A DNA stretch of 64,000 nucleotides, taken from assembly GCA_938038445.1 (NCBI GenBank), contig CALHRZ010000003.1, positions 86,788 through 150,787 on the forward strand, read 5' to 3'. Origin of the DNA: an uncultured bacterium. GTDB taxonomy: Bacteria; Verrucomicrobiota; Kiritimatiellia; CAIKKV01. The notes below the pieces were generated by a model. The model had not been told where the DNA came from, did not search any database, and saw only the letters and a list, made by a program, of their open reading frames with translations. The first letter of the stretch is position 1. Every line of letters starts with the position of its first letter. This document shows positions 1 to 64,000 of the stretch, piece after piece. Made by a program: the position numbers and the translations under genes.

Positions 1-714
1 CTGGCGACGGCTTATGTACCTGGATCGCTGGCGATTTCGGTTTCGGCGGCGCTGCCCGATGCGATTGTGCGGTCAGCTCCGGCCACGCCGGCGGGAACGA
101 TGTCGGCGGCGTTTTGGGATCATCTTCGGCCTCGGCTTTCCGATTACTCGGCGATTTTGATTGGACCGGGTATGACGCCGCATCCGGACGTTCGGACGTT
201 GGTGGAACGGCTACTGGTGGAATGTCGGGTTCCACTGGTATTGGATGCGGATGCGCTGAACGTCCTGGAGGGGGACGCGGCGCGGGTGGCGGAGGCGGCA
301 GGACCTGTGATTCTTACGCCGCATCCGGGCGAGATGGGGCGTCTGCTGGGATGTTCGACGGCTGTGGTGCAGGAGGATCGCGAAGCGGCGTCGCGGAAGG
401 CGATTGAAAAGACGAGCGCCATTGTGGCGCTGAAAGGTGCCGGCACGTTGGTTGGAGCGCCCGGTCGGCCCCTTCATCTTAATCTGAGCGGGAATCCGGG
501 AATGGCGAAGGGAGGGACGGGGGACGTTCTGGCGGGGTTGATTGCGGGGTTGGCGGGGCAGGGGCTTGAACCGTTCGATGCGGTGCGTGCAGGCGTTTAT
601 CTTCACGGGCAAGCGGGCGACAGTGTCGCGCTAAGGGGGTCGCAACAAACGCTGTTGGCGAGCGATCTGGCGATGGAACTGACGGGGGTCTTTCGTGAAA
701 TCATGCTGCGCTGA
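1..714 (+). CDS. nnrD: NAD(P)H-hydrate dehydratase (YjeF C-terminal domain), 5'-truncated by the window edge
   Basis: Motifs IGPG, LVLDADALN, ILTPHPGEM, LKGAGT and GNPGMAKGGTGDVLAG. The frame is open back to base 1. Confidence 0.9.
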   Translation: MATAYVPGSLAISVSAALPDAIVRSAPATPAGTMSAAFWDHLRPRLSDYSAILIGPGMTPHPDVRTLVERLLVECRVPLVLDADALNVLEGDAARVAEAAGPVILTPHPGEMGRLLGCSTAVVQEDREAASRKAIEKTSAIVALKGAGTLVGAPGRPLHLNLSGNPGMAKGGTGDVLAGLIAGLAGQGLEPFDAVRAGVYLHGQAGDSVALRGSQQTLLASDLAMELTGVFREIMLR

Positions 715-731
715 ACGAAAGGAATTGTTTC

Positions 732-1544
732 ATGAGCCAGGAAATCGCGCCGAAAGACCGGTCTGCCGGCGCTGCTGTTGAAGCGTTGCTTGCGATCATG
801 GCACGGCTGCGGGGGCCTGGGGGTTGCCCGTGGGATGCCCGACAGACCCTGGAGACGCTCAAGGCGTTTCTCATTGAGGAGGCTTACGAGGTGTTGGATG
901 CGCTCGAGGCCGGAGATCCGGCTGCGCATCGGGAGGAACTCGGCGATTTGCTGCTTCAGGTGGTGTTTCAGGCGCGGGTGCGGGAGGAGGAGGGTGCCTT
1001 CACGTTTCGGGACGTCGTGGAAGCGATCATTGGCAAGCTGATTCGCCGGCATCCCCATGTTTTTGAAGGCGCGGACGCGCGAACGCCGGAAGCGGTGCTG
1101 AAACGATGGGAAGCCATCAAGGCGAGCGAAAAGGGCGGGGTGGGTCGGTCCGTGCTGGCTGGCGTGCCGCGTCATCTTCCGGCGTTGCAGCGCGCCCAGC
1201 AGGTGCAGGGGAGAGCGGCGCGGGTGGGTTTCGATTGGGCGGAAGCGCGGGACGTGGCGGCCAAGGTTGCGGAGGAATGGGGGGAAACGAGGGAGGCTCT
1301 TGAGAATGGGGATCCGCAGAAGGTTGAGGAAGAAATCGGCGATTTGCTTTTCGCGGTGGTCAATCTTTGCCGGTTTCATGGCGTTCAGGCGGAACAGGCG
1401 TTGGACCGTGCGACGGGCAAGTTTGTGCGCCGTTTTCAGGCGATGGAAGAACGGCTTCGGATGCGGGGGGAAGCGCCGGAAGACCTCTCTCTTGCCGAAT
1501 TGGATGCGCTATGGGAGGCGACGAAGCGGGAAGAGCGGGCTTGA
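732..1544 (+). CDS. mazG: Nucleoside triphosphate pyrophosphohydrolase MazG
   Basis: LRGPGGCPWD, EEAYEV, EELGDLLLQVVF, RRHPHVF, and a second domain with EEEIGDLLF. Confidence 0.95.
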   Translation: MSQEIAPKDRSAGAAVEALLAIMARLRGPGGCPWDARQTLETLKAFLIEEAYEVLDALEAGDPAAHREELGDLLLQVVFQARVREEEGAFTFRDVVEAIIGKLIRRHPHVFEGADARTPEAVLKRWEAIKASEKGGVGRSVLAGVPRHLPALQRAQQVQGRAARVGFDWAEARDVAAKVAEEWGETREALENGDPQKVEEEIGDLLFAVVNLCRFHGVQAEQALDRATGKFVRRFQAMEERLRMRGEAPEDLSLAELDALWEATKREERA

Positions 1545-1592
1545 ACCGCGCAACCCGATCGGCCAGAATGGGGACGAACGAAGGGCAGGAGC

Positions 1593-3032
1593 ATGACGGA
1601 CGAGCGCAATCTTTTTCGCGAGCAGCGGCTGGCGAACCGACATCGGCTCGAGGCGATGGGCATCGCCCCTTACGGGGATGCGTTTCCACGGGAACGGATA
1701 GTTGAGCTGGCGGCCCGTTTCCGGGAAGGGGAGTCCGCCCGAATTGCGGGCCGGTTGGTGCTCATTCGGAACATGGGCAAGAGCACGTTTGGGCATCTTG
1801 ATGACGGGACGGGCCGATTTCAGATTTACCTTCAGAAGAACGAGGTAGGTGACACGGCTTACGAGGCGTTTCGGTATCTTGATCCCGGCGATTGGATTGG
1901 GGTGGAGGGAGTGTTGTTCGTGACCCGGACGGGGGAACGGACGCTTCGGGTGGCGCGCTGGACGATGTTGTCCAAAGCGCTTCTTCCTCTTCCGGAAAAA
2001 TGGCATGGATTGCGCGATGTCGAGCAGCGTTATCGCCAGCGGTATCTGGATTTGATTGCCAATCGGGAGGTGCGAGAACTTTTCTGTCGGCGCAGCGCCC
2101 TGATTTGGGAGATTCGCCAATTTTTGCATACCGATGGGTTTATGGAGGTGGAGACGCCGATGCTTCAGCCTCAGGCCGGCGGTGCGGCGGCGCGTCCTTT
2201 CTTGACCCGGTATCATGCGCTGGATACCGACATGGCGCTTCGGATTGCTCCGGAATTGTATTTGAAGCGATTGTTGGTAGCAGGGTTCGACCGCATTTTC
2301 GAGTTAAATCGCAATTTTCGGAACGAGGGGTTGGATCGGACGCACAATCCCGAGTTCACGATGTTAGAGATTTACGAGGCTTATACGGACGTGCGCCGCA
2401 TGAAGGATCTTGTGCAGGCGTTGATTCTTCGGGTTGCGGATCGGGTCTATGGGAACCGAACGGTTGGGAAGGGGGAACAGGCGATTCGGCTGGATCCGCC
2501 GTGGCGGGAGGTGAGTTATCGGGATTTGGTGAAGGAACGGATGGGGGTGGACTGGTTCGAGTTGTCGGTTGAAGCGGCGCGTGCGCGTGCTCGGGCGGCG
2601 GGGCTCGAGGTGCCTGCGGACTGGGATCATCTGCTCATCACCCATGAAGTCTATGAAAAACTGATTGAACGCACCTTAATACAGCCGACATTTGTCACCC
2701 GCCTTCCAGCGGCTCTTCTTCCTTTGGCGCGACCCTGTGCGGACGATCCCGCGACGGCGGATGTTTTTGAGTTGGTCATTCGGGGGCAGGAGATAGCGCC
2801 GGCCTACACGGAGATGAACGATCCGCTGCTTCAACGGGAAGCGTTTCTTCGCCAGGCGGGGAACAATCTGCAAAAGGTGGACGAGGATTTTCTGACCGCG
2901 CTGGAGCATGGGATGCCGCCGGCCGGCGGCATGGGGGTGGGCATTGACCGGTTGGTCATGATCTTGAGCGGGGAGGAAGCGATTCGGGACGTCATTCTCT
3001 TTCCCCAGCTTCGGCCCCGCAACGAGGGATGA
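1593..3032 (+). CDS. lysS: Lysine--tRNA ligase (class II)
   Basis: OB fold, RYRQRYLDL, EVETPML, LRIAPELYLKRL, FRNEG..HNPEFT, GMPPAGGMGVGIDRL. Confidence 0.97.
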   Translation: MTDERNLFREQRLANRHRLEAMGIAPYGDAFPRERIVELAARFREGESARIAGRLVLIRNMGKSTFGHLDDGTGRFQIYLQKNEVGDTAYEAFRYLDPGDWIGVEGVLFVTRTGERTLRVARWTMLSKALLPLPEKWHGLRDVEQRYRQRYLDLIANREVRELFCRRSALIWEIRQFLHTDGFMEVETPMLQPQAGGAAARPFLTRYHALDTDMALRIAPELYLKRLLVAGFDRIFELNRNFRNEGLDRTHNPEFTMLEIYEAYTDVRRMKDLVQALILRVADRVYGNRTVGKGEQAIRLDPPWREVSYRDLVKERMGVDWFELSVEAARARARAAGLEVPADWDHLLITHEVYEKLIERTLIQPTFVTRLPAALLPLARPCADDPATADVFELVIRGQEIAPAYTEMNDPLLQREAFLRQAGNNLQKVDEDFLTALEHGMPPAGGMGVGIDRLVMILSGEEAIRDVILFPQLRPRNEG

Positions 3033-3036
3033 GGCG

Positions 3037-4257
3037 ATGCCGTTTCCGTTGTTTTTGGCCCTTAAGTATTTGAAACCCCGGCGGGCTTACTTTTCGGTCA
3101 TCACCCTGATTTCTCTTTTGGGTGTCCTGTTGGGGGTAGCGCTTCTCATCATCGTCCTTTCGGTAATGACGGGTTTTGACGACATGTGGAAGGAGAAGAT
3201 TCTGGGGTTTAACGCGCACATTACGGTGGGGGGTTCGGAGGTGCTGCATCAGCCGATGGAACTGGCGGATCGGATTGCGAAAGTGCCTGGGGTTCGAGCG
3301 GCCGCGCCCTATATTCAGGGTCCCGTCATGATTCGGCATGCGGGGGCGCTCTATACCCCGATTCTTCGGGGGGTAGACCCTGAGCGCGAGAGGGGGGTTA
3401 GCGCGGTGCCTTCGCATTTGGTAGCGGGAACCTTTCCCCGCCATCGGGGAGAAGTGGCCGTCGGGCAGGAACTGGCGATGCGGATGAATTTGAGAATTGG
3501 CGAACGGCTGACCGTTCATTCCCCCTCAGCCTTTTTGAGCGGGGAGGAGATCCGGTTGCCCGAGGAGTTGGAGGTGAGTGGCATCTTTTACGTGGGGATG
3601 TGGGATTTCGACATGCATTTTCTTTTTACCACGCTGGAAACCGCCCGCGATGTACACGGATTGCGGGACGGGGCTCATGCGATTCACGTCATGACCGAGG
3701 ATCCGCAGCGGGCGTGGGCCGTTGCCGGCCGGATTCGCGAAGCGCTGGAGTGGCGATATCCGGTGGAGACCTGGATGGAGCAGAATCAGCAGTTGTTTGG
3801 GGCGCTGAGGGTCGAGAAGAACATGATGTTTTTTCTTCTCATTTTCATTGCGATCGTGGCGGCGTTCGGCATCACGAATACGTTGATTACGCTCGCGGTT
3901 CAGAAGACGCGAGAGATCGGGCTTCTGAAGGCGATCGGCTTTTCGAATCTCCAGGTGACGGGGGTGTTTTTTGTCATCGGGTTTTTGCAGGGTTTGGCGG
4001 GCACGGTCGCGGGCATCCTGTTCGGGTTGGCGGTATTGAGCCGCCGCAATGAGATTCTCGAGGTGATGTCGACGCTCTTTCGGATGGATTTACTGCCGAA
4101 GGAGCTTTATCGGCTGAGCGAGATTCCTTCCCGGACGACGGTTGGAGACGTGGTGATTGTGGCGACCTTAGTGGTCTTGATTTGCACCATGGCGGGAATT
4201 CTTCCGGCCGGCCGGGCCGCCCGTTTGGATCCCGTGGAGGCGTTACGGAACGAATGA
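3037..4257 (+). CDS. lolE: Lipoprotein-releasing ABC transporter permease (LolC/E family)
   Basis: LIIVLSVMTGF, EKNMMF, REIGLLKAIG, PAGRAARLDPVEALR; immediately upstream of lolD. Confidence 0.88.
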   Translation: MPFPLFLALKYLKPRRAYFSVITLISLLGVLLGVALLIIVLSVMTGFDDMWKEKILGFNAHITVGGSEVLHQPMELADRIAKVPGVRAAAPYIQGPVMIRHAGALYTPILRGVDPERERGVSAVPSHLVAGTFPRHRGEVAVGQELAMRMNLRIGERLTVHSPSAFLSGEEIRLPEELEVSGIFYVGMWDFDMHFLFTTLETARDVHGLRDGAHAIHVMTEDPQRAWAVAGRIREALEWRYPVETWMEQNQQLFGALRVEKNMMFFLLIFIAIVAAFGITNTLITLAVQKTREIGLLKAIGFSNLQVTGVFFVIGFLQGLAGTVAGILFGLAVLSRRNEILEVMSTLFRMDLLPKELYRLSEIPSRTTVGDVVIVATLVVLICTMAGILPAGRAARLDPVEALRNE

Positions 4258-4940
4258 ATGGGCGTGCGGCAATCGTGGCGGAGGAGATTCGGATGGTTTA
4301 CCGTCTTCCGGGCTCTGAGTTGACGGTTCTGGACGGCGTTCGGCTTGAGGTAGGGGAAGGGGAACGTTTGGCCATCGCGGGGCCGAGCGGCGCGGGAAAA
4401 AGCACGCTGTTGCACATTTTGGGCGGGTTGCAGCGGCCGACGGCCGGGCGGGTGCGGGTAGGGGAGCAGGATGTGTACGGGATGGCGCCTTCGGACCGTT
4501 CCGTATGGCGCGCGTCTCATGTCGGATTTATTTTCCAGTTTTTTCATTTGATGCCGGAGTTGAGCGTTTTGGAAAATGTTCTGTTGCCGGCCATGGCGTT
4601 GGGACGTCCGCTGGGGCCGGCGCGCGTTCGGGCCGAAGCGTTACTGGCGGCCGTAGGGCTTGAGGGGCGGCGGCGGCATACGCCGTTGGAGCTTTCCGGC
4701 GGCGAACAGCAGCGGGTAGCGGTAGCCAGGGCGCTTCTGAACGATCCGGCGTTGATTCTGGCGGATGAGCCCACGGGCAGCCTGGACAGTCGGACGGGGC
4801 GGCAAGTATTGGATTTGTTGTTCAGTCTGACGGAGAAGGGGCACCGTGCGCTGGTCGTGGTGACGCACAATGAGGAGGTTGCCCGGCAGTGCGGGCGGGT
4901 GGTTCGGATGCGGGATGGGCGGATCGAATCCGACGGGTGA
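4254..4940 (+). CDS. lolD: Lipoprotein-releasing ABC transporter ATP-binding protein
   Basis: Walker A GPSGAGKS, GFIFQFFHL, LSGGEQQRVA, LADEPTG. Start placed at ATG 4254, which overlaps the lolE stop (ATGA). Confidence 0.88.
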   Translation: MNGRAAIVAEEIRMVYRLPGSELTVLDGVRLEVGEGERLAIAGPSGAGKSTLLHILGGLQRPTAGRVRVGEQDVYGMAPSDRSVWRASHVGFIFQFFHLMPELSVLENVLLPAMALGRPLGPARVRAEALLAAVGLEGRRRHTPLELSGGEQQRVAVARALLNDPALILADEPTGSLDSRTGRQVLDLLFSLTEKGHRALVVVTHNEEVARQCGRVVRMRDGRIESDG

Positions 4941-4965
4941 GTGGGGTGGCCGGAAGGTGGAGCGG

Positions 4966-5787
4966 ATGGGACTGACGATTTGTGTTTTAGGGAGCAGCAG
5001 CCAGGGGAACTGCACGTACGTTGGAACGGACACGACTGCGCTTTTGGTGGACGCGGGGTTTAGCGCCAGGGAAACGCTTCGGCGGATGGAGGAAGTCGGC
5101 CTGGAGCCGGCGCGGGTGCAGGGCATCTTGGTTACGCATGAGCACAGCGATCACACCCAGGGATTGGGCGTGCTGCATCGCCGGTTCGGATGGCCGGTGT
5201 ATGCGAATTCCGCGACGGCGGACAAGGTGGATCGCATGCCCCTTTTTGAAGAGCAACCCATTCTGTGGCGAATTTTTCAGACGGGGCAGCATTTCCGGAT
5301 CGGCGATATAGAAGTCGAGTCGTTTTCTGTGCCACACGACGCCGGCGATCCGGTGGGATTTCGGTTTGGAGCGGGGGGAGTTCGTGTGGGGTTAGTGACG
5401 GATATGGGAATGGCCACAACGTTGATTCGGGAGCGGTTACGGCCCTGCCGCGCGTTGGTGGTCGAGGCCAACCATGACGAGGACCTTCTGAAAAACTCGG
5501 GACGGCCCTGGTCTCTTATTCAGCGGATTTTGAGTCGGCACGGGCATCTTTCGAACGGGGCACTGGCGGAATTGCTGGGGGAAATTGGACACGGCCAGAT
5601 GACGGATGTATTTCTGGCCCATCTCAGCGAGGAATGCAATAAGCCGGAACTGGCATGTTGGGAAGTCCTGCGGGCGCTGCAATCGCGGCGTCAGAGTCAC
5701 ATCCGAATTCATTTGACTTATCCGGATCGTCCGAGTGAGCGGTTGACGATTGAGCCGGAGAAGGCGGATGGGACTGGCACCCCCTAG
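4966..5787 (+). CDS. MBL-fold metallo-hydrolase (YycJ/WalJ-like)
   Basis: LGSSSQGN, THEHSDH, PHDA, EANHD, GHLSN, LAHLSEECN. Start trimmed to ATG 4966. Confidence 0.85.
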   Translation: MGLTICVLGSSSQGNCTYVGTDTTALLVDAGFSARETLRRMEEVGLEPARVQGILVTHEHSDHTQGLGVLHRRFGWPVYANSATADKVDRMPLFEEQPILWRIFQTGQHFRIGDIEVESFSVPHDAGDPVGFRFGAGGVRVGLVTDMGMATTLIRERLRPCRALVVEANHDEDLLKNSGRPWSLIQRILSRHGHLSNGALAELLGEIGHGQMTDVFLAHLSEECNKPELACWEVLRALQSRRQSHIRIHLTYPDRPSERLTIEPEKADGTGTP

Positions 5788-5849
5788 GGGAATCGAACCC
5801 CTCTTTTCAGGATGAGAACCTGACGTCCTAACCGATAGACGAAGGGGGC
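5775..5849 (-). tRNA. tRNA-Glu(CTC)
   Basis: Reverse complement GCCCCCTTCGTCTATCGGTTAGGACGTCAGGTT-CTC-ATCCTGAAAAGAGGGGTTCGATTCCCCTAGGGGGTGCCA folds as a cloverleaf with encoded CCA. Confidence 0.95.
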
Positions 5850-5866
5850 GTGCTAAAGAGCGTTTG

Positions 5867-5895
5867 ATTATTTCCGATCGAAGGAAGGATGTCAA
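5867..5895 (-). promoter_or_regulatory. Sigma70-like promoter of tRNA-Glu
   Basis: TTGACA-17 bp-AATAAT just upstream of the tRNA 5' end. Confidence 0.6.
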
Positions 5896-5928
5896 GAAGA
5901 CGATTAGGACTTTCCTGTGTGATGGGCA

Positions 5929-6228
5929 TCAAGCGACTCGGGAACATTTCGGCCCCCCATTCGAATGAATGAGAATGAGATTTCGGATGTAGACCACGAG
6001 ACCGAAAGCCTGACCCAGAACGAAGACGGGATCGCGCCGCCAGATGGCATAGACAAAAACGAGCAGACCCCCGGCCATCGACAAATACCAGAAGGCGGTA
6101 GGGACAACGGAGTGGCCTCGACGCTCCGATGCCACCCATTGCACGAGGAACCGCATAAAAAAGCAGATCTGTCCGACCAGACCGAGCAAAGCCATCGGCT
6201 GCGAAAAGAATCCCATCCAGCTTTTCAA
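5929..6228 (-). CDS. Lipid A biosynthesis N-terminal (LAB_N) domain small membrane protein
   Basis: GQICFFMRFLVQWVASE..SVVPTAFWYLS..DPVFVLGQ..YIRNL. Probable TTG start overlaps the GT2 stop, with an AAAGGAG RBS upstream. Confidence 0.85.
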   Translation of the reverse strand: MKSWMGFFSQPMALLGLVGQICFFMRFLVQWVASERRGHSVVPTAFWYLSMAGGLLVFVYAIWRRDPVFVLGQAFGLVVYIRNLILIHSNGGPKCSRVA

Positions 6229-6992
6229 CTGTTCTCTCCTTTTTCGATGTGGAAATGGCGATAGCGTCGTTGCATCCAGCGGACCGCCCAAAGGTCCCAG
6301 ATCGTTTCCTTGAGTCTGCCGAGGTTGGTATACTTGCTGTGTCCTCCCGCTCGGGGGCGGTGGCGGACGGGCATCTGTTTGATCCGTGCTCCCCGCATGA
6401 TCCAGAAGGCGGGAAGAAAACGGTGCATTCCGCGAAACTCCATGGGCAAGTTGCGGAGAAATTCCGTTTTGACCGCTTTGAGGCTGCAGCCGGTATCCCG
6501 GATGCCGTCATGAAGAATGAGCTGCCGGATACGGTTGGCAATGCGGCTTCCCAGCCTTTTGCTGATTGAGTCTTGTCTGGACGCGCGGTATCCACAGCAC
6601 GCGTCGCAATCCTTTAGAGCGGCGATCAGCGGGGGAATATCCTGAGGGTCATTTTGACCGTCTCCGTCCATCAGAACCGCAATCTGGCCTCGGCATTCAC
6701 GGAAGCCGACGCCGAAAGCTGCGCTTTGGCCGGAGTTCGGCACAACGGTGAACACTCGGACCGTGGGGTATTGTTGGCACGCCGCTTTCAAGGCGGAGGC
6801 GGTCCCGTCGGTGGACCCATCGTTTACGAGAAGGATTTCGTAGGGTTCGTGCAGGGCATCGAGCACTTGAACCGCCTCATCCAATACCGCTCGAATGGAC
6901 TGTTCCTCATTATAGACGGGAATGATCAGGGAGATGCTCGGCGGGGCATGCTCATCGGTTGGACCATTGATTGTGGGACGGGGTTTATTCAC
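6225..6992 (-). CDS. GT2 polyprenyl-phosphate glycosyltransferase (ArnC/RgtE/DPM-like)
   Basis: IIPVYNEE, VNDGSTDGT, NSGQSAA, MDGDGQNDP, DTGCSLK, HRFLP. Confidence 0.9.
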   Translation of the reverse strand: MNKPRPTINGPTDEHAPPSISLIIPVYNEEQSIRAVLDEAVQVLDALHEPYEILLVNDGSTDGTASALKAACQQYPTVRVFTVVPNSGQSAAFGVGFRECRGQIAVLMDGDGQNDPQDIPPLIAALKDCDACCGYRASRQDSISKRLGSRIANRIRQLILHDGIRDTGCSLKAVKTEFLRNLPMEFRGMHRFLPAFWIMRGARIKQMPVRHRPRAGGHSKYTNLGRLKETIWDLWAVRWMQRRYRHFHIEKGENS

Positions 6993-7115
6993 GGGCGATT
7001 TCCGCGTTGGAAGAGTCGGGGATCATGGGCAATGAATTGCTTCTCGCATGCCGGCGAATTGGTGCAGCGTGTTTTCATGGTGAGGGATGCGTACGATTCA
7101 CAATATAGCATCTGA

Positions 7116-9002
7116 TTAGGGACTAGGAAACCGTGGGGGACAGTCGGCCGGTGAAGCGTTTGGCGCAAGGTGGGGCGAGGCGAGAATCAGCCAGGGGCCC
7201 TCGCGGCTCACGCATCGCCAGTCCTGCAAATTGGGTGCTTCATGGTAGATAGGCTCTTTTACGATCAGGATCGCCGGGCTGGAGCGGAGGGCGCGAGCGG
7301 CCTCTTGCTCATCGTGCACGATGCGTTGCAGGAGTTCTCCTTCGAGGGGCAAAACGACGTTGGACATTTCGTGACTCCGATAAACGAAGCGTTTCAAATA
7401 GAAGGGAAGCCCGTTGAGCCGCGCGCGGTACACCAAGATCGGCGCGGAGCCGTTTGGGTCGAGCCGGGCGATTTGTTGAGCGAGAGCGCGAAGGGAGCGA
7501 TTTCCCCCTATGATCAGGGTGTCAGCCTGCGAGGCAAGCGCCAGGAGGAGCGTGGCCCACGTGCCGGCCATCCAGAACAGAAAGGCACGCAGGGGCAATC
7601 CTTTCCGCAAGACGTGGGCGAGGAGCAGGAACGATAGGATGACGGAGATCGTAGCCAACCAGAAGCCGGCAGGTAATTCCCGAAGCGGCGGCAAATGGAT
7701 CCGCGGGCTCAAGGCCAGGGTCGGGAGCAAGAGCGGAAGGATGGCCAAAGCCCACGCACTGATGCGGGCCGGAAATCTCCATCGATCTTGGGTGTTTGGA
7801 TGTTCCAGTCCTCGGGCCAAGATTATGGAAAGGGGAGGCATCAGCGGCAAGAGGTAGGTGGCCATCTTCGAGACGGCCAACGAGAGGAGCAGATAGGGAA
7901 TGACGACCCAGCCCGTGAACAGCCACAGGCGGAGGGGGGACAGGGAAGATCGTCGGTGCCAAAGGTCCCGCGCCACGAGGGGGATGAACCCCGTCCAGGG
8001 AAGCAAACCGAGGAGGGACATTGCCGGGTAGAACCAGAAAGGCTTGGCACGGTGGTGGGTGTTGCTGGCGATGCGGCCAAACAATTCGAAATCCAAGAAA
8101 TAATGGAGAAGAACTTTATGGCGGGCAATGAGCGCCAGAAACCACGAAAGGCCGATTAGCAGCGCAAAGGGGAGCCCGATCCCCCAATAGAGTCGGGCAA
8201 CGGGTTTTCGATTCCGCCATTGCTCGGTTTGCAGGGCCAAGGCTGTGATCGAAGGGATGGCAATCCCCAGAGGACCTTTGGTCAAGAATCCCAGCCCCAT
8301 GGCGATATAAAAAACGGCGAGCCAACCCTTTTGGGCGCCGTGCAGGTAACGGATCACTCCGGTTACGGCCGCTGTGATGAAAAAGGTCAGCAGCATATCG
8401 GCCGTGAGGATGCGGGCCAGCAGCATAAAGCCGGTCGAACTCACCAAGATCAATCCTGCCTTCCACCGACATGACGGTCCGTAAAGGGTTCCGGCGGCAG
8501 AGATGGTCAGGAGTATTGTTCCGAAGGCCGCCAGAGCGGGCGTTAGGCGGACGGCCCATTCGTTGGCGCCGAAAAGACGGATGAAGCCGGCGGTGATCCA
8601 AAACGTGAGAGGGGGCTTTTGGAATTGGGGGACTCCGTTGAGATGAGGGATCAACCAGTTGGGTTGAAGCGCCATTTCGCGGGCGATTTCTGCATAGCGG
8701 CCTTCGTCCGGCTCCGAGAGCCCCCGACTGCCCAACCATCCTGCGAGAACGATGAGCGAGAGCCCGATGACAAGGAGCGTTTCTCGATTTACCCCTGTTC
8801 TAGGCGTAACGAAAATGCTCACCCGAATTCCTTTGTTTGGTGGTGAGATTTCAATCGGGACTTTTGCAAAAAGGGATGCAGGGAGAAGGGGGATGGGTCG
8901 GGGCAGTGGATTTCGTTCTGGTGAGTTTGCCGATTGCGGCGGGGATTCGAGCTTATCCACGACCGATGGGGAGCGGGAAAAAAGACCCTGCGACATCTGC
9001 AA
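7116..9002 (-). CDS. ArnT/GT83-like membrane glycosyltransferase (PMT_2 family)
   Basis: EPDEGRYAEIAREM, FQKPPL, EWAVRL, LTKGP, SKMATYLLP and many TM segments. The true start may be GTG 8822. Confidence 0.88.
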   Translation of the reverse strand: MQMSQGLFSRSPSVVDKLESPPQSANSPERNPLPRPIPLLPASLFAKVPIEISPPNKGIRVSIFVTPRTGVNRETLLVIGLSLIVLAGWLGSRGLSEPDEGRYAEIAREMALQPNWLIPHLNGVPQFQKPPLTFWITAGFIRLFGANEWAVRLTPALAAFGTILLTISAAGTLYGPSCRWKAGLILVSSTGFMLLARILTADMLLTFFITAAVTGVIRYLHGAQKGWLAVFYIAMGLGFLTKGPLGIAIPSITALALQTEQWRNRKPVARLYWGIGLPFALLIGLSWFLALIARHKVLLHYFLDFELFGRIASNTHHRAKPFWFYPAMSLLGLLPWTGFIPLVARDLWHRRSSLSPLRLWLFTGWVVIPYLLLSLAVSKMATYLLPLMPPLSIILARGLEHPNTQDRWRFPARISAWALAILPLLLPTLALSPRIHLPPLRELPAGFWLATISVILSFLLLAHVLRKGLPLRAFLFWMAGTWATLLLALASQADTLIIGGNRSLRALAQQIARLDPNGSAPILVYRARLNGLPFYLKRFVYRSHEMSNVVLPLEGELLQRIVHDEQEAARALRSSPAILIVKEPIYHEAPNLQDWRCVSREGPWLILASPHLAPNASPADCPPRFPSP

Positions 9003-9212
9003 GCTGATGCCATAGCCGAGATAATAGAAGAGCGAAACACCCGCGTCAATTCACTGTTGAAAGTCCTGGAGCTGATGGTGGAAGAGGGATAGCGATAACA
9101 GGCGCGAGAGAACTTTTTTTATGAACATCCGCAAAGATGCAGAAGGCGATGGTTCTTGTTGAGTCGGTCTTGACTTTTGGGAGGAAGCGGCTAAGGTATT
9201 GAAGTTTTTGGG

Positions 9213-9288
9213 GCCAACGTAGCTCAGCCGGTAGAGCAGCTCACTCGTAATGAGCAGGTCATCGGTTCGATTCCGATCGTTGGCTCCA
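9213..9288 (+). tRNA. tRNA-Thr(CGT)
   Basis: GCCAACGTAGCTCAGCCGGTAGAGCAGCTCACT-CGT-AATGAGCAGGTCATCGGTTCGATTCCGATCGTTGGCTCCA. Upstream TTGACT-16-TAAGGT. Confidence 0.96.
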
Positions 9289-9374
9289 TTTTTTTGTGGG
9301 GAAGGGCAATACAAGGTTGGGCTGGAAAAAGCGAGACGTCAGCCAACGGGTGTATCGGTACGTTTTTTTCGTGA

Positions 9375-9404
9375 TTGACAACGCCACAGATTCGAGCGTA
9401 TAGA
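9375..9404 (+). promoter_or_regulatory. Sigma70-like promoter of lemA-htpX
   Basis: TTGACA-18 bp-TATAGA, followed by an AAGGAGG RBS before ATG 9434. Confidence 0.55.
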
Positions 9405-9433
9405 AAATAAAAATATAATTAAAGGAGGCTGCC

Positions 9434-10021
9434 ATGGCCGGATGGATTGTATTGATTGTTCTGGTGGTACTGGCCTTGTTGGGGGTCGGTTTATACAACC
9501 GTCTGGTGACGCTGCGGAACCGGTACAAGAATGCGTTTTCCCAGATTGACGTGCAGCTCAAGCGGCGGTATGACTTGATTCCCAATCTGGTCGAGACGGC
9601 CAAAGGGTATATCCAGCACGAGCGGGGAACGTTGGAGGCCGTGGTGGCGGCGAGGAACCAGGCGTTGGCGGCGGCGAAGGGGGCAGCGGCGAATCCAGGC
9701 GATCCTTCAACCATGCAGTCGCTTGTGGGGGCGGAAGGCGCTTTGATGGGTGCGATGTCCCGGTTATTGGCCGTTGTGGAACGGTATCCCGACCTCAAGG
9801 CGAATCAGACGATGGCCCTGCTGATGGAAGAGTTGACGTCTACGGAGAACAAGGTCGCCTTTGCGCGGCAGGCGTACAACGATGCCGTCATGGCCTACAA
9901 TACGGGGCGGGAGACTTTTCCGAATGTGATCGTGGCGAATCTTTTCGGATTCGGCCCGGCGCAACTTTTCGAGGTCGAGTCTCCCAGCGAGCGGCAGGCG
10001 CCTAAGGTTTCGTTCTCTTGA
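9434..10021 (+). CDS. lemA: LemA family protein
   Basis: N-terminal TM, YNRLV, IDVQLKRRYDLIPNLVE, ERYPDLKAN, TENKVAFARQAYND. Confidence 0.95.
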   Translation: MAGWIVLIVLVVLALLGVGLYNRLVTLRNRYKNAFSQIDVQLKRRYDLIPNLVETAKGYIQHERGTLEAVVAARNQALAAAKGAAANPGDPSTMQSLVGAEGALMGAMSRLLAVVERYPDLKANQTMALLMEELTSTENKVAFARQAYNDAVMAYNTGRETFPNVIVANLFGFGPAQLFEVESPSERQAPKVSFS

Positions 10022-10040
10022 AGGAAACGGGCGGGGGCGG

Positions 10041-12059
10041 ATGAACTTTTTCGAGTATCAGGAACAGGCTCAGCGGCGGACCGTTCTTTTGGTCTTTCTT
10101 TATGGTTTATCGGTGATTTCGATCGCCGTTGTGCTTTATCTAGTTCTGTTCTTCACGTTGTCCAAACTGGATGATCGGATGGCAGCGGAGGGGCGGCCGG
10201 GGCTGTTTTTGTGGACGTTTGTAGGGGTGATGGTGATCGTTGGGCTTGGGACCCTTTACAAGGTGCTCCAGCTTTCGCAGGGGGGATCCGTTGTGGCGAA
10301 GATGCTGGGTGGAAGGGCGGTTACCCCCGCGACGGAGGATCCTCTTGAACGCCGATTGGTCAACGTTGTGGAAGAAATGGCGCTGGCGTCAGGGACCCCG
10401 ATGCCCAAGGTATATGTCTTGGACCAAGAGCCGGGAATCAATGCGTTTGCGGCGGGCTTGGGAAAGCGGGATGCCGTGGTGGCCGTGACCCGTGGGGCGC
10501 TTGAACTGTTGAATCGGGATGAACTTCAGGGAGTGATCGCGCATGAATTCAGCCACATTCACAATGGCGACATGCGGTTGAACCTTCGTCTGATGGGGGT
10601 TCTGCATGGCATTCTTTTGTTGAGTTTGATCGGGTATTACACGATGCGCGTGACGAGCATCATGGGGCGGGGGCGAGGTTCGGGCCGTCGGGGGGGCAGG
10701 GAGGGGGGCGCAGTCGTTTTGGCGATTTTTCTTTTGGGACTTGTCTTATGGATTTTGGGGATGATCGGGGTTTTCTTTGCGAATTTGATCAAGAGCGCCG
10801 TTTCCCGGCAGCGGGAATATTTAGCGGATGCATCGGCGGTTCAGTTTACCCGGAACCCAGCCGGGTTGGCCAATGCCCTGAAGAAGATCGGCGCTTTGGG
10901 GAAAGCGGGCGCGATGCGTGCGGATCGGGCGCAGGAGGCGAGTCATCTCTTTTTTGCGGGTGGCTTGAGGGGAGGATTATTCAACCTTCTTTCCACACAT
11001 CCTCCTTTGATCAATCGGATTCGGCGGCTCGATCCGACCTTTACAGGGATTTTCGACCCGTCGGCGCCTCAGTTGGCGAATGCCTTGGGGGAAGAGGGGG
11101 GTGGAGACGGTGGCGGAAGGAAGGGACAAGGAGGTGGCGCTGGGGTGGCGAGTCTAAGCGGAACGGCGGCGAAGGTTCAACGCGCGAAAAAGGTCTCGGT
11201 GAGGGATTTTTCGCAAAAGAGCGGTGAATTTTCGGCGGCGGCGCTTCAGAAGATTTCGACGTTCCTGCAGGGGTTGCCGAAGCCGCTGCGGGAGGCGCTC
11301 CAGCGGCCTGGGGAAGCACCGGCGGTGATCTGGGCGTTGCTTTGTGCGGCGGCGGAGGAGCGTGGAGAAAAAGGCTATGGGGAGAGGATCGGAGCGGAAG
11401 AGGGGGTCCTGGTCAAGGAACGGGTGGCGGGTCTTGTTCCGTTTGTGATGCAGACTCCTCGTGGGGCCTGGATGATTGTGGCTGCGGCTGCGGTTCCGGC
11501 TTTGCGGGAGATGGCGCCGGAGGTTTATGCTCGATTTCGGCAAGGGGTTCAGGCGGTCATGGTTTCGGACGAACGGGTGACCCTTTTTGAGTATACGATG
11601 CTGCGGTTTTTGATCCGGCGGCTTGATGGCTATTTTGGGCTGGCGGTGCATCGGGAGGCGGCCAACGCGGATTTGGCCTCTTTTCGGCAGGAATGCGCGG
11701 TTTTGTTAGGGACGATTGCGCGCCTGGGGGCTGAGGGGGACGAGGCAAACGCGGCCGTTTCGTTTGCGGCTGGGTGGCGGGGGTTGGGATTGGGCGATGA
11801 GGAATTGCCATCAGCGGAGCGTTGCATTTTGGAGGAAGCGGATCAGGCGCTCGAACGGTTGGCCTTGCTCCGGCCGGCGGCAAAACAAATGTTATTGAAA
11901 GCATGTGAGTTATGTGTGGCCAAGGATGGAACTGTTACGGTGGACGAGGCGGATTTCCTTTATGCGGTTGCCGATGCGCTGGGGTGTTCCGTGCCGCCGA
12001 TTGCCCTTATGACAGGGAGCGAGGAGCAGGAGGATCAGGCCGCTGCGTTACGTGGATGA
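10041..12059 (+). CDS. M48 (HtpX-like) membrane zinc metalloprotease with a long C-terminal, possibly TerB-like, extension
   Basis: INAFAAG, HEFSH zinc motif, SRQREYLADA, STHPP. C-terminal 'CVAKDGTVTVDEADFLYAVADAL'. Confidence 0.88.
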   Translation: MNFFEYQEQAQRRTVLLVFLYGLSVISIAVVLYLVLFFTLSKLDDRMAAEGRPGLFLWTFVGVMVIVGLGTLYKVLQLSQGGSVVAKMLGGRAVTPATEDPLERRLVNVVEEMALASGTPMPKVYVLDQEPGINAFAAGLGKRDAVVAVTRGALELLNRDELQGVIAHEFSHIHNGDMRLNLRLMGVLHGILLLSLIGYYTMRVTSIMGRGRGSGRRGGREGGAVVLAIFLLGLVLWILGMIGVFFANLIKSAVSRQREYLADASAVQFTRNPAGLANALKKIGALGKAGAMRADRAQEASHLFFAGGLRGGLFNLLSTHPPLINRIRRLDPTFTGIFDPSAPQLANALGEEGGGDGGGRKGQGGGAGVASLSGTAAKVQRAKKVSVRDFSQKSGEFSAAALQKISTFLQGLPKPLREALQRPGEAPAVIWALLCAAAEERGEKGYGERIGAEEGVLVKERVAGLVPFVMQTPRGAWMIVAAAAVPALREMAPEVYARFRQGVQAVMVSDERVTLFEYTMLRFLIRRLDGYFGLAVHREAANADLASFRQECAVLLGTIARLGAEGDEANAAVSFAAGWRGLGLGDEELPSAERCILEEADQALERLALLRPAAKQMLLKACELCVAKDGTVTVDEADFLYAVADALGCSVPPIALMTGSEEQEDQAAALRG

Positions 12060-13078
12060 CGATGGGCGGCCAATTCGATGATGTGGCGGCCTAAAGCAGT
12101 GTAATCCCAACCGAATGCTTCCGCGGCGCAGGCGATGCTGGCATCGGCGCTGATATCGGCATTGGGGTTGACGTCCAGGATGTAGAACTGTCCATCCCGG
12201 AGGCGGAGATCGAGTCGGGCGTAATCGCGGCATTCGATGGCGCGATAGGCGGCGATGCAGACTGTTTCGAGGTTGGCCTTTTCTTCTTCCGAAAGAGGGG
12301 CGGGGAGGAGGGTTTGAATCTGCTGATAGTGCCGGGAAGCGGGATTGAATTTGGCTTCCCACGTGCAGAGTCTATCTCGGAAGTCGGAGAACTGTGTGAA
12401 GTCCATTTCGGCCGGAGGGAGCATTTGAAGGGCACCGTTTCCGATGAGTGCGACGTGGAATTCACGTCCGTCAATAAACTCTTCCACGAGGGCGGGTTGA
12501 TGAAAAGTGGAGAAAACCCATTCGACTTGTTTGGCCAGTTCGTCACGGTTTGGGACGATGGAATGGGAGGAGAGTCCGATGCTGCAGTGTTCGAAAGCGG
12601 CCTTCACAATAGCTGGAAATTGGGACCACTCTTCTAGTTCCTCTTTTTGTCGTATCAAACGGCCTTGGGGTACGGGGATTCGATGTGCCTGGAGGGTTTC
12701 CTTGACCCTGAGTTTATTTTGGCAGAGTTCCAGTACGGGGGGTGTGGAACCTGTATACGTAAAGCCGGCTGATTCGAGGATTTGGGCGACTTTTACTTCT
12801 CCATCCGGAACACCCGGAATCTCTTCACACCAATTGAAAACAATATGGTCGATAGGATCATAAGCGGATAGAACCTTATCAAAATTTGGGGAAACGATTG
12901 GAATTTTACGGACAGAAAACCCTGCCTGCTGAATTGCTTCAGCAAAAAGTTGTGTTTCTTTTTCGACCTCCTGCTTTTCTCTTTTTCTCCAATCTGGACT
13001 TAGATTATAGAGAAGGAGTATGGAGAGGGGTCTAAGATCTGTTTTTTTCAAAGTCGTTTTGTAAGTCATTTTCTCCAT
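12035..13078 (-). CDS. D-Ala-D-Ala ligase-like ATP-grasp protein
   Basis: VFNWCE, YTGS, IVKAAFEHCSIG, VEEFIDGREF, DYARLDLRL, ILDVNPN. Start uncertain (13078 or 13069); TTGACA at 13111-13116 on the minus strand. Confidence 0.82.
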   Translation of the reverse strand: MEKMTYKTTLKKTDLRPLSILLLYNLSPDWRKREKQEVEKETQLFAEAIQQAGFSVRKIPIVSPNFDKVLSAYDPIDHIVFNWCEEIPGVPDGEVKVAQILESAGFTYTGSTPPVLELCQNKLRVKETLQAHRIPVPQGRLIRQKEELEEWSQFPAIVKAAFEHCSIGLSSHSIVPNRDELAKQVEWVFSTFHQPALVEEFIDGREFHVALIGNGALQMLPPAEMDFTQFSDFRDRLCTWEAKFNPASRHYQQIQTLLPAPLSEEEKANLETVCIAAYRAIECRDYARLDLRLRDGQFYILDVNPNADISADASIACAAEAFGWDYTALGRHIIELAAHRHPRNAAA

Positions 13079-13288
13079 CCGCTTGTAATGATGAGGTAAA
13101 GCGATTATTATGTCAAGAGTAAATTGATATCGTAATAGTGGGACGCGTGATAAATACACAAAATAGCTCGTAAAATGCTATTATTATGAGTAACGCCTTA
13201 AAAAAAAACAAAAAAAATTTTTTTGTACTAAGGAAGGCAACGAAATGTGGAATTTAGGGAATGAGTCCCATAACATTGGGGTGAAATC

Positions 13289-14452
13289 TTAGAAGGCTTT
13301 GTGGGAACGAACAAAGGCAATAAGACATATCAAATAACAAGCCCATGAAATGTGGAGAAATGGACTGAGAGTTGTTTTTTCGATCAAAGGGCCGATGGTG
13401 ATGAGAAAGAGTCCTGCGAGTCCCCATGTACCGCCCACGATCCAACCCATGCGTTGGGAAAGGGACAAAGTGGAGGACGAGAAGCGGGCAAGCGTAACGA
13501 TCAAGGGAAAGGAGGGGTATAGGAAGAAGCCCGAGCCTCCCAAGAGAAAGCGGGCCCAATTCATGGGCGCGACAAAAAGATACAGAACGAGAAGGGGGAC
13601 ACCGATGGACAGAGAGAGAGTTAAAGAAAAACGGAAGCTGTAGCGGGAGGACAGAGCGCCCCAGAAGAGAGAGCCGATGGCGCCGCCGACTCCGAAGAGG
13701 AAAATACTTTGACCGCCGAAGGGGAGGGGGTGTCCGAGCTCGTGGAGTCGAGTCGGAAGCAGGTTGGTGATGATGAGAGAGGCCGTGGCGGCCGTCAATC
13801 CCATGCTGAAGACGGCTGAGAATGGAAGAGATGGTGGGCTTTTCAAGGCAGGGAGGGTTAAGGAGTTTTTCAAGGCAGGGGGAATGGTTTCGGTAGAAAG
13901 TCGGATTCCGGCGAGGGGCACCGCGAAGGCGGCTAGGATGGCTAGAGGAATGAGCGCAAGGAGTCCGAATAGTTGGAAGCGGTTTACCAGGGCGCTGGAG
14001 ACCCACGCGCCGCCGGCGAATCCGGCAAAGCCTCCGACCATAAAACAGGAAGTCGCGAAGGAGGGGGGAATTTGGTCTAAATGGTAGAGGGCTCTTAATC
14101 CGTTGGGGTGCACGAGGGCGATGCCGGCGCCTCCGGCGATCATCAAAAGGGTCATGAGGATCCAAGCCCAAGGGCCGGGTGGCACGAGAGCAACAAGGGG
14201 GATGAGTCCTGCGATCAGAAGTCCCGCCGTGATGGGCCATGGCTTTTCCCCTCGCAATGGAAGGTGGCCGGCGACGATCTGAAAACCGTTGCTGGAAAAG
14301 CCGAGCACGGTGATCAGGGCTAGCATGGAGGAGAGGGGCAGCTGAAAATGAGCCACGAGGATGGGCAGAATAGCGCCGAATAGGCCGCCGAGGAGATCGG
14401 CGGACATGTGGGCGAACACCAGGAGGAGAAGTTTTCCAATCTGTCGGAACAT
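13289..14452 (-). CDS. MFS transporter (Fsr-like)
   Basis: About 12 hydrophobic segments; AHMSAD..PIL, GIALVHP, FMVGGFAG. Confidence 0.8.
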   Translation of the reverse strand: MFRQIGKLLLLVFAHMSADLLGGLFGAILPILVAHFQLPLSSMLALITVLGFSSNGFQIVAGHLPLRGEKPWPITAGLLIAGLIPLVALVPPGPWAWILMTLLMIAGGAGIALVHPNGLRALYHLDQIPPSFATSCFMVGGFAGFAGGAWVSSALVNRFQLFGLLALIPLAILAAFAVPLAGIRLSTETIPPALKNSLTLPALKSPPSLPFSAVFSMGLTAATASLIITNLLPTRLHELGHPLPFGGQSIFLFGVGGAIGSLFWGALSSRYSFRFSLTLSLSIGVPLLVLYLFVAPMNWARFLLGGSGFFLYPSFPLIVTLARFSSSTLSLSQRMGWIVGGTWGLAGLFLITIGPLIEKTTLSPFLHISWACYLICLIAFVRSHKAF

Positions 14453-14570
14453 TGCGGGGGTGAGCTTGACGGGACGGATTGGCGCCGACAGGCGCTTTTG
14501 GGTTGGAGGAGGAAAGGAGGTATGGTAATTATTTGATGTTGTTTCGCAACGTTATTTTGGAGAATCCGAT

Positions 14571-16169
14571 ATGCGAAAGCATTGGGCGGATCCGATGGGG
14601 ACAGCCTCTGATTGGGCGGGGGTCGGTTCTTCCGTAGCGGTTTGGGCTTTAGGTTCTTGCGAGCAGCATGGACCCCATCTTCCGATTGCCCTTGACACGG
14701 TGATGGCCGACCATTTTGCCCGCGTGGTGGCGGAGGCACTGGAGGCGGCGCTTCTTCCGACGCTTCCGATGCTTCAGTGCGCGGAGCATAGCGGTTTTCG
14801 CGGCAGCATCGGGGTACGGCCCGAGACGGCAATGGCCTGGATTCGGGATGTTGCGGAATCCTTGGAGGCGCAGCATTTTCGGCGTTTGATTCTCCTGAAT
14901 GGTCATGGTGGGAATCAAGCGATTCCTCCCCTGGTGCGTGATTGGAACCGTGCCGATCGTCCTCTCAAAATTCTGCTGATGAACTGGTATGAATGGGACG
15001 ATTCGCCCGAGGGAATGGCGCTTCGGGAGGGCCAGCTTCATGCCGACGCCTGGGAAACTTCGGTGGCTCTGGCGCTGTGTCCCGATCGGGTTGGCGATTA
15101 TCGGTCGCTGGGTCCTGCTCGTTCTTCATGGCCGGTGCGGGTTTCGGATCTCAACCACTTCGGGATTTCAGCCCTTCGGCCGGAGGGGTACTGGGGCGAT
15201 CCTTCACGCGCCTCGGCCGTGGCCGGCTGGGCGATTGTGAGGTCCGTCGAAAAAAATCTCGTGGCGGCGATTCGGGAGCGTTTGGGCTGGCTCGAGCAGG
15301 AACCTCGCTACACGGGTGCGGGTTCATGGACGGTACGGTTGCTGCATCCTTTGGAGTTGCAGCAGGGGTGGCGGTTAGCCCGGGTGGCGGGATGGAACCA
15401 ACCGCTTGCGGATTGGGTGATGATTCAGGCGCTTTGGCCTGAAGGGGTGTGGGGTGCTGTGCGGAATGGGCAGGTGATCGGGACGACAGCCCTTGCCGTA
15501 TATGAAGCAAAACAGGCGTGGATTGCCATGGTGCTGGTGGATCCCAATTTTCGGCGAATGGGGATTGCGTCGGCGCTGGTGAAGCGGGCGTTGGAACATG
15601 CACCGGCGGGGGCGGTGGTTGGGCTGGATGCCACGCCGGAAGGCCGGGAAGTCTATCGCCGGTTGGGGTTTCATGAAGTGGGGGCGATTGATCGGTTTGC
15701 AATTCCTGCAGCGCCGGTTTCGGAACCCCCATCCGGCGTTCGGCCCATGACAGACGCTGACCTTGCAGCGGTGGCATTGCTGGATGCTCGGTTGTTCGGG
15801 GCTTCGCGATATCCACTTTTAACGCGTTTTTATTCGGGGTGTCCGCACTATGCTTTTGTGGCGGAACGGAACGGAAGCCTGACGGGTTTTGTGCTCGGGC
15901 GGCCGGGGGTATTGGCCGAGCATATCGGGCCGTTTGTAGCGGATGGGATTGAAACGGCCCGCGCGCTGGCGGGGGCGGCATTTCGCGCATTGGGGGGGCG
16001 GCCTGTTTATGTGGATGTGCCGGAAGGGGAAACCGCCTGGCGCGAATGGCTTATAGAGATCGGGTTTCGTGTGCACCGCCATTTTACCCGAATGACGGTG
16101 GGGGGCCGACCGCTTCCCCCTTCTGGGAGGATCCGCTTTTTGGGCATTGCGGGGCCGGAGTTCGGTTAG
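14571..16169 (+). CDS. Creatininase-family amidohydrolase fused to tandem GNAT acetyltransferase domains
   Basis: N-half has GSCEQHGPHLP..D, NGHGGN, HA..WETS and GDP. C-half has AGWNQ, MVLVDPNFRRMGIA, LDATPEGREVYRRLGF and HIGPFVA. Confidence 0.85.
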   Translation: MRKHWADPMGTASDWAGVGSSVAVWALGSCEQHGPHLPIALDTVMADHFARVVAEALEAALLPTLPMLQCAEHSGFRGSIGVRPETAMAWIRDVAESLEAQHFRRLILLNGHGGNQAIPPLVRDWNRADRPLKILLMNWYEWDDSPEGMALREGQLHADAWETSVALALCPDRVGDYRSLGPARSSWPVRVSDLNHFGISALRPEGYWGDPSRASAVAGWAIVRSVEKNLVAAIRERLGWLEQEPRYTGAGSWTVRLLHPLELQQGWRLARVAGWNQPLADWVMIQALWPEGVWGAVRNGQVIGTTALAVYEAKQAWIAMVLVDPNFRRMGIASALVKRALEHAPAGAVVGLDATPEGREVYRRLGFHEVGAIDRFAIPAAPVSEPPSGVRPMTDADLAAVALLDARLFGASRYPLLTRFYSGCPHYAFVAERNGSLTGFVLGRPGVLAEHIGPFVADGIETARALAGAAFRALGGRPVYVDVPEGETAWREWLIEIGFRVHRHFTRMTVGGRPLPPSGRIRFLGIAGPEFG

Positions 16170-17158
16170 GACGGGGAAGTGGTGCGGAGCATTCGTGAGG
16201 GGCGGATCTCAGGAACGATTCGATAGCGAGCGACTACGGCGGGCACCAACAACGTGGAGCCGAACGAAAGGCGGCGGGCATCCGCTTCCGTTTCGACCTG
16301 CGCCTTGCCCTCAAGGGTGAACAGGATATCGAATCGGTCTGTGGTTTTTGTAATCAGGACGGGCCCTGCGATTTCCAATTCTTCCAACTCGAAACAAGAG
16401 GTTGCCAAGCGCTTCCGGCGACGGCCGGCCCCATCGGGGATCCACGGGGTGGGTGGGACGGCTTGGGGGGGGTCCTCGTTCCAACGGAGGGAGGCGAGGG
16501 CTTCCTCGACGTGGAGGGCTCGTGGTTTTCCGGTTTGGGGGTCGGTACGATTCCAATCGTACAGACGGTAAACGGTATTGGAGTTTTGTTGGATTTCGAG
16601 AAAGAGGCAGCCGGCGCCGATGGCATGAACCCGTCCGGCCGGCACATCGAGAAGGTCACCTGGGTTTGGGTGGATGGGCTGGAGCCATTCGGCAAGGGTG
16701 CCGGTGGCAAGGGATGCGCGGAGGTGGGTCGGCGTTGCGCCGGGTTTGAGTCCCAGATAGCAGAGGGAATTCGGGGCGGCGTCGAGCACGTACCAGCATT
16801 CGGTTTTGGGTTCGCCGCCGAGGCGACGGGCGGCGTCGGCGTCGGGGTGAACCTGAACGCTGAGGGTTTGAGCGGCGTCGAGGATCTTAACCAAAAGGGG
16901 GAAAGCGGGGGCTGGGTGGCCGATGAGTTCGACGGCGTAGTTGCGGATGAGGCGTTGAAGCGGCTCTCCATCAAAGGGTCCGCCTTTGACGCGGCTCATG
17001 CCATCTGGGCGATCGGCGATTTCCCAAGACTCGGCGCAGCGGGCAAGGGGCGGTGAGGGACGGTTGAAGAGGGCGGGAATGCGCCTTCCGCCCCAGAGGT
17101 AATCTTTGTAAAGGGGGTGAAATTCGAACAGGATAGGCTGGAGGGACGGGGAAGGCAT
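16166..17158 (-). CDS. manA: Type I mannose-6-phosphate isomerase (cupin)
   Basis: LWGG, AESWE, FPLLVKILDA, LSVQVHP, KTECWY, PAGRVHAIG, EIQQNS..YRLYDW. Confidence 0.88.
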   Translation of the reverse strand: MPSPSLQPILFEFHPLYKDYLWGGRRIPALFNRPSPPLARCAESWEIADRPDGMSRVKGGPFDGEPLQRLIRNYAVELIGHPAPAFPLLVKILDAAQTLSVQVHPDADAARRLGGEPKTECWYVLDAAPNSLCYLGLKPGATPTHLRASLATGTLAEWLQPIHPNPGDLLDVPAGRVHAIGAGCLFLEIQQNSNTVYRLYDWNRTDPQTGKPRALHVEEALASLRWNEDPPQAVPPTPWIPDGAGRRRKRLATSCFELEELEIAGPVLITKTTDRFDILFTLEGKAQVETEADARRLSFGSTLLVPAVVARYRIVPEIRPSRMLRTTSPS

Positions 17159-17168
17159 GGGGGTGGCA

Positions 17169-18137
17169 TTACGAAGCGCCGGGGGGAGGGTAGTCGGGAT
17201 CTTTTTGGCACAATTCGAGGAAATTGCAGCGGCGGCAGAGGGCAAGGTCCTGACTGAGTTCCCAATCGGCCTGGGGCAATGGTTCATTGCGTTCGATATT
17301 CCCGTCCACAAGGTAATCGGCCATTTCCTCGACCGAACTCCGGATTCGTTCCTTGATTGCTTCGATGTCTTCCGCCGTGAACGTCAAGTGCCGGGTAACA
17401 CCTTCGGCGAGGTATTCAATAAAGACATCCACCTGTTCGGGGGGAATGTTGTGCTTGACCTGGGCCCAAAGACCGTACAGTGTGAGTTGTTCTTCGTGGT
17501 GTTCGCGGATTTTGCCGGCTTTCCAGTCGTGAATATGGAGGCGGGGGCCGACGCGGTAGGCGTAATCGGGAATGGCATAAATCTTGATCTTTTCAAACTC
17601 GAACGATTCGGGTTCGCCGCCGGATCCGACGATGGCGATTCGGATTTCATTTTCGGGGCGGACGTTCCGAAGGCGGGGCAGAACGTTTTGATGAAACTGT
17701 TCAATGCATCGGCGGCTTTGGACTTTGAGAGCGGCGATGATCTCCTGCTCTCGTTCGGGCGTCCATTCTCGGTAGTAGTGTTCACGGAGGGCGATGTAGC
17801 GTTTGGGGTTTTCGAGGTAGCGTTTGCGGCGGGATTCGGTCCAGGCCCGGTTGAGGTAGGGGCGAGCGGCGGCCTCATAGGCTTCGTCGGGTGTCGGGTT
17901 CAAGCCGGCTTGAGCGCGGCGGATGGTCCACACGACGGCTTCCTCGACGGCTCGGCCGAGGACTGACCAGGCGTTGTCCATTTTTGAAAGGCGGTAGGCA
18001 TCCTTGCGGAGCGAATCGGCAGTGGGTTCCCATCCGCCCCACATGGCATATTTGGCCCAATAGCGTTTGCGGCGGCAGATATCGAAATCTTCCGCTGCGC
18101 TAAACGACCAGGAAAAGGTGTTTTGGAGATCGGCCAT
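17169..18137 (-). CDS. PD-(D/E)XK nuclease family protein (Cas4/AddB-like)
   Basis: N-terminal SWSFS..C, catalytic IPD..HDWK, QLTLY, C-terminal CRRCNFLELC. Upstream promoter TTGCCC-17-TAAACT. Confidence 0.82.
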   Translation of the reverse strand: MADLQNTFSWSFSAAEDFDICRRKRYWAKYAMWGGWEPTADSLRKDAYRLSKMDNAWSVLGRAVEEAVVWTIRRAQAGLNPTPDEAYEAAARPYLNRAWTESRRKRYLENPKRYIALREHYYREWTPEREQEIIAALKVQSRRCIEQFHQNVLPRLRNVRPENEIRIAIVGSGGEPESFEFEKIKIYAIPDYAYRVGPRLHIHDWKAGKIREHHEEQLTLYGLWAQVKHNIPPEQVDVFIEYLAEGVTRHLTFTAEDIEAIKERIRSSVEEMADYLVDGNIERNEPLPQADWELSQDLALCRRCNFLELCQKDPDYPPPGAS

Positions 18138-18269
18138 GGCGAAATGTTTTTCGATTTTCGAAGGGCCAGTTTAGCGAACGCGGAAAGGCGGGGCAAGTGA
18201 TGAAAGCTGCAGGATTCGGGGGAGGGATTCGGATTTGCGCGAAAGGGGGCTCTGGAGTAATATGAGAGC

Positions 18270-19133
18270 ATGGTTGGAACTGACAGGACGCGGGAAGAGG
18301 CGCCGAGCCTTACGTTTCACCTCGGGCCGGACGAAACGGATTATTCGCTTGAGCTGTTTCGGCAGCTGGAGCCGGCGCAGGTCAGGGCCGACCACTTGAT
18401 TCGGCTGCTTCGGCCTCGGCGCGGCGAACGGTACTTGGATTTCAATGCCGGAGAAGCGGCGGTGAGCCACCGGTTGTCCGCCAGCGGGGGAGAGTGGGAA
18501 GCGCTGGCGTGGACGCCGTCGGCGATGGAGGCGCGGCAACGGTTTTTAGACAAGGTGCAGTTATTTCGAGGACTTCCGTTACCGTTTGAGGCGGGGACCT
18601 TTGACGGGGTGGTTTGGACGGATGTTTTGCATCGGTTGCCGGAGCCGGGAGAGTGGGTGGTGGAATGTCATCGGATTCTCAAACCGGGCGGACGGTGGGT
18701 GGTTGAAGTTCCTTTTTTCCGTCCGTTTTCTCCTTTGAGAGCCCTTCAGAAGGGGCTTCCGGGTTTTTACGTGGGGGATTTGTTTCAGCCGGGGTTTACG
18801 ATGCGGAGCTTGTTCGAACTGCTGAAGTGTGGTTTTGACGTTCATACGGTCGTGCCTTACAGCCGTTTTTTCATGACGCTGGCCGATCTTTTGCTTCAAC
18901 GGGCGGTGCGCGATGCCCGTCTCCGTTCGGACAGCCGCCGGCGAATCCGAAGGCTTTATGCGATCGCCTTTCCTTTCTTTCGGGCGGCGGCGTTTTTGGA
19001 CGGGTTGATGATCTTTTCCCGAGGCTATCGTCTGGCGGTGTTCGCGCGGCGTCACGTGTGGCGGGACCGGGGTCCGGCGGGTCGTTTTTTGGGAAAGCCT
19101 CTGGCGGCGCAGGTTGTTCGTCCCATTCGATAA
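18270..19133 (+). CDS. Class I SAM-dependent methyltransferase-like protein
   Basis: YLDFNAG (degenerate motif I), LPFEAGTFDGV, VLH, RILKPGG. Confidence 0.7.
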   Translation: MVGTDRTREEAPSLTFHLGPDETDYSLELFRQLEPAQVRADHLIRLLRPRRGERYLDFNAGEAAVSHRLSASGGEWEALAWTPSAMEARQRFLDKVQLFRGLPLPFEAGTFDGVVWTDVLHRLPEPGEWVVECHRILKPGGRWVVEVPFFRPFSPLRALQKGLPGFYVGDLFQPGFTMRSLFELLKCGFDVHTVVPYSRFFMTLADLLLQRAVRDARLRSDSRRRIRRLYAIAFPFFRAAAFLDGLMIFSRGYRLAVFARRHVWRDRGPAGRFLGKPLAAQVVRPIR

Positions 19134-19170
19134 AAGAAACAATACGAGGTCCATTGCTTTGGAGAAACCC

Positions 19171-19491
19171 ATGAAACAAGAGATGGCGCAGCCGATCAAG
19201 CTGGCGGAGGCTGTTGCGTATCAAAAGGAGGCGGTGGTGAGTCGCACTCTTCTCGACCGCAAGACGGGAACTTTGACCGTTTTTTCGTTCGATGCGGGCC
19301 AGGGATTGAGCGAGCACACGTCGCCATATGACGCGACGGTGCAGATTTTGGACGGCGAAGCGGAGATCACGATTGGTGGAAAGACGCAGACCGTTCGTTC
19401 GGGCGAACTCCTCATCATGCCGGCGGGGGTTCCGCATTCTTTGCGTGCGGCGGTTCCGTTCAAGATGCTGTTGATTATGATCCGATCCTGA
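19171..19491 (+). CDS. Cupin domain protein
   Basis: VVSRTL, TVFSFDAGQGLSEHTSP, MPAGVPHSL; GGAG RBS. Confidence 0.88.
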   Translation: MKQEMAQPIKLAEAVAYQKEAVVSRTLLDRKTGTLTVFSFDAGQGLSEHTSPYDATVQILDGEAEITIGGKTQTVRSGELLIMPAGVPHSLRAAVPFKMLLIMIRS

Positions 19492-19656
19492 CGGTTGCGG
19501 GGCGAATCTGTTCTCCAAGCCAAGGGATTGGGAGGTTCGATCGGTTTCGTTCTGTAATTCGGCCTGACACCGTTTCGACCATGGAGCGGTGGAGTTACCG
19601 TTGGCATATGGTGGTTACTGCTTTATGGTACATTGTGTCGGAAGTCGCATCCCTTT

Positions 19657-19860
19657 CCGGAACTACAGAACGATGTTTTTCGGTGACGAACATTCGCCGG
19701 GCTTCCGGCACGGAGTGCCGGAACTACAGAACGACGTTTGTTGATGACGAACATTCGCCGGGCTTCCGGCACGGAGTGCCGGAACTACAGAACGACGTTT
19801 GTTGATGACGAACATTCGCCGGGCTTCCGGCACGGAGTGCCGGAATTACAGAACGATGTT
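19657..19860. repeat. Tandem array of ~3.3 copies of a 61-bp unit containing a GTAG-type REP-like palindrome
   Basis: Unit TGACGAACATTCGCCGGGCTTCCGGCACGGAGTGCCGGAACTACAGAACGACGTTTGTTGA starts at 19684, 19745 and 19806. Hairpin TTCCGGCAC-GGA-GTGCCGGAA is followed by CTAC. Confidence 0.92.
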
Positions 19861-20112
19861 AGTCGGTGAAGAGAAGGCCGGCCGGAAGGGTTTGGATCAG
19901 GGGAGGATTTCGTGTGGGGTTGTTTGGGAAGAGTTGTTTATTTATTGCACAATTGGTGGTCGGGGGCAGGGGACCTTCTGATAAAAGCACGGGGCGGGGG
20001 GTTTATGTTCTCGTTCCGCGTCGGGTCCCGTTTTTGCGAAAGGGCGCTTATTTCTCTTGATTCTTGGGGAACAGACATTGATAATACTAAGTTTGAATTG
20101 TTGGAGAAGAAT

Positions 20113-20676
20113 ATGCCCTACAGTGCATCCGATCTGCGGAAAGGCCTTAAAATCGAGGTCAACGGTCAGCCGTACGTTATAACCGAATTTTCCTTTATGA
20201 AGCCCGGCAAAGGGGCGGCGATTTACAATTGCCGGATCAAACATATGGTGACGGGCGAGACGCAGGTCAAGTCGTACCGATCCAACGATGTGATTGACAA
20301 GCCGGAACTGGACGAACGCAAGGCGGCATTTTCCTATGCGGAGGACGACCGGTACATCTTTACGGACGAGAACTATGAGGAGATCGCCGTGCCGAGTCAG
20401 GTGCTGGGCGACAAGCGGTTTTTTCTTTCCGACAACATCGAATGCGAGATTCTTCTTCACAAGGGGCGTCCCATTGATGTGACGCTGCCTGTTTTTGTGG
20501 TGAAAGAGATTGTGGAAACGGAACCGGGTGCCCGTGGCAATACGGCGACCAATGTGACCAAGCCGGCCAAGATCGAGGGGGGCTACGAACTTCAGGTTCC
20601 TCTTTTTGTGAGTCAGGGCGACAAGGTTAAAATCGACACGCGGACGGGGGCGTTTGTTGAACGTGTTCTGAAATGA
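20113..20676 (+). CDS. efp: Elongation factor P
   Basis: SDLRKGLKI, KPGKG loop, ETEPGARGNTA, KPA, VPLFV..GD..KIDTRTG. Confidence 0.96.
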   Translation: MPYSASDLRKGLKIEVNGQPYVITEFSFMKPGKGAAIYNCRIKHMVTGETQVKSYRSNDVIDKPELDERKAAFSYAEDDRYIFTDENYEEIAVPSQVLGDKRFFLSDNIECEILLHKGRPIDVTLPVFVVKEIVETEPGARGNTATNVTKPAKIEGGYELQVPLFVSQGDKVKIDTRTGAFVERVLK

Positions 20677-21584
20677 ACCGGATTCGGGCGGTGCTCGAAA
20701 TGCGGGCCTGCATCCGGGGCGCGATACGGGCTTTTTTTGACGAGCGGGGCTATCTCGAGGTGGAGACGCCGGTGCGGATTTCTCCTCCGGCGCTTGAACG
20801 GTACATTGACGCCGAGTTTTCGGGGGATGCCTGGCTTCGGACCTCGCCCGAGTTTCACATGAAGCGGTTATTGGCGGAGGGCATTTCGCGGCTGTATCAA
20901 ATCGGTCCATGTTTTCGCCGTGGGGAGCGGGGGGATTTTCATCGGACCGAGTTTACGATGCTCGAATGGTATCGTGTGGGGGCGGATTATCGCGAGTTGC
21001 TGAGGGAGACGCGGGAGCTGCTGGGCGGGGTGATTCGGGCGGCGACGGGAAGCGGGGGGTTTGATTCGGCATGGGGTCGAGTTGTGGTGGAGGGGGAGTG
21101 GCTCGAATGGAGCGTTGCGGAGGTTTTCAGTCGGTGGGCCGGTTGGGATCCGGTTGCTGAGTGGGACGAAGAGCGGTTCGAGCGGGATTTGTTGTTTCGG
21201 GTGGAACCGAGGCTTCCGCGGGAGCGGCCGTGCGTGTTGATCGGCTATCCGGCGGCCGCTGCTGGGCTGGCTCGGAGGTCGAAGGAAGACCCTCGTTTGG
21301 CGGAGCGTTGGGAACTGTATTTAGGCGGAATTGAGCTGGTCAATGCGTGCAGCGAACTGACGGATGTGGAGGAGCAACGGCAGCGGTTTGCTGAATGGGC
21401 TGAGGGGCGGCGGCGGGAGGGGCGGCCGGTTTATTCTTTGGATGAAGGATATCTTCGGGCTTTGGAGAAAGGGCTACCGGCCTGTGCGGGAGCGGCCATG
21501 GGGGTTGATCGTCTGGTGATGCTATTGTGCGGAGCGAGGACGCTGGCCGAGGTTATTCCGTTTCCTGCGGAAGGGGAGGTGTAG
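20673..21584 (+). CDS. epmA: EF-P beta-lysyltransferase EpmA (PoxA/GenX)
   Basis: LysRS catalytic core without anticodon domain (EVETP, LRTSPEFHMKRLLA, EFTMLEWY, ERWELY, GVDRLVM); ATGA overlap with efp. Confidence 0.93.
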   Translation: MNRIRAVLEMRACIRGAIRAFFDERGYLEVETPVRISPPALERYIDAEFSGDAWLRTSPEFHMKRLLAEGISRLYQIGPCFRRGERGDFHRTEFTMLEWYRVGADYRELLRETRELLGGVIRAATGSGGFDSAWGRVVVEGEWLEWSVAEVFSRWAGWDPVAEWDEERFERDLLFRVEPRLPRERPCVLIGYPAAAAGLARRSKEDPRLAERWELYLGGIELVNACSELTDVEEQRQRFAEWAEGRRREGRPVYSLDEGYLRALEKGLPACAGAAMGVDRLVMLLCGARTLAEVIPFPAEGEV

Positions 21585-22614
21585 GGGGAACGTTGGGAGA
21601 AGGAGGCAGAGGCCGGCGCATTCGGAGTTCCTGCCGCAAGATTTCGAGGAAACGGGGAATGCCCTCGCCGGTGAGAGCGGAGAGAGGGATGGGGATATAG
21701 CCGGTTTGTTTCTGGAACTGTTTCAAATTCTCCTGTGCTTCCGAGAGATCCATTTTGTTGGCGACGATCAGAAAATCCCGTTCCGCGAGTTCCGGTTTAT
21801 AGAGCGCCAGTTCCCGGCGTAGGGTCTCGAAATCTTCCATAGGATTTCGTCCTTCCGTGCCTGCCATATCGAGGACATGGATGAGGAATCCGGCGCGTTC
21901 CACGTGGCGGAGGAAGTCGAATCCGAGGCCGGCACCTTTGTGGGCTCCGGGGATAAGGCCGGGGATATCCGCGATGCGGAGGGTGGTGTAGTCGTCGAAA
22001 CGGACGGTGCCGACGACGGGGTTGATCGTGGTGAAGGGATAGGCGGCCACCTTGGGGTGGGCGTGGCTGATGGCGCGGAGGAGGGCGGATTTTCCGGCGT
22101 TTGGAAATCCGATCAGGCCGGCGTCGGCCACGAGCTTTAGTTCCAGGCGAAGGGTTTTTTCTTCTCCCGGCTTCCCGGGGGTGTGTTCCCTGGGGGCGCG
22201 GTTGGTATTGCTGAGGAAGCGGGCGTTGCCGAAGCCGCCGGAGCCTCCTCGCGCGACGACGAGGGTTTCGTTCGGCCGGACGAGATCGGCAAGCTGTTCG
22301 CCGGTTGCTTCGTCATAGACTTCTGTTCCGCAGGGGACGAGTACGATTCGATCTTTTCCTTTTCGGCCGTAGCGGTTGGAGCCTTGGCCATGGGTGCCGG
22401 ATTCGGCGCGCTGATGGGGGTTGAAATGGAGGCGGATGAGCGAGTCGGTATCGGGGTCGGCGCGCAGCACCACATCGCCTCCGCGGCCGCCGTCGCCTCC
22501 GTCTGGTCCGCCGAACGGAACATATTTTTCCCGTCGGAAGCTGACGCAGCCGTTGCCGCCGTCCCCTCCCTTGGCGTAGATTTTGACGCGGTCAATAAAC
22601 TTATGGATTTTCAC
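21553..22614 (-). CDS. obgE: GTPase Obg/CgtA
   Basis: FIDRVKI..GGDGGNG, FRREKYVPFGGPDGGDGG, GFPNAGKS, YPFTT, DIPG, NKMD. Confidence 0.96.
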   Translation of the reverse strand: MKIHKFIDRVKIYAKGGDGGNGCVSFRREKYVPFGGPDGGDGGRGGDVVLRADPDTDSLIRLHFNPHQRAESGTHGQGSNRYGRKGKDRIVLVPCGTEVYDEATGEQLADLVRPNETLVVARGGSGGFGNARFLSNTNRAPREHTPGKPGEEKTLRLELKLVADAGLIGFPNAGKSALLRAISHAHPKVAAYPFTTINPVVGTVRFDDYTTLRIADIPGLIPGAHKGAGLGFDFLRHVERAGFLIHVLDMAGTEGRNPMEDFETLRRELALYKPELAERDFLIVANKMDLSEAQENLKQFQKQTGYIPIPLSALTGEGIPRFLEILRQELRMRRPLPPSPNVPPTPPLPQETE

Positions 22615-22628
22615 GAACGGTATTTTTC

Positions 22629-22668
22629 AAAAGAAAGGCGTCGCGGCGGGAGAAAGCGCCGCGACGCC
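22629..22668 (-). terminator. Intrinsic terminator between rpmA and obgE
   Basis: Perfect 12-bp stem GGCGTCGCGGCG/CGCCGCGACGCC with an 8-nt loop, followed by TTTCTTTT. Confidence 0.8.
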
Positions 22669-22691
22669 ATGAGGAGGTTCTCACGAATGCG

Positions 22692-22940
22692 TCAGGAAGA
22701 GGGGGGCAGTACGTGCACGCGATGGACGGCGGCTTTCTGGAATCGGACGATGCCGTCGGCCGTTGCAAAGATGGTGTCATCCCGCCCCCGCCTTGTGTTA
22801 CGGCCGGGGTGGATGCGGGTTCCCCGCTGGCGAACGATGATGCTACCGGCGGTGACAAACTGCCCGTCGCCGCATTTGACGCCGAGGCGTTTTCCGCAAC
22901 TGTCTCTTCCGTTTTTACCGCTTCCGCTGCTGCTGGCCAT
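22692..22940 (-). CDS. rpmA: 50S ribosomal protein L27
   Basis: [29 protein letters not shown]. Confidence 0.95.
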
Positions 22941-22946
22941 GGCGAC

Positions 22947-23270
22947 TTACCCCTGGGCAATGAAGTGGTTGATTTTGATCACGGTCAGGCGTTGGCGAGC
23001 GCCCACTTTCCGCGAGTAACCCTTGCGCCGTTTCTTTTTGAAGGAGACGGTTTTGGGTCCCTTGATTTGGTCGAGAACCTCGGCTTCCACCTCGGTTCCC
23101 GCCAATGCTGGCGCTCCGATTTGGAGGCGGGTGCCATCGTTATAGGCGAGAACGGGGGTGAGCCGGAGGACGGCCCCCTTTTCGGCGGCGAGCGCATTGA
23201 CTTGAATGACATCGCCCTTATGGACGAGGTACTGTCGCCCGCCGTTCTGAATGACTGCATACGGTTCCAT
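22947..23270 (-). CDS. rplU: 50S ribosomal protein L21
   Basis: YAVIQNGGRQY, FKKKRRKGY..G.RQ..T. Start trimmed to ATG 23270. Confidence 0.95.
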   Translation of the reverse strand: MEPYAVIQNGGRQYLVHKGDVIQVNALAAEKGAVLRLTPVLAYNDGTRLQIGAPALAGTEVEAEVLDQIKGPKTVSFKKKRRKGYSRKVGARQRLTVIKINHFIAQG

Positions 23271-23309
23271 GAGCCACCTTGAGTCGCTGGTCGAATAAAA
23301 GGATAGGCG

Positions 23310-23338
23310 AAGATACAACACGGCCTAAAAAATGTCAA
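23310..23338 (-). promoter_or_regulatory. Sigma70 promoter of rplU-rpmA
   Basis: TTGACA-17 bp-TATCTT. Confidence 0.65.
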
Positions 23339-23393
23339 TCCCGCAAAACCAACGGACTTTAAACGGCTGTAGGGTAGGTGCCGGCCACACGGT

Positions 23394-24488
23394 TCATCGT
23401 TTTTTGCGGTTGGAGGGGAGAGGAAGGGAGGTGGCGGTTCCGCCTTTTCGGATGGATTCTTCGATGGCGAAACAGACTTGGTGGCTTTGGTAGGCATCCT
23501 CGATGGAAATGAGGGGGGGGAGGGCTTCGAGCAGTCGTCGGATGAACTCGTGTCGCATCCGACCGATGTCATGGCTGAAGGCGTGCAAACCGGCTGGTTC
23601 GTAGTCTTCGATGTGATCGAACACGACCCGCATGCCGCCGGAACCTGGCGGGTATTCTTCGAACCGGTTGAACGTCATTCGTTGGGCGAGCACATTGATG
23701 CCGACCGATCCACGTTCGAAGGTGGCGATGAGGGCCATGTCGTGTCCCATGTCGGAATTCCATCGTTTTGGATCGGGGGTTTGGGCGCTGTGGGTGTGGC
23801 TGGTGAAGAGGAAACCGGCGGTACCCGACTGGAACGTGATGAAGACGCCGGCATGGTCTTCAAACCGGTAGTGCGGGAGAACCCGCGGGCCGGCGAAGGC
23901 TTGCACCGAAGCGATTTCGCCGCCGAGGTAACGGAAGAGGTCTATTGCATGGATTGGCTCCATGAGGAAGAGTCCCCCGCTTTGTTCCGGCCGGGTTCGC
24001 CAGAGGCCGTTTCCTTCTTCGAGCCAGCCTCCGCGGTGGTGAAAAAATTCCAGCCGGCGGAGGGTTCCGTACTCGCCGGATTGGATTACGGACTGAAGCC
24101 GCTGGGTCATGATGGAGACGCGGAGTTCGAAATCCACGACACAGTGGCGTTGGGCTTTGAGAGCGGTGTCGCGCACGGCCCGGCATTCGGCTTCGGTGAT
24201 GCCCATGGGTTTTTCCAGGAAGACATGGACGCCGGCTTCGAGAAAAGCGATGGCCTGTTCGGCGTGGAACTTGTTGGGTGAGGCGATGAAAACGGCATCG
24301 AGTTTTTCGCGCTCGAGCATTGCACGGAAGTTCGTATAGAGGGCGATTTGGGGGGCTTGGGTGCCGGCTTTTTTGAGCTTGGCCTCATGGATGTCGCACC
24401 AAGCGATCGTTTCATAATCCGGTCCGTGATCGTTGTGGAGCCAGCCAATCTGGCCCAGGCGGAGTTTGGCCTTTGGCTTTTTGCTCAT
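23394..24488 (-). CDS. Gfo/Idh/MocA family oxidoreductase
   Basis: DAVFIASPN..H, HVFLEKPM, SGGLFLMEPIHAID. Confidence 0.88.
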   Translation of the reverse strand: MSKKPKAKLRLGQIGWLHNDHGPDYETIAWCDIHEAKLKKAGTQAPQIALYTNFRAMLEREKLDAVFIASPNKFHAEQAIAFLEAGVHVFLEKPMGITEAECRAVRDTALKAQRHCVVDFELRVSIMTQRLQSVIQSGEYGTLRRLEFFHHRGGWLEEGNGLWRTRPEQSGGLFLMEPIHAIDLFRYLGGEIASVQAFAGPRVLPHYRFEDHAGVFITFQSGTAGFLFTSHTHSAQTPDPKRWNSDMGHDMALIATFERGSVGINVLAQRMTFNRFEEYPPGSGGMRVVFDHIEDYEPAGLHAFSHDIGRMRHEFIRRLLEALPPLISIEDAYQSHQVCFAIEESIRKGGTATSLPLPSNRKKR

Positions 24489-24497
24489 AGGGATTTC

Positions 24498-26618
24498 TTA
24501 AGATTCCACCGTTTGGGCGGTACCGTTTTCCCAATCTGCGTTCAGCAGGAGCGGCACGCGGACCGAGGGGAAAGGGGGTGAAGTGGTTTCGCGGCCGGTT
24601 ACGGCATCGAAGGCACGACCGGCAAGGGCCTCGAAAAAGCCCCAGACGGCAACGCCGCGTGGATAGAGATGGAGATTGTTGCCGGAAAAGGTTTCGAAGA
24701 AGCCGAAAGGTCCTTGGGTGTTGACGGTGGTCTGCCAGTTCCAATAGCGTGGGAGGAGGGGGCGGAGGTCTACGCGGCGGTAGAAGGCCGCGATGTCCCG
24801 GAGCATGTTCATGGAAATCCAACCTGGGTTGAGTGCGGCTCCGACGAGTCCTTCTCGCGGACGTCCGGCGGGTTGTTCCGGGGTATAGTTCGAATGCACG
24901 CAGCCGTATTCGCGAAGACAGGCATCGGTGGCGAAGCGGAGGTCGTGCTGGAGACGGGAGGGCGAGAGGCCGAGGTCGGTTCCCACCATATCGAGCGGGG
25001 CGAGGGTGTTTGCCGTGTAGATGTGGGGGCTGTCCCAGCCGGGAATTTCGTCGTAGTCGCGGATTTCGCCGGTCCAGGGGTCACGGACGCCTTTTCCTTC
25101 GGGGTCGAGCAGGACGGCGTAATGCGATTCGCGCCACCCTTTTGCTTCGATGACGCGTCGAATGCGGCGGGCCTGGGCGGAGGCGGCCTGTGCGTTGACC
25201 GAGTGGCCCAGCGCCTTCCACATGGCGGCGGCGGCGGTCCATGCGCCGAGGCATTTGACTGCGAGATAGGTTTGGCGTTTGCCGAATTGGAGGGCGGGTG
25301 AAGCGTCGTCAATCGTGTTGGCAACTCCTTGGTCGGGGATTCCGTCGCCGGTGGAATCGCAAGCGCGGAGGAAGGCGAGGTAGCGGCTCCAGGTGGCGCG
25401 TTGTTGGCGTACGAGACGGAAGTCGCCGGTGCGGCGCCAGTGGAGGAAGAGGAGGAGGAGATAGTTGGCGGTTTCCTCGACTTCCATCTCGTGATGGTAG
25501 GCTTGGCCGTTGGCCGAAGCGCCTGCGCCGACATCGTGGGATTGGAAGAGGGTATTTCGGCCTTTTGAACCGAGGGTCTGGGTGCCGGGTTTCGCGTATT
25601 TGGGCCAGAATTCCAGTTCAAAACCGAGGAGTTCCGGCCAGAGGGTCAGGTAGAACGGGACCTGGGTGAATTCGACGTCAATCGTGGAATGGAAGTGGCA
25701 GTTTCCTTCCCAGACGGAGAACCAATCGCGGCCCTGACGATCCAGCCACCAGGTATTGAGAAGCCAGGAATGGAGGGTTTGGGCGAGGAGCGCATCGAAC
25801 ACCGGGCCGAGGTTATGGCTCTGGATGATGCCGTCGACTCGGCGGGCGTTTTCGAAGAGTTGTTCTGTATGAAGCGCGGCCCACATGGCGACCGCATCCA
25901 GCGAGGCGAAGCGGCGGGCATAACGAAAGGGGAGCCGCCGTCCCTGGACTTCGAAGAGGGGGGGATTCCAGACGCACCAGGCGAGGGTGAGAGCCTGGCC
26001 GCTGGCGGGGGCCACGGTTCGTTGGAAGCCGTTTGACGTCGCGTGGCCGTCCGGGGTAACGAAGCGATCGAGCTGGGGGATGATTTCTTCGCAGGAGGCT
26101 TCTCCGCCCTGGGGCGGCTGGCGGAACAGGCAGCTGTCGAAGCGGAGGTCTCCGGATTGGGGAGAGGTCTGTTGGAAGAGGAAGCCGGAACCGCCCGGTT
26201 CGAGGAAGAGGGTGACGGTACGGGGATATTCCCGGATGGGTTCCCAGCGGAAGTGTCCGGCCAACGGGGCCACTTCCAGGCGGATGGCGAGGATGGGGAT
26301 TGTAGAAAATTCGGCGTCGCGGGGTCGGAAGGGGGTGACGAAGGTCAAGGTGAATTTGAGTGCGCCGGCGGCATGGATTCCGATCCATCGGATGGTGCAG
26401 GGGGAAAGGCGCATATCGTAAAAGTCGAAGGGTCGGCCACGGCCCCCGAGGGGGAAGATGTATCGTTTGCCGCCGATGACGGCTCCTGCGCCGAGCGGGA
26501 GGAGGGGCATACGGGAGTAGCGATCGAAGCGGGCGATTCGGATACCACGGTGGACCGGATCGAGGACGATGCCGTGGCGGGTGCCGAGGGCAGCTAGTGG
26601 TTCACATTGGAGGTGCAT
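24498..26618 (-). CDS. DUF4965/GtaA-like six-hairpin protein, probable GH52-related glycoside hydrolase
   Basis: SVWEG..HSTIDV, SHDVG, HEMEVEETANY, NTIDD..TYLAVK, YPRGV. Confidence 0.65.
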   Translation of the reverse strand: MHLQCEPLAALGTRHGIVLDPVHRGIRIARFDRYSRMPLLPLGAGAVIGGKRYIFPLGGRGRPFDFYDMRLSPCTIRWIGIHAAGALKFTLTFVTPFRPRDAEFSTIPILAIRLEVAPLAGHFRWEPIREYPRTVTLFLEPGGSGFLFQQTSPQSGDLRFDSCLFRQPPQGGEASCEEIIPQLDRFVTPDGHATSNGFQRTVAPASGQALTLAWCVWNPPLFEVQGRRLPFRYARRFASLDAVAMWAALHTEQLFENARRVDGIIQSHNLGPVFDALLAQTLHSWLLNTWWLDRQGRDWFSVWEGNCHFHSTIDVEFTQVPFYLTLWPELLGFELEFWPKYAKPGTQTLGSKGRNTLFQSHDVGAGASANGQAYHHEMEVEETANYLLLLFLHWRRTGDFRLVRQQRATWSRYLAFLRACDSTGDGIPDQGVANTIDDASPALQFGKRQTYLAVKCLGAWTAAAAMWKALGHSVNAQAASAQARRIRRVIEAKGWRESHYAVLLDPEGKGVRDPWTGEIRDYDEIPGWDSPHIYTANTLAPLDMVGTDLGLSPSRLQHDLRFATDACLREYGCVHSNYTPEQPAGRPREGLVGAALNPGWISMNMLRDIAAFYRRVDLRPLLPRYWNWQTTVNTQGPFGFFETFSGNNLHLYPRGVAVWGFFEALAGRAFDAVTGRETTSPPFPSVRVPLLLNADWENGTAQTVES

Positions 26619-27119
26619 TGCGGTTACTCCTCAAAGGGGGTTGGAGAGAAATCGGTCAGGTTATCGGCGAGGAACGCCTCGCTGGTCTTCATGCGAGGGT
26701 TCTTCTGCGTGCGGTCATCGGCATGGGGATGTTTGAGAAGCCGTTGGATGCCAGGTGGCACATTGGGGTCAGTCCGATACGCGGAAGAGGCGGGAAGTGG
26801 AAGTGTGAAGGAGGCGATGGCGACCCGTGTTCCACATGGGGGGGATGGGGGAATTGAGCAGGCTGGGACGTAGGACGACTGGGAAGAGATCGGGTGGGGG
26901 CCGTTGCGGAATTGCGAAGGCGTGGGGGATGCATCCTCGGAGAGCCGAGGCTCGGAGACCCGGAAAAGCCGGCACGCGACGACGCTGCATGGAACACCTT
27001 GATGCCAACCAGCACGGGGGGAAATGTTACCTGATTATCCGAAGCGGGGCAAACAAAACCGTTGCCTCCCGGAGATCCGGAGGGTAAAGTCTTTCACAAA
27101 AGCGCATTTTCCTCACAAC

Positions 27120-28217
27120 ATGATGATGAAGATTCTCAAAGATTTTGAAGTTCGGCGTGGAACAGGGCAGCGGGTTCAGGAACAGGTCGAAGCGTTCGTG
27201 CGGCACCTGATCTGGACGGGACGACTGTTACCGGGGCAGCGGCTGCCTACGACGCATGAGATGTCGCGGCGGTGGAGAGTGAATCTGGTCTCGGTTCAGA
27301 AGGCGATGGAGCGGCTGACGAGCCGGGGGTTGCTGGAGCGGAAAACGCGGCTGGGGACGGTGGTCAAGCCTCTGACCATTGGGATTCTGACGGGGTGTGA
27401 TTTTGCGGCTCCGGAGCAGCACTATCACCGCGCGCTGGCGAAGGCTTTGCGGGAGGAGGTGGAGAAACACGGATGGGTTGGAGTGGTTTTCGACGATATC
27501 CGGCTGGCCGAAAAATTTGACCGGCTGGAGGAGTCGGAGGGCGTTCGGCGGCTGACGGCGGAATTGGCTCGGACGCCGTTTGCGGGCTTTCTGCAACTGG
27601 CGCTGACGACATCGACGTGGGCACTTTTCAAACGGATCAGTCCTTTGCCGGCCGTTCACTGCAGTCAGGTTTATCGGGATTCGGACGTGATGAACGACTA
27701 TTACCGGTTTGCCCAGGATGCGGTGGAGTGGTTGGCCCGTCGGGGGATGAAGCGGATTGAGATCTTTGGATTTGCCCCTCGGGATGAAGCCTACCAGGCG
27801 GCGGTAGCGGCGGCCTGTCGATTTGATCTTACTCCGCCACCGACGACCCCGCTGAAAGGCGGGGAGAGGAGTTTATCGGAGTCCTGCCGTCAGGCACTGG
27901 CGCTTTTGGACCGCTGGAAACGCAACGGGGGAATGCCGGGGGCGTTGGTGGTCACGGATGATGTCGCGATGAGGGGGGTTGCGATGGCGCTGATTCAGCG
28001 GGGCATTTCCAGCGACGCGTTGCTTGTGCTGACGCTGGCGAACGAGGAAGTGCTGCATGAATATGGATTTCCGGTTATACGGTATGCCTTTTCGACAAAG
28101 CGGAACGCGGAGCATGCGATGGAGCTTTTATGGCGGAAGCTGGTCGGGGAACCGCTTCCGGACCGGCCCATCCTTTTGGCCGGGCGCATTTTGGAGACGG
28201 ACGGCATTCCGAAATAA
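27120..28217 (+). CDS. GntR-HTH transcriptional regulator with a LacI-type sugar-binding domain
   Basis: PGQRLPTTHEM..VQKAMERL..GLLERKTRLGT HTH; ALVVTDDVAMRG. Divergent from the DUF4965 gene. Confidence 0.85.
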   Translation: MMMKILKDFEVRRGTGQRVQEQVEAFVRHLIWTGRLLPGQRLPTTHEMSRRWRVNLVSVQKAMERLTSRGLLERKTRLGTVVKPLTIGILTGCDFAAPEQHYHRALAKALREEVEKHGWVGVVFDDIRLAEKFDRLEESEGVRRLTAELARTPFAGFLQLALTTSTWALFKRISPLPAVHCSQVYRDSDVMNDYYRFAQDAVEWLARRGMKRIEIFGFAPRDEAYQAAVAAACRFDLTPPPTTPLKGGERSLSESCRQALALLDRWKRNGGMPGALVVTDDVAMRGVAMALIQRGISSDALLVLTLANEEVLHEYGFPVIRYAFSTKRNAEHAMELLWRKLVGEPLPDRPILLAGRILETDGIPK

Positions 28218-28278
28218 GCCCTGAGGCGGCAAGGAAACATCGTGTCGGATGATCGAAGAGGGGGGGGGTTATTTTCCT

Positions 28279-29211
28279 TTACCGTCCGGCAAAGAGTTGG
28301 ACGAAGAAGGGGCCGAGGAGGACGAGGAAGACGGCCGGAAAGATGAACGCCACGAGGGGGAACAGCATTTTAACGGGGGCTTCATTGGCGCGTTTTTCCG
28401 CCCGCTGAAAGCGGCGGGTGCGCATTTGTTCGGCCTGGATGCGGAGCATGGCGCCGATGGAGACGCCGAGTTCGTCGGCTTGTACGAGGGCGCTGACCAC
28501 GGCGGTCATATCGTCCTGGTTTACTCGTTCTGCCATATCTCGGAGTGCCTCTTTGCGAGTTTTTCCGAGCAGAACTTCACGGAACACGCGGATCAGTTCT
28601 TCTGAAAGAGGATCGAGGGGGCGTTTTTCGATGATCCGTTGGATGGCGTTCATGAAGTCCAGTCCTGCCTCCACGGAAAGCGTGAGCAGATCGAGGACAA
28701 ACGGGAGCGCGCGTTCGATGCGGCGCTGCCGTTCCCTGACGGCCTGCGTCAGCCAGGCGCCGGGGGACCAGGCGAGGAGGAAGAGCAAGAGGAGGAAAAG
28801 GGTGATTTCGCGGTTGCGGAAGAAGGGGCCGGCAGGGGGGGGGAGGACTTGGAAGGCGATTTTCATCAACAGAATGAGGAGAATCCCAGCCATCGAGGGG
28901 ACGAGAACGCGGAGGGAGAGGAACTCGGCGGGGTCGAGCAATCCTTCATAGCCGGCGGTGGTGAGGAGCCGGCCGATTTTTTCCCGTGTGGGCTTCCATC
29001 GCGGGGTTTTGAAGAAGGGAGTCAGGTTGGGGGTGAGGGGGAGGAGGAGGCGGAAGAGGGGAGGCAACCGCCGTTCCTGGCGTCGTCCGTCGGCCAGTGT
29101 GACATAGGTGATTTGGGAACCGAACGTGAGGGCGTACCAGACGAAAGCGCCGGCGGCCAGTCCCCAGAGGGTGGCGATGAGAAGGTGCACGATGGAAAAG
29201 TCGGGGGTCAT
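28279..29211 (-). CDS. tadC: Tad pilus inner-membrane protein TadC (T2SS F family)
   Basis: LPFVLDLLTLSVEAGLDF, QADELG, AEKRANEAPVKMLFPL. Confidence 0.9.
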   Translation of the reverse strand: MTPDFSIVHLLIATLWGLAAGAFVWYALTFGSQITYVTLADGRRQERRLPPLFRLLLPLTPNLTPFFKTPRWKPTREKIGRLLTTAGYEGLLDPAEFLSLRVLVPSMAGILLILLMKIAFQVLPPPAGPFFRNREITLFLLLLFLLAWSPGAWLTQAVRERQRRIERALPFVLDLLTLSVEAGLDFMNAIQRIIEKRPLDPLSEELIRVFREVLLGKTRKEALRDMAERVNQDDMTAVVSALVQADELGVSIGAMLRIQAEQMRTRRFQRAEKRANEAPVKMLFPLVAFIFPAVFLVLLGPFFVQLFAGR

Positions 29212-30107
29212 ATTTCGATTCGGATGATGCGGCGAATGAACCAGGCACCGGCCAGTTCGAGCAAGGCGACGAGAACGAGCGTGATGATTCCGGCGAGTGA
29301 GGTGACGAAGTTTCGGATCAAGACGGGATCCAGGAGGCTAAGGACGACGAGCAGGGCAAGCGGCATGGCGCCCACGACCCAACCCTGGAGGCGGCCCATC
29401 GCCGTGAGCGAACGGATTTTCCCTTCGAGTCGGGCCCGTTCGCGGATCGTCGCTGCGATTTTGTCGAAGACTTCCGTCAGATTACCGCCGGTGCGGCGGG
29501 CGATTTCGATGGCGCTGATCATGAGGGAGAGGTCTTCGCTGGGCACCCGTTCGTTGAGCTGGGCGAGTGCTTCTTCAAAGCGGACGCCCACGCGGAGTTG
29601 TTGAAGGAAAACTCCGAATTCCTGGGCGATAGGATTACGCCCTTGTTTGACCACGGTTTCGACTGCCTGCACGATGCTGAATCCGGCCTTGAGCGCATTG
29701 CTCATCGAGGCGAGCGCATCCACGAGCTGGTCATTGAAGCGGGCCAGTCTTCGTTCTTTGAGGAGGCGCAGAATCGTGCGAGGGGCTTGGAGGGCCAGAA
29801 GGGCTGCGATCAGTCCGACACCTGCGCCGAACAGGATGCCGCTGAGGCTTGTCCAGTCGCCGGCCAGGAGGAAAACCACGATGAAGGCGATGAGGGCCGA
29901 GAGGCGGGCGATATCCAGGATGCGGCGAGGGGGGATGAAGAGGAACATATCGGAAAGGTGGCGGGCGGTATCAGCTTCGTAGGCCGACTGGTAGGCGCGG
30001 GCGCCTTCCTGAAGGGTGTTGAGAAGGGTCCAGGCGAGGCCTCCGATGCAGAGGCCGAAGAGGGCTGCGATCAGCAGCGGTGAGATCGAGGGGTTCAGGA
30101 GGTCCAT
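29208..30107 (-). CDS. tadB: Tad pilus inner-membrane protein TadB
   Basis: FNDQLVDAL..ALKAGFS, RTGGNLTEV, IRER..LTAMGR. Confidence 0.9.
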   Translation of the reverse strand: MDLLNPSISPLLIAALFGLCIGGLAWTLLNTLQEGARAYQSAYEADTARHLSDMFLFIPPRRILDIARLSALIAFIVVFLLAGDWTSLSGILFGAGVGLIAALLALQAPRTILRLLKERRLARFNDQLVDALASMSNALKAGFSIVQAVETVVKQGRNPIAQEFGVFLQQLRVGVRFEEALAQLNERVPSEDLSLMISAIEIARRTGGNLTEVFDKIAATIRERARLEGKIRSLTAMGRLQGWVVGAMPLALLVVLSLLDPVLIRNFVTSLAGIITLVLVALLELAGAWFIRRIIRIEI

Positions 30108-31795
30108 GATTGCGGGTCGAAGATGCGGCGGTCAAGAGAGACCCCTTTGACGGCGGAGAGGTCGGCGAAGGATGGGACGGCGCCGGTAGGTCGGAATCGG
30201 CCTTCCACCCGTCCGTTTTCGGAGATGCCGGTCTGTTCGAAGAGGAAGAGGTCTTGCATGGTCATTTGGTCGCCTTCCAGGCCGCAGATTTCCGTGATGG
30301 AGGAGACCTTGCGGGTTCCGTCGGCATAGCGGGCCGTGTGGACGATGAGGTGGATGGCGGAGGCGATTTGTTCGATGATGGCGCGCAGCGGGAGGTCCAT
30401 ACCGGCCATCAGAACCATGGTTTCGAGGCGGGAGATGACATCCCGGGGGGAATTGGCATGGACTGTTGTGAGGGAGCCGTCGTGGCCGGTGTTCATGGCT
30501 TGGAGCATATCGAGGGCTTCTCCGCCGCGGCATTCGCCGACCACGATGCGGTCCGGCCGCATGCGGAGCGCATTGCGGACGAGGTCGCGGATGGTGACGG
30601 CGCCGCGGCCTTCGATGTTGGGGGGGCGGGCTTCGAGGCGGATGACGTGGCGTTGCATCAAGCGAAGCTCGGCCGCATCTTCGATTGTGATGATGCGTTC
30701 ATCGGCCGGCAGAAAAGAGCTAAGAACGTTCAAGAAAGTCGTTTTACCGGAGCCGGTTCCCCCGGAGACCACGATATTTTTGCGGAAGTGGACGCAGGCG
30801 CGAAGGAAATCGGCCATGGGGGGGGCGAGGGTTCCGAAGCGGATGAGGTCGTCGATCGTATAAGGAGTTTTTGAAAATTTGCGGATTGTGAGGCAGGGGC
30901 CAGAAAGGGAGAGGGGGGGGATGATGGCATTGACGCGGGACCCATCGGGGAGGCGGGCGTCCACGAAGGGTTGGCTTTCGTCAATCCGACGGCCGATGGG
31001 GGAGACGATTCGCTCGATGATGGCGAGGACCGAGTCGTCGTTGAGAAAGGTTTTGCCGGTCAGGAAGAGTTTGCCGTTTCGTTCGACGTAAACCGAGTCG
31101 GAGCCGTTGACCATGATTTCGGTGACTTCCGGATCGGCCAGAAGGTCTTCGAGAGGGCCGAGTCCCACCGCTTCGTCATAGAGTTCCCGGGCGAGGCGGT
31201 CGGGGTCGAGGCCGGCCGGAAGACGGTGGCGGACGTCGTGGACGATCTGTTGGATCGTGGTTCGGGCGCGTTCTCGCAGATCGCGTTCGCCGATTTGGCG
31301 GGCGGAAAGGCGTTTGAGGTCGAGACGGGCGAGCAGTTCCGCATGGAGCTGTTTGCGGATATCTCGGCCGGCACGTTCCAGGGGGGAAGGATCGGGGAGT
31401 TGAGTCGCGACGGGGGCGGGAGAGGGTTGGGTCGCGGCGGGTTCCGGTGGGGAAGGCGGTACGCTGGGAGATGAAGGGGGAAGGGGATAGTTGGGGGAGG
31501 GCGTTCCTTCGACCGTGAGGGTGAGGGGGCCGATGCTCAAGGTCTGACCGGGTTGGAGGACGAGACGGCCGTCCACGCGTTTTCCGTCGAGCGTGGTTAT
31601 GCCGGCGGGGAGGGCTTCGATCCAGGCTTCGTTAGGGGTTATGCCGAGGACGGCATGGCGCCAGGCGACTCCATCGGCGTTGACGGCGATTGCATTATCC
31701 TCACCGGCGCCGATCGTGTAGATGCCGGGAGCGGGGCGAAATCGTTTTTCCGGCTTACCGGGAATCTGGAGTCGGATTTCCAGGTGGGGTGACAT
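30095..31795 (-). CDS. cpaF: Tad ATPase CpaF/TadA with an N-terminal FHA-like domain and Pro-rich linker
   Basis: EIMVNG, RRIDES.P.VDARL, GGTGSGKT, LRMRPDRIVVGE, MNTGHDGS. N-terminal 'TIGAGEDN..VAWRHA..LDGKRV'. Confidence 0.92.
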   Translation of the reverse strand: MSPHLEIRLQIPGKPEKRFRPAPGIYTIGAGEDNAIAVNADGVAWRHAVLGITPNEAWIEALPAGITTLDGKRVDGRLVLQPGQTLSIGPLTLTVEGTPSPNYPLPPSSPSVPPSPPEPAATQPSPAPVATQLPDPSPLERAGRDIRKQLHAELLARLDLKRLSARQIGERDLRERARTTIQQIVHDVRHRLPAGLDPDRLARELYDEAVGLGPLEDLLADPEVTEIMVNGSDSVYVERNGKLFLTGKTFLNDDSVLAIIERIVSPIGRRIDESQPFVDARLPDGSRVNAIIPPLSLSGPCLTIRKFSKTPYTIDDLIRFGTLAPPMADFLRACVHFRKNIVVSGGTGSGKTTFLNVLSSFLPADERIITIEDAAELRLMQRHVIRLEARPPNIEGRGAVTIRDLVRNALRMRPDRIVVGECRGGEALDMLQAMNTGHDGSLTTVHANSPRDVISRLETMVLMAGMDLPLRAIIEQIASAIHLIVHTARYADGTRKVSSITEICGLEGDQMTMQDLFLFEQTGISENGRVEGRFRPTGAVPSFADLSAVKGVSLDRRIFDPQSWTS

Positions 31796-31808
31796 GCAGC
31801 GGAGCCTC

Positions 31809-32618
31809 TCAGAGGTTGGATTTGCGATGGATTTGGCGTTGGCGGTAGAGGTTGAGGTCGGGCAACACGCTTTCGAGGCGTCGAAAATTAATTTCGGGAA
31901 GATCTTTCTCGAAGCTGACGTCTTCGGGGTTACGCAGGGAGAGGGTCAACTGGCCGAGACCGCGCATGTGCTGGATGAAGGTGAGCAGTTCGGCCTCACG
32001 GGGGGTGACGGCGAGCGTGACCATATTGTAACCGCCGGGTCGGAAGGGATCAGCGCCGGTAGGTTGATCGGAGCGGGCGAGGTACTGGCCGCAGGCGAGC
32101 ACGGTCACGTCTTGGAGAACCGTGAGCGTCACGGTTTCCATTTCGCCCGGGACTGTACGGGAGGGGAGGGAGAAGGTGCCGAGAATGTCCACCCGGTCGT
32201 TGGGTTGGACCAGTCCGCTGACGGCATCGGGTCCAGCCACGGCTACCGAGACGGCGCGCATTCCCATGCGGATCATCGGGGCGAGACCGGCCGGGCGGCG
32301 GGCGGCGGCTTCGACGTGGGACCAGAAGATCGGTTCATTTTTTCGGACGGGGTATCGGAGGCGTCGGTCGAGGATAAGGGGATATTCTTCGGGTTTAATG
32401 ACGTTTTCGCCGACGGCGGTCTTGATTTCCCATCGTTCGCCGAGATCCGAGAACTTCAAAAGGGTTTCGGCGGGCAGATCGCGGGCGGCGACGACGATGC
32501 GGACTTTTTCGATTCCGGCGTAGAGGCGCTCGCGTTCGGCGGCGAGGTAGCGGTGCATGAGGACGGCGGCGAGAATGCCGACGGCGATTGCAATCAACAG
32601 GATGGCTTTTTCTTTCAT
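31809..32618 (-). CDS. cpaB: Flp pilus assembly protein CpaB/RcpC
   Basis: N-terminal TM, VVAARDLP (SAF), GMRAVSV, VSGLVQPNDRVDI, VLQDVTVLA, VTLAVTP. Confidence 0.92.
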   Translation of the reverse strand: MKEKAILLIAIAVGILAAVLMHRYLAAERERLYAGIEKVRIVVAARDLPAETLLKFSDLGERWEIKTAVGENVIKPEEYPLILDRRLRYPVRKNEPIFWSHVEAAARRPAGLAPMIRMGMRAVSVAVAGPDAVSGLVQPNDRVDILGTFSLPSRTVPGEMETVTLTVLQDVTVLACGQYLARSDQPTGADPFRPGGYNMVTLAVTPREAELLTFIQHMRGLGQLTLSLRNPEDVSFEKDLPEINFRRLESVLPDLNLYRQRQIHRKSNL

Positions 32619-33358
32619 GGTGCGGCTCTCCAGGGGAGCGCGGATCGTTCGGTCGCGTTCCCCATGCGATGATGGAGTACAGTAAGGAGAACACGGCCTT
32701 CTTGGCCAGACAATTCAGCGGACAGCGTGCACAGGGCATCCTCCTTCAGGTAGAGCGCAAGCGGATGGCCGGCAGAGCCGGGGACGGCCGGTTGCCAACC
32801 GTTTTGAAGGAGGCCGCCTGCCATGAAGGCGCGGACTTGATCGGGAGGCAAGAAGGTTTCCCAGCCGATTGTGGTCGTTCGGCTTTTTGGATTGCGCACA
32901 TGGAACCGGAGAATCGCGCCGGGGGGTGCGGGGATGCCGTCGGGAATTGCGAGGTCCGACGAAGACACGGTCGGTGCGGCGTGGTCTCGGCGAAACGCAA
33001 AGATCAGGGTTTGCCGCCCACTTTCCATGGCCATCGCCAGAAGTTGAAGGAGGTGATCCGACGCGGCGAGGACGCCGAGTGCGGCGTCCGAACCGGGCAA
33101 CCAGAAAAGCGTTTGTCCCTCTGTACGGGCTTGACTTTCAATACGGGAGCAGGCGGCGGCGAGCGATTCGGGAGCGTTCCAAATTTCGAGCGTGATGGGC
33201 TTGCCGTTGACAACCAGCGGGGTTCGATAGGCGCATTGCCAGTGGCCAAACCGATCCCAAGCCGTCGTGGGTCGGGGCTGCGTTTCAAACACCCGGGCGA
33301 GCAGTATGGCCGGGAAGATCGCGAAAGGCGTTCCAATCCAGCGAAGCCATCCCTTCAT
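32615..33358 (-). CDS. Hypothetical membrane-anchored/exported protein in the Tad operon
   Basis: Overlaps both neighbours by 4 bp (ATGA) and has a hydrophobic N-terminus. No family recognised. Confidence 0.6.
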   Translation of the reverse strand: MKGWLRWIGTPFAIFPAILLARVFETQPRPTTAWDRFGHWQCAYRTPLVVNGKPITLEIWNAPESLAAACSRIESQARTEGQTLFWLPGSDAALGVLAASDHLLQLLAMAMESGRQTLIFAFRRDHAAPTVSSSDLAIPDGIPAPPGAILRFHVRNPKSRTTTIGWETFLPPDQVRAFMAGGLLQNGWQPAVPGSAGHPLALYLKEDALCTLSAELSGQEGRVLLTVLHHRMGNATERSALPWRAAP

Positions 33359-33897
33359 TCGAGCCCCTTTGTCCAGATCAGATAGACGTCGGATTGCAGT
33401 TCCAGGGTATCGCGGCCGAAAAAGAGGCGCCGGGCAATGGGCAGAAGGGGCAGGACCGATCGGCTTGAGGAGCCGCGGACAAACCCCATGCCCGGCACGA
33501 CGGCGGCGGGATCGGTTAGGGGCGAAAAAAGATTTTGGGGGGCGAGGAGGGTGAGGCGGTCTGGGTCGGCCCGGGCGATGATGCCCTCGGAAATCAGGGC
33601 GGGATTCGCAAAACGGGGAACGTCGTCGGCCGTGTAGGGGGAACGGTCGGCTCCATCCGACCAATCTTGGATGAATCGGGGGCCGGGCGATAGGGGGACG
33701 AAATAGACGTCGGAGAGGGCGGAGGCTCCGGCCCGTGCGCGGGCGTCGAGAATGTTGCGGAGGTCGCGGCGGGCGATCGCGCCGAATTGGACGAGGGCGG
33801 CGATGAGGATGAGGAGGCAGACGAGGCCGACGGTAAACTCCACGAGGGCCTGGCCCCTCGTGCGAGGTGGGCGAAATGGATTGTTGTGTTGCCGCAT
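33355..33897 (-). CDS. TadE/F-like pseudopilin
   Basis: RGQALVEF followed by a hydrophobic helix. Start trimmed to ATG 33897. Confidence 0.8.
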   Translation of the reverse strand: MRQHNNPFRPPRTRGQALVEFTVGLVCLLILIAALVQFGAIARRDLRNILDARARAGASALSDVYFVPLSPGPRFIQDWSDGADRSPYTADDVPRFANPALISEGIIARADPDRLTLLAPQNLFSPLTDPAAVVPGMGFVRGSSSRSVLPLLPIARRLFFGRDTLELQSDVYLIWTKGLE

Positions 33898-33899
33898 GG

Positions 33900-35348
33900 T
33901 TAATGGCCTCTTCGCGTCCCGCCGCTGCTTCCTCCGCTTCCTCCGCCGCCTTCGGGCAGTCGGCAAAGGTGATGAAATTGGCGGAGCCAGTCGAGTCCTT
34001 CTTGGCGGAAGGACGCATTTTCCCATCTGTGCAACTGATCGCAGTACCAGCACCCCGGCGCGAGGGCTGACGGGCCGGCCTGGAGGTAGGGTTGGAGGTG
34101 GAGTCGGATATGGATACCCCAGCCCGGGCGACTGCCTCCGGCGGGGGCGGAGGAGGTATCCACAGGGATGAGGCGCACATCGTGGAAGGCGGGGATGACG
34201 AGGCCGAAGCGATGGGGCGGTGTTTGCTGATCGTGGAGGGAGCCGAAGGGTTTGGCGGCGGCCGTCCAACCCACGGTGGTTCCGCTTGCTCCAGGGGATA
34301 CGCGGCGCAGGGTGGCTTCGATGCGAACGGCCGCATCGGCTCCTGCGTAATTGAAGGCGTTCCGGACGGGTTCGATGAAGGGAAAACGTTCGGGGATTCG
34401 GTCGGTCCAGGGAAACCAGTCGGCGTCGCGGTAACAGAACCACCGGGTTTCCACCCAAACGATTTCGGGAGGAACGGTTTGATGGGTCAGAGCGGACAGT
34501 TCCGCTGCCCATGCTTGGGCGTGAGTGGCGGGGTTATCCGGTGAGGCTGGGGTGGGGAGAGCAAGAAGGCGCGGAACGGTTCGGAGGCCGAGGCCAAAAT
34601 ATTCGGAATTGATCGGTTCGGGGTCGTGGAAGAAGGGCAGGGGGGGCCAATCGTGCCAGGAACGATAGGTTTGGAGCAAGGACATGGCGTTGAAATAAAA
34701 CCAGCACCAGTCGCGGGAAGCGATCGCGTCGTAGAACGCGGGATTAAGAAGGTAGTGGTCGGAACTGGAGACATCGGCATAGAGGCGGCGGTTTTCGGGA
34801 TCGGCCGCAATGCCGAGGCGGCCGATGATTTCGAGCATATCGGCATATTCTTCCCAAGCGCCGGGTGTGCCGGGCGGGTTTTGGTAGGGGGGGGTGTACC
34901 GGATGGGGTATTCCCGTCGGACGAGGGTAGCGTGTTGGAGGAGGGAACGTGTGAAATCGGGCTGAACGTGGATCCCGTTGTTTTTGGCCGCCAATTGAGC
35001 GGCCGCGAGGCCGGCAAGCGGTCCGGCGAAGCAGAGGCGGCCCTGGAGGTCGGAAGCAGCGGCGGCGACGGGGCTATTGGAGAGGCCGTGGTTCAGAGCG
35101 TCGGCTAATGCGGCGGCTTGGACGATGTTCAATTCGCCGATGAGGTTGAGGGTGATGGCCTGCCATCGCGCGGCGGCGAGGGCGGCCGCATCCCCTCCAT
35201 TTCGCGCGAGATGTTTGATGCGAAGAATCTTATGGAGATCGAAATTCCATAATCCCACGACGGTAAGGATGACGAGGACAACCGCGAGCAGGATCAGGAC
35301 TTGGCCGCGTTTCGAACGCGAGCGTGGGATGGCGTTAGGGGAGGGCAT
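33900..35348 (-). CDS. TadG-like large minor pilin / putative tip adhesin
   Basis: RGQVLILL.., DAAALAAA motif. Start trimmed to ATG 35348. Confidence 0.78.
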   Translation of the reverse strand: MPSPNAIPRSRSKRGQVLILLAVVLVILTVVGLWNFDLHKILRIKHLARNGGDAAALAAARWQAITLNLIGELNIVQAAALADALNHGLSNSPVAAAASDLQGRLCFAGPLAGLAAAQLAAKNNGIHVQPDFTRSLLQHATLVRREYPIRYTPPYQNPPGTPGAWEEYADMLEIIGRLGIAADPENRRLYADVSSSDHYLLNPAFYDAIASRDWCWFYFNAMSLLQTYRSWHDWPPLPFFHDPEPINSEYFGLGLRTVPRLLALPTPASPDNPATHAQAWAAELSALTHQTVPPEIVWVETRWFCYRDADWFPWTDRIPERFPFIEPVRNAFNYAGADAAVRIEATLRRVSPGASGTTVGWTAAAKPFGSLHDQQTPPHRFGLVIPAFHDVRLIPVDTSSAPAGGSRPGWGIHIRLHLQPYLQAGPSALAPGCWYCDQLHRWENASFRQEGLDWLRQFHHLCRLPEGGGGSGGSSGGTRRGH

Positions 35349-35931
35349 AGCCGAGATAAAGCGGATAATGGTTTTCGAGATCGGACCGCCCGTCGAGTTC
35401 AATGAAGCGGTCTCCGGTGATGAGGCGATGAAGAGGCATGAGGATTTCAAGGGTTTGATCGGTACGGACCGTGACTGTAGGTGACCGAAGATCAAGCACC
35501 GTGTGGCGGATTGTCGCCCATCGGGCGTAATCGAGAATGGGGGAGAGGCGGCCGTAGCTTTCGGCGCCAAGGTAAAGCGGGATGCGAGAAGCCTCCACGG
35601 GCAGCTGGGGGGAGCGGGGCTGGGCGCGAAGGGCGAGCGTCCAGGCGTTGCCGGGGCGTTGGGACTGAAGGATGGGTGCGATGGGGGTTGGGGCGACCTG
35701 GGGGTTGAGGAGGGGGCCGGCGTTGGGGATGGAGGCGACTCGCACGACTTTATGGACCATGAAACTGTTGAATCCTACGGCGCGGGCTCTGGCACCACAG
35801 GAGGCGGCGTATTCAAGAATCTCTTTTGAAGCTGTGAGGCGGGAAAGTTCGAGGAGACCGAAAAAGATGAGGCAGAGAAAGACCAACACGATACATGTTT
35901 CTACCAGGGACTGGCCGGCTTTGCGTTTCAT
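35335..35931 (-). CDS. TadE-like pseudopilin
   Basis: AGQSLVET, hydrophobic helix, YAASCGARA. Confidence 0.82.
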   Translation of the reverse strand: MKRKAGQSLVETCIVLVFLCLIFFGLLELSRLTASKEILEYAASCGARARAVGFNSFMVHKVVRVASIPNAGPLLNPQVAPTPIAPILQSQRPGNAWTLALRAQPRSPQLPVEASRIPLYLGAESYGRLSPILDYARWATIRHTVLDLRSPTVTVRTDQTLEILMPLHRLITGDRFIELDGRSDLENHYPLYLGYALP

Positions 35932-35951
35932 AAACCCGTCCCTTTCGCGGT

Positions 35952-35990
35952 AAAAGAAAAGCCGCGATGCGTGGCGGAAAGCCGCCGCGG
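35952..35990 (-). terminator. Probable terminator/attenuator downstream of the Flp pilin genes
   Basis: GC-rich branched hairpin CCGCG...CGCGG followed by CTTTTCTTT. Confidence 0.5.
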
Positions 35991-36007
35991 TAAACTCCGG
36001 GGCAAAC

Positions 36008-36214
36008 TCAATTGCCCATATCTTTGAGGTACTGCTGGGAGTCTACCTGCTGACCCGGCTGGCCGCCGAGTTCTTCGGTCGCGCCTCGGAAGAGGCCCTG
36101 AATGCGGTTTCCGAGGGCGGCGACCACGACGATGGCGGCCAAGGCGATCACGACCAGGATGATGATATATTCCGTCATGGTCTGACCGCGTTTGCGTGTG
36201 GCAGGAGAGTGCAT
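36008..36214 (-). CDS. flp: Flp family type IVb pilin
   Basis: RG/QTMTEY followed by a hydrophobic helix; 68 aa; AAGGAG RBS. Confidence 0.92.
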   Translation of the reverse strand: MHSPATRKRGQTMTEYIIILVVIALAAIVVVAALGNRIQGLFRGATEELGGQPGQQVDSQQYLKDMGN

Positions 36215-36275
36215 GGCGCTCCTTGGTTCTTACGGATTCATTATAACAAACCGATGCTTGGTCTTCAATATTGTT

Positions 36276-36434
36276 TTAGGGGTATTCGGAAGCGACCAGT
36301 TCGAGGACTCTTCCACTCCATTCTTTGAAGACGTAAAAGAAGATAGCGGCCATGGTGATCACGGCAATCAGCGTGGCGAGGGCGATCGCGTACTCGACCA
36401 GAGTTTGCCCGATGCGGTGCTGTCGTTTTGCCAT
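36276..36434 (-). CDS. Second Flp-like pilin (52 aa, not in the ORF track)
   Basis: Hand translation MAKRQHRIGQTLVEYAIALATLIAVITMAAIFFYVFKEWSGRVLELVASEYP*, with a G/QxxxEY motif. Confidence 0.85.
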   Translation of the reverse strand: MAKRQHRIGQTLVEYAIALATLIAVITMAAIFFYVFKEWSGRVLELVASEYP

Positions 36435-36441
36435 AAGCAAT

Positions 36442-36471
36442 ATTATACAGCATTCAGCGGAAACTCATCAA
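36442..36471 (-). promoter_or_regulatory. Sigma70 promoter of the Tad operon
   Basis: TTGATG-18 bp-TATAAT, ending 7 nt before the ATG at 36434. Confidence 0.6.
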
Positions 36472-36548
36472 CTTTTCAGGGGCTGGAGGTATTTTTTTGA
36501 GGGAATGATATGCGGATTTCTACAGGCGAATACGCAAGGCATTCGGCT

Positions 36549-36736
36549 GTAGTTGCGCCACTGGCTTTTCTGTAGTTCCGCCACTCTGTGGCGGAAAGGG
36601 AATAAGGCTTGCGGCACGAGGATACGGCTTCCGGCAGGGGAGTGCCGGAACTACGGGGAATGAGATAAGGCTTCCGGCACGGGAGTGCCGGAACTACAGG
36701 GAATGAGATAAGGCTTCTGGCACAGAGTGGCGGAAC
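36549..36736. repeat. Cluster of GTAG-type REP-like palindromes (inverted copies plus 43-bp tandem units)
   Basis: GTAGTTCCGCCACTCTGTGGCGGAA at 36572; TTCCGGCA(G/C)GGGAGTGCCGGAACTAC at 36629 and 36672; GGAATGAGATAAGGCTT at 36657 and 36700. Confidence 0.88.
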
Positions 36737-37019
36737 GGCAGGCGGGATGGAATGTTGAAGTCTTGCCCGAGGGGGAAGCTATCGGAGAATGAGCAAAGCG
36801 CCATGGGCGGTTGGGTATCCGGCATGGGGAGCGAAGAGGATGGGGGGTGGAACGATGACGGGATGGGATTTTGAACGTTGTGGGGAGATGGCGATCACTC
36901 ATGCTCTGGAATCCCGGCGGTGAGCGCATTCTTTGAGGGGAGACCCAGAACTGACCCAGAGGGAAAGTATTGTTTAAAGCAAGCGGTTTTTCCTATACTT
37001 GGCTCATTTAGGAGCTGAC

Positions 37020-38315
37020 ATGAACGGGATTCAGGGATTAGGCCGGACGGATCGTCCGCTGACCGAGCAAGAGGTTATGGCCCTGTGCGACGAGGCCATG
37101 GCTGGATGGTCGGTGGATGGCCGGCGGGTTTTGGTGTTGGTGCCCGACCACACGCGGACCTGTCCGTTGCCCTTGATGTTTCGCCTGGTCTATGAGCGGT
37201 TGGCCCCGCGCGTTCGGGAGCTTAATTTTCTCATCGCGTTGGGTACCCACCCTCCCATGGCGCACGAGCGGATCTGCGCACTAATGGGGATTACCCCTGA
37301 AGCCCATCGGACGCGCTATTCCAAGGCCCGATTTTTCAACCACGAGTATAAAAACCCGGCGGTGCTTTCGGAAGTGGGCCGACTGACCCGCGAGGAAATT
37401 CGGGCCATCACGGAAGGACGCTTTGAGCTGGACGTCCGCATTACGGTCAATCGGTTGGTGCTCGAGCATGACTTCGTCCTTATCATTGGGCCGGTCTTTC
37501 CCCATGAAGTCGTGGGTTTTTCGGGTGGCAACAAGTATCTGTTTCCCGGCGTTTCCGGCCAAGAGATCATTGATTTTTTCCATTGGCTAGGCGCGGTTAT
37601 TACCAATCCGGTTATCATTGGGAACAAGTGGACACCTGTTCGAAGGGTGGTCGACCGGGCGGCGAAGCTGATTCCGAGTCCCGTTCGGGCTCTCTGCATG
37701 GTGGTGAAAGGGCATGATCTGGCAGGGCTCTATTATGGCACGAGCGAGGAGGCATGGAGCGCGGCGGCCGATCTTTCCCGCCAACTGCATATCCTGTTTT
37801 ACGAGAGGCCTTTTCACACGGTCCTTTCGTGCGCTCCTCCGATGTACGACGACCTTTGGACGGGGGGGAAATGCATGTACAAGTTGGAACCCGTTGTTGC
37901 GGACGGTGGGACGGTGATCATCTATGCGCCGCATATTCGGGAAGTATCGGAGACGCATGGCCGGATCATTCGGGAAGTTGGATACCACACGCTGGACTAT
38001 TTTTTGAAGCAGTGGGAACGTTTCCGTCATTACCCTTGGGGTGTGCTGGCCCATTCGACCCATGTCAAAGGGATTGGCAGTTATGAAAACGGCGTTGAAA
38101 CGCCGCGGGTCCAGGTGGTGTTGGCGACGGGGATTTCGGAGGACGAGTGCCGGCGGATCAACCTGGGGTATCGGGATCCGGCCTCGATCCGCCTTGCAGA
38201 TTTTCAGAACCGGGAAGAGGAAGGAATTCTTTGCGTGCCCAAAGCGGGGGAGATGCTGTACCGTTGGAAGCATGCGCCGCCTCGGTTGGGCGGTTCCATT
38301 GGAACACAACCCTGA
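37020..38315 (+). CDS. LarA-family (nickel-pincer) 2-hydroxyacid racemase/epimerase
   Basis: VPDHTR, IALGTH, PHEVVGFSGGNK.LFPG; AGGAG RBS; upstream TATACT. Confidence 0.85.
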   Translation: MNGIQGLGRTDRPLTEQEVMALCDEAMAGWSVDGRRVLVLVPDHTRTCPLPLMFRLVYERLAPRVRELNFLIALGTHPPMAHERICALMGITPEAHRTRYSKARFFNHEYKNPAVLSEVGRLTREEIRAITEGRFELDVRITVNRLVLEHDFVLIIGPVFPHEVVGFSGGNKYLFPGVSGQEIIDFFHWLGAVITNPVIIGNKWTPVRRVVDRAAKLIPSPVRALCMVVKGHDLAGLYYGTSEEAWSAAADLSRQLHILFYERPFHTVLSCAPPMYDDLWTGGKCMYKLEPVVADGGTVIIYAPHIREVSETHGRIIREVGYHTLDYFLKQWERFRHYPWGVLAHSTHVKGIGSYENGVETPRVQVVLATGISEDECRRINLGYRDPASIRLADFQNREEEGILCVPKAGEMLYRWKHAPPRLGGSIGTQP

Positions 38316-38332
38316 AATCATGAGGAAATCCC

Positions 38333-39196
38333 ATGAGTATTGAATTGCCGATTCCCCTATCGCTTGCCGGAAAGACTGCCGTGGTCACGGGCGGCGGCGG
38401 GGTTCTCTGCGGCTATATGTCGAAAGTTTTGGGCAAAGCCGGCGCGAAGGTGGCGGTGTTAGACCTCCGACAAGAGGCGGCGGAGGCTGTGGCCCGGGCG
38501 ATCGGAACGGAGGGGGGAAAGGCGATCGGGCTTGCTTGCAACGTATTGGATCGCGCCGTGTTGGAGCAGGCGGCGGTCGAAATTGAAAAGCGGCTTGGTC
38601 CTCCTGATATTCTCGTCAATGGGGCAGGCGGAAACCACAAACTAGCCACCACAAGCAAGGAGCGACTTGAAGCCGAGGACTTGCGGAAAGAAGCGGAGGG
38701 GTTGGTGACCTTTTTCGATCTGGATCCGAAGGGGGTTGAATTCGTCTTCAACCTAAACTTCCTTGGCACCCTGCTGCCCACGCAGGTTTTTGCCCGTCGA
38801 ATGGCCGAACGGGGAGGGGGCGTGATTGTCAATATCTCCTCGATGAATGCCTTCAAGCCGCTCACCAAGATTCCGGCTTACAGTGCGGCGAAGGCGGCGG
38901 TGAGCAACTTTACCCAATGGCTGGCGGTGCATTTAGCCCCTGTTCATGTTCGTGTGAACGCGATAGCGCCGGGATTTTTTTTGGCCGATCAGAATCGGGC
39001 CTTGTTGACGCGGGAGGACGGGTCATTGACTCCCCGCGGGCAGACGATTATCCAGCATACGCCGATGGGGCGGTTTGGAAATCCGGAAGACCTGGGGGGT
39101 GCTTTGTTGTTTTTGTGCTCCGAGAAAGCCTCGGGATTTGTCAATGGCGTTGTATTGCCGGTAGATGGCGGATTCAGTGCGTTTAGCGGAGTATGA
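38333..39196 (+). CDS. SDR oxidoreductase, D-mannonate oxidoreductase (UxuB)-like
   Basis: TGGGGVL, NGAGGN, FNLNFLGTLLPTQVF, PLTKIPAYSAAKAAVSNFTQWLAVH. Confidence 0.82.
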   Translation: MSIELPIPLSLAGKTAVVTGGGGVLCGYMSKVLGKAGAKVAVLDLRQEAAEAVARAIGTEGGKAIGLACNVLDRAVLEQAAVEIEKRLGPPDILVNGAGGNHKLATTSKERLEAEDLRKEAEGLVTFFDLDPKGVEFVFNLNFLGTLLPTQVFARRMAERGGGVIVNISSMNAFKPLTKIPAYSAAKAAVSNFTQWLAVHLAPVHVRVNAIAPGFFLADQNRALLTREDGSLTPRGQTIIQHTPMGRFGNPEDLGGALLFLCSEKASGFVNGVVLPVDGGFSAFSGV

Positions 39197-39211
39197 CTAT
39201 AAACTTGAAAA

Positions 39212-40681
39212 ATGGAGAGCGACATGACAGCGCAGGCGGACATCGGTGTGGTGGGGTTGGCGGTGATGGGGGAAAACCTTATCCTTAACATGGAGAGCAA
39301 AGGGTTCACGGTAGCTTGCTTCAACCGGACGGTGGGCAAGGTGGATGATTTTCTTAACGGCCGCGGAAAGGGCAAGAGGATTCTCGGTGCCCATTCGTTG
39401 GCCGAGTTCATTGCGTTGTTGAAGCCTCCCCGCAAAATCATGCTGATGGTCAAAGCGGGCAAGCCGGTGGACGAGTTCATCGAGCAACTGGTTCCCCATT
39501 TGGCAGCGGGCGATATTGTGATTGACGGTGGCAATACCCACTATCCCGACACGGTACGGCGGACTCGGACATTAGCGGAGAAGGGGATTCTATTTGTCGG
39601 CACAGGCGTCAGCGGCGGGGAAGAGGGTGCGTTGCTCGGGCCGGCATTAATGCCTGGAGGAAATCCGGCCGCCTGGCCGGCGATTGAACCGATCTTCAAG
39701 GCGATAGCGGCCAAAGCCGAGGATGGGGTTCCGTGTTGCGCATGGATTGGGCCGGACGGTGCCGGTCATTTTGTCAAGATGGTCCATAATGGGATCGAAT
39801 ATGGCGACATGCAGCTCATCTGCGAGGCTTATGATTTGATGGGGCGGGGTCTGGGGATGAAGCCCCTGGAGATGCACAAGGTTTTTGCCGAATGGAATCG
39901 GGGGGTTTTGGATTCCTATTTGATCGAGATTACCCGCGATATTTTAGCCCGGACGGACGAGGAGACGGGCAAGCCGATGGTGGACGTGATTCTGGACACG
40001 GCCGGCCAGAAAGGGACGGGTAAGTGGACCAGCCAAGCCGGGTTGGATTTAGGGGTAGGCATTCCCCAGATAGCGGAGGCGGTATTTGCCCGATGTCTTT
40101 CGGCCATCAAGGAGGAGCGGGTGGCCGCATCGCGCAAGTTGGTGGGGCCGAATGGGCGTTTTCGCGGCAATCGCAAGACGTTTGTGGAGCAACTTCGGCA
40201 GGCGGTGTACGCCTCCAAGATCTGCTCCTACACGCAGGGGTTTCAGCTTCTGCGCGCAGCGTCCGTGGAGTACAAATGGGATTTGAAATTCGGCGAAATC
40301 GCGACGATTTGGCGTGCCGGCTGCATTATTCGGGCTCGTTTCCTCGGCCGGATCAAGGAGGCGTTTGACCGTCAGCCCGAGCTGCCCAGTTTGCTTTTGG
40401 ATCCGTATTTCAAGCGGGTGGTTACGCAGTCGCAGGATGCCTGGCGGAATGTGGTAAAAACGGCGGTGACGCTGGGCATTCCCGTTCCAGCCATGGGCAC
40501 AGCGCTCAATTATTACGACATGTATCGCGCCGAGCGGTTGCCGGCCAATCTTTTGCAAGCGCAGCGGGATTATTTCGGCGCGCACACATTCGAGCGGGTG
40601 GACAAACCTCGGGGCCAGTTTTTCCATGTGGACTGGACGGGGCACGGGGGCACGACGACGGCAAACGCTTACGTCGTGTGA
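39212..40681 (+). CDS. gnd: 6-phosphogluconate dehydrogenase, decarboxylating (NADP)
   Basis: [53 protein letters not shown]. Confidence 0.97.
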
Positions 40682-41115
40682 GGCGGGGTATCTCGTTGGA
40701 TCCGTTTCAGTTCGAAGGGGTGCGGCAGAAGGTCTCCGAACGGGAAGATTTTCACGGGGTCTTCTTTTCCCTGAAGGGCGATGGGGAAATCGGCCTTCAC
40801 GAATTCCGCGAGCACCTGACGGCAGGCGCCGCAGGGCAGGGGGGGCGTTATGGAACGGGGGGCTACGATTGCAAGCCGTTGAAAGGAACGCACGCCCTGG
40901 GAGATGGCGGCGGCAATCGCCGTGCGTTCCGCGCAGAGGGTCAGGCCGTAGGAACTGTTTTCAACGTTGCAACCGGTGATGATTCGGCCATCCGTTGTTT
41001 CCAACGCGGCGCCGACGGGAAAGCGAGAATAGGGGGCATACGCCTTTTGGGCGGCCTGGCGGGCGGCAGCCAAAAGAGGCGTGAAATCGGCGGGAGTGTG
41101 GGAGGGCTTTTTCAT
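40669..41115 (-). CDS. cdd: Cytidine deaminase
   Basis: [33 protein letters not shown]. Confidence 0.95.
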
Positions 41116-41981
41116 GGTATCGGCGGGTTGTCGGGCGGGGGAGGCGAAGCGTGCAGGGCGGTCAGCCACTGTTGAAGGCGATTGCGGCCTTGGGTGGCGG
41201 CGGTGACGATCTCTTCATGGCGCAGGGGGTTGGGGGCGAGACCGGCCGCCCGGTTTGCGACCAGGGAAAGGGCGAGAACCTCCATTCCGAGCGATCGGGC
41301 TGCGATGGCTTCGGGAACGGTGGACATACCCACCAGATCCGCTCCGAGAAGGGCTAGCGCTTGGACTTCTGCGGGCGTTTCGTAGGACGGACCTGATACG
41401 AACGCGTAGGTACCTTCTTTTAAGAAAATTCCGACGTGTTCGGCAACTTGCCGGGCCCAGGTGCGCAACGGGACGCAATAGACCTCCGTGAGATCGGGGA
41501 AGCGTGGTCCCCAGAGGGGTTGGTGAGGGCCTCGGAAGGGGTGATCCCCGAGGAGGTTGAGGTGATCACGGATCAGAACGAGATCACCAGGGGCCAAATC
41601 CCGGCGGATACCGCCGGCGGCATTCAGGAGCAGCATGCGTGTTGCGCCCAGAGCATGGCTGAGATAGACGGGGAGAAGGACTGGAAGCCAACCTTCGCCT
41701 TCGTACCAGTGGCGGCGTCCGCGGAAGACTATCCAATGTTTTCCGAGCCAATGGAGGAACTGAATACGGCTGGAATGACCGGCGACGGTGGGGGCGCCCA
41801 GTCCCGGTACTTCCGTGGTGGAGCATTCGGTCAAGGTTGAGGAGCCGGAAAATTCGAGGTCGCTCTGACCGGAACCGAGAATGGCGCCCCATTCGATGGG
41901 TGCGTCGGGCGCGCGGGCGCGGATGGCAGCGGTGGCGCGCTCGAGGCATGGACGGTCAAGATGGGGCGGGAGGGGGATCAT
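41112..41981 (-). CDS. punA: Purine-nucleoside phosphorylase (trimeric type)
   Basis: ILGSG, GR.H.YEG, NAAGG, GPSYETPAE, GMSTVPE. Confidence 0.92.
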   Translation of the reverse strand: MIPLPPHLDRPCLERATAAIRARAPDAPIEWGAILGSGQSDLEFSGSSTLTECSTTEVPGLGAPTVAGHSSRIQFLHWLGKHWIVFRGRRHWYEGEGWLPVLLPVYLSHALGATRMLLLNAAGGIRRDLAPGDLVLIRDHLNLLGDHPFRGPHQPLWGPRFPDLTEVYCVPLRTWARQVAEHVGIFLKEGTYAFVSGPSYETPAEVQALALLGADLVGMSTVPEAIAARSLGMEVLALSLVANRAAGLAPNPLRHEEIVTAATQGRNRLQQWLTALHASPPPPDNPPIP

Positions 41982-43297
41982 GTTCCGAGCGAATCGAGAT
42001 CTTCGAGGAGGAGCGGAGGAGATTCGGGCTGCGATTCCGTGATATGAAAGGCGCGCTCCATCCAAGGCGTTGCGGCCTGAATCCGTTTGGCGTGCGAGGC
42101 ATGGAGTTCAGCGAAGGGTTCCCCTTTTTCCACTCGTTCGCCGATTTTTTTGAGGTGGGAAATGCCGGCATTCGGATCGACGGGATCCTCGACTTTCGCG
42201 CGTCCGGCGCCGAGGAGCAGCACGGCGCGGCCAATCGCTTCGGCATTCACGGCGGCGATCCAACCGCTTTTGGTGCTTAGGATTGGGATTTTGAGAGAGG
42301 CGTGACCTTCGATGGAGTCGGGATTTTCGAGAAAGGCGGGATCGCCGCCATGGAGACGGACCATTTTGAGGAACGAGCGGAAGGCGGCACCGGAGCGGAG
42401 AGCTTTTTCCATGAGCGGATAAGCCTCGGCGTCGGTTGGGACCAATCCTCCCAGACGGAGCATGCGAGCCGTTAGGGCCAAGGTCAGAGCGCGCGTGTCT
42501 TTCGGTCCTTCGTTTTGGAGGATCCGAACGGCCTCCGCGACTTCCACGCGGTTGCCCGCCGAACGGCCGAGGGGCTGATCCATGGCGGTTATCCAGCCGG
42601 AAACGGGCAGGCCGAGGAGGCGGCCGACATCCCGTAAGGAGCTGGCGAGAGCGCGGGCGGAATTGCGGTCGGTCATAAAGGCGCCGTGCCCGCATTTGAC
42701 GTCCAGGACCAATCCGTTGAGAGATTCGGCTAATTTTTTACTCAGGATGCTGGAGGTGATGAGGGGGATGGAGGGCACGGTGCCGGTAACGTCGCGGAGG
42801 GCGTATAGTTTACGGTCGGCCGGGCAAAGATGGGGCGTTTGGCCCATGATGGAGCAACCGCAGGTTTCCACGATACGGGCAAATTCGGCCGGAGCGAGGT
42901 CGGTTCGGTAGCCTGGGATGGATTCCATTTTATCGAGGGTTCCGCCGGTCAAGCCGAGACCACGGCCGGAGATCATGGGGACGGCGAGTCCGCAAGCGGC
43001 GGCGAGGGGCGCGAGAGCGAGGGAGATTTTGTCGCCAATGCCGCCGGTGGAGTGTTTATCCACGCGGGGGGGGGTCAAGGTGTGGAGGTCCAGGCGGTCT
43101 CCGGAGTCGAGCATAGCCTGGGTGAGGGCGGCTGTTTCTTCGAGCGTCATTCCTTTGAAATAGACGGCCATCGCGAAGGCGGCCATTTGGTAATCGGGAA
43201 TACGGCCTTGGGCGAAGTCGAGCACGAACTTCCGGATCTGGTCAGGTGGGAGTGCGTGGCCGTCGCGTTTTGCCTCGATGATCCATTGGGGGAGCAT
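41978..43297 (-). CDS. pdp: Pyrimidine-nucleoside/thymidine phosphorylase
   Basis: IPDYQ, DKHSTGG.GDK, SGRGLG.TGGTLDK, RDVTGTV, SILSKK, LDVKCG. Confidence 0.94.
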   Translation of the reverse strand: MLPQWIIEAKRDGHALPPDQIRKFVLDFAQGRIPDYQMAAFAMAVYFKGMTLEETAALTQAMLDSGDRLDLHTLTPPRVDKHSTGGIGDKISLALAPLAAACGLAVPMISGRGLGLTGGTLDKMESIPGYRTDLAPAEFARIVETCGCSIMGQTPHLCPADRKLYALRDVTGTVPSIPLITSSILSKKLAESLNGLVLDVKCGHGAFMTDRNSARALASSLRDVGRLLGLPVSGWITAMDQPLGRSAGNRVEVAEAVRILQNEGPKDTRALTLALTARMLRLGGLVPTDAEAYPLMEKALRSGAAFRSFLKMVRLHGGDPAFLENPDSIEGHASLKIPILSTKSGWIAAVNAEAIGRAVLLLGAGRAKVEDPVDPNAGISHLKKIGERVEKGEPFAELHASHAKRIQAATPWMERAFHITESQPESPPLLLEDLDSLGT

Positions 43298-43360
43298 GTG
43301 AAGGATGGTATTTGGGAGGAGGGGGTCCGGTCAAGATAAGGACGCGCCCCACCTAGAAAA

Positions 43361-44719
43361 TCAGCGAGGGAATTTCAAGACCCATGCCGGCTGGTCGCGA
43401 TCCAAGCGGCCTTGGTTCTGCACAGCAAATCCCTGGGCTGTTGGGTTCCAGCGGATCGGTTGTTGGTCGGAAAGAAGCAGCACTTCGGATCCGGGGGGAG
43501 GGCAGATGTCGGTGATTTCGATTTTGGCGGGGATGGTTGCGGGCTCGTAAACATTAAGGAGGATGGCGAAGACGTCCTGGCCCTTGGTTGTGAAGCGGGT
43601 GTTTCCGGTTGAGAAAGGGGGGAAGGGTCGGGTGCCGTAGATGGACACGCCGTTGGTTTTCATCCATTGACCGATCGCTTTGAGCCGCTCCGCTGCGACC
43701 GGGGGGATGACGCCTTGGGCGTCCGGTCCGATGCCGAGGAGGAGGTTGCCGCCTTTGCAGCTGGTTTCGGCCAACATGCGAATGACGTCGCTGGCTTGTT
43801 TGTACGAGTCGTTGGGAAAAAACTTCCAGTAGTTTCCGAGTGTGATGCAGGACTCCCAGGGGACGTTCAGCGGCCGTTCCGGTATTTTCTGTTCTGGCGT
43901 GATGAAGTCTTCGTACTCTCCGCCCACGGTCCGGTCGGCGATGATAAGGCCGGGTTGGTGTGTTCGCGCCATGGCGGCAAGTTCCGGCATCCGAATGTCC
44001 TGGGACGGCGGACGCACTTGCCCTCCATCGAGCCACAGGATGTCGAGTCGGCCGTAGCCGGTCATCAGCTCTTGGATTTGTGCATGCACGAACCGTACGA
44101 ATTTTTCCCAGAGATCCGGGTATTGGGTGGTGTCGTAGTTAGGGTTTCGGTTGACCACGGGGAAGTGAGGGGCCCAATACCATGGGCAATGCCAGTCTGA
44201 CTTGGAGAAATAGCAACTGACGGCCAGCCCGCGCCTTCGGGCAGCGTCGAAAACCTCCTTGGCCACATTGGCCCGGGGATGGGAGTGAAAAGGGCAAAAG
44301 GGGTGCGTAATGCGGTAATCGGTGGTGCGGGTGTCGAACATGCAGAATCCGTCGTGATGTTTGGTCGTGAAGGCCAGGTATTTAATTCCGGCGCTTACCG
44401 CGAGGTCGACCCAGGCATTGGGATCGAACAGGACAGGGTTGAACGTGGTTGGGAGCGCCCGATAATCTTTACAGAATCGTTCGAAATCCCTGCCGCGCTC
44501 TGTCCAGCATCGAAACTCATCTTTTCGCGCCCAGTTGTCGGCCGGGGAGAGGCCCCACGACTCGAAGCAGTCCCATTGAGCATACGGTCCCCAGTGAACA
44601 ATCATTCCGAAGCGTAGATCCATAAACTCATTGAGGCGTTTGCGCAGCCAATCCGGCTTGTCTTTGGAAATATCGGTTTCGTTGCTGTGATCCACAATGT
44701 CATCTGTTATGCGCGTCAT
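43361..44719 (-). CDS. Alpha-L-fucosidase (GH29)
   Basis: RFGMIVHWG, TTKHHDGF, SDWH, ILWLDG, GGNLLL. Start placed at ATG 44719 after AGGAG. Confidence 0.9.
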   Translation of the reverse strand: MTRITDDIVDHSNETDISKDKPDWLRKRLNEFMDLRFGMIVHWGPYAQWDCFESWGLSPADNWARKDEFRCWTERGRDFERFCKDYRALPTTFNPVLFDPNAWVDLAVSAGIKYLAFTTKHHDGFCMFDTRTTDYRITHPFCPFHSHPRANVAKEVFDAARRRGLAVSCYFSKSDWHCPWYWAPHFPVVNRNPNYDTTQYPDLWEKFVRFVHAQIQELMTGYGRLDILWLDGGQVRPPSQDIRMPELAAMARTHQPGLIIADRTVGGEYEDFITPEQKIPERPLNVPWESCITLGNYWKFFPNDSYKQASDVIRMLAETSCKGGNLLLGIGPDAQGVIPPVAAERLKAIGQWMKTNGVSIYGTRPFPPFSTGNTRFTTKGQDVFAILLNVYEPATIPAKIEITDICPPPGSEVLLLSDQQPIRWNPTAQGFAVQNQGRLDRDQPAWVLKFPR

Positions 44720-44751
44720 GTTGGTTCTCCTCATGCATCGTGTCATACAGT

Positions 44752-44778
44752 TTCCGGCATGGGGAGTGCCGGAACTAC
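44752..44778. repeat. Single GTAG-type REP-like palindrome
   Basis: TTCCGGCATGGGGAGTGCCGGAACTAC, the same family as the 19.7-kb and 36.6-kb copies. Confidence 0.8.
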
Positions 44779-44897
44779 AAGGGGGGGCGGAACGGAGTGG
44801 GGAACTCCAGGAAAGGGAGGGCGATTCGAACACAATTTCCGGCTGAAGGGAGGTCCACGTTCGGTGGGGGGGATGAAGGCAAATGCACGGACGGTTT

Positions 44898-46196
44898 TTA
44901 TTGGGGGGGAGCGACGGCGGTTCGGGCGCATTGGACTTGCCAGCGAAGAATTGCGGCGCGTAATTCGCTTTGGAGGGCCGCATAGCCGGGGTTATGGACG
45001 TGATTGTGGAGTTCGTAGGGGTCGGTGTCGAGGTTGAACAGCATGGTGGGCGTGTTGTCGGGATCTTCCGTTACGAGTTTATAAGGGCCATGCCGAATCA
45101 TTTTCCATCGTTTCATTTCCGAAAAAACGAGGCCGTTGGGGGGCAGGCAAAGGCCGCGGGTGATGGGGGCAAAGGAGCGGCCGGGCAGATGGGCAAGGGG
45201 GGGAAGTCCGAACCAGTCGAGGATGGTGGGAAAGAAATCCACACCGGAGACGAGCGCGTCGGAAACGACGTTTTGGGGGCCGGTGGGGCAACGCACGATC
45301 AGGGGGATCCCGCTGGATTCCTCGTGGGGGAGGCATTTATTTTTGAGACCGTGGCTTCCCTGCATATCGCCGTGATCCGAGGTGAAGACCACGACAGTGT
45401 CGCCGTCAATTCCGAGTTGTTCCAGTTCGTTCAGGAGGCGGCCGACGCAGTGATCCAGATGGGAGACCATTCCGTAGTACAGGCGGAGATATTCGTCGAG
45501 GTTATGTCCATAGCGTTGGTAATCCGGGCATGCGTTGGGAGGCCAGGGGCTTGGGGGGCTCCACGTTCTCGTATAAGGGTCTATTTCCTGGCAGTTCGGC
45601 CTGCGCCGGAGTGTGCGGCCGGCGTAACGGATTGCGAATTCGGGAGGCGGTTGCACGGGGTAATGGGGCGCTTGGTATCCGATAAAAAGCGCGAAGGGTT
45701 GTCGGGCCAATTTGCGCAGCCGTTCGATTGCGAGGGCAGTGGCGGCCTCTTCTCGGTGGACATCAAAGCGATGCGTGCGCCCTTCTTCGTCATAAAAGCA
45801 CACATTCTGATAGAAGCCGTTGTAGCACTGGTAGCCGATGAAATCGCGAAAGCCGCCCCGGAGGGAAGAGGGGATAGGTCCATTGCCTTTTCCCCCGATA
45901 TGCCATTTGCCGACGAAGCTGGTCCGAACTCCGGCGTTTTCCAAAACTTGGGGCAAGGTGGGTACGCCGGGGGGGATGGACGCTTCGTTGTTGTAGGTGC
46001 CCAATTGGGCGTTGTAGAGGCCTGTGAACAGATTGAGGCGGAAGGGCGTACAAATGGGGCAGTTTGAGTACGCGTTCCGAAAGAGGACTCCTTCCGAGGC
46101 GAGGCGGTCCAAATGGGGGGTTTCGATATCGGCCGTTCCCATGCAGCGGAGAGCGAACCGATGCATCTGGTCTGTGAAGATGAAGAGGAGATTCAT
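44898..46196 (-). CDS. Formylglycine-dependent sulfatase (S1)
   Basis: NLLFIFTDQ, CTPFR (CxPxR) followed by FTG, GKWH, PHYP, FTSDHG, DPYEL. Confidence 0.92.
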   Translation of the reverse strand: MNLLFIFTDQMHRFALRCMGTADIETPHLDRLASEGVLFRNAYSNCPICTPFRLNLFTGLYNAQLGTYNNEASIPPGVPTLPQVLENAGVRTSFVGKWHIGGKGNGPIPSSLRGGFRDFIGYQCYNGFYQNVCFYDEEGRTHRFDVHREEAATALAIERLRKLARQPFALFIGYQAPHYPVQPPPEFAIRYAGRTLRRRPNCQEIDPYTRTWSPPSPWPPNACPDYQRYGHNLDEYLRLYYGMVSHLDHCVGRLLNELEQLGIDGDTVVVFTSDHGDMQGSHGLKNKCLPHEESSGIPLIVRCPTGPQNVVSDALVSGVDFFPTILDWFGLPPLAHLPGRSFAPITRGLCLPPNGLVFSEMKRWKMIRHGPYKLVTEDPDNTPTMLFNLDTDPYELHNHVHNPGYAALQSELRAAILRWQVQCARTAVAPPQ

Positions 46197-47150
46197 TTAG
46201 AACGCCGAAGAGGGTGTGCGGGGAGGGGGATAGGTCAACAAAAGACAGGCCGTAACGAAGAGATTGCGCTCATCGGCCGAAATGAGGCGGGAGTCGGGCG
46301 GTTCGATGTCGAGGCTTTCGGCCGTCCACCATCCGAGATTGCCCTTCCGCACTTGGGAACGGGCGAGGAGGGGAAAGAAGTATTCGGACCATTGGGTCCA
46401 ATCTTTTCCGCCGGCGCGCAGCAGGGCATGGGAGAGAAGGATGGCGGTGAGGAGGGGGGAGGGATGTTTTTTCCAGTTGGTGGGGTCTAAGCGACGGATG
46501 GCTTCGAGATGACGCTCCTGGTCCGCGTGGTTTCGTTGGCGGTGGGCGAGGAGGAAAAGGGCGGCCTGCGTTGCGAGGTCGGGAGGCTGGTTGGCCCACG
46601 CTTCGATGATTCGCGGAATAGCGAGCCGGGCCAGATCGGGATTGCCTCCGCTCGTGATCATCGAGTCGACAGCCAGGCTGTGCCATTGGGTTGGGCTTTT
46701 GAATTCGAGGAGTGCGGACTGGGTTTTGAGCGATTCGAGCACGATTGGGATGCGGGTCAGGCCGTAGGCTTCTGAAAGGCACCAGACGATGAGGGCGCGG
46801 CGTTCGGGGGGATGGATCGCTTCGGGAGACGTTTCACGGATAAGGGCGCGCAGTCCTTTGCTGACCGTGAGGCCATGTTCCCACGACAGGGGGGTTTCCC
46901 CTTGCAGGAGAAACGCGAGGAGGGAGACGCTGGTGAGGAGAGCGTGGGATTCGCCGGAGCCCCAGTATCCTTCGGCGTCTTGGTGTTGAGACAACCAGCT
47001 AAGGGCGGCGGGGAGAACGTCGGGGGCCGTCCGCAGGAGGCGGGCAGGGGGGCGCGGGGCAGGTTCCTCTCGTGCTTTGAGGACAAGAGTTGGGAAGAGG
47101 GACGCAATCAGCAACCTGAAAACAATATGGGAGATTCGTATGTTTTTCAT
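46197..47150 (-). CDS. Exported prenyltransferase/squalene-cyclase (QW)-repeat-like protein
   Basis: Signal-like N-terminus and ALSWLSQHQDAEGYW. Start uncertain. Confidence 0.55.
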   Translation of the reverse strand: MKNIRISHIVFRLLIASLFPTLVLKAREEPAPRPPARLLRTAPDVLPAALSWLSQHQDAEGYWGSGESHALLTSVSLLAFLLQGETPLSWEHGLTVSKGLRALIRETSPEAIHPPERRALIVWCLSEAYGLTRIPIVLESLKTQSALLEFKSPTQWHSLAVDSMITSGGNPDLARLAIPRIIEAWANQPPDLATQAALFLLAHRQRNHADQERHLEAIRRLDPTNWKKHPSPLLTAILLSHALLRAGGKDWTQWSEYFFPLLARSQVRKGNLGWWTAESLDIEPPDSRLISADERNLFVTACLLLTYPPPRTPSSAF

Positions 47151-47359
47151 ATGGAGTGGAAATAGAGACAATATAAGCAAATGGCATAAGATTCAATCAA
47201 TCCTGAAAATCGGTGTCGTTCGCTCGCGTGGAGGTCGAGAGATGCAGAATCGAGCATACGGGAAAGGGATGGGATGGGAGTTTTCGGTTTTAGCGCCAAG
47301 GTCTTTCTTGCCGATCATTTCTCGGATCCGAAGACCGGGTTGTTTATGGGACAGAACGA

Positions 47360-47388
47360 TGGACATTCGATGACGTTTCGGATATAGT
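47360..47388 (+). promoter_or_regulatory. Sigma70-like promoter of dprA
   Basis: TGGACA-17 bp-TATAGT. Confidence 0.5.
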
Positions 47389-47435
47389 ATGTATCGGCGA
47401 GAGCGGTCCCAGCGTGCCATTTTGGAGACCGCGGT

Positions 47436-48578
47436 GTGAAACTCTCGGAGCGCGACGCTTATATCACCCTCAACCAGATCCCTGATATTGGTCCTGTGAC
47501 CGTTCAGACGTTGGCTGAGGCGCTTGGCGGCCGGGTGGCGGAAATACTGGAAATCGAACCTGGGCGTCTTCCTGCTGTTCGGGGGGTTGGGCCGGCGGCC
47601 CTTGAACGGTTGGCGGCTGCTCGCCGCCAAGGAGGGCTGGCGGAGGCTGAGGAAAAACGGGCTGAGATTTTGGGTCTTCGGATCGTCACACCGGTGGATG
47701 CTGGCTATCCCGAACCCCTTCGATCACTTCATGATCCTCCGTTAGCCCTTTATGTGAAGGGGGAATGGAAACAAGAAGATCGTAAAGCCGTCGCATTGGT
47801 AGGATCTCGGCACACCACTTCTTATGGTCGTGAGACCGCCGCGCGTCTGGCTGCTGATTTGGCGCGGCTTGGATATGTTGTTGTGAGCGGACTGGCCCGA
47901 GGGATTGACACTTGGGCGCATCGTGGGGCTCTGGAGGCAGGGGGGCGTACGGTGGCGGTGCTGGGGGGAGGTTTACACGACATCTACCCGCCGGAAAACC
48001 GCGGTTTGGCGGAGGCCATTGCCCGAAGTGGGGCCCTTATTTCCGAATTTCCGATAGGGCGGGAGCCGGACAAGACGACCTTTCCCTATCGAAACCGGCT
48101 GATCAGCGGACTTTCCCAAGCCGTGGTTGTCGTGGAGGCGACACGAACCAGCGGCGCGTTGATCACGGCACGTTTTGCCGCCGATCAGGGCCGGTCGGTA
48201 CTTGCCGTTCCGGGGCGGGTGGACAATCCGCTGGCGCAGGGTCCCCATGATTTGATCCGGCAGGGAGCGCGGCTGGTGGAAGGGGTGGAAGATATTCTGG
48301 ATGAATTGGGTACGCTCTTTCGGGGGGCGGCTTTCTCACTTCGATGCCAAGGAAAGGATGGGGGGGATGCTGGGGTCGGGAGTGAGCCTCTTCGTCTTTT
48401 ACCGGAGGAGCGTTTACTTTTGGAGAGAGTTTCGGAGGAGGAGCGGATCGATGTGGATACGCTAACTCGGCGAAGCGGGCTCTCGGCGGCGGTTGTGGCG
48501 GCTGCGCTTTTGACGCTTGAGATGAAGGGGTTGGTGAGGGTGTTGCCTGGCCGGGTGGTGGAGCGAAGGAATCCCTGA
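47436..48578 (+). CDS. dprA: DNA-processing protein DprA
   Basis: DPPLALYVKG, VGSR, VSGLARGID..AH, RNRLISG, SGALITA, C-terminal winged helix. Confidence 0.95.
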   Translation: MKLSERDAYITLNQIPDIGPVTVQTLAEALGGRVAEILEIEPGRLPAVRGVGPAALERLAAARRQGGLAEAEEKRAEILGLRIVTPVDAGYPEPLRSLHDPPLALYVKGEWKQEDRKAVALVGSRHTTSYGRETAARLAADLARLGYVVVSGLARGIDTWAHRGALEAGGRTVAVLGGGLHDIYPPENRGLAEAIARSGALISEFPIGREPDKTTFPYRNRLISGLSQAVVVVEATRTSGALITARFAADQGRSVLAVPGRVDNPLAQGPHDLIRQGARLVEGVEDILDELGTLFRGAAFSLRCQGKDGGDAGVGSEPLRLLPEERLLLERVSEEERIDVDTLTRRSGLSAAVVAAALLTLEMKGLVRVLPGRVVERRNP

Positions 48579-48684
48579 GGAGAGTTTTTGCGGGGGGTGC
48601 GAGATGTTTTGAGGGAAAAAACAGTTGCTCGAGACGGCGAATTCAAGGAATATTAGCCGTTTTGGGATTTGATGGGACAGTGCA

Positions 48685-51246
48685 ATGGCGAAAAGTCTTG
48701 TAATTGTGGAATCTCCGGCCAAAGCCCGGACGATCGGCAAGATTCTGGGAGAGGAGTACGCGGTCAAGGCTTCCATGGGTCATGTACGGGATTTGCCGGT
48801 TCGGTCGTTGGGTGTGGCGGTCGAGAAAGGATTCGAGCCGCGCTATGAAATTACCCCGGACCGCAAGAAAACGGTTCAGGAATTGCAGGCGGCGGCACGA
48901 CACTGTTCGACGATTTATCTTGCGCCCGATCCCGACCGGGAGGGGGAAGCCATTGCGTGGCACTTGAAAACTCTATTGGAGGATAAGGTTCCGGACGCCG
49001 TTTTTCGGCGTGTGGTATACAACGAGATTACGCCGCGGGCGGTGCGCGAGGCGTTTGCGCATCCGGGCGATCTCAACCTTCGGTTGGTGGAGTCCCAGCA
49101 AGCTCGGCGGATTCTTGATCGGCTGGTGGGGTACAAGGTTAGTCCGCTGCTATGGGGCCGTTTCCAGCGGAATCTGAGCGCCGGTCGGGTGCAAACGGTT
49201 GCCCTCCGGCTTGTTTGCGAGCGGGAAGAGGCGATTCGACAGTTTGTGCCCGAGCCCTACTGGCTGATTGGGGCGCAAGTATGCAAGCGGGTTCCGCCGA
49301 AGGATGCCTTTCCCATTCGGCTCGTTCGCATTCGGGGCGAGAAGGCCGTTATCCAAAGCGCGGAACAGGCGGCGACCATTTGCCGGGAATTGGCGGCGTC
49401 CACTCTGCGGGTGAAGGGGATCGAGACGCGGGAAACTCAGCGGCGGCCGGCCCCTCCGTTCACGACCAGTACGCTGCAGCAGGCGGCCTCGAGGCGGTTT
49501 GGTTATTCCCCTTCGCGGACGATGCGTCTGGCGCAGACATTGTATGAAGGGGTGGACTTGGGGGAAGGGCCGATTGGGCTCATCACATACATGCGGACGG
49601 ATTCGGTTGCGGTGGCACACGAGGCGCAGGAACAGGCGCGGGTATTGGTTGCCCAGAAGTACGGGGCCGATCATCTGCCGGATCGCCCTCCTGTCTATCG
49701 GAGCCGGCACGATGCACAGATGGCCCATGAAGCGATACGGCCGACCGATGTGTCGCGCACGCCCGATTCGCTGCGCAAGCGTCTTAAACCGGACGAATGG
49801 AAGCTGTACACGCTGATTTGGCAGCGCTTTCTGGCCAGTCAGATGGCTCCTGCGCGGTTCGAGCAACGGGTGGTTGAGGTCGAGACGGAGGCGCCGGCGG
49901 GGATGGAGTCGCCCTATCTTTTCCGTACGACGGCGACCCGGCTGGTCTTTCCGGGTTTTCGCGCGGTTTACGAAGAAGAGGAGAAGGATAACGGGCCGGA
50001 AAAAGTGCGTGCTGCTCAACCGGAAAATGCGGGGGCGGGAGAGGAAGAACCCGAGGTGGAGTCCCTGCCGCCCCTCGAACCCGGCGAGCCGCTTGAAGTG
50101 CTTCGGTGGCTGGAAGAGCGGAAGGAGACGCAACCGCCTTCACGGTTTACCGAAGCGACGCTGATTCGGGCTTTGGAGGAGAACGGCGTGGGGCGTCCGA
50201 GCACCTACGCCCAGATTTTGACGACGCTTTACGACCGGCGATACGTTCAACGGGAGGCGCGCAAGCGCGCGCTGGCGCCTACCGAGCTCGGGGAGAAGGT
50301 TTACTCGCATCTCATCGGCCATTTGGCGGAACTTTTCGATATTGGGTTTACGGCGGGGATGGAAGAACAGCTCGACGCGATCGAAGAGGGAAAGATCGGG
50401 TGGCGGGAAATGCTGGCCGATTTTTACAGCCGTCTGCAGAAATGGTTGGAAGCGGCCAAAGGGCCGCCGGCCGAAGAGGATCATGTCCGAAGAGTTCTGG
50501 ACCATTTGGCGCAGGTGGCGCAGTGGCAGGAACCCACAGGTACTCCCCGGGGGCGTCGGAAGAACGATCCGCAATTTGTCGCCTCGATCCGCCGTCAGTT
50601 GGAGCAAGGGCGGCCGATCACGGACCGGCAATACCAGGCATTGATTCGGCTTGCGGTTCGTTATCGGGAGCAGATTCCCGGCTTGGACGAGACCCTTCGG
50701 GGTCTAGGGCAGGAGGCGCATCTTGAAACGCCGCCGGTTCTGCCGCCGGATGATGTTACGCTACGGAAACTCGAATTGCTGAAAGGGGTTCAAACGGATC
50801 CTCCGACGAAACGGCGGGGGCGGACCTATGACGATGCGGCTTTTATTGCGTCCTTAGCGGAGCAGGCGGCGAGGGGGCGGAATCTGTCGGCGGCGCAGGG
50901 TGCTGTGTTGGACCGTCTGTTATGGAAATATGCGGACCGTATTCCGGATTTTGAGAAAGAGCGGGAGTCGTTGGGGTTACAGAAGGTCGAGTCGTCTTCT
51001 GACGTTGCGACGACGGATCCGGAGATTGGGACGATTATGGAACGGCTTTCCCAGTGGACGGACTGGCGGCCGCCTGTGGAACGGCGTGGTCGGACATTTG
51101 ATGACCGGCAGTTTTTTGAATCGTTGTTCCGGCAGTTTCGTGAAAAGGGTCGGTTGAGCCCCCGCCAGATTTCGGCGTTGAAACGGTTAGCGCGCCAATA
51201 TGGGCTGGCGGCTGAGGCGAGGGGGAGAGCCGAATTGCAGACGTGA
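48685..51246 (+). CDS. topA: DNA topoisomerase I with an atypical C-terminal repeat region
   Basis: VIVESPAKA, DPDREGE, SAGRVQ, ITYMRTDS (catalytic Tyr), AHEAIRP, GVGRPSTYA. Confidence 0.96.
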   Translation: MAKSLVIVESPAKARTIGKILGEEYAVKASMGHVRDLPVRSLGVAVEKGFEPRYEITPDRKKTVQELQAAARHCSTIYLAPDPDREGEAIAWHLKTLLEDKVPDAVFRRVVYNEITPRAVREAFAHPGDLNLRLVESQQARRILDRLVGYKVSPLLWGRFQRNLSAGRVQTVALRLVCEREEAIRQFVPEPYWLIGAQVCKRVPPKDAFPIRLVRIRGEKAVIQSAEQAATICRELAASTLRVKGIETRETQRRPAPPFTTSTLQQAASRRFGYSPSRTMRLAQTLYEGVDLGEGPIGLITYMRTDSVAVAHEAQEQARVLVAQKYGADHLPDRPPVYRSRHDAQMAHEAIRPTDVSRTPDSLRKRLKPDEWKLYTLIWQRFLASQMAPARFEQRVVEVETEAPAGMESPYLFRTTATRLVFPGFRAVYEEEEKDNGPEKVRAAQPENAGAGEEEPEVESLPPLEPGEPLEVLRWLEERKETQPPSRFTEATLIRALEENGVGRPSTYAQILTTLYDRRYVQREARKRALAPTELGEKVYSHLIGHLAELFDIGFTAGMEEQLDAIEEGKIGWREMLADFYSRLQKWLEAAKGPPAEEDHVRRVLDHLAQVAQWQEPTGTPRGRRKNDPQFVASIRRQLEQGRPITDRQYQALIRLAVRYREQIPGLDETLRGLGQEAHLETPPVLPPDDVTLRKLELLKGVQTDPPTKRRGRTYDDAAFIASLAEQAARGRNLSAAQGAVLDRLLWKYADRIPDFEKERESLGLQKVESSSDVATTDPEIGTIMERLSQWTDWRPPVERRGRTFDDRQFFESLFRQFREKGRLSPRQISALKRLARQYGLAAEARGRAELQT

Positions 51247-52194
51247 AAAGTCGGCTGGCCCAGGATGCGTTGGCCGGTGCATTTCGCCGTTATTTGCGGA
51301 GTGAAATGAATGCCTCGCCGCATACTGTGGCGGCCTATTGGGGGGATCTGGAGCAATTTGTGCAGATGGTCTGGGAGCAAGGGCGACCGCCTTATCCCTG
51401 GGCCGAGGTGGATCGCGCGATGGCGCGCGCGTTTCTTGCGCATCTGATGCAACAGGGGCTTTCTTCTCCCTCGATTCACCGAAAAATCTCCAGTTTGCGC
51501 CGTTTTTTTCGGTATTTGATAAGGCGAAGCCGGGTGGAGAAGAACCCATTTGCCGGGATATCAGGGCCTGCCCGCGCGTGCCGCCTTCCGAAGGTGCTTT
51601 CGGTGGGGGAGGTTGAGCGGCTGCTGCGTGCTCCGCTCGAGGTGGCCGAGAGGGAGGCGAAGCGGTGTTCGGAGAGACGGCGCTGGGAGGTGGAATATGG
51701 GGGTGTTCGGGACGCCGCGATTTTGGAGGTTTTGTACAGCACGGGGGGGCGGATTCGCGAAATTACGGGGCTGACGGACGGGGCGGTTGACTGGTTGGGG
51801 GGTGTGGTTCGTGTCCGGGGCAAAGGGCGGAAGGAGCGGTTATGTTTGTTGGGGCGGCCCGCGCTGGCGGCGTTGCGGCGGGCAGTGGAGGAGAGGGATC
51901 GGTTGTTTCCGCTTCGGGGGCGGCCGTCGAAAAGGGCTGTGGAACGACCGTTGTTCCTCAACGTGAGGGGGGGTGCCCTTTCGGCCCGGTCGGTGGAGCG
52001 CCAAATGAAGCGTTATTTGGAAGCGGCGGAATTGAATCCCCAACTTTCTCCCCATGTGTTGCGGCATTCTTTTGCGACGCATCTGCTGGATGCCGGGGCG
52101 GACATGCGGAGCGTGCAAGAGCTGCTGGGGCACGCGAGTCTTTCGACGACCCAGATTTATACCCATGTAACGGCGGAACGATTGCGGAAAACCT

Positions 52195-52220
<26 letters not shown>
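51243..52220 (+). CDS. xerC: Tyrosine recombinase XerC/D
   Basis: RDAAILEVLYSTGGR, GKGRKER, HVLRHSFATH, LGH..TTQIYTH; topA-xerC synteny. Confidence 0.85.
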
Positions 52221-55027
<2,807 letters not shown>

Positions 55028-55063
55028 CGCGGCGGAAGGGGCATAACGAGCGTAAGGAGCGCC

Positions 55064-57679
55064 ATGCAGAAGAATGTTTGGCATGTGATTTTGGGGGTCC
55101 TGACTTTGGGGCTTCTTCTCTTTTCCCTCGCGATCACCATTCCTCTCTCGGAGAAGGTGCCGTTGGGGCTGGACTTGCGGGGAGGGATGAGCTTTACGGT
55201 TGAGGTTGATGAAAATGCCGTTCGCGAGAAATTGCGAATGCGTGCGCAGGAGGAAGGGACGGAGCTGACGGACGAAGAGTTGGAACGGATTACGCCGGCC
55301 GAAATGCAGGATGCGCTGAAACGTTCGATCGAGGTTCTTCGCAACCGGGTGGACGGGTTGGGAATTGCCGAGCCCATTATTTATCCCGAACGGGGGAATC
55401 GGATTGTCGTCCAATTGCCGGACATTGATTCGAGCCGGGAAGCCGCAGGGGGAGAGGGTGCTGAGGGGCGTCGTGCGGAGCGCGCGCGGCAGGCGCGGGA
55501 GAAGCGGGAACGGGCGATCCGGACGATCCGTGATGTTTCTTTTCTCGAGTTCCGCTTGGTGCATCCGGACAACGACGAATTGATTGCGAAGATGATGGAG
55601 GCAGGCAAGGCGCCCGAGGGGTACAAGGTCGTTTCCGTGGTGTACAAGGGGAGGCCGCAATTTTTCTGGGAACGGGATTATGGCGCGATTCCAGAAGGCC
55701 GGATGGATGCATCCATGCAGGCCAAGGTCGCCGCTTTCAATGCGCCGCCGACCTATGAAGTGCTTCTCGAGCGGCAACGAATTGGAAATCGGACGCTTCA
55801 CCGTCCGTATCTGGTCCAGAAGAAGGCGGAGTTAGACGGGACGCGGCTGCGCAAAGCAGGGGTGGGATATTCGGGCGGGCTGGGCTCGCCGGTGGTGAAA
55901 CTGGAATTTGATCGCGAAGGGGCGCGAATTTTCCAGCGGCTGACGACTGCCTATGCTCCGAACGGGACGCGCAATCCGAACCCGGTGGGGCGGCAGCTGG
56001 CCATTGTGTTGGACCGGGTGGTGTATTCGGCGCCGGTGATCAAGGAGCCGATTGCGGGGGGGCAAGCGGAGATCAGCGGGGATTTCAGTTCGGAGGAGGC
56101 TTATTTTTTGGCCAATGTGCTGAAAGCGGGTGCCTTGCCTGTTCCGGTGCGGATTGTTGCGATGCGGGACGTTTCGGCCACGCTGGGAGCGGACGCTATC
56201 CGGAGCGGGCTGCGGGCAGCCGCGACGGGTCTTATTCTGGTCGCGATTTTCATGTTGGTGTATTACCGGTTGGTGGGGGTGGTGGCGAATATCGCCTTGC
56301 TTCTTACGCTGTTGATTTTGCCGGTTGGGATGTTGCTGGTCGCGGGATTCATGGGTGTTTTTGTGGAGGAGGCGCGTGCGGGGGGTCGTGTGGCATTGCC
56401 GGTTTTGACGCTTCCGGGGCTTGCGGGTATTGTGCTGACGCTTGGCATGGCGGTGGACGCCAATGTCCTCATCTTTGAGCGCATTCGGGAAGAGTTCAAG
56501 AACGGAAAAGGGCCCATTTCGGCAGTGGCGGCCGGTTTTGAGCGGGCCCTGAGCGCGATTCTCGATTCCAACATCACGACCATTCTGACGGCGTTTGTTT
56601 TGTTCATTTTCGGCTCGGGTCCTATTCGCGGCTATGCCGTAACGCTCTCGGCAGGTCTTCTGGTGAGCATGTTTTGTGCGGTGGTTGTGGGGCGAATGAT
56701 TTTGGAACAAATAGCGGTTCGTCTTAAGGAGACGCGTTATTGGGGCATGGCCAACTGGTTTCCGGAGATGAACGTTGACTTTATACGTTTCGGCCGATAT
56801 GCAATTATCTTTTCCTTTCTGATAATTGTCGTCAGTCTATCGGGCTTTGGTTGGGCGGCTTCGCGGGATCAGAATCGCGTGTTCGGCATTGAGTTTACAG
56901 GTGGCGCATCGGTCGCATTTTCCTTCGATCCGGCCGCACGTGTTTCGGAAGCGGACATTCGCCGGGCGTTGGAGGCGGGGGGAATCAGCCAGCCGTTCGT
57001 GCAGTATCAACGGGAGCTCGGCGAAGAGAACCGTGATCTGCTTTTAGTGAAAGGACCTGCGGGGGCAAAGGACGAGATTGTGCGGGTTCTTTCCGATACT
57101 TTTCCATCCGCCGCCTTTGCGGTGGAGAGCGCGGACGACATTGGTCCTCAAATCGGGCGCGAATTAAAGGTCAAAGCGGTCCGAGCCGTTTTAATTTCGC
57201 TTTTGATCATGATTCTCTACATTTCGTGGCGGTACGAGTTTGGTTTTGCGTTGGGCGCCGTGCTGGCCCTTTTCCATGATGCTCTCTTCACGCTTGGCTT
57301 GGTGTACTGGATGGGGATTCCGGTTAATCTGACTGTGGTTGCGGCCATTCTGACGATTGTGGGGTATTCGGTGAACGACACGATTGTTATTTTCGACCGG
57401 ATTCGGGAAGATATCCGGCTGATTCGGGGAAAGAGTTTCGTTGAATTGTGCAATCTGAGCATCAACCAGACGCTGGGTCGGACGATTCTGACTTCTCTGA
57501 CGACTCTGCTAGCCGTTCTGGCGTTGGCGGCATTCGGGGGAGGGGAGATTCGGTCGTTTGCGCTTACGATGTTGGTCGGCGTGATCGTGGGGACCTACTC
57601 GACGATTACGATTGCGACTCCGATCGTATTGGTTTGGTACCGGTATCGTACGCCGGATTTCTCGCGCAAAACGGGATAA
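55064..57679 (+). CDS. secDF: Fused SecD-SecF protein translocase subunit
   Basis: LGLDLRGG, NRVDGLG, GMAVDANVLIFERIRE, GIEFTGG, GYSVNDTIVIFDRIRE. Confidence 0.95.
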   Translation: MQKNVWHVILGVLTLGLLLFSLAITIPLSEKVPLGLDLRGGMSFTVEVDENAVREKLRMRAQEEGTELTDEELERITPAEMQDALKRSIEVLRNRVDGLGIAEPIIYPERGNRIVVQLPDIDSSREAAGGEGAEGRRAERARQAREKRERAIRTIRDVSFLEFRLVHPDNDELIAKMMEAGKAPEGYKVVSVVYKGRPQFFWERDYGAIPEGRMDASMQAKVAAFNAPPTYEVLLERQRIGNRTLHRPYLVQKKAELDGTRLRKAGVGYSGGLGSPVVKLEFDREGARIFQRLTTAYAPNGTRNPNPVGRQLAIVLDRVVYSAPVIKEPIAGGQAEISGDFSSEEAYFLANVLKAGALPVPVRIVAMRDVSATLGADAIRSGLRAAATGLILVAIFMLVYYRLVGVVANIALLLTLLILPVGMLLVAGFMGVFVEEARAGGRVALPVLTLPGLAGIVLTLGMAVDANVLIFERIREEFKNGKGPISAVAAGFERALSAILDSNITTILTAFVLFIFGSGPIRGYAVTLSAGLLVSMFCAVVVGRMILEQIAVRLKETRYWGMANWFPEMNVDFIRFGRYAIIFSFLIIVVSLSGFGWAASRDQNRVFGIEFTGGASVAFSFDPAARVSEADIRRALEAGGISQPFVQYQRELGEENRDLLLVKGPAGAKDEIVRVLSDTFPSAAFAVESADDIGPQIGRELKVKAVRAVLISLLIMILYISWRYEFGFALGAVLALFHDALFTLGLVYWMGIPVNLTVVAAILTIVGYSVNDTIVIFDRIREDIRLIRGKSFVELCNLSINQTLGRTILTSLTTLLAVLALAAFGGGEIRSFALTMLVGVIVGTYSTITIATPIVLVWYRYRTPDFSRKTG

Positions 57680-57709
57680 GCAGGCAACCGGAGGGAAACG
57701 GACGCAGTT

Positions 57710-57934
57710 ATGGCGGATAAGGAAGACCTCATCAAAGTGGATGGCGTGGTGGTCAAGGTGCTGCCGGCCACCATGTATCGCGTGCGGCTGGAGAACGGGC
57801 ACGAGTTGCTCGCCCATATTTCCGGCAAGATGCGGAAGAACTTTATCCGCATTGCGGTAGGGGATCGCGTGAGTGTAGAGATTTCGCCCTACGACCTGAC
57901 GAAGGGGCGAATCACCTACCGTCATCGGACCTGA
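57710..57934 (+). CDS. infA: Translation initiation factor IF-1
   Basis: [31 protein letters not shown]. Confidence 0.97.
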
Positions 57935-57946
57935 CCCAAGGTTGTT

Positions 57947-58804
57947 TTACCGGAGGTTCAGGATTCGAAGGGCTTCGCGGAAATCGGCCGGGAGTGGGGC
58001 TTCCACGTGGGCGCTTGTTCCCGAGGGGGCCGAACCGATAGGGAACTGCAGAAGGGAGGCGTGCAGGAGGGGGCGGGGGGGGATAAAGTGTGAAGTGGCA
58101 ACGGTTTCCAACGTTCCGTACTGACGATCGCCCAGGAGGGGGTGTCCGATCATTGCTAGATGGCGGCGGATTTGGTGGGTGCGACCGGTTTCGATTCGAA
58201 GGATAAGGTGGCTGGCTTCCCGGTGGGCATCGGCGACCCGGTAGCGGGTGATGGCGCGTTGTCCCTCGATCGGAAGGTCGAGGGTTCCGTGCCCTTCGAT
58301 TTTTCCTCGAACAATCGCATGATAGGTTTTGCCGATACGACCGTCTCGGAAATGGGCGACCATGGCATCGAACAGCTCGGGGCGTTCCGCAAAGAGTAGG
58401 CAACCGGTTGTATCTCGATCCAGGCGATGGACCACCTTCAGGGCGGGCGCGCGCCGTTCTTCCCGCAGACGGTTTTCCACACTTTCCTGACCTACGGAGA
58501 GAAGACCTGCCGGCTTATTGACAACGCCGAGTCCGGCGGATTCCCAGAGGACGGAAAGGGTGGGTGGGGGACGGTTCGGCGGGAGGGAGTTCGGAAGCAA
58601 GACGGTGACGGTATCGCCGGGGCGGAGCGTATGGCGTGCCATCCAGACCGGGCGGTTATTGACGAAGACGCGGCGTTCGTCGAGTAGACGGCGCGCGCCT
58701 CGAACCGAGAGGTGGAGCTGGCGGACGAGGAAACGGGCCAGTTCCGGCGGTTCAGAGGAGGCGTTTACGATCCATTGGCGGGGGATGGTTGTTTCTTTTT
58801 TCAA
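57947..58804 (-). CDS. RluA/RluD-family pseudouridine synthase
   Basis: S4-like N-terminus, NKPAGL, HRLDRDTTG, TGRTHQIR, GD..YG, LHA. Confidence 0.9.
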   Translation of the reverse strand: MKKETTIPRQWIVNASSEPPELARFLVRQLHLSVRGARRLLDERRVFVNNRPVWMARHTLRPGDTVTVLLPNSLPPNRPPPTLSVLWESAGLGVVNKPAGLLSVGQESVENRLREERRAPALKVVHRLDRDTTGCLLFAERPELFDAMVAHFRDGRIGKTYHAIVRGKIEGHGTLDLPIEGQRAITRYRVADAHREASHLILRIETGRTHQIRRHLAMIGHPLLGDRQYGTLETVATSHFIPPRPLLHASLLQFPIGSAPSGTSAHVEAPLPADFREALRILNLR

Positions 58805-58884
58805 GGTTTCCGGCTTGTGTTTTTTTGATTATTATATAGAATTGCACCTTTTTCCAAAAGTCGGAAAAGGGCGAGTGGTTTGGC

Positions 58885-61071
58885 ATGAATGAGACGGCAA
58901 GCATGAGCTGGGCGGACAAACCTACGGCCGAGGTGGAATCCTGGCTGTTGGACGAACTTGAAAAGCAGCCTTCCGACTGGGAGGCAATCCGGCAGGCGCT
59001 GAGCCAGGTGGGGCAGGTTCCTGAACGCCGTGAGGAGGCGCGTGCTTGGACGGAACTCGTGCTTGAACGGCTGAAAAAAAACGAACTTTGCGCCGAGGGG
59101 TTGGATTTCATCGCGCTGTTAGCGGGTTGGGATGAGGCGGAGGATCCCGTTCGGGCCAGAAGTCGGATCCGGGAACTTCTCGCCGATCTTTTCGCTCTAA
59201 AAGTGGGGGGGCGTCTCTATTTGGAAGCGGCGGGCGGAGACGGTGTGGCGCCGGCGGAACTCTTACGTCGGTTGCGGTTATTGCTTGCGCTTCGGGAGGG
59301 GCGGTATTGCCTCCATCGTGGGCTTGGACCGGGCGTGATTCGGCGTGTGGATTCTTTTTATGGAAAGGTAGTGGTCGACTTTGCCGATCGGCCGGGGCAT
59401 GAGCTTTCCTTTGCGTTTGCAGCCGAGTCGCTCATACTTCCTCCGGAAGATCATCTTCTGATTCGCTGGTATCAAGATCCGGCGGCGATTCGGGCTCTGG
59501 CGGTTGAACGGCCAGATGAGTTGGTCCGAATGGCTCTTCGGAGCGAGGGAGATATGACCTTGGTGCGTCTTGAGGGGCTTTTGGGGCCGATCGTTGACCC
59601 GGAGCCGGGGTGGAAGGCTTTTTGGACGGCGGCTCGGAAGCGTTTGCAGGAAAGCGGGGATGTGTTATTGCCGTCCCGGAAAAGCGAGCCTCTGCGGCGG
59701 GTATCCCGAGTTTTGAGTGTGGAGGAGCGTGGGATTGAGCGTCTTCGTGCGGAACGGCGACCGGATCGAGTGGTCCAGATCTTCGAGTCGCTTGCGGAGG
59801 GTTCCGACCGACCGGTGGAGCGAGGGGGGGAGTGGGAGCGTGTGGCGCGGACGAAACTTCATGCGGTCTTGACAGCGGCGGAAGCCCATCCCGAATGGGC
59901 GGCCCGGGCCTTGCTGGTAGCGGAGGCGCTGGGGATTATGCTGGACGAGGCGGAGGTTGCCGTCTGGCGGGCCAGGTGGCTCGAGGTGGGCATGCTGACC
60001 CGAACGCTCAACGATCTACCGGTTCGTCGGCTTGCCGATTTCCTCCGGTTTCTGCATCGGTGGGATTCGGAGTTGATTGGGCGATTGCTGGGGTCGGTTT
60101 CGGCGCTTCATATTTCCGTTCTGGGAGAGTTGCTGGAGATTTTGATTCGGGAGGGGTGGGAGGGAGAGGTTCGTCGGTTGCTTTCAGCGATGGCCCTGGA
60201 GCGACGGGAATCCATTCGGCTGTTGGCGTGGATGGCGCGGCATCCTGAGCGCGTGGCGGCGTGGTTGTTGATGCCGCTGGAGGAGCTTCCGTTTCGGATT
60301 GTGGAGGCGCTTCAGTATCCGGCGACGGGGGAAGATTTAAAGGCAGCCAATGCTTTGCGGGCGTGCCTGCAGGACCGGCAATGGCTTCAGAGGGTTTTTG
60401 ATGGGATGGACGATGTGCGGCGAAGCGATTTCGTTCGGTTGGCCCTTCATCCGGACGCGCCGCGTCATTTCGACTCCCAGCTCGTGTTGAGCCGGCTGGT
60501 TGCGCTTTATCCCGAACTTTCCTCCCAGCTTGAAAAGGCAGAGCCGCAGGCGGCGGAACCGGCGGTGACATCCTGGCGCAGCTATCGCCAGCGGCAAGCC
60601 CAGTTGGAAAAACTGATCCGGGAGGAGATTCCCCGCAATGCGAAGGAGATCGAGCGTGCCCGCAGCTATGGGGACCTTCGGGAGAATCACGAGTACAAAA
60701 CTGCAAAGGAAACTCAGGCCTTACTGATGCGTCGCCAGCAGGAATGGCAGCGTGACCTGCAAATGGTTCGTCCCACCGATTTTACCGGGTTTTCGGCCGA
60801 GCGAGCGGGGTTGGGGACGGAGGTCGAACTGGAGGTGGAGGGCGGTGGGCGGGAAGTTTATCGGATTTTGGGCGAGTGGGATTTCGACCCGGGGCTTTCC
60901 GTGATTTCCTGCAAAAGCGGGTTGGCGCAGGTGTTGCGGGGTCGTGTTGCCGGCGAAATGGTGGACATACCGCGCGAGAACGGATCCCTTGTGCGGGCGC
61001 GAGTGGCGGCGGTTCGGCCTCTTCCCCCGGAAATTCGGGAATGGGCAGCAGCTTTTTTCGATTCACCTTGA
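58885..61071 (+). CDS. greA: GreA-family transcription elongation factor with a long N-terminal helical extension
   Basis: C-terminal IERARSYGDLRENHEYK..KE, YRILG.WD, IS..S.LA. Confidence 0.88.
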   Translation: MNETASMSWADKPTAEVESWLLDELEKQPSDWEAIRQALSQVGQVPERREEARAWTELVLERLKKNELCAEGLDFIALLAGWDEAEDPVRARSRIRELLADLFALKVGGRLYLEAAGGDGVAPAELLRRLRLLLALREGRYCLHRGLGPGVIRRVDSFYGKVVVDFADRPGHELSFAFAAESLILPPEDHLLIRWYQDPAAIRALAVERPDELVRMALRSEGDMTLVRLEGLLGPIVDPEPGWKAFWTAARKRLQESGDVLLPSRKSEPLRRVSRVLSVEERGIERLRAERRPDRVVQIFESLAEGSDRPVERGGEWERVARTKLHAVLTAAEAHPEWAARALLVAEALGIMLDEAEVAVWRARWLEVGMLTRTLNDLPVRRLADFLRFLHRWDSELIGRLLGSVSALHISVLGELLEILIREGWEGEVRRLLSAMALERRESIRLLAWMARHPERVAAWLLMPLEELPFRIVEALQYPATGEDLKAANALRACLQDRQWLQRVFDGMDDVRRSDFVRLALHPDAPRHFDSQLVLSRLVALYPELSSQLEKAEPQAAEPAVTSWRSYRQRQAQLEKLIREEIPRNAKEIERARSYGDLRENHEYKTAKETQALLMRRQQEWQRDLQMVRPTDFTGFSAERAGLGTEVELEVEGGGREVYRILGEWDFDPGLSVISCKSGLAQVLRGRVAGEMVDIPRENGSLVRARVAAVRPLPPEIREWAAAFFDSP

Positions 61072-61138
61072 CGACCTATGCAGAAAAATCCTATTATTGA
61101 CCACTTATGAGGCAATCCCACATCGGGGACCAGAGATC

Positions 61139-61735
61139 ATGGCAGAGAAGAAAAAAACGACAGTTCGGGGAGCGCAGGACAACGTCAGTCCAAAAGAGCA
61201 GGCCGGCCGCAAATCAGCCCCCGAGAAGAAAACGGTTGCCGAAAGTAAGCCCAAAGCGGTTTCTTCCTCTGGGCCAAAAGGCAGTATCCGCTCGGTGCTT
61301 ACGGCCCGCGAGATCGATCAGTTCAAAAATCGGCTTTTGGATTTGCGGGCGCGTTTGACGGGTCAAGCGACGGCCTTGACCAGCGAGTCCCTGGCCGTTC
61401 CGGACGAAACCCCTGCCGAAGATCGGACGGATGATTTCGATCGGGAGTTCGCGTTGAGTGTGGCCGGCTCGGTGCACAACGCGCTTTACGAAATTGATGA
61501 AGCGCTTCGGCGGATCGAAGAAGGCCGTTATGGCATTTGCGAGATCAGCGGAAAACCGATTGAAAAGGAACGGTTGAAGGCGATTCCCTATGCTCGGTAC
61601 TGCCTGACGGTTCAAGCGGAACTGGAACGGACGAATCCTAACTTCCGGGCCGGAATGCGAAGTGGGCAGTTCCCAATCGCTCCGGGGGAAGAGAATGAGC
61701 TGACGGTTCCGGAACGAACGGAAGATCAGGAATAG
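61139..61735 (+). CDS. dksA: DksA/TraR-family protein
   Basis: EIDEALRRIEEGRYGICEISGKPI..ERLKAIPYARYC. Confidence 0.85.
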   Translation: MAEKKKTTVRGAQDNVSPKEQAGRKSAPEKKTVAESKPKAVSSSGPKGSIRSVLTAREIDQFKNRLLDLRARLTGQATALTSESLAVPDETPAEDRTDDFDREFALSVAGSVHNALYEIDEALRRIEEGRYGICEISGKPIEKERLKAIPYARYCLTVQAELERTNPNFRAGMRSGQFPIAPGEENELTVPERTEDQE

Positions 61736-61759
61736 ATTAAGGAGGCCTGGTCTATCGCC

Positions 61760-62221
61760 ATGCGTGTATTGGCGTGGGCCATTTGCATTGCTTTTCTGGA
61801 TCAGGCGACCAAGTACGCTGTTCGGAATCTGTTTTATGTTGGAGAGTCCTTTCCGGTTATTGCCGGGTTTTTCGAGCTGACCTATGTGAGGAATACGGGG
61901 GCCGCTTGGGGGATTTTTCGGGGGTTCAACCTGGGTCTGGCCGTTCTGTCCGCTGGTGTTCTGGCGGTGCTGGTTGTTTGGCGGCGTCATTTCTGGGGGG
62001 ATTCATCTCTTCAGCGGACCGCCGCAGGGTTGATTGTGGGCGGGATTATGGGAAATTTATATGATCGGCTTCGATTGGGGTATGTGGTGGATTTTCTCCA
62101 TGTTTACCGGGGGGGATGGAGTTTTCCGGCCTTTAATATTGCGGATTCCGCGATCTGTGTAGGGGTTTGTCTCTATTTATGGAGCGCCTGGTGGGTGGGA
62201 ATGCGTACGGAAGGGACGTGA
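61760..62221 (+). CDS. lspA: Signal peptidase II
   Basis: DQATK, NTGAAWG, GNLYDR, VVDF, FNIADS; AAGGAGG RBS. Confidence 0.95.
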   Translation: MRVLAWAICIAFLDQATKYAVRNLFYVGESFPVIAGFFELTYVRNTGAAWGIFRGFNLGLAVLSAGVLAVLVVWRRHFWGDSSLQRTAAGLIVGGIMGNLYDRLRLGYVVDFLHVYRGGWSFPAFNIADSAICVGVCLYLWSAWWVGMRTEGT

Positions 62222-63210
62222 AGCCTCCTTTGGGACATGCCCTTGTTCTGACAGGGCCGACGGCGTCGGGCAAAACGGACGTGGCGCACATTTTGGCGCG
62301 GGAGATGGGGGTGGATATTCTTTCGGCCGATTCGATGGCTGTTTATCGGGGGATGGATATTGGGACGGCGAAGCCGACGCCTGAGCAGCGGAGGGAGGTG
62401 CGTTATTGGGGGGTGGATCTTGTCGAACCGGAAGAGACTTTTTCTCTTGCGCATTATCGGCTGGAGGTCTTGCGCGCGATTGGGGCGGCAGCGGAACGGG
62501 GGGAAGGGCTTATAGTGGCGGGAGGCACGGGACTTTATCTCAAAGCGTTGATTGCGGGGTTGGATTGCACGCCTGGACCGGACCCCGCGCTTCGGGCCCA
62601 CTGGGCGGAACGCACGGAGAAGGAGGGGCTCGCGCCGTTGTGGGAGGAGATTCGTCTTCGGGCTTCTCGTGCCTGGGCATTGATGAATGAATCGGATCGC
62701 CACAATCCCCGGCGATTAATTCGGGCTCTTGAAAGGGCGCGAGGTGGAGAAAACGGCGGAGCGGCGAGCGGTTATTGGAAAAGATGCAGGGAGAGGGAGC
62801 CGGTTTTGGTGGCGCTCTGGCCGGACGACGAGACGGCTCGGTGGCGGATTGCGCGACGGGTGCGATGGATGTATGAGAACGGACTGATAGAAGAGGCACG
62901 CGTATTGCGGGAGCGAGTGGGAGGGAAAGGTTGTACGGCGTTGCAGGCGATAGGGTATGCCGAGGCGATCGCGGTTTTGGAGGGGCGGTTGAATCTGGCT
63001 GAAGCGCAGGCGGTGACGTACCGCCGGACGTGGAAGTTTTTTCGTCGGCAGCGGACATGGTTCCGTCATCAAGCGAATCTGCGGCCGATTCTGATTCAGA
63101 AGGACGAAACGGTCGAAACTTTGGCCGGCCGTGTTTTGGAAGTGTGGCGCGCGCTTGGGCCTATTCGTTTGCAGGCACCGGTCTCTGCTGAACGAGCGCG
63201 ACCCGAATAG
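62218..63210 (+). CDS. miaA: tRNA dimethylallyltransferase
   Basis: GPTASGKT, SADSM.VYRGMDIGTAKP, GGTGLY, QAIGY, RQRTWF. GTG start overlaps the lspA stop. Confidence 0.95.
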   Translation: MKPPLGHALVLTGPTASGKTDVAHILAREMGVDILSADSMAVYRGMDIGTAKPTPEQRREVRYWGVDLVEPEETFSLAHYRLEVLRAIGAAAERGEGLIVAGGTGLYLKALIAGLDCTPGPDPALRAHWAERTEKEGLAPLWEEIRLRASRAWALMNESDRHNPRRLIRALERARGGENGGAASGYWKRCREREPVLVALWPDDETARWRIARRVRWMYENGLIEEARVLRERVGGKGCTALQAIGYAEAIAVLEGRLNLAEAQAVTYRRTWKFFRRQRTWFRHQANLRPILIQKDETVETLAGRVLEVWRALGPIRLQAPVSAERARPE

Positions 63211-64000
63211 CACGGTAGAAACAGCCGCTCAGTCCGCCGATCACCAGGAACAGCAGGAGGGCCAGCATTATCCACCCGGCGGGGGTGAGATGCGATGCAG
63301 GGGGGTGGAGTTCGGCGGGGGAGGAAAGAGCGCTTTGAACGCCGACACGGAAAAGGGCAATGCCGGCGGTGCCGCCCAGACTCGTCACGCCGAGCACTCC
63401 TGCCCATCGGATTTTCCAGGAGGGGGACGCGTTGGTTGGATCGAGGCAAAGAACCGATTGCAATGCCGGCAGGGCACCTACAAGGGAGAAAAAGGCTGCC
63501 GGAATGAGAAGGGGAGAAGGAAGCGGGAGGGGGCTGCCGACCGGGAGGGGGCTGGACACCGAGCGCAGGGAAATCGGAATGGCGAGGACGAACCCCATCG
63601 TTCCCAGGAGAGAAAAGGCGAGGGGAAGGCTGCCGGTGTTAGGATTGGGAACCCATTCTTTTTCAGGGGCGTGCTCCGATCGGGCCGACGGCACAGTGTT
63701 GAGCGTGAGCGCGAGAATGGGGGCTGCCATGACGGCCAGCAATCCTACGATGTTCGGCCAAATCCATTGCCCATTGGAGGTCTTCAGGTGACCGTTCTTT
63801 TGGCTCAGGTCGTCCATGAAATTCCATGCCACCAAGGCGGCCAGGATAAGAGGGGCGATGACGCGGATGATCAGATTCCATGTGCGTGGCAGGTGCCAGT
63901 CGCTATGCATATTGGCATGGCGTCGGAGCCGTTCCAGGCGGTAGAGCCAGCCGAGAACGAGGCATTCGAGGAGACCCATGCAGGGGATGCCCCACGTTCC
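63161..64000 (-). CDS. C-terminal part of a probable NSS/SNF sodium-dependent transporter (5' end outside the window)
   Basis: GLLECLVLGW, W.LIIRVIAP.IL resembles late NSS TM helices. The frame is open to the window end. Confidence 0.65.
   Translation of the reverse strand, partial: GTWGIPCMGLLECLVLGWLYRLERLRRHANMHSDWHLPRTWNLIIRVIAPLILAALVAWNFMDDLSQKNGHLKTSNGQWIWPNIVGLLAVMAAPILALTLNTVPSARSEHAPEKEWVPNPNTGSLPLAFSLLGTMGFVLAIPISLRSVSSPLPVGSPLPLPSPLLIPAAFFSLVGALPALQSVLCLDPTNASPSWKIRWAGVLGVTSLGGTAGIALFRVGVQSALSSPAELHPPASHLTPAGWIMLALLLFLVIGGLSGCFYRAIRVALVQQRPVPANE

Follow-up and report, generated by a model that had tools for sequence, protein, structure and literature searches.

Bacterial topoisomerase I (TopA) carries a C-terminal tail behind its catalytic core, and in the parts of the literature drawn on here such tails are described as mixtures of two repeat types, the zinc-binding Topo_C_ZnRpt and the cysteine-free Topo_C_Rpt (PMC9369019, PMC10969213). 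The known tails are tandem arrays of small repeats that bind single-stranded DNA (ssDNA) by the stacking of aromatic residues and through Arg (PMC9369019, PMC10969213). Zinc ribbons are reported to form a four-stranded sheet locked by zinc (PMC9369019, PMC10969213), and Topo_C_Rpt a four-stranded antiparallel sheet with one C-terminal helix (PMC10969213). Lysine repeats and the SWIB domain of chlamydiae fall outside the two-type scheme (PMC12445093, PMC9369019, PMC10969213); the Chlamydia enzyme is described as keeping three C4 zinc fingers and adding one SWIB domain (Shen et al., 2025, PMC12445093). In Diaz et al. (2022), Table S1 has rows for Chlamydiae and Planctomycetes and none for Verrucomicrobia, Lentisphaerae or their relatives. 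The consulted sections of the specialist literature on TopA C-terminal domains contain no mention of a helical repeat.

A tail of this latter kind is found on the topA gene in the window, the whole stretch of 64,000 nucleotides analysed here (Table 1). The encoded protein scores 682.7 bits (cut-off 456.4) over aa 5-599 with the NCBIfam model TIGR01051 (topA_bact), and remains far under the cut-offs of the topoisomerase III models TIGR01056 and NF005829. The Toprim acidic motif, E9 together with D82-x-D84-x-E86, is invariant in all 22 aligned homologues, and so are Y302 and its neighbours in the ITYMRTDS motif inside the Topoisom_bac core; Y302 we take to be the catalytic Tyr, following established knowledge of the family. 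As PF01131 is matched only once in the genome (92.24% complete), no type IA topoisomerase other than topA was found. Judged by these matches, the protein has an ordinary TopA core and is the housekeeping topoisomerase I.

Table 1. Positions of topA, of the domains of its core and of the repeat units of its tail in the window and in the protein.
Feature	Window positions	Strand	Protein positions	Basis
topA, DNA topoisomerase I	48685..51246	+		853 aa ORF
Toprim domain	48697..49011	+	aa 5-109	Pfam PF01751, E = 1.1e-19
Topoisom_bac core	49075..50415	+	aa 131-577	Pfam PF01131, E = 7.7e-117
Repeat unit 1	50470..50709	+	aa 596-675	profile of 102 units, E = 2.1e-23
Repeat unit 2	50743..50979	+	aa 687-765	profile of 102 units, E = 4.7e-27
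Repeat unit 3	51010..51243	+	aa 776-853	profile of 102 units, E = 1.3e-24

An earlier note on this DNA had proposed that the tail consists of three basic, cysteine-free repeats of about 90 aa, each opening with an RGR triplet. A self-comparison recovers the period of 89-90 aa: summed over 40 residues, the BLOSUM62 scores of its top diagonals are 83 at an offset of 90 aa, 67 at 179 aa and 64 at 89 aa; offset 180, in the same register as 179, gives 34, and all remaining offsets give 15 or less. When the three units are aligned pairwise, Smith-Waterman scores reach 87-90, while the shuffles average 25-27 (z = 11.8-13.8), and none of 2000 shuffles per unit pair attained the observed score. The RGR codons do start exactly at nt 50548, 50815 and 51085 (aa 622, 711 and 801). 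The period held, but the folded unit is shorter, at ~78-80 aa, with acidic linkers of ~10 aa making up the difference, and RGR does not mark its start, every unit opening with a helix upstream of the triplet. Additional RGR triplets occur in the tail at aa 730 and aa 846. The absence of cysteine is complete (0 Cys and 3 His in aa 596-853), all 4 Cys of the protein sitting in the core at aa 74, 178, 200 and 233. The description as basic is right in sign, with a net charge of +6 and a pI of 9.7, yet the tail is only moderately so; units 1, 2 and 3 carry +3, +1 and +5, the third being the most basic. The hairpin reads RRGRTYDD in unit 2 and RRGRTFDD in unit 3, and the corresponding loop of unit 1, PRGRRKND, is atypical and without the usual aromatic residue.

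That the repeat is helical, as had been suspected, agrees with AlphaFold2 (AF2) models of the whole tail and of a single unit, both of which are mostly helical. The pLDDT is 90.7 for the three-unit tail and 92.6 for unit 2 modelled singly (pTM 0.78). The unit model comprises four helices and one two-stranded hairpin. Unit 1 has helices at tail residues 3-13, 33-45, 52-64 and 72-78, with loop pLDDT falling to 69; unit 2, in its single-unit model, has helices at 4-14, 31-43, 50-62 and 70-77 and strands at 22-24 and 27-29; unit 3, in tail numbering, has helices at 184-194, 212-226, 231-243 and 247-257 and strands at 203-205 and 208-210. The predicted order of helix, hairpin and three helices is common to the units, except that the hairpin of unit 1 is not called by DSSP in this protein. 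Each unit is thus confidently predicted to fold as a small helical bundle made up of helix 1, a basic β-hairpin and three further helices.

With the tail as query, 38 proteins were retrieved, every one of them a TopA with PF01131 and at least three units. In the consensus of the unit, helix 1 ends in Trp-x-Pro-Pro, the hairpin reads K-R-G-K-R-T-Y/W-D-D, and the later helices carry F..S...Q, LS.RQ..AL and Y. The Ser and the Gln are kept without exception in all 102 units; both occupy places that would suit helix caps, and their role may be structural only. Across the same 102 units, four positions are aromatic in 92-98% and seven are K/R in 66-98%, with two to three of the latter lying within the hairpin. 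Mean net charge rises from +1.5 in unit 1 to +2.5 in unit 2 and +4.5 in unit 3. The hairpin has been wholly lost from unit 2 in 5 of 22 aligned homologues, so that not every unit needs one. By the count of bipartitions in a FastTree phylogeny, the triplication is old: it predates the divergence of the sampled lineages, each unit forming its own orthologous set.

The distribution of the tail was surveyed in 401 genomes of this bacterium's phylum, to which Verrucomicrobia, Lentisphaerae and Kiritimatiellae belong. Profile searches matched the tail in 254 genomes and TopA in 255; once five discordant genomes had been checked, the tail was present in 254 of 256 TopA-bearing genomes, and 2 of the 256 have three C4 zinc ribbons instead, a pattern that bears out the suggestion of a lineage-specific TopA architecture. 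Exactly three domain matches, all within one TopA-sized frame, were found in 29 of 31 relatives, and a genome-wide search found no repeat domain outside topA in this genome. A profile search of 1.84 billion representatives gave 655 matches; of the best 150, 70 extend far enough towards the N-terminus, and all of these carry the TopA core upstream of the repeats, whereas the other 80 are pieces of at most 344 aa that start in or just before the repeats, a form in which a fragment and a stand-alone protein look alike. As far as these searches reach, the domain is confined to TopA and near-universal among the TopA proteins of the phylum. Two loci on viral contigs, with 26% identity to the tail, were set aside as chance matches, as they have no credible ORF and adjoin a large gene on the opposite strand.

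Like Topo_C_ZnRpt (PF01396) and Topo_Zn_Ribbon (PF08272) of E. coli-type TopA, the helical units directly follow domain D4, and both kinds are small tandem repeats in 3-5 copies with conserved aromatic and basic residues. The zinc ribbon, however, has ~40 aa and four zinc-binding Cys, whereas the helical unit is twice as long at ~80 aa, and its tail has no Cys and no Pfam match; hhalign gives a probability of 0.07% for the repeat against four ribbons from two genomes of the phylum (G004 and G008). Topo_C_Rpt (PF13368), of mycobacterial and other TopA, shares with the helical tail its cysteine-free tandem repeats behind the core. Both also have a β-turn motif of Gly, basic and aromatic residues, G(R/K)(Y/F)GPY in Topo_C_Rpt and (K/R)G(K/R)RT(Y/W)DD in the helical unit, a likeness drawn by eye; the GPY signature of Topo_C_Rpt is absent from the tail sequence, and a sheet with one helix contrasts with four helices and a two-stranded hairpin in the AF2 model. 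The earlier statement that the tail is unlike either repeat type is in keeping with the lack of Cys, the lack of a Pfam match and the helical models.

In the same superphylum, the SWIB-bearing TopA of Chlamydia (NF004966) likewise has a non-canonical, largely helical tail domain and a similar length (857 aa against 853 aa). It combines zinc fingers with one SWIB domain, whereas the present protein lacks zinc fingers and carries a different domain in triplicate; no Pfam match to SWIB was found in the tail at E ≤ 1, and NF004966 matches the core only (aa 1-592), with 573.7 bits where its cut-off is 868. Toprim_Crpt (PF13342) of bacterial topoisomerase III also forms C-terminal tandem repeats on a type IA enzyme, but one of another subfamily (NF006032, Topo III), and hhalign of the repeat against 11 Toprim_Crpt units from five genomes of the phylum gives a probability of 1.2%. 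Topoisomerase III with Toprim_Crpt occurs in TopA-less lineages of the same phylum.

The tail matches neither zf-C4_Topoisom nor Toprim_C_rpt; with thresholds of E ≤ 1 for the protein and E ≤ 0.1 for the 102 units, PF01396, PF08272, PF13368 and PF13342 all stay without a match. The repeat takes no Pfam or NCBIfam model above its own cut-off, and a profile search of PDB sequences with the repeat gave a best E of 0.22. Foldseek returned no match at E ≤ 0.001 against the PDB (best E 0.44 with the three-unit model and 1.8 with the single unit) or against the BFVD viral models. The matches listed in the structural scans are generic three-helix bundles, all non-significant, with no outstanding DNA-binding domain; the 50 best listed include no TopA chain, an absence that is compatible with a shared fold. 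A feature search of the ESM Atlas, TopA families excluded, reached 0.89 at best, with small viral hypothetical proteins, against a lead threshold of 0.9. The suspicion that the module might be undescribed is strengthened by this lack of a match to any catalogued family or solved structure in Pfam, NCBIfam and the PDB, by sequence and by fold. The tail is a real, undescribed C-terminal repeat type on a known enzyme.

A sceptical reading is that the repeat is no new domain but a diverged member of a known family, namely a degenerate zinc-ribbon-like unit, a Topo_C_Rpt or a relative of DUF7853 (PF25251). The model of the last, with 81 positions, is close to the repeat in length and matches weakly and recurrently over helix 2 to helix 3. 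Five of the 102 units reach E < 0.1 (best 0.0021), one of the 38 homologues bears a precomputed PF25251 label, and the full-length homologue P0010 totals 30.9 bits for DUF7853, above the cut-off of 27, with no single stretch passing alone. On the tail itself, however, DUF7853 scores 13.4 bits (E = 0.12), under the gathering cut-off of 27, and none of the 102 single units passes. Against the zinc-ribbon and topoisomerase families are the near-nil hhalign probabilities and the unmatched Pfam models, and predicted helical units with 0 Cys stand against the four-stranded sheets described for known tails (PMC10969213). We regard such a diverged origin as highly improbable; DUF7853 is moreover itself of unknown function, so that membership would explain nothing. 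The name DUF7853 was not found in the literature. Its cut-off is exceeded in 1 of 14 control genomes.

As to function, we favour the reading that an ordinary TopA core is here joined to three uncatalogued units of ~80 aa that probably do the job of other TopA tails, namely to bind nucleic acid. The proposal draws on where the tail sits, on its charge, on the basic and aromatic residues that it conserves, and on what the tails of other TopA enzymes do. The helical tail stands in the place of the C4 zinc ribbons (Topo_C_ZnRpt) or of the β-sheet Topo_C_Rpt of other bacteria, and would grip nucleic acid by means of the basic and aromatic hairpin and the other conserved basic positions; the likeliest target is the passing strand, single-stranded, of underwound DNA. 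The enzyme could thereby be held on negatively supercoiled DNA, raising the efficiency and processivity of relaxation with no need for zinc. The mildly positive net charge, only +1 in unit 2 here, counts against DNA binding, as do the missing hairpin aromatic of unit 1, the hairpin-less unit 2 of some homologues, the possibly structural role of the invariant Ser and Gln, and the generic bundles listed in the structural scans. All-helical bundles are, in addition, commoner in protein-protein contacts than in ssDNA binding. Both described types of ssDNA-binding TopA repeat are β-sheets (PMC10969213).

The main rival is partner binding in place of nucleic-acid binding: the repeats would be a protein-protein module tethering TopA to RNA polymerase, SSB, a helicase or a nucleoid protein, and the core would bind the DNA. 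The small helical-bundle fold, whose nearest structural neighbours, though non-significant, are protein-binding three-helix bundles, speaks for it, as do the modest net charge of the units and reports that in E. coli and M. smegmatis the tail of TopA touches RNA polymerase (PMC10969213, PMC12445093). We nevertheless consider it unlikely, as no analysis here indicates a protein partner, and three tandem copies that keep the same basic and aromatic hairpin look like the multivalent grips by which other TopA tails bind nucleic acid; the two roles coexist in known cases, so that the contrast is partly one of emphasis. A tail with no specific ligand, acting as a spacer, as a solubility or stability appendage, or as an autoregulatory lid over the core, would accommodate the dispensable hairpin of unit 2 in some lineages. 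It appears most improbable, because phylum-wide, position-specific conservation with units kept as orthologous sets is hard to square with a passive spacer, and TopA stripped of its tail is reported to relax DNA less efficiently in the systems studied (PMC12445093, PMC10969213).

A whole phylum, which includes abundant bacteria of gut, soil and sea, bears on its TopA a third repeat type of apparently unrelated structure. Quite possibly, though this is tentative, the repeat adds a third major class to the tails of bacterial TopA, in which a three-helix bundle with a basic and aromatic β-hairpin would be a new nucleic-acid-binding fold, used in triplicate as a zinc-independent grip on the T-strand and with its own mode of ssDNA recognition. 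If ssDNA is bound, the units would show a structurally new way of keeping hold of the passing strand while DNA is relaxed, and offer a natural test of which features of a tail count, be it multivalency, aromatic stacking or charge. If a protein partner is bound, they would couple the removal of supercoils to another machine in a lineage-specific manner. Either way, the domain merits a family model in Pfam/InterPro, where these tails are currently blank. In one cluster of homologues (P0037, 26 member sequences), one C4 zinc ribbon comes after the three helical units, a combination which implies that both kinds of repeat can share one functional tail.

The topA gene of the window encodes an enzyme that is ordinary apart from its tail domain, which occurs phylum-wide and had not been catalogued before. 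Its product scores 682.7 bits against TIGR01051, the NCBIfam TopA equivalog (cut-off 456.4), in a match that stops at residue 599, and it lies far under the cut-offs of the NCBIfam topoisomerase III (Topo III) models; judged by sequence, it is a TopA on every feature tested. The core is intact. A single PF01131 match was found in the 3.07-Mb genome (92.24% complete), namely topA itself, and its product is the sole type IA topoisomerase of the cell.

Features of topA, its tail and its neighbours (nt, window coordinates; aa, residues of the topA product)
Feature	Position (nt)	Position (aa)	Strand	Basis or remark
dprA	47436-48578			upstream neighbour of topA
topA	48685-51246		+	ORF, 853 aa
Toprim domain		5-109	+	Pfam, E = 1.1e-19
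Topoisom_bac core		131-577	+	Pfam, E = 7.7e-117
Tail	50470-51243	596-853	+	last 258 residues of TopA
RGR triplets	50548, 50815, 51085	622, 711, 801
XerC-type tyrosine recombinase	51243-52220			downstream neighbour of topA

The tail contains three histidines and no cysteine, all four cysteines of the protein residing in the core. Self-comparison gives its top diagonals at offsets of 90, 179 and 89 residues (scores 83, 67 and 64; unrelated offsets, at most 15), and the units align locally with one another at scores of 87-90 versus shuffle means of 25-27 (z = 11.8-13.8), a level reached by none of 2000 shuffles per unit pair. The repeats exceed chance. The earlier note had described three aligned, cysteine-free units and the three RGR positions listed in the table, and both descriptions stand; of its repeat boundaries, the RGR register is correct, and the start at RGR is not, since the folded unit begins one helix earlier. 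DNA identity between the units is only about 49-56%, and therefore the duplication is not recent. A FastTree phylogeny of 102 units (units 1-3 of TopA tails from 34 genomes) places units 1, 2 and 3 in separate bipartitions holding 31, 32 and 32 of 34 members, with zero intruders and support of 0.80-0.93. Therefore, the triplication is older than the divergence of the sampled genomes.

AlphaFold2 models the whole tail with a mean pLDDT of 90.7 and a pTM of 0.66 (38 aligned homologues), and unit 2 alone with values of 92.6 and 0.78 (102 aligned units, 34 genomes). Units 2 and 3 are predicted to begin with helix 1 (11 residues), followed by a loop that contains Trp/Phe-x-Pro-Pro and by a two-stranded beta-hairpin with (K/R)-G-(K/R)-R-T-(Y/W)-D-D; then come helix 2 with F..S...Q, helix 3 with LS.RQ at its start and Y at its end, and a short helix 4 following Q-I-P-D-F. 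Unit 1 of the window protein has the same predicted helices; its hairpin region, PRGRRKND, has no aromatic residue, no strands are called there and pLDDT falls to 69. The folded unit thus spans some 78-80 residues, with acidic linkers of about 10 residues between units. One Ser and one Gln are invariant in all 102 units, and Asp, Phe, Gln and Tyr positions are conserved in at least 90%; four columns carry aromatic residues (92-98% of the units) and seven carry Lys/Arg (66-98%). On average, net charge is +1.5 in unit 1, +2.5 in unit 2 and +4.5 in unit 3; the corresponding values of the window protein are +3, +1 and +5, and the pI of its tail is 9.7. Five of 22 aligned homologues (P0016, P0022, P0030, P0034 and P0035) have a deletion of the basic hairpin in unit 2 (alignment columns about 840-870); they retain the hairpins of units 1 and 3, and their unit 2 HMM match begins at profile position 28-35.

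No Pfam or NCBIfam model scored above its cut-off in the repeat region, either for the tail or for any of the 102 units. Over the tail, NCBIfam returned no match at E <= 1, and Pfam returned four, all sub-threshold. Against the sequences of all PDB chains, a profile search reached E = 0.22 at best, and Foldseek at E <= 0.001 found nothing in the PDB, with whole-tail and single-unit models, or in BFVD. Zinc ribbons (zf-C4_Topoisom, Topo_Zn_Ribbon), the cysteine-free Toprim_C_rpt and the Toprim_Crpt repeats of Topo III were each considered and rejected, with no Pfam match on the protein or the 102 units; in hhalign comparisons with sequences taken from the same phylum, the probability was 0.07% for zinc ribbons of two genomes and 1.2% for Toprim_Crpt repeats of five genomes (11 units). 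The zinc-ribbon or Toprim_C_rpt match that would have contradicted the earlier note is accordingly absent, and the tail falls, by these profile comparisons, outside all described tail families tested.

A weak signal recurs for one family alone, DUF7853 (PF25251), an 81-position Pfam family of unknown function, which was the top Pfam match of the tail (E = 0.12; 13.4 bits, cut-off 27). Five of the 102 units match it at E < 0.1 (lowest 0.0021), one of the 38 homologues bears a precomputed DUF7853 label, and homologue P0010 reaches 30.9 bits when summed, with no single stretch passing the cut-off of 27. This similarity could reflect remote kinship or merely a shared helical pattern. Membership, if real, would name no function for the repeat. 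A full-text search of the literature found no paper with the name DUF7853. Among control genomes, the family has matches in three (E. coli, M. jannaschii and H. volcanii), above cut-off in one.

A protein search with the tail returned 38 proteins, all with PF01131, and an HMM built on the three units of the window recognises three or more in every one of them. Source names, which few of them have, are Spartobacteria, Lentisphaerae or Kiritimatiellae; named loci among the matches listed belong to Victivallaceae and an uncultured Verrucomicrobia bacterium. In a phylum sample of 401 genomes from 185 genera, the tail (E <= 0.001) was matched in 254 genomes and 119 genera and TIGR01051 (E <= 1e-100) in 255 genomes, with 252 common to both sets and five discordant. 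In two of the five (G004 and G008), the TopA is ordinary and bears three C4 zinc ribbons, its last 260 residues containing 12 cysteines. In G266, TopA runs off the end of the locus, but the profile still identifies unit 1 (E = 1.2e-14); in G307, it is 5'-truncated with three units present; and in G231, the weak match (E = 2.5e-4) is spurious, the enzyme being Topo III. With these resolved, 254 of 256 TopA-bearing genomes carry the helical tail, in agreement with the lineage-specific architecture proposed in the earlier note. The zinc-ribbon enzymes, without the helical repeat, lie at loci L047 (G004:C8) and L048 (G008:C203), in families f34 and f36.

The remaining 145 genomes (146 before the truncated TopA of G307 was counted) have no TopA at E <= 1e-100. 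In all six inspected (G173, G001, G005, G012, G003 and G231; loci L039-L044 and L049), the sole type IA enzyme (PF01131) is a Topo III with Toprim_Crpt repeats, and NF006032 scored above cut-off in all four of these enzymes tested. The window's genome has TopA and no Topo III, and the lineages of the phylum seem to fall into two sets, one with TopA only and the other with Topo III only. Within the window's own class, family f5 has TopA in none of 10 genomes.

The repeat is confined to TopA. Searched at E <= 1, the window's genome matches the 102-unit profile in the three tail units and nowhere else. Among close relatives, 29 of 31 genomes match; in each, exactly three matches share a single open frame of 507-1072 residues on a single contig, and none besides occurs at E <= 0.01. 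From 1.84 billion representative proteins the profile drew 655 matches at E <= 0.001 (253 at E <= 1e-10); in the best 150 of these, a TopA core precedes the repeats in all 70 with enough N-terminal sequence, the other 80 being short pieces that may be fragments or stand-alone proteins. Viral contigs gave no credible repeat match. Full-length representatives (n = 28) have three units in 23 cases, four in three and two in two. The tail is a conserved, folded, TopA-exclusive and triplicated domain.

This domain sits where other bacteria have zinc-ribbon or Topo_C_Rpt arrays. As treated in the relevant sections of recent work, those arrays bind single-stranded DNA via aromatic stacking and basic residues, raise relaxation efficiency and processivity and, in E. 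coli and M. smegmatis, also contact RNA polymerase (PMC9369019, PMC10969213, PMC12445093). By analogy, the helical units probably substitute for them functionally: likely points of contact with nucleic acid would be the hairpin, with its basic and aromatic residues, and the conserved basic positions elsewhere in the unit; the presence of three units would confer multivalency, and binding would have no zinc requirement. Several observations count against DNA binding, namely the modest charge, the missing hairpin aromatic residue in unit 1 of the window protein, the loss of the unit 2 hairpin in five of 22 aligned homologues, and the invariant Ser and Gln, which may be helix caps. The main rival, that the tail is a protein-protein contact module, for example to RNA polymerase, draws on the use of helical bundles of such size in protein-protein contacts; we consider it rather unlikely as an alternative, and DNA binding and protein contact need not be mutually exclusive.

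In their passages on tail motifs, a 2022 survey and a 2024 review recognise two major repeat types, lysine repeats and zinc-finger variants (PMC9369019, PMC10969213), to which a 2025 chlamydial paper, in its corresponding part, adds SWIB (PMC12445093). 'Verrucomicrobia' is absent from the main texts of the survey and the review, and its one occurrence in the main text of the chlamydial paper appears, from its context, unrelated to TopA tails. The supplementary table of the survey lists three zinc repeats for Chlamydiae, three Topo_C_Rpt for one planctomycete and no member of the window's phylum (PMC9369019). Such a tail is described nowhere in the full-text literature searched, which lies outside subscription-only sources; together with the lack of any family model above cut-off, this upholds the description of the repeat as undescribed. 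The interpretation in the earlier note is supported in part: the repeat is undescribed and marks its lineage, and its ssDNA- or RNA polymerase-binding role is a putative one. Diversity of TopA tails is itself expected, and what makes the finding valuable is a third class of repeat, open to immediate testing. In the mixed tails covered in the survey's account, the repeats next to the core are always the zinc ones (PMC9369019), whereas P0037, a representative of 934 residues (cluster of 26 member sequences), has its one C4 zinc ribbon last, after the third helical unit (aa 896-932, 47.8 bits).

Finally, the gene order around topA is dprA, topA and the xerC-type recombinase (47436-52220). The GTG start of the recombinase (51243) overlaps the TGA stop of topA (51244-51246) by 4 bases, and a Kdo transferase gene follows, beginning at 52195. 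Just upstream of dprA, on the opposite strand, a 327-aa ORF (46197-47180, minus strand) matches no Pfam family at E <= 0.001. GC skew is strongly positive in each of the 32 2-kb steps of the window (1-64000; 0.12 to 0.29, cumulative 7.06) and persists across minus-strand gene stretches, for example 44898-47180, a strand asymmetry that is unusually strong for a bacterium whose G+C content is about 60%.
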